Positions 1-64,000 of a DNA stretch of 64,000 bases are shown one piece after another; within the stretch, counting starts at the first letter, position 1, and each line of letters begins with the position of its first letter. Made by a program: the position numbers and the translations under genes. The stretch is from assembly GCA_951406725.2 (NCBI GenBank), contig OX597814.1, positions 65,906,001 to 65,970,000 of the forward strand, given 5' to 3'. Source of the DNA: Octopus vulgaris (Eukaryota). Below the pieces are notes generated by a model. It did not search any database. It had not been told where the DNA came from and saw only the letters and a program-made list of their open reading frames with translations.

Positions 1-747
1 CCAGAAGCAAGAACGTGTCGAGTGCTCGAAGGGGAATTTGGAGATGTGCCAAGAAGATGAGTCAAAATTTTTCAAAAGACTGATTACACAGGATGAAACC
101 TGGGTCCATCACGATGATCCTGAGACCAAAGCCCAGTCAATGCAGTGGAAGCACCGTGATTCACCCCCCCTCCAAAGAAGGCAAGGGTGCAGCCCTCCGC
201 TGGCAAGGTCATGCTGACAGTCTTCTGGGACCAGGACGGAGTAATGATGACAGATTTCCTGGCAAAGGGTACCACAATTGCAGGAGCCTATTATGCTTCA
301 CTTTTGAGGAAATTAAGAGAAGTTATCAAAATCAAGAGGTGGGGCAAGATCAGCAAAGACGTCCTCCTCCTGCAGGACAACGTTCCGGTCCACAACTCGC
401 TTGTCGCCAGATCAGAAGCACGGGCGTATGGCTATGAACTCCTCCCCCAACCCCCTACTTTCCTGACCTTGCACCCTCTGATTTCCACCTCTTCCCAGTC
501 ATGAAGTTGTTTTTGAAAGGAAAGCGTTTCTCAGATGATGCAGCCTTGATTTCTGAAGTCACGTCGTGGTTGGAGGACCAAGCTGGGATCTTCTACAAAA
601 ACGGTCTCCAGAGCTGCATCAAACGATGGGAGAAATGCGTAACTCTGGGTGGTTCCTATGTAGAAAAAGACTAAAAACTGTACCAAGTTTCGTTGCTCTA
701 CTGCTATGGCAAGTGAGTCAGGGGCATTACTTATTGAACGCCCCTCG
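1..747 (+). mobile_element. Tc1/mariner element copy 1 (cut by window edge), frameshifted transposase
   Basis: Transposase motifs TQDETWVH, VMLTVFWD, LLQDN and a frameshifted PPY(F)PDLAPSDFHLF. Right TIR ...GGCATTACTTATTGAACGCCCCTCG ends at 747, followed by TA. Confidence 0.95.
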
Positions 748-961
748 TATGTGTTTCTTCATCCATAAGACCTTAGTGATCTTATTAATTTCGGGTTGGA
801 AGACAGGAAAAAACGTCTAAATGACTGACGATTCAAGTTTAAGGTCTTCTTCAGAAAGTGTCTATAGAAAGAAAAACAAAAATATGGTATGCTTACAAGA
901 CCGCACACGCACACATGCGTGTGTGTGGTGTATGCATGTTTTTACCTATATATATATATTT

Positions 962-1006
962 GTGTGTGTGTGCGCGTGTGTGTGTGCGCGTGTGTGTGTG
1001 TGCATT

Positions 1007-1060
<54 letters not shown>

Positions 1061-1092
1061 GTGTGTTTGTGTGTGTGCGCGCGGTGTGTGTG
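962..1092. repeat. (GT)n/(GC)n microsatellite
   Basis: Directly visible; source of the VCVC pseudo-ORFs. Confidence 0.95.
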
Positions 1093-1861
1093 TCTGTGGT
1101 GTTAAAAATTTTCGTTACACTGGAATTAGTGCAAGGAATTTACAGATGTTATTGTCAGTTTATGCTACAAAACGCATCTGTGCTTGTATATATGTATATT
1201 TCTGACACTGAAATATCATTAGTATGTTTCCGTCAAACTGAAAGAAGATACTCCCGCCAGTAGTTTTGACTCTGAGTAAATTCATATTTCTTCATTACAT
1301 TATACTTTATTTTATTCTTGCTTGTCATTTTGACATTGTCTTCATGCTTTTGAGTGAATAGCCTGGATACCCGTTTAAAACTATTTGTAAATTCGGTTAT
1401 TGAAACTTAGGTGGTGTTTTATCCGAGACTTTTCTGTTTAGTTTCATTCCGTGCACAGTGGATGCACGGTATATCCATTATAGCCTTTCATTCTTAGATG
1501 ATTATGATTTGAGAGTAATTTGGTTGCTATTTCTAGCTAGTGAAGCAAATATTTACAGACTCCATCATTGGCTCCTTGTAGATGCAGTTATTTTTGAGCA
1601 CGAGATGAAACCTGGTCGAGTAACTCGATGATCAAAAGCATTTCAACTACGAATATTCTGTCTTTGTTTTAACAGACATAGTCATAGTATCCCTAGTAAC
1701 AGACATAGTCATAGTCATAGTATCCTTACGTCTATATTATCTAATGTATTCCTTCTAATTGTAGTGTCTGATTTTGGTGAAAGAGATTTGCTCTCTATCT
1801 CGCTTTCTCTCTCTCTCTCTTACACTCACCCCCTCTCTCTCTCTTTCACCTATATATATAT

Positions 1862-3720
1862 ATTTAAAATATGTGAAAAGCTTTATCAGGGATGACCTAG
1901 ACATGCTGAATTACCTCCCGAAGACAGTAAAGGAAGGAACCCTGCTGGTATCTTTCGATATGGTGAATCTGTACACCAATATCCCACACGACTACTGTAT
2001 AGAAGCAATCACATTCTGGCTAGAAAAATACCCAGAAGAGATCCCAGGACGCATTAACCAGTTTTATAATCGAAGCACTCAAATTCTTCCTGCTGAACAA
2101 TTATTTCATGTTCGATATAACTTACTATCGACAAAAATGTGGAATTGCAATGGGAACCAGAGCTGCTCCAGTGATTGCAAGCCTTGTAATGGGTTACCTA
2201 GAAGTTATACCAATCATCACTAGAAAAATATGGCGCCTCATTTAATTGCTATTTAAAGGAGAACTGGGAGAGATATTTGGATGATTGCTTCATACTTTGG
2301 AAATACAGCATGGTCAAACTCCTTAATTTCAAAATAATGCTTAACAACATACATAGCAATATACAATTCACTATGGGACACAACAGTAAACAACTCCCTT
2401 TTCTAGATATCGTAGTTAAAATAGTTAACAACCACATAGAAACAGACATCTGTTATAAACCCACAAACTCTAAACAATACCTATTATTTAACTCTTGCCA
2501 CCCCAAACACATTATATACCTTTTAATCTAGCGAAAAGAATCTATACCATAGTTTCGGATACATATACTCATGAACAAAGACTCCTTGAACTTAGATCAA
2601 TACTAACTAAAAGACATTACCCAATCTCATTAATAAATGAAGGCATTAAAAGAGCTAAGGAAATAGATATACAAATATTAAGGCAAGCCAGCCGAAATAC
2701 TAAACCAGACTTTAAAATACTCCCGTACATTCCCCTCATAACCCGAGAAACAACGAAGCCTTCAACATTATCACCCAAAATCTTCCCACCCTCACAGCAG
2801 ACAAAACAATGAACGAAATTTTAAGCTCATACAAAATTATATAAAGCAAAAAGCAACCGAAGTCACTGAAAAAAATATTAACCAGCGCAAGACTATATCC
2901 ACTAACAGAGCCAAAAGTGGAAAAATGTGGTCGTTCTAACTGTGGAACATGCCCCCACATTTTGGAGGGTTCAGAATTTCCCTTCAAGCAAGGAGAAATA
3001 TTTAAGATCAAATCAAATTTCACCTGCGCCTCGGAAAATCTAATCTATATCATGACATGCTAAGGATGTGGTAACCACTATATTGGACAAACAGGAATAG
3101 CACTCCGTCGAAGAACCACCGTCCACAAAGAGCAAATCCGCCACCCATAATAAAGACAGTTAGAGGTTAGTAAACGCATAGAAAGGTGTGCCAGGAATAT
3201 TAATCCTTATTTCCAAATCTTCCCCTTCTATCAATGTTCACAGAACACCACAATTCAGTAAAGGTTGAATAAAGAGGCAATTTTCATCAATATATATCTT
3301 CCCCAACTAAATATGAACACACAACTTAATACAGAACACCACTAACCCTACACCATTCACATTACAATTCTTTATCTAACACAACTGCACTCAATCCAGA
3401 ACTACTTACCTCCCTTACAAATAATCTCTTTACCCAAGAACTATTAGACCTGACATCATTCATTAGCCGGTATTTATTCAAAGCAATGAAACCATAGTAT
3501 GCTTTGCTTTCTGACTTTTTAATCATCTCATTATAATGATTTTTATGACTTTTATTACTACCTCAGTCCATCTAAATGTATATATATCTGTCGTTACCTT
3601 TCATAAAAAAGCCTTTTCTTTTATTATTTACAATGTGCATTGTCGTTGATTTTTATTCTTTTCCCCTTACATTTCCATGTGTATTTTATATTTTCTTCTT
3701 GTAACATATTTCTACTATAT
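1862..3720 (+). mobile_element. Penelope-like retroelement, 5'-truncated and degenerate (RT + GIY-YIG + 3' pLTR)
   Basis: RT motifs LVSFDMVNLYTNIP, GIAMGT, RYLDDCFILW, LPFLDI, YKPTNSKQYLLFNSCHPKH. GIY-YIG NLIYIMTC*GCGNHYIGQTG near 3035-3095. Frameshifts and stops present. The 3' end (about 3520-3720) is homologous to the fold-back at 46738-47140. Confidence 0.9.
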
Positions 3721-4019
3721 ACATATATATATATAGGCGCAGATGTGACTGTGCAAGAAACTTACTTCCCAACCATATGGTTCCGAGTTCAGTCCCACGA
3801 AGTGTTAATTCTTACAAAAATTCCTCTCTCCGTTTTTTCATTCTCTCTCTTTTTACCTCTTAATCCAGTCCTTTCTGTTGAATAGCGTAAGGTTGAAATG
3901 TAAAATACGTTTACATTCTTCCCGAGCGTTAAACTAATACACCTGCACGTTGTTCCTACACCTTTCCTCGTCTTCTCCCTTGCCAGTTTATTAAGATAGT
4001 GCTCTTGTGCCTAATCAGT

Positions 4020-4135
4020 CGTTTTGACTCTTATTTCTAGCAATATAGGTACCACTTTGTACCCTCTGTCACCTTAGTGACGTCTATAAATTTTCCATTT
4101 GGTTGTTAAATTGCTTATAAGCCACCCACACTATA
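4020..4135 (+). repeat. Direct repeat, partner at about 5640-5745 (flanks mariner copy 2)
   Basis: GTTTTGACT.TTATTTCTAG...GTACCCTC.GTCACCTTAGTGACGTCTATAAATTT present at both sites. Confidence 0.75.
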
Positions 4136-4193
4136 TATAGCGTTCACCTCTACCGTTTTTGGAATCAGCACGTTTGCAACGGATTTTATTGTA

Positions 4194-5486
4194 CGAGGGG
4201 AGTTCAATAAGTAATGCCCCTGACCCACTTCCCATAGCAGTAGAGCAACGAAACTTGGCACAGTTATTGATCTTTTTCTACATAGGAACCACTCGGAGTT
4301 ACGCCTTTCTCCCATCGTTTAATGCAGCTCTGGAGACCGTTTTTGTAGAAGACCCCAGCTTGGTCCTCCAACCACGACGTGACTTCAGAAATCAAGGCTG
4401 CATCATCTGGGAAACACTTTCCTTTCAAAAACAACTTCATGACTGGGAAGAGGTGAAAATCAGAGGGTGCAAGGTCAGGAAAGTAGGGGTTTGGGGGAGG
4501 AGTTCATAGCCATACGCCCGTGCTTCTGATCTGGCGACAAGCGAGTTGTGGACCGGAGCGTTGTCCTGCAGGAGGAGGATGCTTTTGCTGATCTTGCCCC
4601 GCCTCTTGATTTTGATAGCTTCTCTTAATTTCCTCAAATGTGAAGCATAATAGGCTCCTGTAATTGTGGTACCCTTTTCCAGGAAATCTGTCATCATTAC
4701 ACCGTCCTGGTCCCAGAAGACTGTGAGCATGATCTTGCCAGCTGAGGGCTGCACCCTTGCCTTCTTTGGAGGGGGGTGAGTCACGGTGCTTCCACTGCAT
4801 TGACTGGGCTTCGGTCTCTGGATCATAGTGATGGACCCAGGTGTCATTCTGTGTAATCAGTCTTTTGAAAAATTTTGACTCATCTTCTTGGCACATCTCC
4901 AAATTCATCCTCGAGCACTCGACGCGTTCTTGCTTCTGGAAAGGTGTGAGCAACCTGGGAATCCATCTGGCAGACACCTTTTGCATATGCAAATAGTCAT
5001 GAAGGATAGTTTCTACAGACCCGGTACTAATCTTGACCTCATGAACTATTTGGCGAATAGTTATGCGTCGATCTTCCAAAATGGCAGCCTCAACTTGACG
5101 GACAGATACCTCATCAATGGCAGAAGTGGGGTGACCAGATCTGGGAGCTGTTTCCACAGAGTTCCGACCATGTTTTAATTCACGATGCCAGCATTTTACA
5201 AGGTCATATGGTGGGGCATCATCACCATAAGTTACTTTCATTTCAGCAAAGGACGCCCGTGGTATGCATCCTTTCAAATACAAAAACCGGATCACTGTTC
5301 GACACTCAACAGGCTCCATTTCACACTTGACTCAGTTAAAACACTTGTAAATCAGAAACCACAATTAGTTCAGAGCTGTGATTTGCTACTTAATCTATAG
5401 AGACATCAATAATTGCACATGCAAAATTTCAGCTAGATCAAAATACTGCAAGTGGGCCAGAGGCATTACTTATTGAACACCTCTCG
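4194..5486 (-). mobile_element. Tc1/mariner element copy 2, full length (~1.29 kb), inactive
   Basis: TIRs CGAGGGGAGTTCAATAAGTAATGCC / GGCATTACTTATTGAACACCTCTCG, flanked by TA (4192-4193, 5487-5488). Transposase starts at 5319 (MEPVECRTVIRFL...WIPRLLT) and has frameshifts. Confidence 0.96.
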
Positions 5487-5764
5487 TAAGTTGACGGAGT
5501 GAGTCGAGCTTAACCATAGGTACAGTAACAACCACTGTAAGAACCACTGATGCTCTGCATCAAAATTCGAAATCACAAGTGATATAGATATGTCTGCGAC
5601 TGTAGGGAGGCTTGCCTCCCTTGTCAGCTTTTAACGATAGTTTTGACTTTTATTTCTAGTAATGCCAGTACCACTTGTACCCTCCGTCACCTTAGTGACG
5701 TCTATAAATTTGTCTTTAGATTGTTAAAAGGCTAATAAGCCTATATTATTTATTTGTGTGTGTG

Positions 5765-6006
5765 TACATTTATGTGAGTGTGTATGTGTTTGTGTTTGTC
5801 TTTGCCATCGCTTGACAACCGATGTTGCTGTGTTTATGTCCCCGTGTCTTACTGGCTCGGCAGAAGCGACCGATAAAATAAGTACTAGGCTTACAACGAA
5901 TAATTCCAGATGTCAATTTCTCCGACTAAAACCCTTTAAAGCAGTGCTCCAGCACGGTCGCATTCAACTGACTGAAACGTGTAAAAGAATAAAAGAATAA
6001 AAGAAT
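5765..6006 (+). mobile_element. SINE family A, 3' half (degenerate)
   Basis: CGCTTGACAACCGATG...GACCGATAAAATAAGTACTAGGCTTACAA...AAAGAATAAAAGAAT tail matches the copies at 26445 and 56495. Confidence 0.8.
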
Positions 6007-6361
6007 ATGTGGTTGCATAACGAAATACCAAGTACCTACAAAACATTAGTTTTTACGTACCAGATCCAGGAATGTGTTTAATATGTGAATTGATATATCT
6101 AATAAACACCACTGTATGCGGTGGCTATGTAAGCAATGTCTTCGAGGGTAAGAATGGGTTAGATGAGTGCTGATGATGGAGCAAAATCCCTCGGACTATG
6201 GCATATATATTCATTACCCATTTTTGTCTTCGATCCCATTGTTTGTTCACATCTGATGTCTCGATACGAAACATAGCAGAAAACCACTGCTGGCTATAAT
6301 TTCTAATATCTGTAGAAATAACCTTAACAAAATAATGGAAATAACGCAGTAGAACGTGGTA

Positions 6362-7497
6362 TCTCTTATTATAAAAGGCAGATTTTATCTGCCTCCCTTT
6401 GGGAGTTATACAAATCTACAATATAGGATTTCTTCAATTACAATTTACCTAGCATTTTTAAGAGTACAATGCATCGCGTCATGCCAGGTCCAGTTTTTAA
6501 AATTTAAACTCCAATTAAGCAAAATTTACAGAAAACTCACATTCTGGTGTGTGTGTCAAATGCTTTTCTTAGTCTGGTTTACACCACACGCAAACGCACA
6601 CACACAAAGGGAGCGAATTGTTTCACTGACGCTATCACCCTTCTCCTCATTTGTCTTTGCAAGTTTGCAGCTATTAAAGTGAAAACAGTGAATCCGACAG
6701 CGATAAAGAAAACGAATTGGTACCTGAATGGAGTGAAAATTTAAAAACTGTTTCTTTCGGTGAGTTTTCTGAAGAAACTGGACCAAGCCACAGACTTTCC
6801 CAGAAGAGTAAAGCCTTAGACTATTTCTATTTACTTTTTCGAATGAGCCTATTTGAAATCATTACGCTAAACGTAAACAAACCGAAAGAAAGGATAGTTT
6901 GTTATTTCCCACAACCTTAAATGAAATTAAGGCCTATTTGCCATAAATATTATTATGGGTATCAGAAAGTTACTCAGAATAACAAATTCTATTGTAAAAT
7001 TTTGTTGTATACCCAATTGAATATTAGCTAATAACCCATTTTCTATAGCGATGTTTGAACAAAATTTTAATAATTTTACAGAAAGTTACCCAGAATAACA
7101 AATTCTATCGTAAAATTTTGTTGTATACCCAATTGAATATTAGCTAATAACCCATTTTCTATAGCGATGTTTGAACAAAATTTTAATAATTTTACAGAAA
7201 GTTACCCAGAATAACAAACGAGCCCTTCTGGGTATTAGCGCGCGTCTACGATGAGTCTACGATTTAAAAAAAAATTACCATCATATTTTTCCATTTTAAT
7301 GCATTTTTTCCGCTTTTATATAAGGGAAGTAACTCTCTAAAAATATCTACGATGTGTCAACGATTTAAAGAAAAATTTACCTTATTTTTTTTTCAATTTT
7401 TAATTCATTTTTTTGCTACTTTTTGGCTATAACTCTCTAAAAATGCTTATATAGTTATTTCCCTTACAACCCGAGCAACGCCGGGCGATACTGCTAG
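6362..7497 (+). mobile_element. Non-autonomous Helitron
   Basis: 5' TCTCTTATTATAAAA; 3' hairpin CCCGAGCAACGCCGGG followed 8 nt later by terminal CTAG; inserted between A (6361) and T (7498); no ORF. Confidence 0.75.
6963..7218 (+). repeat. 116-bp tandem repeat, 2.2 copies, inside the Helitron
   Basis: Units start at 6963, 7079 and 7195 (CAGAAAGTTAC.CAGAATAACAAA), near-identical. Confidence 0.92.
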
Positions 7498-7597
7498 TTG
7501 ACTTATAAAAAGATTTGATATACTTTATAAAATACTATTTGCATAACGAAATACCACATACCTACAAACCTGTAATTACGTACATACATACACATCT

Positions 7598-7658
<61 letters not shown>

Positions 7659-8357
7659 TGTGTGTGCGTGTGCGTGTGTGTGTGCGTATGTAAGTATGCA
7701 TGTATGTATGTTTTTAATTATTTAAATTCTTCCTCTGAAGAAGGGGCTGGTTTCTACCAAAGATACGATGCTCCATCATTAGAATGTAGATAACGAAAAC
7801 AATGTAACATTTTAAACTTGAGAAAGTCTTGTATCTTTCTACTGTTCTGCTTACAGACTCTGCAATGTGCCTAAATAAATAAATGAAGATTCAGAGTTCT
7901 GGAGTAGACACAATACTGAAGATATCTTCATGACATAGAACGTTAAGGTTCACAATTTATGTGTAGGCAGCATGGTGTCCCAGAACGGAATAACTCCGTT
8001 AATTTGTAACTATGCAAAGAAAAAAGTAAAATAAATAAATGAAAATAAAAAATTTGTATACTAAATAAGCTGATCATATCTGGGAACATGAAAAGGGTTT
8101 ATACATTGATATTAATATTGAAACATTTTCACAGCTCCTTTCTTTCAACATCAACCCTTATTTAGGTATAGAAACAAAGAGACGTCTATATCACAATGTA
8201 TCGGAAAAATAAGTCCAGGGAGTGAAGTGTTTTCCAATAGCATGGTATAAGGGTTACAGGGCTAAACCATATTTAAAAAGACGAGAAATAATAGGCCTTG
8301 CCTAACATAAATTTTCATGATCCTGAAACAACCAGTAACATTTCTAAACCAAATAAA

Positions 8358-8580
8358 GCGGCAAGCCGGCAGAATAGGTGGCGCGGCTAAATGCTTTGCG
8401 GCATTTCGTCTCTCTTTACGTTCTGAGTTCAAATTCCGCCGAGGTAGATTTTGCTTTTAACCCTTTCGGCGTCGATGAATAATACCAGTTGAACGCTGAA
8501 GTCGCTGTAGTTAACTTACCCCACAACCACCACCACCTCAAAATTGCTAGTCTCGTGCCAAAAATTGAAATCATTATTTC
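8358..8580 (+). mobile_element. SINE family B (tRNA-derived head, Meta-domain-like centre), degenerate
   Basis: GCGGCAAGCCGGCAGAA...GAGTTCAAATTCCGCCGAGG...CCTTTCGGCGTCGAT...TACCAG, similar to 19628-19826. Confidence 0.75.
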
Positions 8581-10492
8581 TAAAACCGAAGATAAGAGAT
8601 ATTTCCAGCTTTCAACGCCGCCAGTTCCCTTTAGAAATTCCCAGAATTCGCAAACTTTCGAGTATCACAAGCTATAAAACTTAGTTTCTAAAACAAATCA
8701 TCTCCCCAAAATTAATTTTAAGTATTCTTAATTAGCCACACTAAGTGCTTGTTCTTGAAGGTAACAGTCCTGAATTACATCTCAATAGATAGAGACTCGG
8801 AGGTGTGCGTATGATAATGTTATCATATGATAATGTGACCAGCTTTGATCAATAAAATCCGATTACTCCTCTATGGACATGTAGTGGTTAGTGTATTAGG
8901 TTGGTATGAAATATCCGTCTACCAAATGTAGCATGTAGTTGTAACGCTTGAGGTTCTCACGATGGAGATCCAGTGAAGAACATCGAAGAATAACACCAAA
9001 AAGGAAGGAATATTATTTACTTTTTTTACTTGCCTGGTTAGTAATTGTAGTGATAGTGACAAAAGGTTCGCCCACTGGTTGGTAGTCGATAGCGTCAAGT
9101 TGCGTTTTGCTAGTAGAGAGAGAGAGAAAGAGTATGGAATGCGCTGTGCTGACAAGAGAGTAAGAAACGATAAAGGTGGCATCGTTGTTTCTTGATTTCG
9201 GCCGAAAGTTTCTCTTGCGACTGAAGGACGAAGGGAAGTGTTGCTCTTGATCATGGAGGACAGAGGGCGAGAAAGGAAATGGTATCTGCTATATATCTCT
9301 GGCCAGGAATGTAGGTAAAATTCTAAACAAACGACTAAGCTTTCCGTGACCAGCAAGGTCTAAAGAGATCAAGTGTTTCCCATTAATCATCCAATGAGGA
9401 GATGCAAACAAAGGATTTCCCGTTTGCTTGACAAGCAACAAGCGAGTGGATTTTGTTTCACATCTCAGATAGGGCCAAGCGAAGTCCTACAGGCATAAAT
9501 TCTTCTGCCGTCTTCCATAATATACTCTGAAGGATCACAGACATGTATCTTTGTGTGAATATGTAAAATTGTATGAAGAGAAAGTGAATTCAGTAACTAC
9601 TTTCCAACACATATGCATGTGAACACGCACGCACACATACATGTTTAAAAGCTAAAATACCTGAAATAGAGCTACACCCTCTCAAATTAGCTGAAAAGAA
9701 TGGCCCCGACACTACCTAATAAGGATAACATTAATTGTTTAATTGCAAAGTCTGAAGTTGTAATCAAAATGAATTGTAATGCGCACTGCATAAACCAACA
9801 GAAAGAATAAATTCGGCTTCAGATGTCTTTAGTGTCCCATGAGCCCAAAGTTTTCGAACTTTTTGAACCTGACTTTTAAAATCTGTTATCTGATAACAGA
9901 TAAGAGTTTTTAAAATACACCAACAACTTTTAGAGCACACCACAAAAAATTTTAACAAAATTGTAATAATCGAATGTTTCTTAGGTAAATACATATATAT
10001 GCACATCCATTGACACCTTGTTAATCTAAATACCTATGACTATATGAGCATCAGCTCTGTCACTCACCAAGCTCTTAATTTGGACACAACCGAGGATGAT
10101 ATTATTAACAGTCATCGATTAACACCCAACATGAATAACAAGAAAAATGACCCCTTTATCACTCGTGAATGAATTACATTTTTTAAAATATTCCTTTGGA
10201 ATTTTGAGCAAAAGAGAATTAGTGAATTCTTGATAGCGAATTCCTCCTTTATAGCTGGTTGAATTAGAATATTTCCTGCGTAAAATAGCTATATGATTTT
10301 AAAAAATGCTAAAAAAATATTCATTTATTCAGTAACACAATCCTCCTTTCACAAAGAATAACTATCTTGCTTAAGTGAGTTTAGTAACGCACAAAAGCAG
10401 GAAAGGTGACTGCTTTCCTTTATGAAAACTTTGTTGAGAAATAAACGATTCCCTCTCCCCTTTTTTAACAAACGATGTGATATGAAGATATT

Positions 10493-10980
10493 CGAGATGC
10501 GTTCAAAAAGTATCCGACTTTCTTTTTTCTTGACAAAACTAATACCACGTGGGTAAAATACTTTGCGTGGGAGGTAATGCCAAAATTTTTGCGCGTGCGT
10601 AAAACTTTTTGCGCCGGTAGGCCGTGTCAGTTCCTAGCTTTTACGCCTAGTGTACAGACGTATAGTGCTCAACAGAAGCAACTCCGTTTTGAAATCGCTC
10701 AGGATATGCTGGACTGTGCAAACCACGACCCATACTTCATGAAGACCATCATCAACAGTGATGAGACACGGATTTGTGGCCTCTGCTCAATGCGTTCGGT
10801 CATCTTGCGTGAAAACGAAAATCCAACGAGGCACACTACAAGTCTGTACATAACAGCCGAGAACTGAGGCGGCGGGCGAGAAAATGTTCACGAATGCGCA
10901 TGCAGGGTGACGTCATCCCCCATCCAAAGGATTCTGAACACGCGGTATTAGTTTTAGCAGTACTTTGTGAACGCATCTTT
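10493..10980 (+). mobile_element. Internally deleted mariner derivative
   Basis: Imperfect TIRs GAGATGCGTTCAAAAAGTA / TACTTTGTGAACGCATCT; transposase remnant QKQLRFEIAQDMLDCANHDPYFMKTIINSDET. Confidence 0.8.
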
Positions 10981-12099
10981 TATAGTACTGGAGACATAAA
11001 AAAGTCAATTTTGCATTTGATCAAATTAATATAGTACGAGTTCAGTGCATGACACTGAAATAGATGATAATTTTCTAACGTTTTTCGAAAAAAACCACAT
11101 CTTGATAACTGATGTTTTTCCATATGTTTGAAAATATTAATATTTTGCTACACTGCTTCCTAAAATCATAACATGAAACTCAGATTAACGATTTCATAAA
11201 TTTCGGATTTTATTAAAATATATACACCCTCTTTTGTGCATTGAGGAGTTTTGCCATATATAAAAACACATGCATTCAATATATAAGTGCACGAGACATA
11301 CTCAAGCATACGCACACGCGCACACACGAAAAGAAATCCACACACAAAACAAACGCACACAAATGCAGACGCTCATATGCACACACGATTGCACATACAT
11401 ACAAGTATCATCAAAGATGAAAAAATGTCGAGGATATTCGGAAGAGGCGTTTTAAGGAGATACTGTCGTGGAAGAGAATATATTGGCATGCCAAAACGCT
11501 ATTCAAATCCTAGACACCAGAATTCATAAGAAATATTAACATTGAATAAGTGTTAGAGTAGGAAAGATTTGTCGTTAAAATATCTAAAAAGACTGATGAA
11601 ATGTGTAAAATATATCAATAGACTTACAGTGAGGCGCTATTTGCTAGTTGTTTGAGTGCCTCTTAAAGGCTTTTGGAAGCCAAAGATGTGTGATTGTAAG
11701 AAGCGATGAACGAATAAGTCGTTTCGTTGTAAGAAGCGTTAAAGCACACATACAGTAACATGCACATACACGCACATATATACATACACATACGTATGAT
11801 ATATATTTAAACACGCGTATATATGGGTAAATATACATAAATATGTACATGAATATATAAATGTTTGTATGCATATGTATATGTCGGTATATATGTATCT
11901 GTGTGTGCGCATATACCTATAGACAGAAAGATATATGTTTATATATATATTTGTGTAAATATATATCTATATATATATACACATATTTACATACTTATAT
12001 ATGCATACCCGCATATAAATGCACACACACACTTGTATATACTATACATATATATATATATATGCTTATGTCCATGTGAGTATGATTATATACATGCAA

Positions 12100-12143
<44 letters not shown>

Positions 12144-12155
12144 GCGTACAGAGAT

Positions 12156-12156
12156 G

Positions 12157-12228
<72 letters not shown>
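12156..12228. repeat. (GATA)n microsatellite
   Basis: Directly visible. Confidence 0.95.
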
Positions 12229-12230
<2 letters not shown>

Positions 12231-12646
12231 GAGAGAGCGAGAGAGAGAGAGAGATGTATATATTTATTAATTAATTTTTTGTCAGGAATGCAGGCAGTGC
12301 CCATATCTCTATGCAGAGTCTTGAAACTATTGTGAGTGAGGCAGGAAGGAATCAACCAACCAGAAGCGTACAGCGTATGCTAGTATAGAATGTACACTGT
12401 TAAAGGCACCGAAAGTGTCATGTGGTAGTGGAACCCATGAAGGCCAGGACAAGATTTGGACTCAGAGCGAGGACAGTGGAAGGAAATACTACGAAGTATT
12501 ATGTCGGCGACTTCCAGAAATACCAATTTCCCTCCCATTTGTTATGCAGATGTATGTATGCGTTCGTGTGTTTGTACATTTATGCCTATCTTCGTTTCCA
12601 CCCTCTATCTCACTTTCTCACACTCTCTGCCTGTCTGTCTGTCTGC

Positions 12647-12680
<34 letters not shown>

Positions 12681-12747
12681 GTGTGTGTGTATGTGTATGT
12701 GTGTGAGTGTGTGTGTGTGTGTTATAATTTAGAACAAACAGTAAAAG

Positions 12748-12825
12748 GTTGTCATTATAGTACTCTGAGTTTCGAATGTGGGAGCGAAGAGCTACGATAC
12801 ATTCTCGTCGGCTATTAATGGCAAC
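12748..12825 (-). ncRNA. Type I hammerhead ribozyme motif, CCGACGA core variant
   Basis: Minus strand: gttgccattaatag CCGACGA gaatgt..acattc GAAA ctcagag TA ctataatgacaac; helices I and II pair. Confidence 0.75.
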
Positions 12826-13290
12826 AGAGGCTATGAAAATAGCGTTGAATAAAAAGCAAGTTACTCTAATAGGTAGAAAAAAAATACGCGCAACCATATT
12901 CTCACAATATGTTTGTGTTCAGAATTGTGGATTTCGTTAGTTTTACACATGCATAGATACATGTTATATATATATATATTTAAAGCTGAAAAATATATAT
13001 TCAGAGTTTCACGATACCGTTCGTCGGACAGTTATGATTATACTATGTGTGTGTGTGTGCAGGGGGAAATGTATGCGCAAGGTGCTTGGCAAAATTACCG
13101 TTTTTGTTGACGTTCATATAACATAAATACTTGTCAACTAGTCTGCTATATCCCAAATATGTCTGTGTTTAGAATTTTGGATTTCGTTAGTTTTACACAT
13201 GTTATATATATATATATATATATATAGGCGCCAATATGGCCGCAGTCAAACGACAGAAGCAAATCAATGAATACACACCACACACATATA

Positions 13291-13611
13291 GATGGCACTT
13301 CGTAGGTTACGACGACTAGGGTTCTAGTCGATTCGGTCATCAGAAAAGCCAGTTCGTGAAATTAACGTGGATATGGCTGAGCATTCAACAAACATGTGTA
13401 CTCTTGACGTAATTCTCAATGAGATCCAGTGTAACACAGAGTGTGACAACGCTGGCCTTCTGAAATAAAGGTACTACATATTTTTACCAGCGGATTAGAG
13501 CAACGGGAAACAAAGTGTCGTGCTCAAGAACAAAACGTGCCGTCGGGAGTTGAACTCACTACATTAAGATCGTAAGCTGAATACTCTAACCACTAAAACA
13601 TACACCTTCAC
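13291..13611 (-). mobile_element. SINE family C (tRNA-derived), degenerate
   Basis: Minus-strand head with A-box-like TAGTGGTTAG and B-box GAGTTCAACTCCC, then TGTTCTTGAGCA.GACACTT; related copy at 52741-52990. Confidence 0.7.
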
Positions 13612-13662
13612 TATATATATGTGTGTGTGTGGGGTATATGTGTGTGTATATATATGTATATA

Positions 13663-13704
<42 letters not shown>

Positions 13705-13792
13705 CCTATTTCAAAATTTGGTATGTGGTGAAGCAGTTAGGTGACCTCTAATTATAATTATGCTTATAATTAGAGAATATTTGTACACACTT

Positions 13793-13834
<42 letters not shown>

Positions 13835-13842
<8 letters not shown>

Positions 13843-13950
13843 ATCACGTGACCGACCAGTCCATCAGATGTAGTTACACATCGCTGGTCACAATGCGTTC
13901 GCATGGTTTTAGCCTTCGAATGACGCCACCCCGCTGGCTAAGCGAGCAGA

Positions 13951-13953
<3 letters not shown>
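13835..13953 (-). mobile_element. RTE-type 3' tail fragment
   Basis: Minus strand ends TGTGACCAG...CTGGTCGGTCACGTGATCACGTGAT, similar to the RTE tail at 43550-43620. Confidence 0.6.
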
Positions 13954-13996
<43 letters not shown>

Positions 13997-14038
13997 TGTA
14001 TATATATATATATATATATTTTCTACTACCATAAGAAT

Positions 14039-14200
14039 CTCCACGATAGTAATACACTTTTTACGTAGGCAAAGAGAAAAACAATGGAATTAAGTAATTA
14101 AAGCACTTTAATCTCGAAACGCGTCTGTGGCTAATGGGAGTCGTGTTGATTCATTGTTTTTCTCTTTGCCTACGTAAAAAAGTGTGTTACTGTCGTGGAG
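14039..14200. repeat. Fold-back (48-bp arms) of a PLE pLTR with the 3' half of an HHR (GAAA CGCG TC) in the spacer
   Basis: 14039-14086 is the reverse complement of 14152-14200; followed by a pLTR segment (14220-14400) related to 27510-27550 and 63430-63590. Confidence 0.7.
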
Positions 14201-14515
14201 AGAAAAGGAATTTTTAATTCTTATTTCTAAATTCGGTGTGTAGTGAAGCAATTAGATGACCCCTAATTATAATTATGTTTTTAATTAAAGAATATTTGTA
14301 TAATTTTACCTATAAAGGTTATTTTAACCTACTGATCTACTTGGTAAAATTGTTAATTAATTGATTAATTAATTAATTAAATTAATTTTACCCTTTTATT
14401 ATTAATAAACACCACCATCCTCACTGGCACCCATTCCTTTACTTACAGCTGCAGTAATGTTATTTACTATACCTCCTGCTCTCTCTCTCTCTCTGTCTCT
14501 CTCTTTCCTTTCCTT

Positions 14516-14760
14516 TACATTGGTCAAACGAGACACCGCTTGGCTGACCGATTTCCGGAGTACTTCCGAAATATCAGACTCGGAAATGACATCCAGGTCT
14601 CGCGCCACTTCAGTTCTATCTGTCATTCGCTGCAACACCTGTCTGCGTTCAGACTGTCTGTGCACAGGGGTCACCTGGACTCCCACTTCGTCATGAACTG
14701 GAATTAAACTTCTCTCTTCATTCCTTTGCGCCATGTGGTCTCAACGCACTACTCTTTTCA
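14516..14760 (+). pseudogene. PLE GIY-YIG endonuclease remnant
   Basis: Translation YIGQTRHRLADRFPEYFRNIRLGNDIQVSRHFSS, in a frame not shown in the ORF track. Confidence 0.75.
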
Positions 14761-15252
14761 TCTGACACGAACCCCACACACCTCCCACATTCAACTTCCC
14801 CCTTCACCTATACACCTGCATACCAACTACCTCGGTACCGTCGCCACACACACACACCACTCTACAAACACCCATACACACTGTTCAACTCATTACTCAC
14901 TTCACCCACCGTTACACCAGCACTCCACCAAACACTTTCCAATTTCACACACTTGCACCGAACCCTTCTCATTACCCATACCACATATCATTATCCACAC
15001 ACCCACACCCAATCTCCAATAGCGTCAACGCACATACCACTATCCGAGCAGCCACACACGCTGTTTAACTCAGTACAGACACCGCACACCATCATGCATA
15101 CTCCCACACCCACACAATACCTGAACACACGTATGTGTGGACAACGCAACCCAGCTAAGTGAAGATATCGACTCTAGTCGATTTAGACATGTACATTTTA
15201 TAAAGTTACTTTCTATAGTATTTCCGAAATGCAGATTCCCAGTTAAGTGAAC

Positions 15253-15442
15253 AGAATATAAATAAGTAACAATAAAGTATATGTGTCACTTCATTACGGC
15301 CGTTTCAAGCGGCTCCATTTAATTGATTAATGACGAGAACAGTTTCTTTCAAATTGATGTAAAGTTTTCATTAATCAGTTAAATGGAGCTGCATGAAACG
15401 GCCGTAATGAATTGACACCTGTACATCGTTCTTACTTATTTG

Positions 15443-15448
<6 letters not shown>
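15253..15448. repeat. Fold-back element with HHR 3' half (GAAA CGGCCG TA)
   Basis: TCATTACGGCCGTTTCA..CTCCATTTAATTGATTAATGA versus TCATTAATCAGTTAAATGGAG..TGAAACGGCCGTAATGA; another copy at about 29035-29123. Confidence 0.75.
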
Positions 15449-15504
<56 letters not shown>

Positions 15505-15612
15505 CGATAAAACTTACTTGTAAGAGGATGCGTGGCGTTCAATCATATCATAATATAAATAATATATATATCTATATGCATATATACATAGGTATATGTA
15601 CATACTTACATC

Positions 15613-15672
<60 letters not shown>

Positions 15673-15679
15673 TTTGTGG

Positions 15680-17150
15680 GCACAGGACGTCACGAATCTT
15701 GTACAACAAATAAATACTAAGTTCATGAACTATTTTCGAACAACGAAAGACACAAATGGAAAACCAAACAAACAACATAAAGAACGTCCCTTTATCTGTT
15801 GTTGGCTGTTTTTCTAATCTCGTATTTCGAGCATTTAGCAAGAATATACGCTTTCGATGAAACAGTTGCTCCCGCAAAGCAAATTAAATAAAATTTGGGA
15901 TTTTGCGGAGGGTCCAAATTGGTAACACAAACAGGACAGTGACATATAACAGGACGTCAAACATTAAGGCAAGGTAAACATCTCAAGTTATATACAATAC
16001 TATTATAGGAAGAAATTCAAAATCTTACAGTTGTTTCTGGGATATTCCCGAGTATGGGATATTCTGTTATCAGAGACAAATTGGGGAAAGAGTAAGGAAA
16101 ATTAGAATGTTATATATCAATAAGATAACAACATAGAGGAAGGAAGTAAAAAAAATAAGGAGATGGAAAGAGAGAAGAAAAAAGAAGCATAAACGTTCAT
16201 AGTTCAACTTTCCGAAGTTATAGAAACCAAAACATGAGTCCTTAGGTGCGATTCTGCGTAGATCCATGAGCATAAGTCTTTAGGTGCAATCCTGCGTATA
16301 TCCATGTGGGTTCAAGTCCTGATATAGTAGACATCACAAGAAAAAAGACGCGAACATATAAACGTTTAAATAAAACAGAATGGTAACGGTGGTGGCTATT
16401 AATTGGTAAAACTAAAGAAAATAAATAGAAAGAGAGGTGGATAGATTGAGGTAGGGAGGATTATAAGGATTGGCTATAGGATAAAAGAAGGTGCATATGT
16501 GTATGGAGTCTAAGAATTGTGTACAGGGTAGCCGATAAGATAAGAGAGACGATGATGAGCTAGAAGAAAATAGTGTAAAAAATTAGAGCGAAATGAAAGG
16601 AATTTGAAGAGTATAGTAGATGTCTGGTAGTTTCAAAGTCTAAAGTTGTTGGGGGTGGAAATTTGATAGTAATTTCTTGTGTCCGTCCTCGCTAAGGTCA
16701 GTGGCTGTAGAGTTATTTTTAGCAATGGGGATGTGTGTGGGTAGGTAGTCGAGAAAGGAAGAGCTAGTTGAATATTAAATTACTTATGAGTGAGAGTTAG
16801 AGTTATGTATTTATAGTAGAGGATTTATTGGGTTAAAGTTTAAAATAAATTAAGGATAAGTTAAAGAATTAATATTTATCTCATAGTATGATGAGGTACG
16901 GTAGATATGAGGTAAAACATAAGATAGAAATGAGTCATCGCGATATAGAAGGGGTATGCGTTAATGATCATTAGGGTATGTATGTGGGTGCTATTCGTTG
17001 GTGTGGGGTGAGCTTACATTTAGATTTATGAAAGAATTTAAAAGTGCGGAATAAATTGTCCTTACACGTAGTGAAGGCCGCATTGTATTAAACAATTGTA
17101 GTGAGTTGTGGATTAGAATTTTGAGAGCTTCTTTTAAGCAAAGTTCACAA
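15680..17150 (-). mobile_element. PLE 3' remnant (end of endonuclease + 3' region + pLTR with degenerate HHR at 16022-16076)
   Basis: Minus strand SCELCLKEALKIL resembles a PLE C-terminus. Degenerate HHR: tct CTGATAA ... GAAA caactg TA aga. Flanked by (TA)n. Confidence 0.55.
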
Positions 17151-17151
17151 C

Positions 17152-17198
<47 letters not shown>

Positions 17199-17860
17199 AC
17201 AGACATACACATATATACATGCGTTTGCACGTGATTGTGTGCTTGTGAGCGTTAAAAGAATAGGTGCGTCGAAGAAAAGTATGATAGTGTATTTGTTTCT
17301 TTCTCATTTATAACTGTTTACACCCTGATCGACTATACTCTTTTCCAGTACATGACAAGTAAAATTCCTGAGAACTGAATCGTTTATGGGTAGTACTAAA
17401 GCATGGCTGCTCTGTAGTGATAGAAATCGCTAAAATATCCAAACTTTTTGGCTATCTAGTGTGGCAGACTGACACAAGACATTTATATTGTACTCCAAGA
17501 TACATCATTTTGAATGATTTTAAGTATACACGTTTGGTGTGGTGTGATAAGATCAATTTATCGCTCAGCAATCTTGTCAAGCATAAACGACATAGGTCAT
17601 GAGGCTGTTAAAACCCTGTTATGAAGACGTATATCATATATATCTGACATCTAATCGTGTGTTTTTACTCTCGTAAAGAAAAAAAATTCCAATGACATCT
17701 ACTTCTCTTTTATTGGTAGTGTGGTGCAGAGGGTACGGAGGGATAATCACTGTTAATTTCGTTTCACTATTCTATGTTCGAATTCTTTCGGACAGATGAA
17801 CATTACTATATCTTCCTATCTCATTTCTCCTTCTTTCATTCTTAATCTTATTCTCTGTCA

Positions 17861-17906
<46 letters not shown>

Positions 17907-18617
17907 TGAGAGAGAGAGAGAAAGAGAGCGAGAGAAAGAGAAAGAGATAGAGAACTAGTCAGACAAACAATCAGACAGACAGAAACAGAGAAATGTGTAC
18001 TGACAATAGTGATGAAGAATCTCTTCATTCGTCTCAGGAAATTTCCTGTTCGTTTTAACGATCTCCTTTGTCCACGCAATCAATATCTTTATCTATAACA
18101 CATTATTGTTTTCATTTATATAGAACCAGTGTTCTATTTGCTTGATACTTTGTTGTATTGCCTCAGAGCAAGACTGATCGAGTAGACCTATGATTGAATG
18201 CTGTAACTATCCTATTTTCTCAGTCATAGTTTATCTCAGATCATACTTTCCAATATATTCTTCCTTCTTTCTAAAAGATAGTAGAGTTTAGTTTCAGGAA
18301 AAGAGATTTAACTGACATTTCTAGCAACCATATAGAGTATCATTCACTGATTCTTGGACTGGTGCTTCAAAATTTTTCGAAGTTGAACTTTTATCTGAGT
18401 TCGATAATGAATATAACTAGCAATGGATGGAACTTTTGCCAGTATTGGTATTGACTTTGCGCTCAATAACTCATAAATCGATATAGCGTTTGTTATCACA
18501 GTTATGAGAAAGGTACATAATTAATCCCCCAAGAAAACCTGAATAATTGTAAATCATACCAAATGGTTACTAGTTCTAATTGTTTATTAATTAATATTTA
18601 CGGTCTTAAATATATAC

Positions 18618-18654
<37 letters not shown>

Positions 18655-18662
<8 letters not shown>

Positions 18663-19235
18663 TAAATTAGAGATAAAACCACTATTAGGCAAATCAAACA
18701 GTGAAAATCATAAGCCAATACATAGAAATAAAATTAATTAAAAAATATAAAAAATATAAAATATAAAATATAAAAATCAAATCAAAATATTTAAATTAAA
18801 GTTAAAATTTTAAAAAATTATTTAAATTAATAAATTAAACTTATAAATTTTAAATATATATATATATATATATATATTTATTATTATTTTATTTTTCATT
18901 TATTTATTTATTTATTTTTATTTATTTTATTAATTTTTTTATTTTTTATTTTTTTAAACTATCAAAAAGTATTAAAAGTTTAATATAAGATAAAGAGTAA
19001 AAACACTACGATCGTTTCATGCCAGTAACCAATTCAAATAACAATAATAATAACTTAAATTCAATTAATAATTCGAATTATTGTTACAGTCAATCTTCAG
19101 GCTAATTGTAATATTTTAATAAATAATCAGAAATATTTAAACAATATTTTTTAAGAAATAAATAATATAATACATTTTCTTATAAAAAACTCTATTATCA
19201 AACTAGAAACTTAACGACGATTAGTGACGATTGAA
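18655..19235 (-). mobile_element. Non-autonomous PLE-type pLTR element (AT-rich)
   Basis: Terminus ATTAAATTAGAGATAAAACCACTATTAGGCAAATCAAACAGTG recurs at 49805 and about 32775; contains an HHR motif. Confidence 0.6.
19004..19104 (-). ncRNA. Hammerhead motif with very long AU-rich helix II
   Basis: Minus strand: gc CTGAAGA ttgactgtaac..aattcgaat...atttgaatt ggttactggcat GAAA cgatcg TA gt. Core intact; helix I weak. Confidence 0.55.
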
Positions 19236-19627
19236 CTTGACCATCTATCTATCTATCAATCTATCTATATATATATCTATCAATCTATCTATCTATATCT
19301 ATCTAGATGACTAGCTGTGCGTGTGTGTGTGTGTTGTTCAAAACAGCTACATTCGGATTCCGTGCTACTTTTGAAGCCCCTATCGGGGAGCTTCGGAAGT
19401 TAAAGTAGCACGGAATCCGAATCAAACTGTTTTTTAACCCCCAATAAATGTGTTGAATGCCTTTCTTCCGTTTGTACACACACACACACACACAGACACA
19501 CACACACACACACACACATACACACACATACACACACACACACATACACACGGAACAAAATAAATTTGAGATAAGTGGTACGAGTACGAGTTAAATCGCT
19601 GACTGAAGTTCATATTCTTTTGTACAC

Positions 19628-19826
19628 CAGGCACAAGGACCGAAATTTTGGGGGAGGGGGTAGTCGATTAGATCGACCCCAGTACGCAACTGGTGCTTAA
19701 TTTATCGACCCCGAAAGGATGAAAGGCCAAGTCGACCTCGGCGGAATTTGACCTCAGAACGTAGCGGCAGACGAAATACGGCCACGCATTTCGCCCGGCG
19801 TGCTAACGTTTCTGCCAGCTTGCCGC
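19628..19826 (-). mobile_element. SINE family B
   Basis: Minus strand GCGGCAAGCTGGCAGAAACGTTAGC...GGTCAAATTCCGCCGAGGTCGACTTGGCCTTTCATCCTTTCGGGGTCGATAAATTAAGCACCAG. Confidence 0.85.
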
Positions 19827-20828
19827 TTTTTGAAGTTCATATTCACCGTAGGTTTATACTTAAACGCACACACACACTCAGTACAAGGATCCGGATACAA
19901 ACTTGTACCTCTATAGCATGTGGTGAGTTCGTACTCTATAGAAACTACGAAAGTACTTATACAGTACTGTCTTTCTGTTATATAAATATATAACGAGAGT
20001 GAGAGAGAGTTGATAGAATTTTGTTAAGTAGGTCAGTGGAATCACCGGTAAAAGACTCTAAATAATGTACATAAAACAAAACTACAGTCATTTGAAAATC
20101 TTAGCTCTGTAGATCGAGAATATGTGAAAACATGCTAATGTTCTCTTCAATAAACAGGACATTACCCTGGAATTCTTTTAAATACACACAGAATTAATTG
20201 ATAATATTTTCTACGCCTCTTTAGTGAAAATGTGCCGTTATTCTTCGAGTAACAAGGAAAAGGTTGAATCTAAATGATATATAAGAGTTATCAGGATATA
20301 CACTAACAACACTAGTCGATCCCGTAACCTAATGGAACAAACAGGAAGAATAGAATTCTATACTTTATTATATCCATATTTCTAATCGTAGAAAAGCTAC
20401 TGGTGTAATTTAAAGGCTTACAGACCCGTGCATTATACTTATTAAACTGTAATGAGTGTCCTGCACAAAACTCTGGGCTCTTGAATTACTTTCATAACTT
20501 TGTAGCCGGTCAATATGCTGCCACAGATTCACTCATATAAATATATATATGGGCATACACACACAAATATATAACAGAAGCATTAGCCGACCTTGTCAGG
20601 GCTTATAGAAACATATCAAAAACAATCACATAGCTTATAACATTATTCTTCACTGTGCAACCTTTTGCCAAAATTTCGGACTGCTTGGGGAAATAAGTGG
20701 TCTATTACTTGAAACATATATACGTAAATGCATGCGCGCGCACACACACGCACACAATCACACACAAATACGCACACACACTGACACACACAAATATACA
20801 CACACAGTCTACACACAATTGCATGCAT

Positions 20829-20869
<41 letters not shown>

Positions 20870-20979
20870 TACATACATACATACATATACATACATACAT
20901 ATATACATACATAAATACAATCACACACTGACAGAAAAATAGATAGAGAAAAATATAAATTCCTTGAAAAAACGTCGAC

Positions 20980-21090
20980 AAGTAGGTTGCTTCCCAACCA
21001 CATACTTCCAGATTTACTCTTACTGCGTGCTACCTTGGGCAAGTACCTTCTTGACACTGATTTAGGTGATGGAAACTGAAAGAAGCCCGT

Positions 21091-21141
<51 letters not shown>

Positions 21142-21292
21142 ATACATATGTGTGCGAACGTGTATGTGTATGTGTGTCAGTTTTTGTACTTACCCACACC
21201 ACTGCTTGACAACCAATGTTGGTTCAGCAAGAAACCGAAGTGAAATTATTCGACTAAACTATGCAAGGGGTAGTCGCAAGAGATAAAAGATA
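20980..21292 (+). mobile_element. SINE family A, degenerate
   Basis: TTGCTTCCCAACCACAT...ACCTTGGGCAAGT...GGAAACTGAAAGAAGCCCG. Confidence 0.7.
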
Positions 21293-22328
21293 AAATCTGT
21301 AATTTGCCCAAGAACCTCGACTCAATGGAATTTGTTAGATTTTAGTAAGATCAATCAAGTTAAGCTTCATAAATGTGCGTAAATGAAGAAACAAACAGCT
21401 GTAGAACTAAAAACAATATTTTACTCTTAAATTTATTGTGTTTTGCTGACGCTGCAATAATTATGATGTTGCGGCTGGTGCCATTACATAGACATTGCCC
21501 AAAGACAACAATAATAAGGAATTCACAAATTCATTGATTATATCTATGTTCCACTCAGCAAACAAAGACTACATAATTTTTTATTTTATTTCCTTATTTT
21601 TTATTGCAAGAATTTATTGGTAAAAGGAACATTGTTTACATTCTCTTGAGATGCCATCTTCGTTTCTCAGTCTTTCGATATTTAACTCTTTACCTCTCTC
21701 ATTCTATCTCTTTCTCTCTTGCTTACTTTCTCTTTCTCTCCTAACAACTCTTTATTTTTGGCTATATGCTCCTGTAGCTATCCATCTCTAGATTTTCAAA
21801 TATAACTATTACTCTCCTTATTTCAACTTCTTTCTGTTTTTCTTCAACCTCATTATTTCTGTATCTCTATCTCTTCTCTCTGCTGCCTTATACATATGCA
21901 CGCACGCCAATAAAAGTAGAACATTTTTCGATTGGTATGTAAAATACATCACTATATTTGACATAACACTTAAGTATGACATTTTTAAAAAAATGTAAAA
22001 TATATTATAAAAGAAAAAGTGAAAACAATAATATACAATAGTATACAATAATATGTGAAAATAAATTCTACCAAATTTATCATTACTCATTATCTTTCCT
22101 TACTTTTCGAGATTTTCTCTACGTCTTCTTTACTCATTTTGTATAACTTTTAATGAACATGTATTTCCATACACGTAATTGATTATAATCATGCCCTTGA
22201 ACACTAGATCATTGTTTGTAAATGGTTCATAGCATATATTCTTATATTATATACACACACATATATACATACACATATATACGTATGTATATGCACGTAT
22301 GCACACAAACACACATTAATATAGTATA

Positions 22329-22387
<59 letters not shown>

Positions 22388-22572
22388 CGAATACGGAGAT
22401 TTGTACACCTGTATATCTTTATTTCTACAGTCAATTAAAATTGACTGTAGAAATAAAAAATATGTAAATGTACTAATATCAATTTTTATTGTACTAATGT
22501 GGGTTATACAATCGGTAAAATATTTATAATCCAGCGAAGTAAAACCAGGACTCAGCCATTGGATTAAATTCA

Positions 22573-25499
22573 TTGGGATGTAGAACCTTTTGTGCATGAA
22601 GGCCACCCTACAATTCATCATCCCTAATAGAGGCCGCATTGAACAAATTATTCTTCCTTTTAGTTATTTTTCCCCCCTCAGTAATTTATTAGTAATCTAA
22701 TAAAAGAAAGATAGGTGTAGAAATCGAAAGTAAGACTTTTCAAATATTTCATTTAAGTAAGTACTTTTATACGAATAATAAGTAAATGAATAATATCGAA
22801 ATCAAGACATTTGCAGATATTTTATTTAGGCTAGTAGGTACTTTTTATTCAAATTAATGAAGTCTTTGAATATGCTTTTTTTTTTTAATAAAAAGCATTT
22901 TGATAACAGGTTTTAACAGTGGTTCTTAGTTTTAATTGGTTCCCCAAATGCTCATCTATCAATTGCGTTCTCAGCAAATTTTTGATTTGCATCAAGTACA
23001 AGAATGTGGATTCACAACAGTATGTTGAAGAAAAGCAGAAAGTTAGTTGGCGTGCATGTTCACGAAGCCGAAGATATTCTACCGCATTTTTCCAAATTTA
23101 GATGGGATTTTCCTTCTTGTCAAACGGAGATTTCAGGATATTATCTTCAGACATTTCAATAAGCTCCATTTGTAATTCTTCAGAAGCCTCTGATTCATCA
23201 GCTAAGTGAGGCTGAAAAGCAAGTTTCAGTTATGTTTTTCAAAATCATTGAATATTTTATTATATTCTTTTATTAATGAGTCTAAAACTGACTCGTATTC
23301 TTCATAAGATTCATAGATATCTTATTCATTTTCACTCATTATTGCGTAAGCTGAGGAAAGTATTCTTCTGAAAGTTTTGCTTGGGACAAAAGGAACTTGA
23401 GAAACGACAATTTTTTTTCTAAATGCCCAACTTTTTTGCAACATATCATAAATACATTTATTTCTGCCCTGCAACGAAATGCTTAACTCATTTTGTATTA
23501 ACCTCACATAACATAAAAATGCAACATCTTAAATTTGGATTTAATAAATCACAATGTCCGTTGTTTTTTTTGAAAAAGTCAATTATTTGCGTTCACAAAG
23601 ACAAAATTTTAACCAATACTTTCCCTTGCGACAACGTTTGAGCGATAAGGCAAATCCACATTAATTACTTCGTCATCCATCATCAGCATGTTTCGAAGTT
23701 GACGATGCTTCAGGGCATTTGCTCGAATATAGATTAAAATGACATTTTGCACAGAGATTTTGCTGATATAAAATACAATGAAAAGAAATCAATACATTTG
23801 GTTCTTTGATTACTCTTTTAAGATGTGCAATAAATCCTTCATTTTCAGCCATCATAGCTGGAGCACCATCCACACACACACACCAAATCAGTAAAATTTA
23901 GTCCTATTTTATGACATTGCTCATTGAAGTTGTTAAAAGTAGCTATCCCTCGTGTCCTTCTTTTAAGGGTGCCTAAAGCAAATAATTCTTGATATAATTG
24001 AAAATCATCAGTTATAGCACGAATAAAATACAATACTTGTGATGAATTTGTGGAATCTGTCGATTCATCCAAAGCTACTGAGCAATATACATTTTCTTTC
24101 CGGTTTATATTTTTCCGTTACTCTGTTACATTCATGCTGTCGATCTGTATTAGTCCTTCTTGAAAAAGGCACCTCTTTATATTTGCTTTATTGGGATCTA
24201 TACATCCTACCACTTCCAAAATACATTTCTTTATGAGTTCTGCATCACTGAATGGCTTACCTTTTTTTTCCAAGCAAATATGCAATTTTATAGATGGCTT
24301 ATGTCGTAGCATTTCCTTGATGCAACACAGATTGGAAAAATTGTCTTTTGTTTTCCATCTTTCAATTTCTACAATGCTATTTCGAGACTCACCCACTAAT
24401 TTGGCATATTTATTGTCTTTACGAAGAGCATAATGTTGCGCTCCATTGAATTGCTGAACCGTTACAATTGCGGTACCACAAAACAAACAAGACAGTTTGC
24501 GTCCATTATTTACTAAAAAGTATTGCAATTCCTATTCTTCATTGAAGATCCTGTTTTCTTCTTTCAAAGTTCGTTTTAATTTTTGGGGCATAATTATTGG
24601 TTAAAAAGAAATGCATTTATTCTGAAAACCATAAAAAAATAAAAGTCTTAAGGATGAATTAGTAAACCCTGCCGCACACTGACCCAAATAAAGCAGTCTT
24701 AGACAAGACACGATAAACTTGCATCCAAATCCATGTTATTGGTTTTGACTTTAGCGATTGTTACTGCGATTCGAGACAGGAGACGTCGATGTTTCCTAGG
24801 GCTAAATGGCGGTGATGAACAACATCTAGATTACCTATAATATTTTTTTTCTGTAATTAGTACTATTATTTATCATTACCCAATTGTTACAGAAATAATG
24901 TCAAATATCGTCGGTTTCCAATCTCACAAAATAATGACAATTGTGGAAGTTATGACCAATATTCCAAGAACATGGTTTCGGACACTGATTGATATTGTCT
25001 TGTCTAAGACCGTTTTGTCTGAAGCAGTGTGCAACTGGCTTAACAGAATAGCAATGAATACGATCATTGTATCACTTATCAAGTTTCAATCATAAAAATC
25101 CAGTCTGTAAAATTAACGTACACTCTGATGGATGTACGGTTTCAAATAAGGCTAAGTCAGTAAGAAGTTGGCCCCGACTGCACAATTACTAAGTAAAGTA
25201 CGTAGCAATGAAAAAGTGGACGAGACAGGCTGGTGTGACTGACAAAGAAATATTACCTTTATATACTTGTTGCTTTGAGTTTAAATTCATTGGATTCAAA
25301 GAAAAATGTTTCCGATCTCTGGGAGAGGCATCACTAAATACAGTTAACTTTCCTTTCGACAATGTGTTTTTGTATTGCAAGTTAATGCGTATAATGATTT
25401 TAGACAAAAATATTCAACGTCAAAAAAGAAAGGAAATATACCAATAGCCGCAGACGGCCGCACTTGATGGCCCAGGAGGCCGTAGGTTTCTCATCTCTG
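22573..25499 (-). mobile_element. hAT DNA transposon (Buster/Charlie, GTF2IRD2-like transposase), decayed
   Basis: Right end reads CAGAGATGAGAAACCTACGGCC on the minus strand; degenerate left end GGGATGTAGAACCTTTT; 8-bp TSD not recognisable. Confidence 0.75.
22854..24591 (-). pseudogene. hAT transposase pseudogene
   Basis: MPQKLKRTLKEENRIFNEE*ELQYFL..CLFC, DESTD, CVDGAPAM, FHCILYQQNLC, NELSISLQG, SSTYCCESTF; many stops and frameshifts. Confidence 0.88.
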
Positions 25500-26120
25500 C
25501 CTTAGGTAAACATAGGTGTTCGTTACAATTCGATGCGGTTAGCCATAAAATGAATTATAACTGAATGCTCGTACGGTACCCGCCCAGATACTTTATCCAT
25601 ATCTATTCATATTCATACATACATACATACATACATACATACATACATACATACATACATACATACATACATACATACATACATACATACATACACACAC
25701 ACATATATATATATATATATATCTTTATAATGCTTTTCAGCTAGTATATAACTTTTAAGTAACTAATCTCGAATGGGAAGATCTGCAAACAGATCACTGA
25801 CTTGTTTTGGAGAATTCGTTGCAATTGCTTCGACCAGTCATATTCCAATGATGATCTTATTAGTCGCTAAAAATAATGTAAAAAAAATCGCCGAAAACAA
25901 TCGCAGTACTGATATCATAGAAATCCAAGATTTCAGGAAAGCACGTCCGGATTCGACCTGTAATGTTTTTAATTTACTCACGAAGTCAGCCTGATTCCAA
26001 AATGTTATGACATGTTGAGCTACGGTCTCTTGGAGTAAAGTTGAAAAGTGTGACATACTGAGACACTGACATTCATGTATATTATATTAGATATGTTTAA
26101 TTTGTATTTCAATTAAAGTG

Positions 26121-26320
<200 letters not shown>

Positions 26321-26444
26321 ATTCATATATATGTGTGTGTGTACGTATATGTATAGATGTACACGATGATCTCAAAACACATGCGTGTGTGTGTGTATAT
26401 GTGTATATGTATATATAGTGGTCGTATATATATATATATATGTA

Positions 26445-26823
26445 GGCGCAGGAGTGGCTGTGTGGTAAGTACCTTGCTAACCAACCACATGGTTCCGGGT
26501 TCAGTCCCACTGCGTGGCATCTTGGGCAAGTATTCTTCTGCTATAGCCCCGGGCCGACCAATGCCTTGTGAGTGGATTTGGTAGACGTCGTATATATGTA
26601 TATATACATGTATGTGTGTGTGTTTGTGTGGCTGTGTTTGTCCCCCTAGCATTGCTTGACAACGATGCTGGTGTGTTTACGCCCCCGTCACTTAGCGGTT
26701 CGGCAAAAGAGACCGATAGAATAAGTACTGGGGTTACAAAGAATAAGTCCCGGGGTCGATTTGCTCGACTAAAGGCGGTGCTCCAGCATGGCCGCAGTCA
26801 AATGACTGAAACTAGTAAAAGAG

Positions 26824-26825
<2 letters not shown>
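26445..26825 (+). mobile_element. SINE family A (tRNA-derived head, CORE-like segment, internal microsatellite)
   Basis: GGCGCAGGAGTGGCTGTGTGGTAAG (A box), GGTTCAGTCCC (B box), TCTTGGGCAAGT, 3' tail AAAAGAGTA. Confidence 0.9.
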
Positions 26826-26872
<47 letters not shown>

Positions 26873-26875
<3 letters not shown>

Positions 26876-27268
26876 GTCGTATACTGTCAACTCAATGTGA
26901 CAGTCCCGTAAGGGAATTACACCACCGCCATTTAGCCCTAGGAGACATCGACGTCTCCTATCGGCTTTGACATATTTTCTGTGTCCTTATATTTGCAAAG
27001 GGGAGGCAATCACCTTCGCAAGCCGGGACAAGGCACCTGAAGACATAGCGAGGCAGGCTACCCTGAACTGACGATGAGCAATACATTCAGAAACATATGT
27101 CTTCGGGTGCCTTTTCCCGGCTTGTGGGGGTGATTGCCTCCCTTTTTGCAAATATAAGGACACAGAAAATGTGTCAAAGCCGACAGGAGACGTCGATGTT
27201 TCCTAGGGCTAAATGGCAGTGGTGTAATTCCCTTACGGGACTGTCACATTGAGTTGACAGTATACGAC

Positions 27269-27320
<52 letters not shown>

Positions 27321-27420
27321 TCTTTTACTAGTTTCAGTATGAGTTGACAGTATACGGCCACTATATCGCTTCACTACCGCTTATGTCTCTCTGAGACATT
27401 TAGAAATTTAATATTTCTAA
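26873..27420. mobile_element. Fold-back PLE-type element (175-bp inverted arms, HHR at apex) plus trailing pLTR piece
   Basis: 26873-27047 is the reverse complement of 27096-27271; flanked by (TA)n; second family member at 42501-42925. Confidence 0.85.
27062..27107 (+). ncRNA. Minimal type I hammerhead ribozyme
   Basis: cctgaa CTGACGA tgagcaatacattca GAAA catatg TC ttcggg; all core nucleotides present. Confidence 0.85.
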
Positions 27421-27422
27421 TA

Positions 27423-27491
<69 letters not shown>

Positions 27492-27677
27492 TAAGTAATT
27501 AAAGGTTTAGCAACGAATTGCCTCACCACACACCGAATTTAGAAATAGCAGTCAAAGAGTTATAGCTATTCTTTCTACTAAAAGGGAGATCTCAGTAAAA
27601 ACACAGCACTTGAAAGGCAAACACAGACAGGTAAGAGAGAATGAAATGACGGCAATCTATCATACAATTTTAAGTCA

Positions 27678-27768
27678 CCTACGGACGTACGTTTCGAAAT
27701 TAAGTTTTAGGAAAGCATAAGAATTAGATAATTATGTCTTACCCAACTTCTTTTCTCATCAGCGTAGG
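27678..27768 (-). ncRNA. Type I hammerhead ribozyme, extended helix II
   Basis: Minus strand: cctacg CTGATGA gaaa..(52 nt)..tttc GAAA cgtacg TC cgtagg. Confidence 0.88.
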
Positions 27769-28260
27769 ACACTAAAATTATGAATAATTGTATATTAAAT
27801 TTCGAGATACTAGAAGGCATCATCTCAACTCAGTATCAGAGTGAGCTAAAGCCGTTACCAGTATCACCAACTTCAAAGTGTGAATGAAAGTTTGTGTCAC
27901 CAACCCCTTCCCACCAGCGTGTAGCCAAGACAAGATGCTGTGGTCATTTACTGGGATGAAATATGGTTATCAATAATAATATAGGGTGAAATTAATTAAT
28001 TTGGAATAATCATTATTTACACCAAGTAGATTTCGGCATGTAAAAGCCTCATTCGAGGAAAGTTTAAGTAATACTAAGTAATTAAGGGTTTAGCAACGAA
28101 TTGCCTCACCACACACCGAATTTAGAAATAGCAGTCAAAGAGTTATAGCTATTCTTTCTACTAAAAGGGAGATCTCAGTAAAAACACAGCACTTGAAAGG
28201 CAAACACAGACAGGTAAGAGAGAATGAAATGACGGCAATCTATCATACAATTTTAAGTCA

Positions 28261-28351
28261 CCTACGGACGTACGTTTCGAAATTAAGTTTTAGGAAAGCA
28301 TAAGAATTAGATAATTATGTCTTACCCAACTTCTTTTCTCATCAGCGTAGG
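28261..28351 (-). ncRNA. Type I hammerhead ribozyme, identical second copy
   Basis: Same sequence as 27678-27768, 583 nt away. Confidence 0.88.
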
Positions 28352-28465
28352 ACACTACAATTATGAATAATTGTATATTAAATTTCGAGATACTAGAAGG
28401 CATCATTACTTGGTGTAATTAATGATTATTCCAAATTAATTAATTTCACCCTATATTATTACTGA

Positions 28466-28525
<60 letters not shown>

Positions 28526-28923
28526 CATGTATGTATGTATTAAAGAAACAAAACGTTAAAACAAAAATAATAGTATCCAGTAGTTGGTTAAGTATGCTAA
28601 CCACAGGAATTTCTGCCCAATAAAGTCGTACACCATCTCCCTCTATCTCTCACATACCCACTCTTTCTTTCTCTCTTATTATTACTCCCATTACCACCAT
28701 TAACACTACTACTTTTAATAAAACATCATGAACTCTCCCTAAATTTCTTTGTCCCTCTTTTTCTTCCTCTCTTTCCCCCTCTCTCTTTGTCTACGCCACC
28801 TCCCTCACCGTCTCTATGCCTACTATTGCTCTCACCCCCGCCACGAGGAAGTGTCATTGAATAGTGAGGGAGGGGCAAAGTGTGACACACTGACACAGCA
28901 ATTAATTTTCGAATTTATGATAC

Positions 28924-28981
<58 letters not shown>

Positions 28982-30483
28982 GTGAGTGTGTGTGTGTGTA
29001 TGTATGTATGTATGTATGTATGAGTGACGAATACGTACAGGTGCTAATTCATTACGGCCGTTTCAAGTGACTCCTTTATTTGATTAATGAAAATATTACA
29101 TCATTTGAAAGAAACTGTTCTCGCTAGATGACCGCATAGATTTCAAACATTGAGTATAAAACCACTGCCCTAACATATTCACATCAATGAGGGAACTGAA
29201 AATATTTACATTGTTTCTGTTGTCATATCTCTGGCAGAAGGAATTTAGAAAGTAATGCATAGCTTGCCGAGTCTATTATAATTTAGAGAGCAGTAGAGGA
29301 AATAGTGGGGTTAAGAAGAAAAGAGTGGTGACCCACTTACTTACACTTGGAAGACAATATGTAGAATGTAGTCTTCAACTCTCTAGATCAAATTTATTGA
29401 GAGTTATGAACTATATTCTAGTTAATGGGGATAAATCCATTAATGTCAAACAATCTAAACTCTCTATATACTGGAACCATATATCCAGCTTTGTCTACAC
29501 AAAAGGATATGACGTCGGGTAGTAATAATGGAATATCTGATGGGAAAGGGATGATAATTGGAAGAAAGGAGGATAGGAAGAGCCAATACTTATTTTGATT
29601 ATCATATAAAAGGAAAAAGCACTGAAATAAAAACCCAAAGGGATAAATAATATAAATGTAGGGGTAGAATTTAAAATCAGAGAGAAAGAAAAGTATTATA
29701 TTATAACTTTGTAATGTTAAAGCGAGAAAAATCAATATATAGAAGGTGAGAAATTAAATCTAAAACTTAATAATTGGATATTTTAATATATCAGAAAAAA
29801 TATATTAAGATTTTTAATAAACATAGTGTGAAGAAGATCATGGTAAAAATATTCTAAAATGAACGTATAACGGAATGAAATTATTATATAAATAGAAACT
29901 TTAAAAAGTATACGTTGAACTAATATAACAACTATTCGCTTCATTATGGGTGGATAAACATAAGATTTCGTACGAAATGGTATCCAATATATGGTGTAAT
30001 TAAATTAGAGATATTTCAAATGTATAAGGGAGTACGTTCAGATGCCATATCTAAACAAATTTGGGCATATAAACACTTAATGAATATACTGCATGATTAG
30101 AAAATATAATAATATAAGAGTTCATATATACAGTGAAGTATATAAAGACCTTGTAAGTTATCAAAAAAATTATAAATTATAAAGACTGTGAAAGTATATA
30201 AAAGGATATATAAATGTATAAAAATATCAAATATAAAATATAAAAAATTATTAAATATAATGTTTAATTACAAATATAATAATATAATATGATATTAAAC
30301 AGTGAGTTATATGAAAAGTAATTTATGAACTGCCAAAACATTCATAGGCTATAAAAGCTACACAAATATATAAGTGGGTATATAAATGCATAAAAATTTA
30401 ATAATACAAAATATAAAAAAACTATAAAATATAAGTTCTTTTAAAATCGTTTACCGAATGATATAAAAAGTATAAAAGATATA

Positions 30484-31723
30484 CGAGGGACGTTCAATAA
30501 GTAATGCCTCTGACCCACTTGCAGTTGTTTGATCTAGCATGGGCAATCATTCATATCTCTATAGATTGAGTGGCAAATTACAGCTCTGAATTAATTGTGG
30601 TTTCTGATTTACAGGTGTTTGAACCGAGTCAAGTGTGAAATGGAGCCTGTTGAGTGTCGAGCAGTGATCCGGTTTTTGTATTAGAAAGGACGCACACCAC
30701 GGGAGACTTTTGATGAAATGGAAGTAACTTATGGTGATGATGCCCCATCATATGACCTTGTAAAACGCTGGCATCGTGAATTCAAACATGGTCGGAACTC
30801 TGTGGAAACAGCTCCCAGATCTGGTCGCCCCTTCTGCCATTGATGAAGCATCTGTCCGTCAAGTTGAGGCTGCCATTTTGGAAGATCGACGCATAACTAT
30901 TCGCCAAATAGCCCATGAGGTCAAGATTAGTACCGGGTCTGTAGAAACTATCATTCATGACCATTTGCATATGCAAAAGGTGTCTGCCAGATGGATTCCC
31001 AGGCTGCTCACGCCTTTCCAGAAGCAAGAACGTGTCGAGTGCTCGGGGGTGAATTTGGAGATGTGCCAAGAAGATGAGTCAAAATTTTTCAAAAGACTGA
31101 TTACAAAGTCCAGTCAATGCAGTGGAAGCACCGTGATTCACCCCCCCCCCAAAGAAGGCAAGGGTGCAGCCCTCCGCTGGCAAGGTCATGCTCACAGTCT
31201 TCTGGGACCAGGACGGAGTAGTGATGACAGATTTCTTGGCAAAGGGTACCACAATTGCAGGAGCCTATTATACTTCACTTCTGAGGAAATTAAGAGAAGT
31301 TATCAAAATCAAGAGGCGGGGCAAGATCAGCAAAAGCATCCTCCTCCTGCAGGACAACGCTCCGGTCCACAACTCGCTTGTCGCCAGATCAGAAGCACAG
31401 GCGTATAGCTATGAACTCCTCCCCCATCCCCCTACTTTCCTGACCTTGCACCCTCTGATTTTCACCTCTTCCCAGCCATGAAGTTGTTTTTGAAAGGAAA
31501 GCGTTTCCCAGATGATGCAGCCTTGATTTCTGAAGTCACGTCGTGGTTGGAGGACCAAGCTGGGGTCTTCTACAAAACGGTCTCCAGAGCTGCATCAAAC
31601 AATGGGAGAAATGCGTAACTCTGGGTGGTTCCTTTGTAGATAAAGACTAATAACTGTGCCAAGTTTTGTTGCTCTACTGCTATGGGAAGTGGGTCAGGGG
31701 CATTACTTATTGAACGCCCCTCG
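30484..31723 (+). mobile_element. Tc1/mariner element copy 3, inactive
   Basis: TIRs with TA flanks (30482-30483, 31724-31725). ATG at 30640 with an early TAG; a deletion near 31105 removes the QDETWVHHYDPET segment (first catalytic D). Confidence 0.95.
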
Positions 31724-32289
31724 TATAAATAAGGATATAGAATAAAATAATGATTATTTTATAATGATATTTGCACTTCGAAAAAATTTCCTAAACATAT
31801 TATTATTATACAATATAAAATAAAAGATATGTATAAAATTACCTTTGGAAAAGGGTTTATAAGATATTTCTAAAATACGTCAAAGATAATGATGTCGGTA
31901 GAAAAGTAACATATCTTAGAGGGTATATTTTATACTTAGGGAAGGAGCGAAATTTAGCAATCCATTATAAAACTTATGTTATGCTATGAAATGGGGGAAG
32001 GGATTAATACATGTCTTGCAAACAACTTGCACATGCAAGTGCTACCAGTCAAAATCTCCGTATACCGGAAGCCAGCAAGTGTATGGGGTCATCAGGTGAG
32101 AATGCGCGCCGTTTTGGAGCCTACCTCTCGACGGCATCAATGCGCACCGGCCCCACTCACTGTAATTATTGAAAGTTTATAGAACAAAGGGTTTAAGAGT
32201 CACTAGAAAGCATTATTGAATAACTTCGAGATAATAGAGGCTATGAATGATATGGCACCCCGAATAACTCATGTTAACAAAGTACAGTA

Positions 32290-32575
32290 TGATATACTTA
32301 TTATTACCAGCTCTTAAAATATTTAAAGGTACAGGTAATCTTATGAACACATGGTTTTCGTAGCTTTATGTTAAGTCTAAAGGACAAAAAATTGTTATTA
32401 AAACGTTTTTTCACATCTACTGAGCCTCTGATGTAAATAAATTTATTAGTTTCTGTCATTATTCTGCATTTATATATATCATTTCCTGCTAAACACTGAC
32501 CTATTAACGGGCAGTGGGATCTTTTCCTACAATTGCAATTGCGATTATTATTATTAATAGAATTACTTATCATAC
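32290..32575 (-). pseudogene. PLE GIY-YIG remnant
   Basis: NCNCRKRSHCPLIGQCLAGNDIYKC..KKRFNNNFLSFR, homologous to the ORF at 47540-48430. Confidence 0.75.
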
Positions 32576-33025
32576 TAGCTTCGATTCAGGTTTGATTCAA
32601 ATACACCGCATGCACGGTGGATTTGAAAGATTATAACATACGAAATTGAGATATTACACTCAATAAACGTAAGCTATCAATATAATAATTATGATAATAA
32701 TATTAGGGAGTATATCCAAACTTACAGGGAAAAATTAGATTTAGGATTAAATCAAATTTCACAGTATAAATATAAATTAAATTAGAGATCAAACCACTAT
32801 TACGCAACTCAGACAGTGATAGACATAAACCAAAACATAAAAAGCAAAAAATAAATATAATTAATATAATATACAATTTATATATAAAATATAAAATTTG
32901 TGTTTGTGTGTGTATGTATACATATATATATATATACGGAGAGAAAGAGTGAGACAGAGAGAGATCGTGAGTGAGGGAGTGAGGTAGTAATGCAGATAAA
33001 CACTTTCAGGCTTGATTCAAAATAT

Positions 33026-33405
33026 ATTTACATGGTACACAATAAGTATGGAATAAAGTATAGAGAAATTATATAATGTCTCAACACAACATCTGTTAGC
33101 CGAGAGTTACATAATCATAATTAGCAGGTAATATATGCAGGAATTCATGGGTAAGCAACCGGTGACCAATCAGATGAAAATATTTCAGTTAGTCCCTAAG
33201 ACATGATTGACAGTCTTTGAAAAGGAAGCTGGACTTATGGTATCTTTATGTGATTGATTACCGGTTGCATAGCCTTGACTTTTTGCATATACCATCTACT
33301 AATTATGATTATTAGATAACTTTCGGCTTCCTGAAATAGATTTTGAGTTAAGACATCGCATAATACCTTTATATTTTATTCTGTATTTATAGTGCTCGAT
33401 GTAAA
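33026..33405. repeat. Old fold-back element (diverged ~145-bp arms)
   Basis: ATAATCATAATTAG..GCAACCGGTGACCAATCA versus TGATTGATTACCGGTTGC..CTAATTATGATTAT. Confidence 0.65.
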
Positions 33406-33413
33406 AATAAGGT

Positions 33414-33627
33414 GGCGTGTGCTGAAAATTTCCTGGCTTTAATGGTATCACGAAAGACCTGATTGGAGGTCCAAACTTCCGAGTTCTTTTACAGGGCTTA
33501 GAAAAACTGGAGGGTCACTGCAATAAATGTGTATATCTGAGAGTGGGAATATGTTCAATAAAATCATAATTAACTGATCCTCCTGTATTTTCTTTTACCC
33601 AAAGCCAGAAACTTCTCAGCACCCCCA
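33414..33627 (+). mobile_element. Mariner-derived MITE
   Basis: TIRs GTGCTGAAAATTTCCTGGCTTT / AAAGCCAGAAACTTCTCAGCAC; transposase C-terminal remnant GLEKLEGHCNKCVYLR. Confidence 0.75.
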
Positions 33628-33837
33628 TCTTGTACATATATGAAGCCAAACAGTCTTTATTTGCGCTAATATCTCCATCTCAGATCGATCTGAATATTTT
33701 TTATAGCCACTGCTGACACTGTAAGCCCTACGCCGGATGAAGAAATCGGATTTTAAGTTTAAAATCATTCGAGTACTAGTCTGGTTTTTATACTGAAATT
33801 TTCTCTCACCTATTGATTCTATACATACGTATATATA

Positions 33838-33872
<35 letters not shown>

Positions 33873-33916
33873 AAGAATACACGCACACACAAATTTATAT
33901 ATATACGTATATATGT

Positions 33917-33972
<56 letters not shown>

Positions 33973-34004
33973 CCATTCGGTTCAGCAAATCATATTTTTT
34001 ATAT

Positions 34005-34080
34005 ACTCTACTGAGGATTCGAAAATGATTATGTAAGTAAAATTACACAATCTATTAACGATGAAACAATTGTATAGAGT
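34005..34080 (+). ncRNA. Type I hammerhead ribozyme, extended helix II
   Basis: actcta CTGAGGA ttcg...cgat GAAA caattg TA tagagt; perfect 6-bp helix I; lies in a pLTR-like segment (33970-34340) between (TA)n tracts. Confidence 0.82.
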
Positions 34081-34337
34081 TAATCTATTTTTTCGTTATT
34101 TTTCATTTGTCCTGCCCGCTTACATTCTTGGCGTGTTGAATTAATGCTTCAGAGCAATTCTTTAGCGGTAGATTCCCTTTGCGGATCTATATCTAGCGTT
34201 AGAGTGACCACATGTGGTCTCTCTCTTATTACTTGTATTAATAATTTTTACTGTATCCCAGTTTTTTTACGCTAGGCCACTTGGTGTTTTGAATTGATGT
34301 TATTAATTAATATTCAATTTTTTTCACCCTTATTGTG

Positions 34338-34386
<49 letters not shown>

Positions 34387-34715
34387 CACACACATAAATA
34401 TATGAAAATACCGGAAATAAAATAGCTGTGAGAGAGTGAGAGGTTTAAATATAGATAATGGATACAAGTAAGTAGTTGGTTGTCTTTTTGTTTTTTTTAT
34501 GTACCCATATATAACCGTACGCTATCTACGTTGTGAAGTTAAAAATACATTCATAAAATTACATACATATAAATACATATATATATGCACAAGCACGGGT
34601 GCAGATGCACACATGTGAGCACAGACACAAACATACAAGCAAGTATATATATATGTGTGTGTGTATGTGTTTGTGTGTGTTTGTATAGATAATTAGGTAG
34701 ATACGTTATACATAC

Positions 34716-34747
<32 letters not shown>

Positions 34748-35418
34748 ATGTATATATGTATATGTATATATATATATATTTATGTATATATATATAAATA
34801 TATCCATACACTAATCTAAATACCTGTTTGCCTGATTGTCTGGCTCTCTGTCCGTCTGCATGAATGTACGTATTGTTTGTATGCATATGTTGTGTGTATC
34901 ATTGCCCCTATTTTCGCCACTGTTTAAAAAAATCAAACAGATGAACACTTTGATAAATTTGCTACATGAAAAACTAGAGCTCAACATCTTGTGAGTAAAT
35001 TCCTGATTCGGATTGAGAGGGGGCTTGGAAATTCGGACTTGGAAACGTTAGTAATGATGCAGTAAGCTTTATCCCTAAGGCTTCTAATTGTTTGATGTCT
35101 ATAACATGGTGTGAACAAAGAAATATATGGCAGAGTGGCAAGAAGAATCTCATCAGATGTTAATCTCTATTTTTTATTCATATAACATTGTGCCAAGTAT
35201 GCCTGCATGTGTGTGTGCTTGTATGTATATATATGTATCTATGTATGTATATATGTATGTATATATGCATGTGTATGTATGTATTCATGTATGTTATGTA
35301 TTGTTGAGCATGAATATGGTTATTAGATTGTTTGAGTGGGTGTATACAAGTATCACTATGAACATATATGAACATCACCTTAATATGTAAAATTATCTAT
35401 GTCTGTCTGTCTCTTATA

Positions 35419-35489
<71 letters not shown>

Positions 35490-35622
35490 TTATATAAATG
35501 TGTGTGTGCGTGCATTATGTGCATATAATTGTATGCTTTCATATACATACATACACATATATAGATACACGTACTGCGAACATATTCAAATGTGAATATA
35601 TATATATGTATATAATCTTTTA

Positions 35623-35826
35623 ATGCTGGCGCATCGCCTTTAGTCGTAAAAGTCGACCCCAGGACTTATTCTTTGTAAGTTTAGTAATTATTCTATCGGT
35701 CTCTTATGCCGAACCGCTAAGTTACGGGTACGCAAACACACCAGCATCGGTTGTAAAGCGATGGTGGGGTAACAAACACAGACACACAAGCACTCACACG
35801 CATACACACATACACACACACACACA

Positions 35827-35881
<55 letters not shown>

Positions 35882-36018
35882 GACGGGATTCTTTCAGTTT
35901 CCGTCTACCAAATCCACTCTGAAGGCTTTGATCGCCCCGAGGCTATAGAAGACACCTGCCCAAGGTAGCATGCAGTGGAACTGAACCTGGAACCATGTGG
36001 TTGGTAAGCAAGCTACTT
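35623..36018 (-). mobile_element. SINE family A
   Basis: Reverse complement of the family A head, CORE-like segment and 3' half, with internal (TA)n. Confidence 0.85.
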
Positions 36019-36519
36019 TATTCCAAAAATTTTACCATAAAGGCATGATACAGAGTAGCTTGCGGGCTGGACAAAGGCATTGATGCGGTGAATGATGATA
36101 AGGATGGAAGAAGACAAAAAACCCCGCCAATTTTCTGCTTCTCTAAAACATTATTCTCTTATTTTTTTCTACTGAAAAAGACAAAACGAGGTAATGATGC
36201 ACGTACTTCAATTTTACAGATTTTGGACTAATAGTCCATTTATGAATTGGGGCGTTAGTCCTCTTAAACACAATAACATACAATAAACATTAAACATTGT
36301 AACACTGAGGCTTTTCAAACTCTTGTCATTATTCCTCCCCGTCATCGCTTGTGCCCGTAAACTCCACCATCCCCCCCACGCCTCGTTCAAGACTAAGGTG
36401 GGTTCCGAGCTGGCGTCGCCCGGCCACAAGCGATATTCCTCATTGAGTTCCTGCAGTCTAAACCCCATAGACACCGTTGTGACCTCCACAGCTATCTGCA
36501 GAGGCCATTCGGGATCCTG

Positions 36520-36966
36520 GGGCCTCTCTGAAAAGATACAAAAGGTATGCAGTCCATATGACATCAGGACAGTATTCAAGAGTAATACAACACTTTGCAA
36601 ATATCTCCTTCGAGTAAAACAACCAATAGAAGATAATATGACCAAAAACTGCGTGTACTCCATCCCATGCAGCTGTGGTAGGTTATACAAAGGCGAAACA
36701 TACCACCCCCTCAAAATGAGGGTAGCCGAACATCGCAATGCTGTGACACGCGGAGATATTGATAAACCGGGTATAGTTGAACATGTATGGAAAAATGGAA
36801 ACCACCTCCCCCTGTGGGATGAAGTTATAATAATAGACAGAGAACACCACTGGAAAATACGAAAACTAAAAGAAGCAGCATATATGCTAGGACATAACAA
36901 CCTTTTAATCAGACCGACTGCAGATGTGAATGGCATATGGGAACCGGTATTAAGGAAGATAGGAAA

Positions 36967-37034
<68 letters not shown>

Positions 37035-37186
37035 TGATAATAACATCGAAAAATATCTTAGGAATGAGAACCCAGGTCGAAATTTGCCCAAGTCACCTGA
37101 TGAAGGTTGGAGGATATATCAACCGAAACGTTGTGTTAAGAACAAACAAGATGAGGACAAATATCCGTCAAATGTAAATAATGTAA
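36520..37186 (+). mobile_element. PLE (Penelope/Poseidon-type) 3' fragment: GIY-YIG + (AAT)n + pLTR
   Basis: GLSEKIQKVC..VFKSNTTL..VYSIPCSCGRLYKGET..LKMRVAEHR..RKLKEAAY; HHR downstream. Confidence 0.88.
37094..37135 (+). ncRNA. Minimal type I hammerhead ribozyme
   Basis: cac CTGATGA a ggttg gaggatatat caacc GAAA cg TT gtg. Confidence 0.78.
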
Positions 37187-38917
37187 AGCAGTAGCTTCTG
37201 TAGTGTAGTTCTTGTGATCTGCTATTAGACATTGCTGTTAGTGTTTAGATTTTCCTGCACGAGATTCGTATTCTCCCGTGCCACGCTAGCACATTGTATA
37301 CTGGCAAAAGTCGATACTTGATTTTTATTTATTCAAATCAACCGCTAGTATGATGAATGGCAAAAGTGATCTCGCCGTGTTTTGAACTAAGAATGTAAAT
37401 AGCCAGAACAACTACAGTAAAGCTTTATCGACACTGCCAATCCGCTACGTTATTATTCATATAACAAGTGATTAACTTTCCAGAAAATATGAGCCCTAAT
37501 CACTCACAAACAAAAGGCATCTGCAGTTTATATAAACTCAGGCTGCAAGAGGTAAGTGTCAATGTAATTGACCGTGTATACCATACAATGTCAAGCATAT
37601 ATGATCTTCTACGTTGATACAACAGTAATGACGAACCTAGACAAAATTCTGAACTGAAATTATGAAAGATGAGAGAGGATGGAATATATGCTTTAAACTT
37701 TTCTAAACCTTTAACGGAACTGCTACACAGTCGCTCGACCACCAGGTAATAATAAAGAATTGCCTTTTAACGTATCCCTTATTATTTTTAACAGCGGAAG
37801 AACACGGACAGAATACATTAGGTAAATAAGGCAGGATGGTCATGCAAGAATCCCGTTAATCATAAGTCTGCTCAATCAAGAATAATCTGTCTCGAAGTAC
37901 CAATAAGTTTCTATTTCTAGTAAGTGTATGTAGTAATCATTCCACTTCGTAGAATTTTATCAAACTTGGCTGTTGACGAGGAGAAAAATCATACAATCTT
38001 TACGTGTTATCAAAATGTGATATCGAACAAGTTAAAATCTATCATCTGCGGGTCAAAAATAGCAATGTTGCACATAACGTTTTGCTGTTAAATGTAGAAG
38101 GTCTCTGACAGGTTCTCGCACGGTGATAGATTTTCAAATTAATATCCCGCGACAGAATAATCTGCAAAATTCATTTAAAACCAAACATACAAAGATTAAA
38201 CAAGCAGCAAAAAAGTACAATAAATAAATAAGTAAACAAATAAATAAATATATGACCTAATAATACGATTTGCAAAGTTATCAAAATATAAGGGTGTGGG
38301 TGTTTTGACTACTTTACGCACTACTCTTTTCACGAGTATTGGTTTTCTCTGACACTTATTTCATGTAGACTAACGATATACTTACTTTTGCCTTCCTTTC
38401 TTCTTTTCTCTTTCTTTCTTATTTTCTTTCGGTCTTTCTTTATTTCTGCCACCTTATGTACATATATCTTTTCCACTCTCTTTTTGTTTTCCAACTCCCT
38501 CTCTTCAGTATTGCAAAGACATACATATTTCTTCATTCAATGAAAAGCAACACCAGAATTAATCATTTCCGCTGTAAAAACTCTAAAGAAAATATTTTCC
38601 AAAGAAGATTTTGATTATATTTTCATGCTAACAATTTGCTTATTTACAGTATTTTACATTATTTTACGACTTTGACAACTTCATAGATTTACAGTTTTTG
38701 AGACATTTTATATGAATATATGTATGTATGTATGTATGTATGTATATATATATTATGCAATACAATATAATATATATATATATACATATATAATACATAT
38801 TTGCACATATATATATGTGTATATATATGCACATAAATATATGTATATAAACATATATATATGTATATAATATGTGTGTATGTGTGTTTATGTATATATA
38901 GTGTATATATATATAAA

Positions 38918-39078
38918 GGCGCAGGTGTGGCTGTGTTAAGAAGCATGCTTCCCAACCACATGGTTCTGGGTTCAGTCTCACTGCATAGCACCTTGGGCCA
39001 GTATCTTCTGCTATAGCCTCGGGCCGACCAAAGCTCTATGGGTGGATTTGGTAGACGGACACTGAAAGAAGTCCGTCG
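38918..39078 (+). mobile_element. SINE family A, 5' half
   Basis: GGCGCAGGTGTGGCTGTG...GGTTCAGTCTC...ACTGAAAGAAGTCCGTCG. Confidence 0.85.
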
Positions 39079-39458
39079 TATATATATATATAATATTATC
39101 ATATTTATATGGACTTAAAGATGGATCGCAGTTTAATATGTAATTTAGTTATTGCAGTTTACTATTAATAGCGATACAATGTACGTTGGGTAAATGTATT
39201 TGAAAGTTGTGGTTTCTTTGGTTTGTTTGTTCCCAAACAACATTTATTTTAGTGCTGTTGGGACACCGCCGGATTGAATGGCACTGCTCACGTGTTGAAA
39301 CCATAATATCCGTGGGGCAGCTGATGATGGAGCTATGTTGGATTGTTGAAATGGCTGAAGAACAGTATTATAACACATCCTTTTGATGTATATATATATA
39401 TATATACATATATATGTATAGGCGCAGGAGTGGCTGTGTGGTAAGTAGCTTGCCTACC

Positions 39459-41461
39459 TTACTACAGGAGAGTTCTTGCTACTTGGAAGTCACGCCTTTC
39501 GACGTAAAATATTTAGCGTTTGAAGCTCGACTACAGGTAGGCGTTTGTTTTATTTTTGAGGGCTTAGTGGAGATTTATTGTTCTGTTATTAATAAGTTTT
39601 GTTGAGCAACAGCCCCCACTCTGCTCCAGATATTTGCCTGTCTGTGGTCGTGTGAAAAGACTCACCTTGCAGTGAGAATTGTGTTTTTGAGGAGGCGTAT
39701 CCCCTCCGCAAAACTTTTTTTGTGAAAATTGTATTTGTGTGACTGTGTTCGTGCCCTGGAAATTCCATTGGATTTACCACAAGCAAGGAATACGAAGGCA
39801 AGAAGGATTAATTTATGTGCTGCGACTGGAGTACCTGTTTTCTTGCGGATTACCGAAGTGGCGGAATTGTGTTGCGTGAAATGAACTGCCTTCTTTCGTT
39901 CTTTTTCTCTGTTCTGTCTTCTGTTCTTTTTTTTTAGTGTTTTTATTGAACATTTACTTATTAAACTTTCTGTTGAACTCTTTTCCCTTCTTTGTTTTTG
40001 CAATCATGGCAACAAAGAAAACCACTGTACTGGAGTGGGAAATTTTTTCCCCTAAGCAATGAATAAAGTACCGTAATGAGAGAATGGTGTTGTTGAGGAC
40101 ATACTCCAAGTCCGTCGGCACCATCAGTGTGTTCCCTCAAGTAGAAATAGAAAAAGAGTTGACAGAATCAAGTTTATTGCAAGGGGTGTCAAATTTGCAA
40201 CAGTGTGGTTGATGTTTGACACCCCTGAGGAGTCTAGCATTTTCACTAGCCAACCCCTGGAAGGGGAAATAATTTTGTTTCTCCCCACATACCGTGGGAG
40301 AAAATTGATTTGAGCCTGGGTGTGTCGGCTGCCGCCCGGATTTGAAGCCGAGTGGATAGAAGACACTATCCGCCGGGGTCTGGGTAGCAGTGGAACCAGG
40401 CTCTTAAATGTTAGATTGCTTCCTGTGGCTGCTTGGGAGGGGTCGAAAGCAATTTTGACCCTATGGACCCAATCAGCCAAAGATCTGGTTTTTCCAGATT
40501 TCTTAAAGATGGCCAGTTCTAGGTATCCGGTTATTCTTGAGGAACGCTCCCCAAGTCTCCCCTGTACCTGGAATTGGGCCACATGAAGAGGAACTTCCCC
40601 AAGAACCAAGCAAAAGCACTGGAGCAGTTAATTGAAGAAGATCTCCCTGTCGCCCCAAGAGAGGCTCCTGATTATCTAACGGAGGGAGAGGAAGAAAGGA
40701 AAAGAAAGAAAGAAGGTGGGCAACAATGGTTGCCCACTGATGGATTCTGAGGCTGCGGGAGAGAGGGAGGGACTCCCGGGTAAGTTGGAGAAACCCCACC
40801 CTCCAGTCGAGAAGAGAAAAAAAAGAAGAAGAAAAAAAAATGGGACATCACTGGCAGTTGACGATCAACTGCCAGCATGCTCCGAAACTCAGTCGGTGGG
40901 AAGTGTGCCCCCGACAGAGGGAGCAGTGGCCCCTCCCAGAAGGAGGATAGATAAGTTTGTCATAATCTTTGAGAAGGGAGGGGCGATAGAAAGCTTCCTA
41001 AGGAAGCGAGAAGGTTGGACGGAGGAGCCCTTAGCCTGGACCGAAAACCCGAATTGGCCTTCGTAGGTGACTGCGAAGGTCATATCAGAGGTCAGCATGT
41101 CCATAGTGTTGGGCTCCTTTACGAAGTACTTGTTTAGAGTCGATTTTTGGGACCCCAACCGGGATCCGAAGCAGTAACTATGGGCAGCTCACAGCCTGGT
41201 CGGGAGCCAAGAAGAATAGGCTTAGCGCCGACATATGTAAATTTTATATTTCTAGATTAATATTGTTGTCATTTTTGTAAGAGGTTCATTGCCTCATGTA
41301 ATGATTTATTAAAGAACAATGTTATAGAGAAGCAGAGGGTCGGCGAGCGCTTTCTGTCTTCTCTCATCCTTGTATCATTATCATTCATTTCATTAATGTC
41401 TTGTCTAACCCGCAAAGGTACCTAATCTATGTACTGTCTTGATGACAAATTTAATGAAATA
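39459..41461 (+). mobile_element. ORF1-only (HAL1-like) L1/Tx1-type non-LTR element
   Basis: 16-bp TSD AAGTAGCTTGC[C/T]TACC at 39443-39458 and 41462-41477; about 550-nt 5' UTR, one disrupted ORF, 3' UTR ending in AATAA; no RT or endonuclease motifs seen. Confidence 0.7.
40006..41177 (+). pseudogene. L1/Tx1-like ORF1 (RNA-binding, decayed zinc knuckle), disrupted
   Basis: MATKKTTVLEW.., RRM-like VCRLPPGFEAEWIE, YPVILEERSP then LELGHMKRN (CCHC remnant), basic KRKKRRRKK tract; stops and frameshifts. Confidence 0.6.
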
Positions 41462-41913
41462 AAGTAGCTTGCTTACCAAGCACATGGTTACGGATTCAGT
41501 GACACCTTGGGAAAGTGTCTTCTTCTAAAGCCTCGGGCCGACCAAAGCCTTGTGAGTGGATTTGGTAAACGGAAACTGAAAGAAGCCCATCGTGTGTGTG
41601 TGTATGTTTGTGTGTCTGTGTTTGTCCTCCAACATCGCGTGACAACCGATGCTGGTGTGTTTACGTCCTCGTAACTTAGCTGTTCGGCAAAAGAAACCGA
41701 TAGAATAAATACTAGGCTTACAAAGAATAAGTCCTGGGGTCGATTTGTTCGACTAAAGGCTATGCTCTAGCATAGCCTCGGTCAAATGACTAAAACAATT
41801 AAAAGAATATATGTGTATATATAAAATGTATGTATATACATATATACATATATATTTATATATATTATATATGTATGTATATATGTATATATATATGTGT
41901 GTGTGTGTATTTT

Positions 41914-41948
<35 letters not shown>

Positions 41949-42358
41949 ATGTATATAGGTATGTATGTATGTATATATGCATGTATATGCATATGTACGT
42001 GCATACAATTATAAATTCAAGGTTTTGAATTTTAATTTCCCTAATATATTTCTTTCTCTTTTACTGTTAGTAAAAATAAAGACCAGTCTATAAATAAATT
42101 AGGTTCACCTCTACACATTTCCACCTCCCCTTCTCTCTCTAGATCTTTTTATCATTTCTGTTGCCCTACCTCTAAATTTCGCCCACTGTCAATCTTCAAC
42201 TTCCGTTATGGGTAAAATTTGCCAATTATGGTTCATCATATAACGGATATACACACTCAATTACAACCACTACAATTTGTAAAATGGGCTCCGTTTTTTT
42301 TTATACCATTAACGGTTAGACTATTGCATATATTTCTATACACACAGCCACACAGACA

Positions 42359-42410
<52 letters not shown>

Positions 42411-42500
42411 CACACACATACACGTTACGCGCAAATGCATATATATTTGCGTGTATACATGTAAATTTGTGCGTGTATATATATATATATTTATATATAG

Positions 42501-42920
42501 AGTGGTTGTATACTGTCAATTTAATGTGACAGTCCCGTATGGGAAATACATCACCGCTGTTTAGCCCTAGGAAACATCGACATCTCCTGTCAGATTTGAC
42601 ACATTTTCTGTGTCCTTATATTTGTGAAGGGGAGGCAAGCACCCCTACCAGCCAAGATTCACACCTGAGGACATGCATGTTTCTGGGTCTTAACCCGTCA
42701 TCAGCCCAGGATAGTGAGATCTGCTGATTGAGGTGCCTTCACAAATATAAGGACACAGAAAATGTGTCAAAGCCGACAGGAAGCGTTCGATGCTTCCTAG
42801 GGCTAAACAGCGGTGGGGTAATTCCTATACGGGACTGTTACGTTAAGTTGACAGTATACAACCACTCTATCGCTCCACCACCGCTCATGTCTCTTTGAGA
42901 CATTTAGAAATTTAATATTC

Positions 42921-42925
<5 letters not shown>
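42501..42925. mobile_element. Fold-back PLE-type element, second member of the 26873 family
   Basis: Arms about 42501-42630 and 42736-42866; tail CGCTCATGTCTCTTTGAGACATTTAGAAATTTAAT resembles 27379-27415. Confidence 0.85.
42664..42710 (-). ncRNA. Minimal type I hammerhead ribozyme
   Basis: Minus strand: cctggg CTGATGA cgggttaagaccca GAAA catgcatg TC ctcagg. Confidence 0.83.
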
Positions 42926-42965
<40 letters not shown>

Positions 42966-42967
<2 letters not shown>

Positions 42968-43620
42968 CAGACAACGTATCAACAGGTCGAATGGTGATCG
43001 GCAGTGAGGAAATAGAGGAGATAAAAGAATATGTCTACCCTGGACAGGAAGTGAATATGTGCCGAGATATCGAAAAGGAGATCTCACGGAGAGTAAGGGC
43101 CGGATCTAAGGTGTTTAATGGCATAAGGGATGTGTTCAAGTGAGGGTTGGACAGGACCACCCGCGCCAACCTCATCAACAGTACAGTTCTACCTGCAATG
43201 TTATATAGTAGTGAAAGAGAGAAGAGCAGAGACTGGTAACGGCTCAAAGAGCCATGGAAAGTTCATTGCTTCGTATCTCGTTGAGAGAGCACATCAGTAG
43301 CGAGATCATCAGAAAGAAGTCCGGCGTGAGAGATGTCATCGCAGATTATACACGCAGCAAGTTTAGATGGGCTGGACACGTCGTCCGGCTCACTGATAAT
43401 CGGTGGACCCGCGCAGTTATCGAGTGGTACCCGCGCGAGCGGAAACGACCACCCGGAAGGCCACCACGGCGGTGAATTTACGGTTTCAGGAGGACGATTG
43501 AGATCACGTGGATGAGAAAGGCGCGATCCAGAGAGGAGTGGACAGCGTGCTGTGACCGGCGGTGTCAAATGAACACCTGACGAACTGGTCGGTCAAAGTG
43601 ATCAAGGTGATCAAGGTGAT
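42966..43620 (+). mobile_element. RTE-clade LINE, 3' end
   Basis: YVYPGQEV..EISRRVRAG..VLPAMLYSSE..QRAMESSLLRISL..FRWAGHVVR..KRPPGRPPRR; (GTGATCAAG)n tail. Confidence 0.92.
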
Positions 43621-43737
43621 ATATATATATATATTTTTTTTTTCCTAGTTTCAGCTCAGAGCTGCGGCCATGCTGATGCACGTCCGTTTATATATATAAT
43701 ATATTTTTATTCATATATATATTTATATATATGTATT

Positions 43738-43786
<49 letters not shown>

Positions 43787-44234
43787 CTGTGTATGTATGT
43801 ATATACTTGTGTGTGTATATATATATATGCATATATATTATATATATATACACACATACATATATATATATATATAGACATATATATGCATATACATACA
43901 TATATATATACACACATACATACATGTATAGACATATATATATATACACATATGTATACATATATATACATATGTATATATAGATAGATATAGATATATG
44001 CATACATGCATACATGTATACATTAATAGATAGGGATTGCAACACAGTCTCTCAGCCGCTTTCTCACTCATTCTCTCATTCCAACATGCCTGACACATAA
44101 TACTACTAACATAATACACACAAAACTATTAACTGAAAGACCAAAAATTATGCACATATAAATATAGAAACACTTGTTCACTCGTTCGTTATCATTATCC
44201 GAATGCTAATAGTAATAATAATAATGTCAAATTT

Positions 44235-44632
44235 GGGCACAAGGCCGGCAATCTTGGCGCAAGCGACAAGTCGATTACATTGACCTCAGTGTTACTTAAC
44301 TCCGACTTATTTTATGGATCCTGAAAAGATGAAAAGTTATGTCGAGCTCAGAACTAACAGACGGACTGTTAGTGCTGCTAAACATTTTACCCGGCGTGCT
44401 AACCCTCCGGCGAGCTTGCTGCTTTGCTAACTACAGCAACAAAAAGAATAATAATAATCCTTTCTACTATAAGCACAAGGGCTGAAATTGGAGGGAAAGA
44501 AAAAGTCGATTATATCGACCCCAGTACTCAACTGGTACTTAATTTATCGACCCCGAAAGGATGAAAGGCAAAGTCTATATTGAATTCAGAGCATGAAGAC
44601 AGACGTATCAACGATTCTACCAGCCCGCCGGC
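44235..44632 (-). mobile_element. Two adjacent degenerate SINE family B copies
   Basis: About 44235-44422 and 44470-44632; both carry GCACAAGG..GTCGATTA..CCCGAAAGGATGAAAG-like motifs. Confidence 0.7.
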
Positions 44633-44637
44633 TTAAA

Positions 44638-44639
<2 letters not shown>

Positions 44640-44715
<76 letters not shown>

Positions 44716-45092
44716 AAGATGCCATCAAAGTTACACTGGTATAAAATATACGAAGCCCAGTATACCAGTAATCACGATGGGTATACTTTGAAATCAGAGC
44801 GGGAAATATACATTTTTGTTCGAAGAAGAAGAAGAAGAAGAAGAAGGAGGAGGAGGAGGAGGAGGAGGAGAAGAAGAAGAAGAAGAAGAAGAAGAAGAAG
44901 AAGAAGAAGAAGAGAAGAAGAAGAAGAAGAAGAAGAAGAAGAAGGAGAAGAAGGAGGAGGAGGAGGAGGAGAAGAAGAGAAGAAGAAGAAGAATACGAAG
45001 AAGACGAAGAAGAAGAAGGAGAAGAAGGAGGAGGAGGAGAAGAAGAAGAAGAAGAAGAGAAGAAGAAGAAGAAGAAGAAGAAGAAGAAGAAG
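44640..45092. repeat. (TAG)n at 44640-44713 and (GAA/GGA)n at 44822-45092
   Basis: Directly visible; explains the poly-E/R/K/S/L pseudo-ORFs. Confidence 0.95.
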
Positions 45093-45649
45093 AGTCGGTA
45101 AAGATAGATGAGATTACCTCCATAGCTAGTTTTTTTTTTGTGGCGGGGTGAATTGAAAAATTTGTTGTGGACCATCGGTTTGCGGATATTATTCTTTCCT
45201 GAAGGCTGTTAATGGAAGTGCTTCTAAGCCGAAGCTCTTTTCCCCATAGGTTATTCAACAGAAAGCACGGCATATTCAGTCAGGGATGTGCACTGTGACA
45301 AAAGATGGCAACTGACGTCCTCCTGCTGATACTCCCTGCTTGTCACCAATCATTGTTGCCGACTTACTTGATCGTTACCTGAGATGTTTTATGTTCGAAA
45401 AATTGTTCGTTAGCCGATTTTTTGTAATGAGAGACGTTCATAATCCGAGGTTCTACTATATGTATCTATAATGGCCAGTAAATTAAGAGTTGTAGAGTGA
45501 CTGAGGGATAAGGAGAAAAGTAAGACAGAGACACATGGGGAGAACAATATAGACACACTTATAAACATGATATATATATTGTTTCTAAAATATATACATA
45601 TACGTATGGGGAATGTATCTCTATACAATAATAGCTGATGTAAAGGTTC

Positions 45650-45914
45650 GTTGGCTGGCTGGTTGGTTGGTTGATTGATTGGTTGGCTGGTGGGTTGGAT
45701 GGTTGGTTGGTTTGTTGTTTGTTTGTTTGTTTGTTTGATTGGTTGGTTGGTTGGCTGGTTGGATATTGGTTGGCTGGTTGGTTTGTTTGTTTGTTGGTTG
45801 GTTGGGTGGATGGTTGGTTGGTTGGTTGGTTGGTTGGCTAGCTCGCTGGCTGGTTGGTTGGTTGGTTGGTTGGTTGGTTGGATAATTGATTGTTGGCTGG
45901 TTGGTTGGTTGGTT
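45650..45914. repeat. Degenerate (GGTT)n microsatellite
   Basis: Directly visible. Confidence 0.92.
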
Positions 45915-45994
45915 GAAAGAGGTATACAAACGAGAATTTTCTTTTACTTGATTTTAAGATGATCTTTTATTTTTAATACTTTCTGTCATTAGAA

Positions 45995-46600
45995 TGCGAC
46001 CATGCTGAGGCACTGCCTTGAGGAATTGTTTGTCGAATGAATCGACCACAGTATGATTTTTGTAAGCCTAGTATTTATTCAATTGGTCTCTTCTGTCGAA
46101 ACGCTAGTTCACCGGAAAGTAAACACATCAACACCACTAGTCAAGCGGTGGTGGAGGATAACCACAGACACACATGCATACAAACACACACACACACACA
46201 CATACATACACATGTATATATATATATATATATATATAGGCGCAGGAGTGGCTGTGTGGTAAGTAGCTTGCTAACCAACCACATGGTTCCGGGTTCAGTC
46301 CCACTGCGTGGCATCTTGGGCAAATGTCTTCTGCTATAGCCCCGGGCCGACTAATGCCTTGTGAGTGGATTTGGTAGACGGAAACTGAAAGAAGCCTGTC
46401 GTATATATGTATATATATATATGTATGTGCTGTGTTTATGTCCCCGTCACTTAGCGGTTCGGCAAAAGAGACCGATAGAATAAGTACTGGGCTTACAAAG
46501 AATAAGTCCCGGGGTCGACTTTCCTCGACTAAAGGCGGTGCTCCAGCATGGCCGCAGTCAATATGACTGAAACAAGTAAAAGAGTAAAGAGTAAAAGAGT
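45995..46600. mobile_element. SINE family A pair: degenerate minus-strand 3' half (45995-46180) and plus-strand copy (46239-46600)
   Basis: 46239 GGCGCAGGAGTGGCTG ... AAGAGTAAAAGAGT tail. Confidence 0.88.
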
Positions 46601-46737
46601 ATATATATACATACATTTATTTATATATTACATACACATATATATAATAATATGAATAATATATCTATGCATATATACATACGTATATGTACATACATCC
46701 ATACGTGTGTATGTATATATATATATATATATATATA

Positions 46738-47136
46738 GGGGTAAAATATGAAAAATCAACGAAAATGCATATTGCAAATAGAAAAAGGCTGTTTATGACA
46801 GGTTGTGACAAATATATACATTTAGATTGACTGAAGTAGTAATACGAGTCATAAAAGCCATTATTATGAGATGATAATAAAGTAAGAGAATAAAACGAAC
46901 CAGTGGTTTACGCCGCGAAGGCTATTCATCGTTTGAACAACACCGGTTAATATCATCTCATAATAATGGCTTTTATGACTCGTATTACTACTTCAGTCAA
47001 TCTAAATGTATATATTTATCACTACCTGTCATGAACAGCCTTTTGCTATTTGCAATATGCATTTTCGTTAATTTTTCATATTTTACCCATACATTTCCAC
47101 GTGAATTTTATATTTTCTTCTCGTAACATATTTCTA

Positions 47137-47140
<4 letters not shown>
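46738..47140. mobile_element. Fold-back pLTR element (138-bp arms) related to the PLE 3' end at 3520-3720
   Basis: 46738-46875 is the reverse complement of 46951-47088; the spacer holds a decayed HHR-like string; flanked by (TA)n. Confidence 0.8.
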
Positions 47141-47186
<46 letters not shown>

Positions 47187-47276
47187 ATAAAACAGTAAGA
47201 TAACAAAAGAAAGAAAGAGACCTCAATATTATGTAACTAGAGGAAATTTATCTATACAATATGTTACATTACTCGG

Positions 47277-47350
47277 TAGTCAAGATAAAACTCTGAGTTT
47301 CAGATGCCGAAGTTGAAATCCACAACACCATCTCTTCGGTTATCTGGCTA
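47277..47350 (-). ncRNA. Hammerhead motif, CCGAAGA variant (copy 1)
   Basis: Minus strand: agataa CCGAAGA gatg...catc t GAAA ctcagag TT ttatct. Confidence 0.72.
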
Positions 47351-47539
47351 TTTGAAAACGTTATGAAAAAATACCGTTAAATAAAGGGAAATTACTCTGT
47401 TATAACTCTGCTTTGCCTGCGTACTTATACATCGCTCGCATTTTTCGTCATAAAAATTATATAAAAATACATAAAAAATATATAAAAAATATATAAAAAT
47501 ATATAAATTCTTCTTGGGACATAACATAGAAAGCATGTT

Positions 47540-48430
47540 CTATCTGTTTTCTTTAGGGGACCAAAAACGTAACAGAAACTTAGTCACATGTGGGCATGAT
47601 CCGAAAAGCTCTGTCCTTGTATTTAGACATGTAGTAGGGTCTAAGCTGCTTTTCCAGATAAGCCATCTCTCCATGTCGCATAGACCGCACCTTCCGCTGC
47701 CGTTAGTATAGGGCTTACATCTGGCCAAAATCTTCCATTGCATGTTATAATCGACACCTTTATCTCTTAAAGACCAAATATGATTAGACAATTGTGTCGC
47801 TTTTCTTTTGTTCCAGTGCCTAAAGCTCAAAGTGTGGTTATTGAACCTGGCCTTGAAATTACCCTCTGTAAGGCCCACGTATTTCTTCGTCGAAACGGTG
47901 TCTTTAGTGGTTATAGAGTTTACGGTAGCTTCATATATGATGGTCTTGGACATGCAAGCTCCCTTTAGCGGGCACAATTCTTTATTCCTGCATGAACAGC
48001 TGTTTTCTTCTTGTGTTTTTTGTATGTTATGTTTGATTATGTTTTTAAAATTGGTAGTTGAACTAAAACTAATTTTTAAATTGTGTCTATTGAAGTGTTT
48101 CCTATAAGTATGGTTAACTGGAAAATGTCTCTCTATCAGTGCTAGGAAATATTTACCTATATTGAAGGCCACCTCGGGTGAGTAAGGGGGCGTAAACCAG
48201 ATGACCTTCCTATTTCTATTATTCCTTTTCTTTACTGTTGGGCTAGTGATAGGTGTATATTTTATTTTATCGCTAAAACCACTATCTTTTAAAGCATTAT
48301 TATAAACTGGGGCAACGCTATTGAAGATGTCCTCATCAGATGAGAGGCTAGAAATCCTCTTACTAATATTTTTAACTAAATTTTTGAATACTATAGGGGG
48401 ATAGCCGGAACGATGCGGGAAAGTACAAAC
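47540..48430 (-). pseudogene. 5'-truncated PLE ORF (thumb/linker + GIY-YIG), still open
   Basis: HRSGYPP..ISKRISSLSSDE..NRKVIWFTPPYS..CSCRNKELCPLKGAC..IIYEATV..YVGLTEGNFKARFNNH..CGLCDMER. Confidence 0.88.
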
Positions 48431-48500
48431 AACATACATGCATACATACATACAAATATATATATATATATATATCTATACAATATGTTACATTACTCGG

Positions 48501-48574
48501 TAGTCAAGATAAAACTCTGAGTTTCAGATGCCGAAGTGGAAATCCACAACACCATCTCTTCGGTTATCTGGCTA
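48501..48574 (-). ncRNA. Hammerhead motif, CCGAAGA variant (copy 2)
   Basis: Near-identical to 47277-47350. Confidence 0.72.
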
Positions 48575-48873
48575 TTTGAAAACGTTATGAAAAAATACCG
48601 TTAAAAATGAAGGGAAATTACTCTGTTATAACTCTGCTTTGCCTGCGTACTTATACATCACTCGCATTTTTCGTCATAAAAATTATATAAAAATACATAA
48701 AAATATATAAAAATATATAAAAATATATAAAATCTTCTTGGGACATAACACAGAAAGCATGTTCTATCCGTTTTCTTTAGGGGACCAAAAACGTAACAGA
48801 AATTTAGTCACATGTGGGCATGATCCGAAAAGCTCTGTCCTTGTATTTAGACATGTGGTAGGGTCTAACATAA

Positions 48874-49427
48874 TCAATAGACACAATTTAAAAATTAGTT
48901 TTAGTTCAACTACCAATTTTAAAAACATAATCAATCATAACATACAAAAAACACAAGAAGAAAACAGCTGTTCATGCAGGAATAAAGAATTGTGCCCGCT
49001 AAATGGAGCTTGCATGTCCAAGACCATCATATATGAAGCTACCGTAAACTCTATAACCACTAAAGACACCGTTTCGACGAAGAAATACATGGGCCTGACA
49101 GAGGGTAATTTCAAGGCCAGGTTCAATAACCACACTTTGAGCTTTAGGCACTGGAACAAAAGAAAAGCGACACAATTATCCAATCATATTTGGTCTTTAA
49201 GAGATAAAGGTGTCGATTATAACATACAATGGAAGATTTTGGCCAGATGTAAGCCCTACACTAACGGCAGCGGAAGGTGCGGTTTATGCGACATGGAGAG
49301 ATGGCTTATCTGGAAAAGCAGCTTAGACCCTACCACATGTCTAAATACAAGGACAGAGCTTTTCGGATCATGCCCACATGTGAATAAATTTCTGTTACGT
49401 TTTTGGTCCCCTAAAGAAAACGGATAG
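48874..49427 (+). pseudogene. Inverted duplicate of the PLE GIY-YIG region
   Basis: NRHNLKISFS..YMGLTEGNFKARF..WSPKENG; near-identical to the minus-strand copy. Confidence 0.88.
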
Positions 49428-49616
49428 AACATGCTTTCTGTGTTATGTCCCAAGAAGATTTTATATATTTTTATATATATTTATATATTTTTATGTATTT
49501 TTATATAATTTTTATGACGAAAAATGCGAGCGATGTATAAGTACGCAGGCAAAGCAGAGTTATAACAGAGTAATTTTCCTTCATTCTTAACGGTATTTTT
49601 TCATAACGTTTTCAAA

Positions 49617-49690
49617 TAGCCAGATAACCGAAGAGATGGTGTTGTGGATTTCCACTTCGGCATCTGAAACTCAGAGTTTTATCTTGACTA
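49617..49690 (+). ncRNA. Hammerhead motif, CCGAAGA variant (copy 3, opposite strand)
   Basis: tagccagataa CCGAAGA gatggtgttgtggatttccacttcggcatct GAAA ctcagag TT ttatcttgacta. Confidence 0.72.
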
Positions 49691-49953
49691 CCGAGTAATG
49701 TAACATATTGTATAGATAAATTTCCTCTATTTACATAATATTGAGGTCTCTTTCTTTCTTTTGTTATCTTACCGTTTTATCAATATATATATATATATAT
49801 ATATATTATATTAAATTAGAGATAAAACCACTATTAGGCAAATCAAACAGTGAAAAACATAAGCCAATACATAAAATTAATTTTAAAATATAAAAGTTAA
49901 AAATAAAAAATTATTTAAATAATTTAAACTTATAAATTTTATATATATATACA

Positions 49954-49990
<37 letters not shown>

Positions 49991-50224
49991 ATTTTTATAT
50001 TTATATATTATTTTATACGCGATGGTCTTTTTTCAGTTTTCATCAACCACATACACAAGGCTTTCGTCGGCCCGGTGCTATAGTAGGATACACTTGCCCA
50101 AAGTGTCACTGGGCCTATGCGAAGGCGAAGCAAGCTTCTTGCAACACAGTCACACCTATGCCTATACAATTAATTTTCTCTCGAAAATTAGTATTCATTT
50201 CAATATTTTGTATAAGCTCCAGAA

Positions 50225-50809
50225 AAAATTTTGATCAAAGTTAAATAATGATTATTGTTCGTATACCAAGTCTTTAATATTATCCATAGTGGCAAAAGTT
50301 TACGTCCTTTATCAGGTAAACACCCAGGTGTCTCTCGTATTTTCCTTTTACTCTCAGTTTCAACTATTCACCTACATGTTTCTCTCTTCCTCATGATAAG
50401 TCACATTCAGTATAGCCCAGTTTTTCTCCATTAACTGCTACATTGTCATGTTTTCAAGTACGTTTCCAACTTACATTTTCCTTGGAAAATATAATCCAGT
50501 CGAAGAATACCCGCATGCATTTTCTTCCAAGATTGTAACGATACTTAGTTTCCTCTCAGTCATAAATTTTCACATACTAGCATACTTCTGCACTCGTTGC
50601 ATATGTACATCCTCAAAATAAATCAACATATACACAGAGGCACCAATAATATTTTCGTGTACACGTACGCGTGATTTCAGTCACGTATACACCCTGCCCA
50701 CACAGACGTATACATAGCTTCACATAGATGCATAGGCGCATACACTTACGTAGTCACATACACATGTATGTACGTGTGTGTGATGTGTGTAAATATATAA
50801 ATATATGTG

Positions 50810-50879
<70 letters not shown>

Positions 50880-51128
50880 AAAACACCTTTTATCAATTCA
50901 AAATGAATAATTAAATTACACCATCTAGAAAATTACATATAATAGAAAAGTTAAAATTAAAATAACAATAAAATGTTAAGTAAATATAATAGGTAGAAAA
51001 ACGACACGTGATTCGCTGCTATATTTAAGAAATGATTATATTAGTAGAGAAATCACTTCGATATAAATATAGTCGTTTATCAGGTTAAAAATAAAATAGA
51101 ACAATAAAATAATTAATTCATAAATATA

Positions 51129-51169
<41 letters not shown>

Positions 51170-51686
51170 ATCCTAAATTTACATAAGTGAAAAATAAAAT
51201 AATACTTAAATAATTAAATACTTTAAAATTGAATAAAATACACAAAGCTAGTACAAGTCATTAAATTGTAATCAAAATAAGAGATGTTCCAAATATAGAC
51301 AAACTCCTTAAATAAGCTAACCATATAGTAAATATACATGTGTAGCATCTATAGATTTAATATAAGAATCTATAACAAAGTTGGAAGAAAACGCATGCGG
51401 GTATTCTTCGACTGGATTATATTTTCCAAGGAAAATGTAGGTTGGAATCGTACTTGAAAACATGACAATGTAGCAGTTAATGGAGAAAAACTGGGCTATA
51501 CTGAATGTGACTTATCATGAGGAAGAGAGAAACATGTAGGTGAATAGTTGAAACTGAGAGCAAACGGAAAATACGAGAGACACCTGGGTGATTACCTGAT
51601 AAAGGACGTATACTTTTGCCACTATGGATAGTATTAAAGATTTGGTATACGTACAATAATCATTATTTAACTTAGATCAAAATTTT
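50225..51686. repeat. ~305-bp inverted repeat pair (50225-50530 / 51381-51686)
   Basis: Arms are reverse complements with scattered substitutions; the 850-bp spacer includes (TA)n and a decayed HHR at about 50999-51086. Confidence 0.9.
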
Positions 51687-52430
51687 ATGTGCCTGATGTG
51701 TTCTACAATTTCTATAGTTTCACGTATTCTCAATACGATTTTCGTTAACAATAATAGAAGTGAGACTCGGAATTAAAAACTTGAAATTATTAGCTTGATA
51801 AATAGAATATATATATATATCGACGCTCAAATTTCAATATCGAGTTATTCTTTTTTTTCTCCTGTCTATATACATATTTTGGTATACATTACACGCGCGC
51901 CCGCGCACACACATACATACACATTTACCGTTGTGCGTATGTATGTACGTATGTGATCGTATATTTGAGGTTTTAAATATGAATGGAGGCGCGGGAAGGA
52001 CATTATAAACTAAAGATTTCAGTGCATCTGTGGTAAATATGCTTAGAGTAAAAGAAAATAAAAATCAGGGCAACCGACAATATACAGATAAAATATCAGT
52101 GATTCTTGATCCTTAAGTTTGCTTCTATAAAGTAACAATATCAAACCTATTCTGATTAAGACTAACTTATATTCAGGCAGACGATGCCCTAGTCTATATA
52201 GTTGTATGCATTTGTCTTTTAGTTTTGTAAATAACTAGTAGGAATTTTTTTTCTGAGTGTGAGTTAGATTCTAATTCTAACCAATCCTGTGACCATGTAA
52301 ACTCTCCGATGCTGAGTCATAAAATGCTTCATGAAGATAGAGTGTGATAAACTTACATATTTGAGTTTCTGTTATAAGGATAAAAAACAAACATGCACAC
52401 CCCATTATGTAGCTATGTCTATTTACATGA

Positions 52431-52492
<62 letters not shown>

Positions 52493-52740
52493 ATATATAT
52501 ATATGTGTGTGTGTATGTTTACTTATATATGCATATCCAAATGTATGATATATACTATTTATGTACACATGTCTGTGTGTGTTTAGGTGTGGCTATGAGG
52601 GGAAAGAAGAGAAAGTGGAAGAATTGTTATGTATATATATGGCTTATTACAAAATATTTTTTTCCGTGTGCGTGAGATTATATATGTGTGTATGTGTGTG
52701 TGTGTGTGCGGGTGTCTGCATGTTTGTATGTATGCATATG

Positions 52741-52990
52741 TAGGGGGTGCGTGGCCCACTGGTTAGGGTATTGCACTCACGATCGCGAGATCTTGGTATG
52801 TTTTGTTCTTGAGCAAGGCACTTCCTCTCATATTGCTCTGCAATTACTTTGACTCTTGAAGTGTACACCGTGCATCTGTACAGGCAATATATGTTTGAGG
52901 AAGGGAATGACTTGGTATACGCACAACATTATTTGATCGCTAAAACAAATCATTTGTACAGGTTATTCAGTACGAAATTTCAAACCGTCT
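52741..52990 (+). mobile_element. SINE family C, degenerate
   Basis: GGTGCGTGGCCCACTGGTTAGGGTATT..CACGATCG..TGTTCTTGAGCAAGGCACTT. Confidence 0.65.
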
Positions 52991-53051
52991 TTCTCAGATT
53001 ACAAGTGACTACCAAGCATCATATGTATGTGTATACATGTATGTATGTGTG

Positions 53052-53086
<35 letters not shown>

Positions 53087-53434
53087 GAAAAATAGGATAA
53101 AATCTTTATAGGAATTTATCAAGTAGTTAGCGTGAAAAACCTCATAAGGGAAAAATCCATCAATTATTCCTCTTAAATAGATTTATTTATATTAAGGGCA
53201 TTACTATACATAAATGCCTCACGCTAGGAGGGACTCTTAAATTTAAAACTACCATAATAAGAATATAGATATATATATACATATTAAAGGGAAACCAATG
53301 TGTGGACACCCTTATGCTAGAAATAGATCTACTATGGTCTTACCACTAAGAAATGATCTCAGAAAAAATTTAGCAAAGCAACCAAAACGTAATCGAGCAA
53401 GACAAAAGAAATAGCAATAAAAATATGGATTATT

Positions 53435-53504
53435 CGCATACATGTTTCACTATTAACATATTACGTACTTTTACTTACATAAATGTGCATAGATCATCGG
53501 TGCG
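53435..53504 (-). ncRNA. Hammerhead motif, CCGATGA variant, extended helix II
   Basis: Minus strand: cgca CCGATGA tctat...atagt GAAA catg TA tgcg. Confidence 0.72.
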
Positions 53505-53975
53505 ACCGTCCAGATGAATATAATTTGCAGGACTGCATACTAGGACGTCCGTACAAAGTCAGACTTGTAAACAGTCCTATCCGTTACACTTGTGGTTACT
53601 ATTTCAAATGTCCTCGTTTTGGCGCGCTAAATTACCGGAAAAACTGATGCTGCAGAAAATACTTTACTGCAGTGGCCCTTGCCGGTTAGAGAACGTATTA
53701 ATTTAAATTTAAATTTAAAATCATGGTAAGAAATTAGATATTAATTTAATTAACATCGATTTCACACCAGTGGTCTAGCATTTAAAAAAAACTGAAGGTT
53801 CAGTAAAATTGTATTATATACATATTAGAGGGACACCACTATGTGGACACCTTTATGCTAGAAATAGATCTGCTATGGTCTTACCACTAAGAAATGTTCT
53901 CAAGAAAAATTTAGCAAAACAACCAAAACGTAATCGAGCAAGACAAAAGAAATAGCAATAAAAATATGGATTATT

Positions 53976-54045
53976 TGCATACATATTTCACTATTAACAT
54001 ATTACGTACTTTTACTTACATAAATGTCCGTAGATCATCGGTGCG
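53976..54045 (-). ncRNA. Hammerhead motif, second copy with substitutions
   Basis: Minus strand: cgca CCGATGA tcta...tagt GAAA tatg TA tgca. Confidence 0.62.
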
Positions 54046-54404
54046 ACCGTCCAGATGAATATAATTTGCAGGACTGCATACTAGGACGTCCGTACAAAGT
54101 CAGACTTGTAAACAGTTCCGCCCGTTACACTTGTGTTACTATTTCAAATGTCCTCGACTACGTTTTGGCTTGTTTTATAATAAATAGCTGATCTATTTCT
54201 AGCATAAGAGTGTCCACATAGTAGTGTCTTTTTAATATGTATATAATACAATTTTACTGAACCTTCAGTTTTTTTATATGCTAGACCACTGGTGTGGAAT
54301 CGATGTTAATTAAATTAATATCTAATTTCTCACCCTCATTTAAAATTTAATATATATATATATTTATACATGTAGAAGGTTGAAAAGTAACATACGAGTT
54401 GATA

Positions 54405-56972
54405 TGTATAAGGAAATTAAGACAAGGTAGGAAATGCTAGAATAATCTTATCATGAAATGCACCTTTTAACGGTTTTTACCGGTTTCAGGCTTTTCCACT
54501 TTTCCAACTAAGAGTAAAACAAAGGTGGATACTAACTGAGAAGAAAAAATTAAATTGATGAAAAAATTAAATGAAATGCTTTGTAAATATTTCCATAGTC
54601 TTCAAATAGGTAGACTATTTTCCTTTTTTCTGCCTGTCTCTCGTTCTCTCTCTCTCCTTCTCTCTCCCTCTTCCTTTGTGAAGCCTTGGTAGGTAGAAGC
54701 AGATCTGAAAAAATAGTGTTTATGGGTGCAGCGAAATATTTACTTCTGAAGTTTGATGGTTTATGCAGCAGCAGCAGCAGCAGTAGATGAAGAAGAAGAA
54801 GAAGAAGAAGAAGAAGAAGAAGAAGAAGAAGAAGAAGAAGAAGAAGAAGAAGAAGAAGAAGAAGAAGAAGAAGAAGAAGATGGGATAGTATGACCCAGTA
54901 GTGGAGGAATCTACTTTAATGGTCAAATGACCTAAAAATGATCTGTTCTGATTGTAGCAGTAATGGTTGTTCGAAATAAATTCATAGGTAGCGACTGTTT
55001 TCAATATATCTATAGTTTTTAATATTTGCCTGGGTATTATTGCAAGATCCTAGCAGTAATGTCATTTGTGGTGGACGTATTCAAACGTGTTTCATATTTT
55101 GTGATAAAATATGATTCTTTGATAATGCGTAGATTATAGGTTGCATTGTCCTTAAATTTATAGAGGGGAAAATTCTAAAGTTGGGTTGTTCAATAGTGGT
55201 GCAAATGTCAATGTGTTCTCTAAATGCTATTTTTCTGTATTCTTGTATTTCAATCTATGATCTGGCATAGACTGTTTTTAGATAGACCAATGTATTGCTC
55301 TCGACACCCTGAGCAAGTCAACACATATCAGGTTTTCCGATGCGCAAGTTGTTTTTCACTGTAAAACGCTGAAGCTGCTTGAAGAACTCTGATCCCTCAA
55401 TTAGTTTGACGCATATACCACAGTCAGGTCTTTCGCATTTTATACTGTCGGTTTCGAAAGTGTACTTGGGCTTGTGTTAGAATACATTTTTGGGAGTTGT
55501 CTTTTGCTCTTTATGATGCGTTTGGAGAAATTGATTCATTCTATGATCCCTTTTTAGTAAAGGAATGTTCTGGAGGATAGTGTCGAAGGCCTTATTTTTT
55601 AGAGGGTTGGGTGTGGATATGTATGGTAGGGCTTTTGGTTGTAATTCATTCTTTAGTCTGGGGTGTGTGAGTTCTTGGATATTGTGCTGTAGGGCACGTT
55701 GAAAACCTATATCAATTAGGGATAGTGGGTAATTCCTGCTGATGAGAGTATCTTTTAGCTCCTATAGTCGTGTGTCCATGGTGCTTGTATCGGATACTAT
55801 AGTGCAAATCTTTTTTTGCGAGGTTGAAAGGGATTCATTCATTCTAGTGTGTCTGGGGTGTCATGAGTTGAACGGTAGATATTGCTTGGAGTCCGTGGGC
55901 TTCTAATAAATGTATGTTTCTACTTGGATTTCTTAATGGGAATGTCGAGGAATGGAAGTTGTTGATAAGTATATTCCATAATAATTTGAACGTTTTATGT
56001 CAAGTCCATTTAGAAGTGTTTGAAATTCTTTAAGTCTCTCTATACTTTCATGCCAAAGAATGAAGCAGTCATCTAGATATCTCTTCCACTTATTTTCTAT
56101 GTGAAAGGAGAGTGGGTTTCCGTATTTTTCTAGTACCTTACGATAAAGAGTGATTTCTAGGTACCACATGACTAGGTTAGCACAGGATAGCATTCTCGTA
56201 GCCATACCAATCCCGTCATACAACTCCCTTCTTCTTCTTCTTCTTCTTCTTCTTCTTCTTCTTCTTCTTCTTCTTCTTCTTCTTCTTCTTCTTTTTTTTC
56301 TTTTTCTTCTTCCTCTTCTTCTTCTTTTTCTTCTTCGGCTCCTGCTGCTTAAACCACCACAATTCAGAAGCAAATATTTCTCTGCACCCATAAACACTAT
56401 TTTTATCAGATCTGCTACTACCTACTGAGCTTTCGCAAAGGAAAAGTGAGACAGAATAAAGGAATATGTCCTACCTATTTGAAGACTATGGAAAAGGAGT
56501 GGCTGTGTGGTAAGTAGCTTGCTTACGAACCACATGGTTCCGGGTTCAGTCCCACTGCGTGGCACCTTGGGCAAGTGTCTTCTACTATAGCCTCGGGCCG
56601 ACTAAAACCTTGTGAGTGGATTTGGTAGACGGAAACTGAAAGAAGCCCGTCGTATATATGTGTGCGTGTATGTTTGTGTGTCTATGTTTGTCCCCCGAGC
56701 ATTGCTTGACAACCGATGCTGGTGTGTTTATGTCCCCGTCACTTAGCGGTTCGGCAAAAAAGACCAATAGAATAAGTACTGGGCTTACAAAGAATAAGTC
56801 CCGGGGTCGAGTTGCTCGACTAAAGGCGGTGCTCCTGCATGGCCGCAGTCAACTGACTGAAACAAGTAAAAGAGTAAAAGAGTAAAACATTTAATTTAAT
56901 ATTTATCATGAAATAATATATTTCATAATAAAATTATTTTAGAATTTTCTACCTTGCCTTATTTTCCTTACA
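54405..56972 (-). mobile_element. Degenerate PLE (RT + endonuclease remnant at 54880-56225) with inverted terminal arms
   Basis: GIGMATRM..WYLE, WKRYLDDCFILW, PFLDI, KPTDSKQYLPFNS. 54592-54880 pairs with 56229-56492, including (GAA)n/(CTT)n. A SINE interrupts the right arm. Confidence 0.82.
56495..56886 (+). mobile_element. SINE family A, well preserved
   Basis: AGGAGTGGCTGTGTGGTAAG..GGTTCAGTCCC..ACCTTGGGCAAGT..(AAAAGAGT)n tail. Confidence 0.92.
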
Positions 56973-57681
56973 CACACACACACACACACAGACAGACATA
57001 CATACATATGTGTATATATATATATATATATATAATTAATAATTATATATACATAATTATATTAAAGAAGAAATTCGAAACATGACTTTTCTCCTCCATG
57101 CTGAATGAATGTCTAAACATTACGAAGCTACCGAAAAAAACTCCATAAATACATGCGAATGAAAGCGGACTAGCGAAAAGATATTTAAAAAGAGACATTA
57201 ATGTGAATTAGGTAATTTCAAGATTAAAATCTTAAATATATTTTTTTACCCCTTGTTAGCGCAACACATATAAAAATATACAAACAAGTCTTAGTACATA
57301 CCTATAACAAAGCGCGTTTGAACGACTATACACAAACACTAGTGTGTCTGGGGTGCATGAGTTGAACAGTAGATATTGCCTGAAGTCCGTGGGCAAGTAT
57401 AGATTACAAAAAGGCAGATTTAAATCTTCTCACGACGGCCACATGTATTTATATCAAAATAAGACAGCAGAAAATGCGGAATTTTGAAGAAGAGTAAAAA
57501 TATTCTAATAATATTTTATTTGTATATATATATTCATAAAACAAGGATAAAAATCACGTTACTGATTATTATCAGGTATTCAGCTGCACTAAAAGTTTAT
57601 AAACAATTTATATATTAAATTAATAATTATATATTATACATATTTATATATATAATATATATTTATAAATTAAATTAATAA

Positions 57682-57726
<45 letters not shown>

Positions 57727-57944
57727 CATTAAGGTAGAAAGTCGAAACATGACTTTTCTCTTCCATGCTGAGTACCTGATAATTACTAACATGATTTTTA
57801 TCCTTGTTTTATGAATATAAATAAATAATATATAATTATTAATTCAATAAATAAATTGTTTATAAATTTTTATTGCAAGCTAACTACCTGATAATAATCA
57901 GTAACCTGATTCTTACGTGGGTGAAGACCTTCTTTAGCTTGAGG

Positions 57945-58625
57945 TGCCGGTGTTTCTCCTTCCCCTACCCACTGTCTTTGGCGCGTGATATTTTTATAGA
58001 GGACTCATTTCTCGTCACCAGTCACAATTCGGTCGAAAAAAGGTTCATTCGTGACCCGTAACAACAAGGAATAGCACAGTTCCAATCTCAACGCGCGATT
58101 AGACTCGGAAAGTTTGAGAGGAATCCATTGACACAATTTGTTCCCTTTTCCGATGGCATGCAGGTGTCGTTGAATGTTTGAATAACCAAATCCAAGCTCC
58201 TCTTCTTGGGATTTTACGATGGGATTTTCTTTGCAAGTCTCCTCGTCGAGCTCTACTGACCTTCCAGTACGAGACTCGTCTTCTAGGCTGTAGTTTCGGG
58301 TTCGGAATTTCTGGAACCACCGTTGACACTGGCTTACGTTTATTGTCCGAGCCCCATATACTGCATTAATATTCCTCGCAATTTCTGTTCTGTTGTTGCC
58401 TTTATTGAACTCAAAATATGCCGAAGATGCTCCTTCGTCTCTTCCATTATAGCTTTGAAAAAATAACTGTTGAAATCGAGTACACTCTTCAAAATTTACA
58501 CTAAGAATAAGCAAGGTAAAATTTCTACCTGCTTTTATAACAAGTTGATGCAGGTAGTTTATCCCTTCCGCCGCCGTCTTTTACTGCATCTAATTGAAAA
58601 AACCGCATTATTTATAAGATGACCA
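57945..58625 (-). mobile_element. Mariner (second family) 5' part, decayed
   Basis: EFNKGNN..CQRWFQKFR..WIPLKLSE..RIVTGDEK; TIR TGGTCATCTTATAAATAATGCGG next to (TA)n. Confidence 0.88.
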
Positions 58626-58716
58626 TATATATATATATATACTCACATATACATACATGTATCTATCTATCTATCTATTTATCTATCTATCTGTGTGTAT
58701 ATATATATATATACAC

Positions 58717-58753
<37 letters not shown>

Positions 58754-58770
58754 CATGTATGTATATGTGA

Positions 58771-58815
<45 letters not shown>

Positions 58816-58818
<3 letters not shown>

Positions 58819-59054
58819 TCATCTCATAAATAATGCGGTTTTTTCAATTACATGCAGTAAAAGACGGCGGCGGAAGGGATAAACTACCTGCATCAACTTG
58901 CTATAAAAGCAGGTAGAAATCTTAGTGTAAATTCTTAGTGTAAATTTTGAAGAGTGTACTCGATTTTAACAGTTATTTTTTCAAAGCTATAATGGAAGAG
59001 ACGAAGGAGCATCTTCGGCATATTTTGATTTATGAGTTCAATAAAGGCAACAAC
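58816..59054 (+). mobile_element. Inverted duplicate of the same mariner 5' end
   Basis: MEETKEHLRHILIYEFNKGNN; reverse complement of 58392-58625. Confidence 0.88.
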
Positions 59055-59134
59055 ATATATGCACATATGTCCCTGCCTCCCTCTCTCTCAGTCTCTCTTC
59101 GTATATCTAAGTGTGTGTTCGCTAGCGTGTGTCT

Positions 59135-59285
59135 GAGGCTAAGAAGCTTACTTACCAACTACAAGGTACTATGTTCAACCCCACTGCCCGGCACTTCGGT
59201 CAAGTGCCTTCTATTATTGCCTCAGACCAGCAAAAGTTTTGTGAGTGAATATAGTTGAAGGGAACTGAAAAAAAAACCGTCGTAC
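59135..59285 (+). mobile_element. SINE family A head, degenerate
   Basis: AAGAAGCTTACTTACCAAC..GTTCAACCCCACTG..GGAACTGAAA. Confidence 0.6.
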
Positions 59286-62200
59286 ATACATGAGTTTGCG
59301 TGTTTGCGTGTCTGCATGTGTGTGTGTGTGCTTGATTTGTTCGACACAAACTTTCACTATATTTTCTTTCACCCCCGCGCTTCCTTTTTTTTTATAATTA
59401 TATTAAATGACTCGATATACGCAAGTTTATCATTTCGTTTACCCATTATCATATTTAGCAATCGATGTTTAAGTCCTTATATTTGAAATTATCCTTTCAG
59501 GTTTTTTAGAATACAGTATTTGCTGTATTTTCCCGCATTTATTTTTTTCTAGACTACTCTTTAATTTTCACGATTTAAATAGTATTTCTATGAATCCAGA
59601 ATGGAGCAAAACATATGTACCATTCTCAGTATTTTAAACTCGAATATATAATACCTTCAAATATAAAATCTTAAGTCACGAACAAGGCTTTGTTGGTTGA
59701 TTTTCCTGTTACCATTATGGTGGAAGAAAAAAGTAGAAGCCGTACTTTAAGACAAAGAAGGGCGAGAGAAAAACTAATAGACTAGACAGAGAGGTGGAAA
59801 ATTGGCAGCGTAGGGTCAGCAGCTTATGTGGTAATAATCAAAGGGCAGTTAGCGAATGAGAGAAGATGTGTGGAAAGAAGATATATATCTACAATAGATT
59901 GGGAGGCTACAGACAGGTAATATGATAAGGTATATATGTATATAGTCATTTTAAGCTTTTTTGATTGATCTTCTATAGAATTTGGTGACAGCATTGCAGG
60001 TTTTGATGCTTCAAAAACAAATACGGCGATTGAACAAAGAAAAATAGGTAATGTATATGCATATTGCAAGAATTACTCTTTTGTCAGCACCACATCCAAC
60101 CCATCAACTATCCATGAATACCATTAGGTTTAGCGGTGTAACACACTTAGCTAGACCATTTTACTTCTTCAACACATTCCTGGCAACTGGCACGTGCATA
60201 TTAATTGCTAGCAAGGATCCAACAGCTATTGTTGGATCATATAAATGCAACATTGTGTAACATTCAGCAATTGCCAGCAAACAATGATGCACCGAAGCAA
60301 TTGCAGTGATATGAAATAAAGCCTGTTCATTCCACCTTCTCGTATAAAATTCTTTTGTATATACTCTACGGATACTTGCTGATTACTACATGTATATCCA
60401 GTAAATGGAGCAAGCATCTGGTAACCGATACTTGGAGAGAAGCTTTGAAAATATTATTACCTAGACAATATTAAATCATATATATACATACGCATACATG
60501 CGTGCGTGTGATTGTCTGTACGTGTGTGTATACACATATGCGTATATAAATATAATACGAATGGGGATAACAACTCCGATTTGAGACACGCGCAGACTGA
60601 GTTTTCAATGAATGTAATAAATATTACTCGTTTCTGCTCAACAGTATTTAGTACTCTTTTTGTTTAATTGCACTTCTCACATGTGTAAAAATCACCATAT
60701 GTGACATGCATGTGTGTGTATACACGCACACGCGTATATATACACATATATACACATGCATATGTATTTCTGTCTGTATGTATGAGCATATAAATGTGTG
60801 AATGTGTCTGTATGTATGTGTGTGTATGTATTATGTATGTATGTGTGTATGTATTATGTACGTACGTACGTATGTATGTATGTATGTATGTATGTATTAT
60901 GTACGTACGTACGTATGTATGTATGTATGTATGTATGTATGTATGTATGTATGTATGTATGTATGTATACACGCATGTATGTTTATATGTTTGTGGTTGT
61001 ATGTTTGTGTGTACATGTACGTGTAAATGAGTCTTGTGGAGCATATGAATTCTTCAAGCGATGTTTTCTTTATTGTCCAATTTCTGCGACACCATGCCGA
61101 GTTATCACTTCCTAATGAGTACAGCGATACCGATGGAATTAAATAAACCATAACTCATCAAAGCAAAATTGCTAATTCCCATCTTTTAATTGCTTCGAGA
61201 CTCACGCATCTATGTCAGTATGTCTATATGTGTACAGGCTGAAGTGTTTGTGTGTGCGTGTATGATTGAAGAATGTGTGTGCCAGTGTTCGTGCATGTCT
61301 GGTTTAATGTTTTTTGTACAGGTTATTTATATATTTGTTGTTTGCATAATGTTTGCTGTTGTTGTTTAGCTCTGTGTCAATTATGAACGAACAAACACAC
61401 GATCAAAGGCATTCCAAACGTGGCCATCCAGTTTGGAATAGATTATTCTCAGGCATAATCTAATATCAACCTACATTTTTAAAGATAGTTGGGGTGTTGT
61501 TTGAAGGTAAATGATTGCTACTTCTACTCTGTCGAATGACTGCGGAGTTTCCTCCGTTGGCTTATAAGATCAGACGAACATATTCTCAAGACCAACGTGA
61601 CCAACGCATTGCTTTTACATGATGAGTGTTTCAAATACCACATTATCCAAGAAAAAAGCATTCCGTCGCAATCTCAAAGTCTAAGTTTCGATTCCACTTC
61701 GCAGCATCATGAGAAACTACATTTGTTTTTGCCATACTGTCACATCTACCCGAAGTTTTGGATGAAACTGTGAAATTGGGAGATGGAAATGTGTGGAGCC
61801 CATCGGATGAATGGTACATTGAATTGAAAGGTACATTTATGTCACACCGTGTCATTCTGATTCGACCCGAGATTAGTATGAAGGACACAAGTCTCAGTGA
61901 AATACTTAGCTATTCATATGTTTATTTAATAAACAGGTTGTTCAGTTAATCGAGCTTTTGAAAGTAATTTAAAGGACATTTCTTTTTCTAGCAGTTCGAA
62001 CTTCTCGTTTACTTATTTATTACATGTTTGTGTAGCTGATTGCATACGTCTAAATTGTATTAAAAATTTACATAAAATACATGTGTAATATATTTTGTAG
62101 CTAAACTACAAACGCCCAGGTGTATGGCAATAGTAGGTAGAGTGCAGTTGGCAGATTTATTTGAGTCTCGGCAAACCGCCAGCTCAGCCGTTTTTATTCT

Positions 62201-62329
62201 ACTTTTGCAAATTAGTTATATTCGAATCCAGAACACATAACTGTCAAACGTTCCAGTCTATGTAGAAGTAATTAAATGAAACTATATGATAACAGATGAC
62301 AGTTTTAAGCAAATGAGATATTGGTTCCG

Positions 62330-62531
62330 AATTTTGGCTCAAGGCCAACAATTTCGAGGGAGGGAGTAAAGCGATTACATTGACCCCAGTGCTCAACTGG
62401 TACTTAATTTATCGATCTCCGAGAGGATGAAAAGCAAAGTCAACCTCGGCGGGATTTGAACTCACAATGTAAAGACGAACGAAATGCTGCTTAGCATTTT
62501 TCCCGGAACGAATCTGCCATCTCACTGCCTT
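62330..62531 (-). mobile_element. SINE family B, degenerate
   Basis: GACCCCAGTGCTCAACTGGTACTTAATTTATCGA..AGGATGAAAAGCAAAGTCAACCTCGGCGGGATTTGAACTC. Confidence 0.78.
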
Positions 62532-62745
62532 AAGCATCTCCTCACGAGAAATTTCGTTAGAAATACTTCTATAAAGAATTTGAGTATTCTAAGTTTCAAT
62601 ATATTTCAGTTCAATCAGTATTGGCCTGGGGATATACAACGAAACTAACATGGCTAAAGTAACTTACCTAACTAAAGTAGCAGTACTAAACTTTGTCTCA
62701 GAAATATAAAGATAGGCGTTTGGTTAAGTGATTGGCGTTAGGAAG

Positions 62746-63156
62746 TGTATCCTACCATATTCTGAGCGCCTTGTTTCCCTGGGCATGGATTCACTGAAGC
62801 TCCGGCGTTTGGCGACGGACTTGGTAAACACCCACAAAGTTATCAACCACCTCACCAACAACAACACTGAACACCTTTTTGATCTCCATGTGTCTAACAC
62901 ACGTGGACATGCCTACAAAGTCAGAAAACAATACAGCTCCCATGACTTTCGGAAACATTTTTTCACGCTCAGAGTTGCTGAAGCATGGAATAAACTGCCT
63001 GCGTCAGTTGTTGACTGCCATGACACTGCATCTTTTAAGGCCCTCATGCTTTCCGAAATCCGCCGAAACTACACCTGATTATATATACACTTTAGATGAG
63101 TTGTAGTGCACATGAGCACTGTACACAATTATTATTATTATTATTATTATTATTAT
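62746..63156 (+). mobile_element. CR1-clade LINE, 3' end
   Basis: LPYSERLVSLGMDSLKLRRLATDL..TRGHAYKV..RKHFFTLRVAEAWNKLP..FK; (ATT)n tail. Confidence 0.9.
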
Positions 63157-63429
63157 CTATAGAAACCATACCAAATCAGCCATAGAACATGGTGGTGCCT
63201 TCTGGTTCATCTGTTTTTGTCAAACCATCTAATCCTTGTCAGGGACATTAAATGATAATGATGATGATACATTTTATGAATATGTGCATCTTTTATCTTT
63301 TTCTTTTTTCAGTGATTAGACAGTGCCATGCTGGGGCTTATCTTGAAGAATTTTAGTTGAACGAATCGATCCCAGTAGTTTTTTAACGCTTAGTACTTAT
63401 CTGATATATATATATATATATATATAATA

Positions 63430-63900
63430 ACAAAGGGTAAAATTGATTAATTAACTAGTAATTAATAATTTCACTAGGTAGAATTCGGCATGAAAAAGGA
63501 CCATTCTCGGTAAACTTAAGTAATATTTTATAAATAGGGTTCCGCAAAGATTTGCTTTACCGCATACCGAAGTTTAGAAATAGCAGCCAAAGAACCTTAA
63601 CTATTTCCTCTATTTTGAAAAGAGACTCCCGGACAAAAACAAAGTACTCGAAAACAATCCACGCAGGCAGAGAGGAAAAATAACGAAAATCAATCGATAT
63701 TTGATTACCCATGTACGCGTTTCGGAATTAGATCGGTATAAAGAATGTAGAATTTATACTTTACCCAAACATTTTCCTCTTCAGCATGGGACTTCACAAT
63801 ATTAAATCCGAAAGCACTGGAAGAATTGAATATACCTCTCCAACTAACAGTATCAGACAGATCATATTCAACGTCCAATACCGCCGAATTCAAAATATAC
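63430..63900 (-). mobile_element. pLTR element related to the 27489-28469 family
   Basis: AGGGTAAAATTGATTAATT..TTCGGCATG..ACCGAAGTTTAGAAATAGCAGCCAAAGA aligns with 27982-28140; begins at (TA)n. Confidence 0.72.
63708..63790 (-). ncRNA. Type I hammerhead ribozyme, extended helix II
   Basis: Minus strand: cccatg CTGAAGA ggaa...ttcc GAAA cgcg TA catggg. Confidence 0.87.
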
Positions 63901-64000
63901 GAATGAGGTTCATCACCTCCCCCTGCGCATCCACGTATGTCGTCAAGTAAAAATACTACAGAAAAAATCCGTAGTTTATTATCTGGGAGAAAATTATATT

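Follow-up and report, generated by a model that had tools for sequence, protein, structure and literature searches.

A 583-nt non-coding hammerhead retrozyme of Octopus vulgaris, likely copied in trans by a Hydra-clade PLE

The window analyzed here, a stretch of 64,000 nucleotides of Octopus vulgaris DNA (contig OX597814.1), very probably harbors a young insertion of a dispersed, non-coding retrozyme with hammerhead ribozymes (HHRs), comprising 1.58 units plus an inverted arm and likely copied in trans by a Hydra-clade PLE. This explanation rests on the existence of a genome-wide family, its (TA)n targets, its discrete internal ends, the single haplotype of each insertion, the exact read-through of the cleavage site and physical chimeras with a Hydra-clade PLE. 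Judged by its sequence, the element is a non-LTR retrozyme that agrees with this class in every feature assessed, with cleavage and circularity being predicted. It carries an intact type I HHR in each unit and head-to-tail units with at least two HHRs, is non-coding, has a GC content of 35.5% (that is, <50%) and a unit of 583 nt, and its monomer is highly self-paired in computed folds.

The first-pass annotation had described two direct repeats of about 335 bp lying 583 bp apart, the same intact-core HHR on the minus strand of each, the absence of an ORF between them, a terminal inverted piece of 63 bp and (TA)n flanks, all of which were borne out (Table 1). The repeats measure 336 bp at an offset of 583 and differ only at 27503/28086 and 27775/28358; the discrepancy between 335 and 336 bp is immaterial, as the first 3 bp overlap the TA run. 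The longest stop-to-stop frames within the element span 69 aa (plus strand, in the repeat) and 48 aa. The inverted piece extends to 68 bp when its TA-ambiguous end is included and matches unit 239–301/306, with unit positions being counted from the predicted cleavage site. What appeared as two repeats plus a spacer is 1.58 turns of one circularly permuted, non-coding 583-nt unit, and not an LTR pair. The insertion is bounded by a preferred start of reverse transcription (unit 196) and a 5' truncation (unit 444), and the inverted piece corresponds to the additional arm, on the opposite strand, that PLE insertions typically have.

Table 1. Features of the retrozyme insertion and its flanks, in window positions.
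Feature	Position	Strand	Remarks
Whole retrozyme insertion	27488..28469	-	inverted arm + unit 444-583 + full unit 1-583 + unit 1-196
Upstream 336-bp repeat copy	28071..28406	-	unit 444-583 then 1-196; 5' truncation at unit 444
Downstream 336-bp repeat copy	27488..27823	-	ends at unit 196, the commonest 3' end of the 583-nt family
Type I hammerhead 1	28261..28351	-	CTGATGA 28345-28339; GAAA 28278-28275; predicted cut 28267/28266
Type I hammerhead 2, identical to hammerhead 1	27678..27768	-	core 27762-27756; predicted cut 27684/27683
Predicted 583-nt monomer RNA between both predicted cuts	27684..28266	-	35.5% GC
Conserved structured block (unit ~103-306)	27961..28164	-	contains end sites 196/202 and 299/306
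Inverted 5' arm	28407..28469	+	unit 239-301; blunt junction to unit 444
(TA)n target flank, element's 3' end	27420..27490		
(TA)n target flank, element's 5' end	28470..28524		

Each type I HHR consists of stem I (CCTACG/CGTAGG) and the core CTGATGA, starting at 28345 and 27762, respectively, followed by a 60-nt stem-loop II with a base of 4 bp, GAAA, CGTACG and then TC, and the predicted cuts of both HHRs are spaced by 583 nt. Rfam at gathering thresholds returned no match for the element's HHR, a long-stem-II variant that escapes the model, and the HHR assignment is based on the motif scan together with covariation. Among 21 relatives, two-sided changes were present in 7 of 12 pairs, a value reached by 0 of 500 shuffles, with slid controls giving 0–2; as these relatives share history, the result is to be read as support and not as a P value. 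The helices covary across three families, namely the 583-nt family and the sister families B and C described below. Within the 5' core, C3, U4, G5, A6 and G8 were invariant in 92 loci of an HHR-selected sample, with A9 being altered in three. U4C was present in 20 of 52 cores of a sample of 60 loci picked without regard to the HHR (sample U). This exchange, said to reduce HHR activity in vitro (PMC3088659), recurs in a 778-aa PLE family (L152–L154), in a 717-aa PLE family and in sample U retrozymes, and an attenuated ribozyme may be favored in successful families. Helix III comprises two pairs and a 4-nt loop, with computed energies of +2.4 kcal/mol for the hairpin versus −9.8 kcal/mol for two paired palindromes. 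Given the unfavorable hairpin, the favorable pairing of palindromes and the statement in the available text of PMC4209133 that such short helices III act as dimers in tandem repeats, dimeric cleavage via a palindromic stem III is, as suggested in the first-pass annotation, the established expectation for this element and is predicted here by analogy.

Folded as a circle, the 583-nt monomer reached a computed −145 kcal/mol (z −5.4) with 63% of its nucleotides paired, and the antisense strand of the unit folded at z −1.0. Among the controls, two PLE 3' regions gave z 0.3 and −1.1 and two flanks gave z −1.3 and −3.6, the latter containing microsatellites. We rejected the predicted rod structure as proof of a circle because a linear multimer accommodates the conserved helices just as well. 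The best conserved part of the unit, positions 103–306, contains the preferred end sites and, by analogy with the PLE described in the available text of PMC11167929, is probably what the PLE reverse transcriptase recognizes and where it starts. Immediately beyond end site 306 (window 27951–27960, minus strand; unit 307–316) lies a stretch that is rich in pyrimidines and closes with CAG; it has a similar counterpart in family B and, speculatively, resembles the splice acceptors preceding PLE ORFs. No splice joint at unit 307–316 was seen in the contigs of four runs presumed to be RNA. The contigs of these runs covered 21–26 of 30 bins; as assembled sequences that convey no ends, strand or level, and for want of a silent-stretch control, they carry no weight here for expression.

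In the genome assembly (2.8 Gb, 227 contigs), an HHR motif of 26 nt has 385 exact matches and a motif of 22 nt, taken from unit 125–146, has 2,874, with controls yielding none. The family occurs as part-units, tandems and arrays of up to ~9.8 units (C8 array, L109), with most copies being dispersed part-units. We characterized 84 HHR-motif loci plus one array among the first 100 matches listed (sample H) and, as sample U, 60 loci identified by the 22-nt unit motif among the first 100 matches listed. Ten loci were common to both, giving 135 distinct loci from a family with thousands of matches. In sample H, the 3' ends of the 84 loci fell at unit 196 in 44 cases, at 299 in 10, and at 202 and 306 in six each, and (TA)n was present at the 3' end in 78 of 85. 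An inverted 5' arm was found in 39 loci of this sample, 28 of which had arms ending at 306 (11), 196 (11) or 299 (6), and 12 of the 84 held a full unit between two cut sites. Sample U yielded 3' ends at 196 (22 of 60 loci), 299–306 (21) and 202 (8); 56 of its 60 loci adjoin (TA)n, an inverted arm is present in 24, and in 11 a full unit is enclosed by two cut sites. About 40% of copies carry an inverted 5' arm, which ends at the end sites of the direct arm. The 5' ends of copies are scattered, and repeat length differs from copy to copy.

The family displays the insertion pattern of PLEs, with 3' ends fixed at internal sites, truncated 5' ends, partial tandems, inverted arms and a (TA)n target. 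For PLEs, the available sections of PMC8557442 describe truncation at the 5' end, partial tandem and inverted copies, and targets in microsatellites. Similarly, the green anole Poseidon PLE, as characterized in vitro in the available text of PMC11167929, initiates internally at discrete sites downstream of its HHR, uses AT-rich targets and extends both strands. Poseidon is autonomous and has two start sites 30–40 nt apart, whereas the retrozyme is non-coding and its start regions lie ~105 nt apart; unlike in Poseidon, the ends of the retrozyme share TA-like letters with the target. Hydra-clade PLEs resemble the retrozyme more specifically: according to the available sections of PMC8557442, they target (TA)n (section 11), carry HHRs in terminal repeats and form partial tandems and inverted 5' copies. 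In contrast to them, the retrozyme has no ORF and no detectable match to the terminal repeats of the PLEs tested. In blastn and nhmmer comparisons, no terminal repeat with detectable homology to the 583-nt unit was found in 74 PLE loci from two Hydra-type groups, and no ORF-bearing parent was found among the 135 family loci or in the 74 PLE loci.

Two of the 135 loci (L008 and L230) are chimeras of the retrozyme with a Hydra-clade PLE, in which the 3' end of a PLE, inverted, and a short piece of PLE in sense orientation lie directly on the retrozyme with no intervening TA run. L008 starts with (TA)n, an inverted PLE 3' end of ~800 nt and 172 nt in sense orientation of that PLE; it continues via an 8-nt microhomology into unit 37–63, jumps to unit 335 and runs for 1.9 units into (TA)n. 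Its PLE–retrozyme junction is a template switch at unit 37, not a 3' UTR. L230 has a similar layout with a related PLE end and a junction at the cut site; its PLE piece is 72–75% identical to the PLE copies compared, and 89% in the short sense part. PLE fragments also occur near L031, L044 and L234; lying in antisense or downstream, they were regarded as neighbors. The PLE family of L008 is young, judging from the 97–99% identity among its best copies, and has intact 778-aa frames in three loci. The frame bears RW, DKT and CxxC/CxH and lacks CCHH, which are the marks of Hydra PLEs in the available section 11 of PMC8557442, and the motifs of the 717-aa family also fit this clade. Pfam returned no family for the 778-aa protein and a PDB search gave chance matches only; its identity is founded on the motifs, on 33% identity to the 717-aa PLE and on Atlas clusters with 31–50% GIY-YIG members. 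Relatives of the 778-aa PLE have HHRs with a long stem II and a palindromic helix III, as in the retrozyme. The 778-aa PLE (L152:2787–5120) lacks the CxCX5C linker said to accompany (TA)n targeting in the available text of PMC8557442, even though its copies terminate in (TA)n. The Hydra clade is suggested as the driver, short of proof, by two chimeras in 135 loci. Together with the insertion anatomy, these chimeras support the earlier proposal of mobilization in trans by a PLE.

Tandem units and arms within one insertion are closely matched. At family-polymorphic sites in 98 loci, disagreement was seen at 10 of 232 between tandem units of one locus, at 17 of 270 between the direct and the inverted arm, and at 14,964 of 17,746 (84%) between loci, the pairs being non-independent. 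The low disagreement within insertions implies that each insertion, including both arms, derives from one haplotype. Among genome matches, the cleavage-site junction is exact in 385 cases, with a deletion in one and an insertion in none, so that jumps from the end of one cleaved linear monomer to the next are disfavored as the principal route. At unit 1–2, stops were seen in four of 84 arms versus 0.7 expected (P ~0.006 for an interval chosen post hoc), a weak indication of RNA that ended freely at the cut; an automated count placed three arm stops at unit 1–5. A general excess of 5' ends in unit 1–20 (9 of 84) was set aside, as the uniform null is wrong near start sites. Four young arrays (L216, L220, L245 and L256), some with inverted arms, have at most 4.3 units and 1–9 variable sites, almost all of them singletons. 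The haplotype, junction and young-array results fit a cleaved, circularized monomer, without proving it. Longer arrays are of a different kind, with an alternating two-unit pattern in the C8 array and variants common to several units in L238, indicating that long arrays also grow at the DNA level. As proof of rolling-circle copying, long arrays were therefore rejected for C8 and are doubtful for L238. The higher-order patterns of these two loci show retrozyme insertions becoming satellite DNA.

According to these data, circular RNA is, by a modest margin over even chances, the template we favor. The alternative to the circle is an uncleaved multimer: the family and the PLE driver would be the same, the HHR would be mostly silent or serve in 5'-end trimming, and arrays would arise by unequal exchange. 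To this account we grant a substantial minority share of the probability. A homogeneous array supplying uncleaved multimers could explain the haplotype result without circles, the four young arrays being possible sources, and both the higher-order patterns of C8 and L238 and the frequent U4C cores agree with it, as does the template switching in L008. Moreover, the only PLE assayed in vitro drew mainly on uncleaved RNA as its template, and mutating the HHR left insertion normal (available text of PMC11167929). Multimers would, however, require repeated one-unit bottlenecks to fix variants across all units and both arms. The covariation of HHR helices across three families also speaks against a silent ribozyme, as do the few arms that stop at the cut site and the abundant circles reported for mussel, coral and axolotl retrozymes in the available text of PMC7229834. 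Against cleavage, in turn, the available text of the preprint 10.64898/2026.07.22.740005 gives only one of nine Xenopus retrozyme dimers as cleaved in vitro.

Two further explanations deny the family its independent RNA lineage. If the unit were no more than a terminal repeat or 3' UTR left by an autonomous PLE truncated at its 5' end, then the missing 5' parts, the partial tandems, the inverted arms and the (TA)n targets would all be accounted for as PLE features (PMC8557442, available sections), and the 135 loci do sample a family with thousands of matches. We nevertheless rejected a truncated autonomous PLE and consider this origin unlikely, since none of the 135 loci continues 5' as the 3' UTR of a sense RT-GIY-YIG ORF; upstream sequence instead goes round the 583-nt unit or stops. 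The closed unit is shared by sister families B and C, and the lack of matches in the terminal repeats of the 74 PLE loci likewise opposes a PLE origin. The retrozyme or non-autonomous PLE reading of the first-pass annotation thereby gains support as an independent family. Satellite DNA spread at the DNA level, with an incidental HHR-like motif, is more improbable still: arrays do expand at that level, but most copies are dispersed part-units that have inverted arms, end at fixed sites against (TA)n and are truncated at random at the 5' side, and the RNA folding is strand-specific and the HHR covaries. A plant LTR retrozyme was rejected as well, because the HHR is of type I and repeat length varies between copies. 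Plant LTR retrozymes (PMC4918200), as summarized in the available literature, share two HHRs ~600 nt apart within direct repeats; in contrast to the octopus element, they have type III HHRs, true LTRs, a PBS, a PPT and 4-bp target duplications.

The closest known systems are the animal non-LTR retrozymes. Those in the available text of PMC7229834 likewise have tandem non-coding units with one type I HHR each and GC <50%, no LTR, PBS or PPT seen, a short palindromic helix III, a strongly self-paired predicted circle and PLEs in the same genome. They differ in having units of about 170–400 nt or, taken more widely, 150–450 bp, as opposed to 583 nt and an extended 60-nt stem-loop II here, and their circles have been demonstrated, whereas ours are predicted from sequence. 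Unlike theirs, the octopus copies are mostly dispersed part-units with PLE-type inverted arms. The element also has two consecutive units with complete HHRs, which is the definition used in the available text of 10.64898/2026.07.22.740005, and its unit lies within the range of 51–972 bp given there, with PLEs co-occurring in both cases. The PLE link of that preprint, which in its available text covers 35 species and no mollusc, consists of co-occurrence and homology to PLE terminal repeats in Xenopus. In the octopus, by comparison, the PLEs tested show no detectable homology, and the link consists of insertion anatomy and physical chimeras. A literature search, comprising main texts without supplements and few subscription papers, found no account of the 583-nt family or of retrozyme–PLE chimeras.

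Related lineages exist in the same genome. Family B (window 63424–64000, minus strand, and L110) has a unit of ~570–595 nt that is 67% identical over its whole length, an intact HHR with a shorter palindrome, CGCG, in helix III, and a tandem with an inverted arm. Family C (L143:1003–1809, minus strand) has a 560-nt unit that is 58% identical over its whole length; shuffled controls for these whole-unit alignments gave 35–46%. On the ribozyme strand, B folds at z −4.0 and C at z −8.7. Both families keep the unit length, the closed unit architecture, the HHR covariation and the strong ribozyme-strand folding. At L143, family C and a 785-aa Hydra-type PLE frame face each other head to head, separated by short TA runs.

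The window holds further elements of this kind. Window 26873–27419, adjoining the element, belongs to a separate repeat family with a type I HHR core at 27068 (plus strand), a CATATG helix III and an inverted arm. A second HHR copy of this family occurs at ~42498–42870 (minus strand), and a first look yielded ~2,600 candidates genome-wide. It is likely a second retrozyme family, with L269 suggesting a short, circularly permuted unit. Another HHR at 34011 (plus strand) has a CAATTG helix III and, after it, motifs similar to the conserved unit block, and 14107–14413 is a decayed relative of the 583-nt family. Window 47540–49427 and L181–L210 represent an inverted pair of the abundant, young Hydra-type PLE with 717-aa frames and many near-identical copies, whose HHR core is CCGAAGA (U4C) and whose helix III is non-palindromic. 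Frames at 4504–5331, 30764–31408 and 58005–58580 resemble fragments of mariner-type transposases, and those at 1765–2223, 36287–37177 and 55933–56421 resemble fragments of PLE RT/endonuclease.

In the mechanism we propose for the retrozyme, a transcript through two HHRs would self-cleave, probably as a dimer via the palindromic stem III, releasing a 583-nt monomer that would then be ligated into a circle. A PLE endonuclease would cut both (TA)n strands, and the reverse transcriptase would prime from each cut within the RNA, at unit 196/202 or 299/306. A direct arm, which may exceed one unit, and an inverted arm would thus be made and then joined. More tentatively, and with somewhat less than even confidence, we envisage an old lineage of circular RNA replicons of 560–595 nt that has lost homology to PLE terminal repeats and is copied by rolling-circle reverse transcription, with one Hydra-clade PLE complex priming both (TA)n-cut strands on one and the same circle and, at times, also on its own mRNA.

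Animal retrozymes are already known, and the questions on which this family bears are the mobilizing enzyme and the circle as template; the available text of 10.64898/2026.07.22.740005 calls the mechanism of their mobilization unresolved. On both questions there are genome-level signs, comprising fixed start sites of the PLE type, a single haplotype for each insertion, exact junctions at the cut site and chimeras with a PLE of a named clade. The family is a non-LTR retrozyme whose unit is long and whose genomic evidence on mechanism is unusually clear, and it supplies a concrete protein–RNA pair for in vitro work. If the circular-replicon reading is true, the chimeras would be a direct genomic record of the enzyme that mobilizes animal retrozymes, and the intact 778-aa protein and the 583-nt RNA would be the pair with which to reconstitute retrotransposition from a circle.
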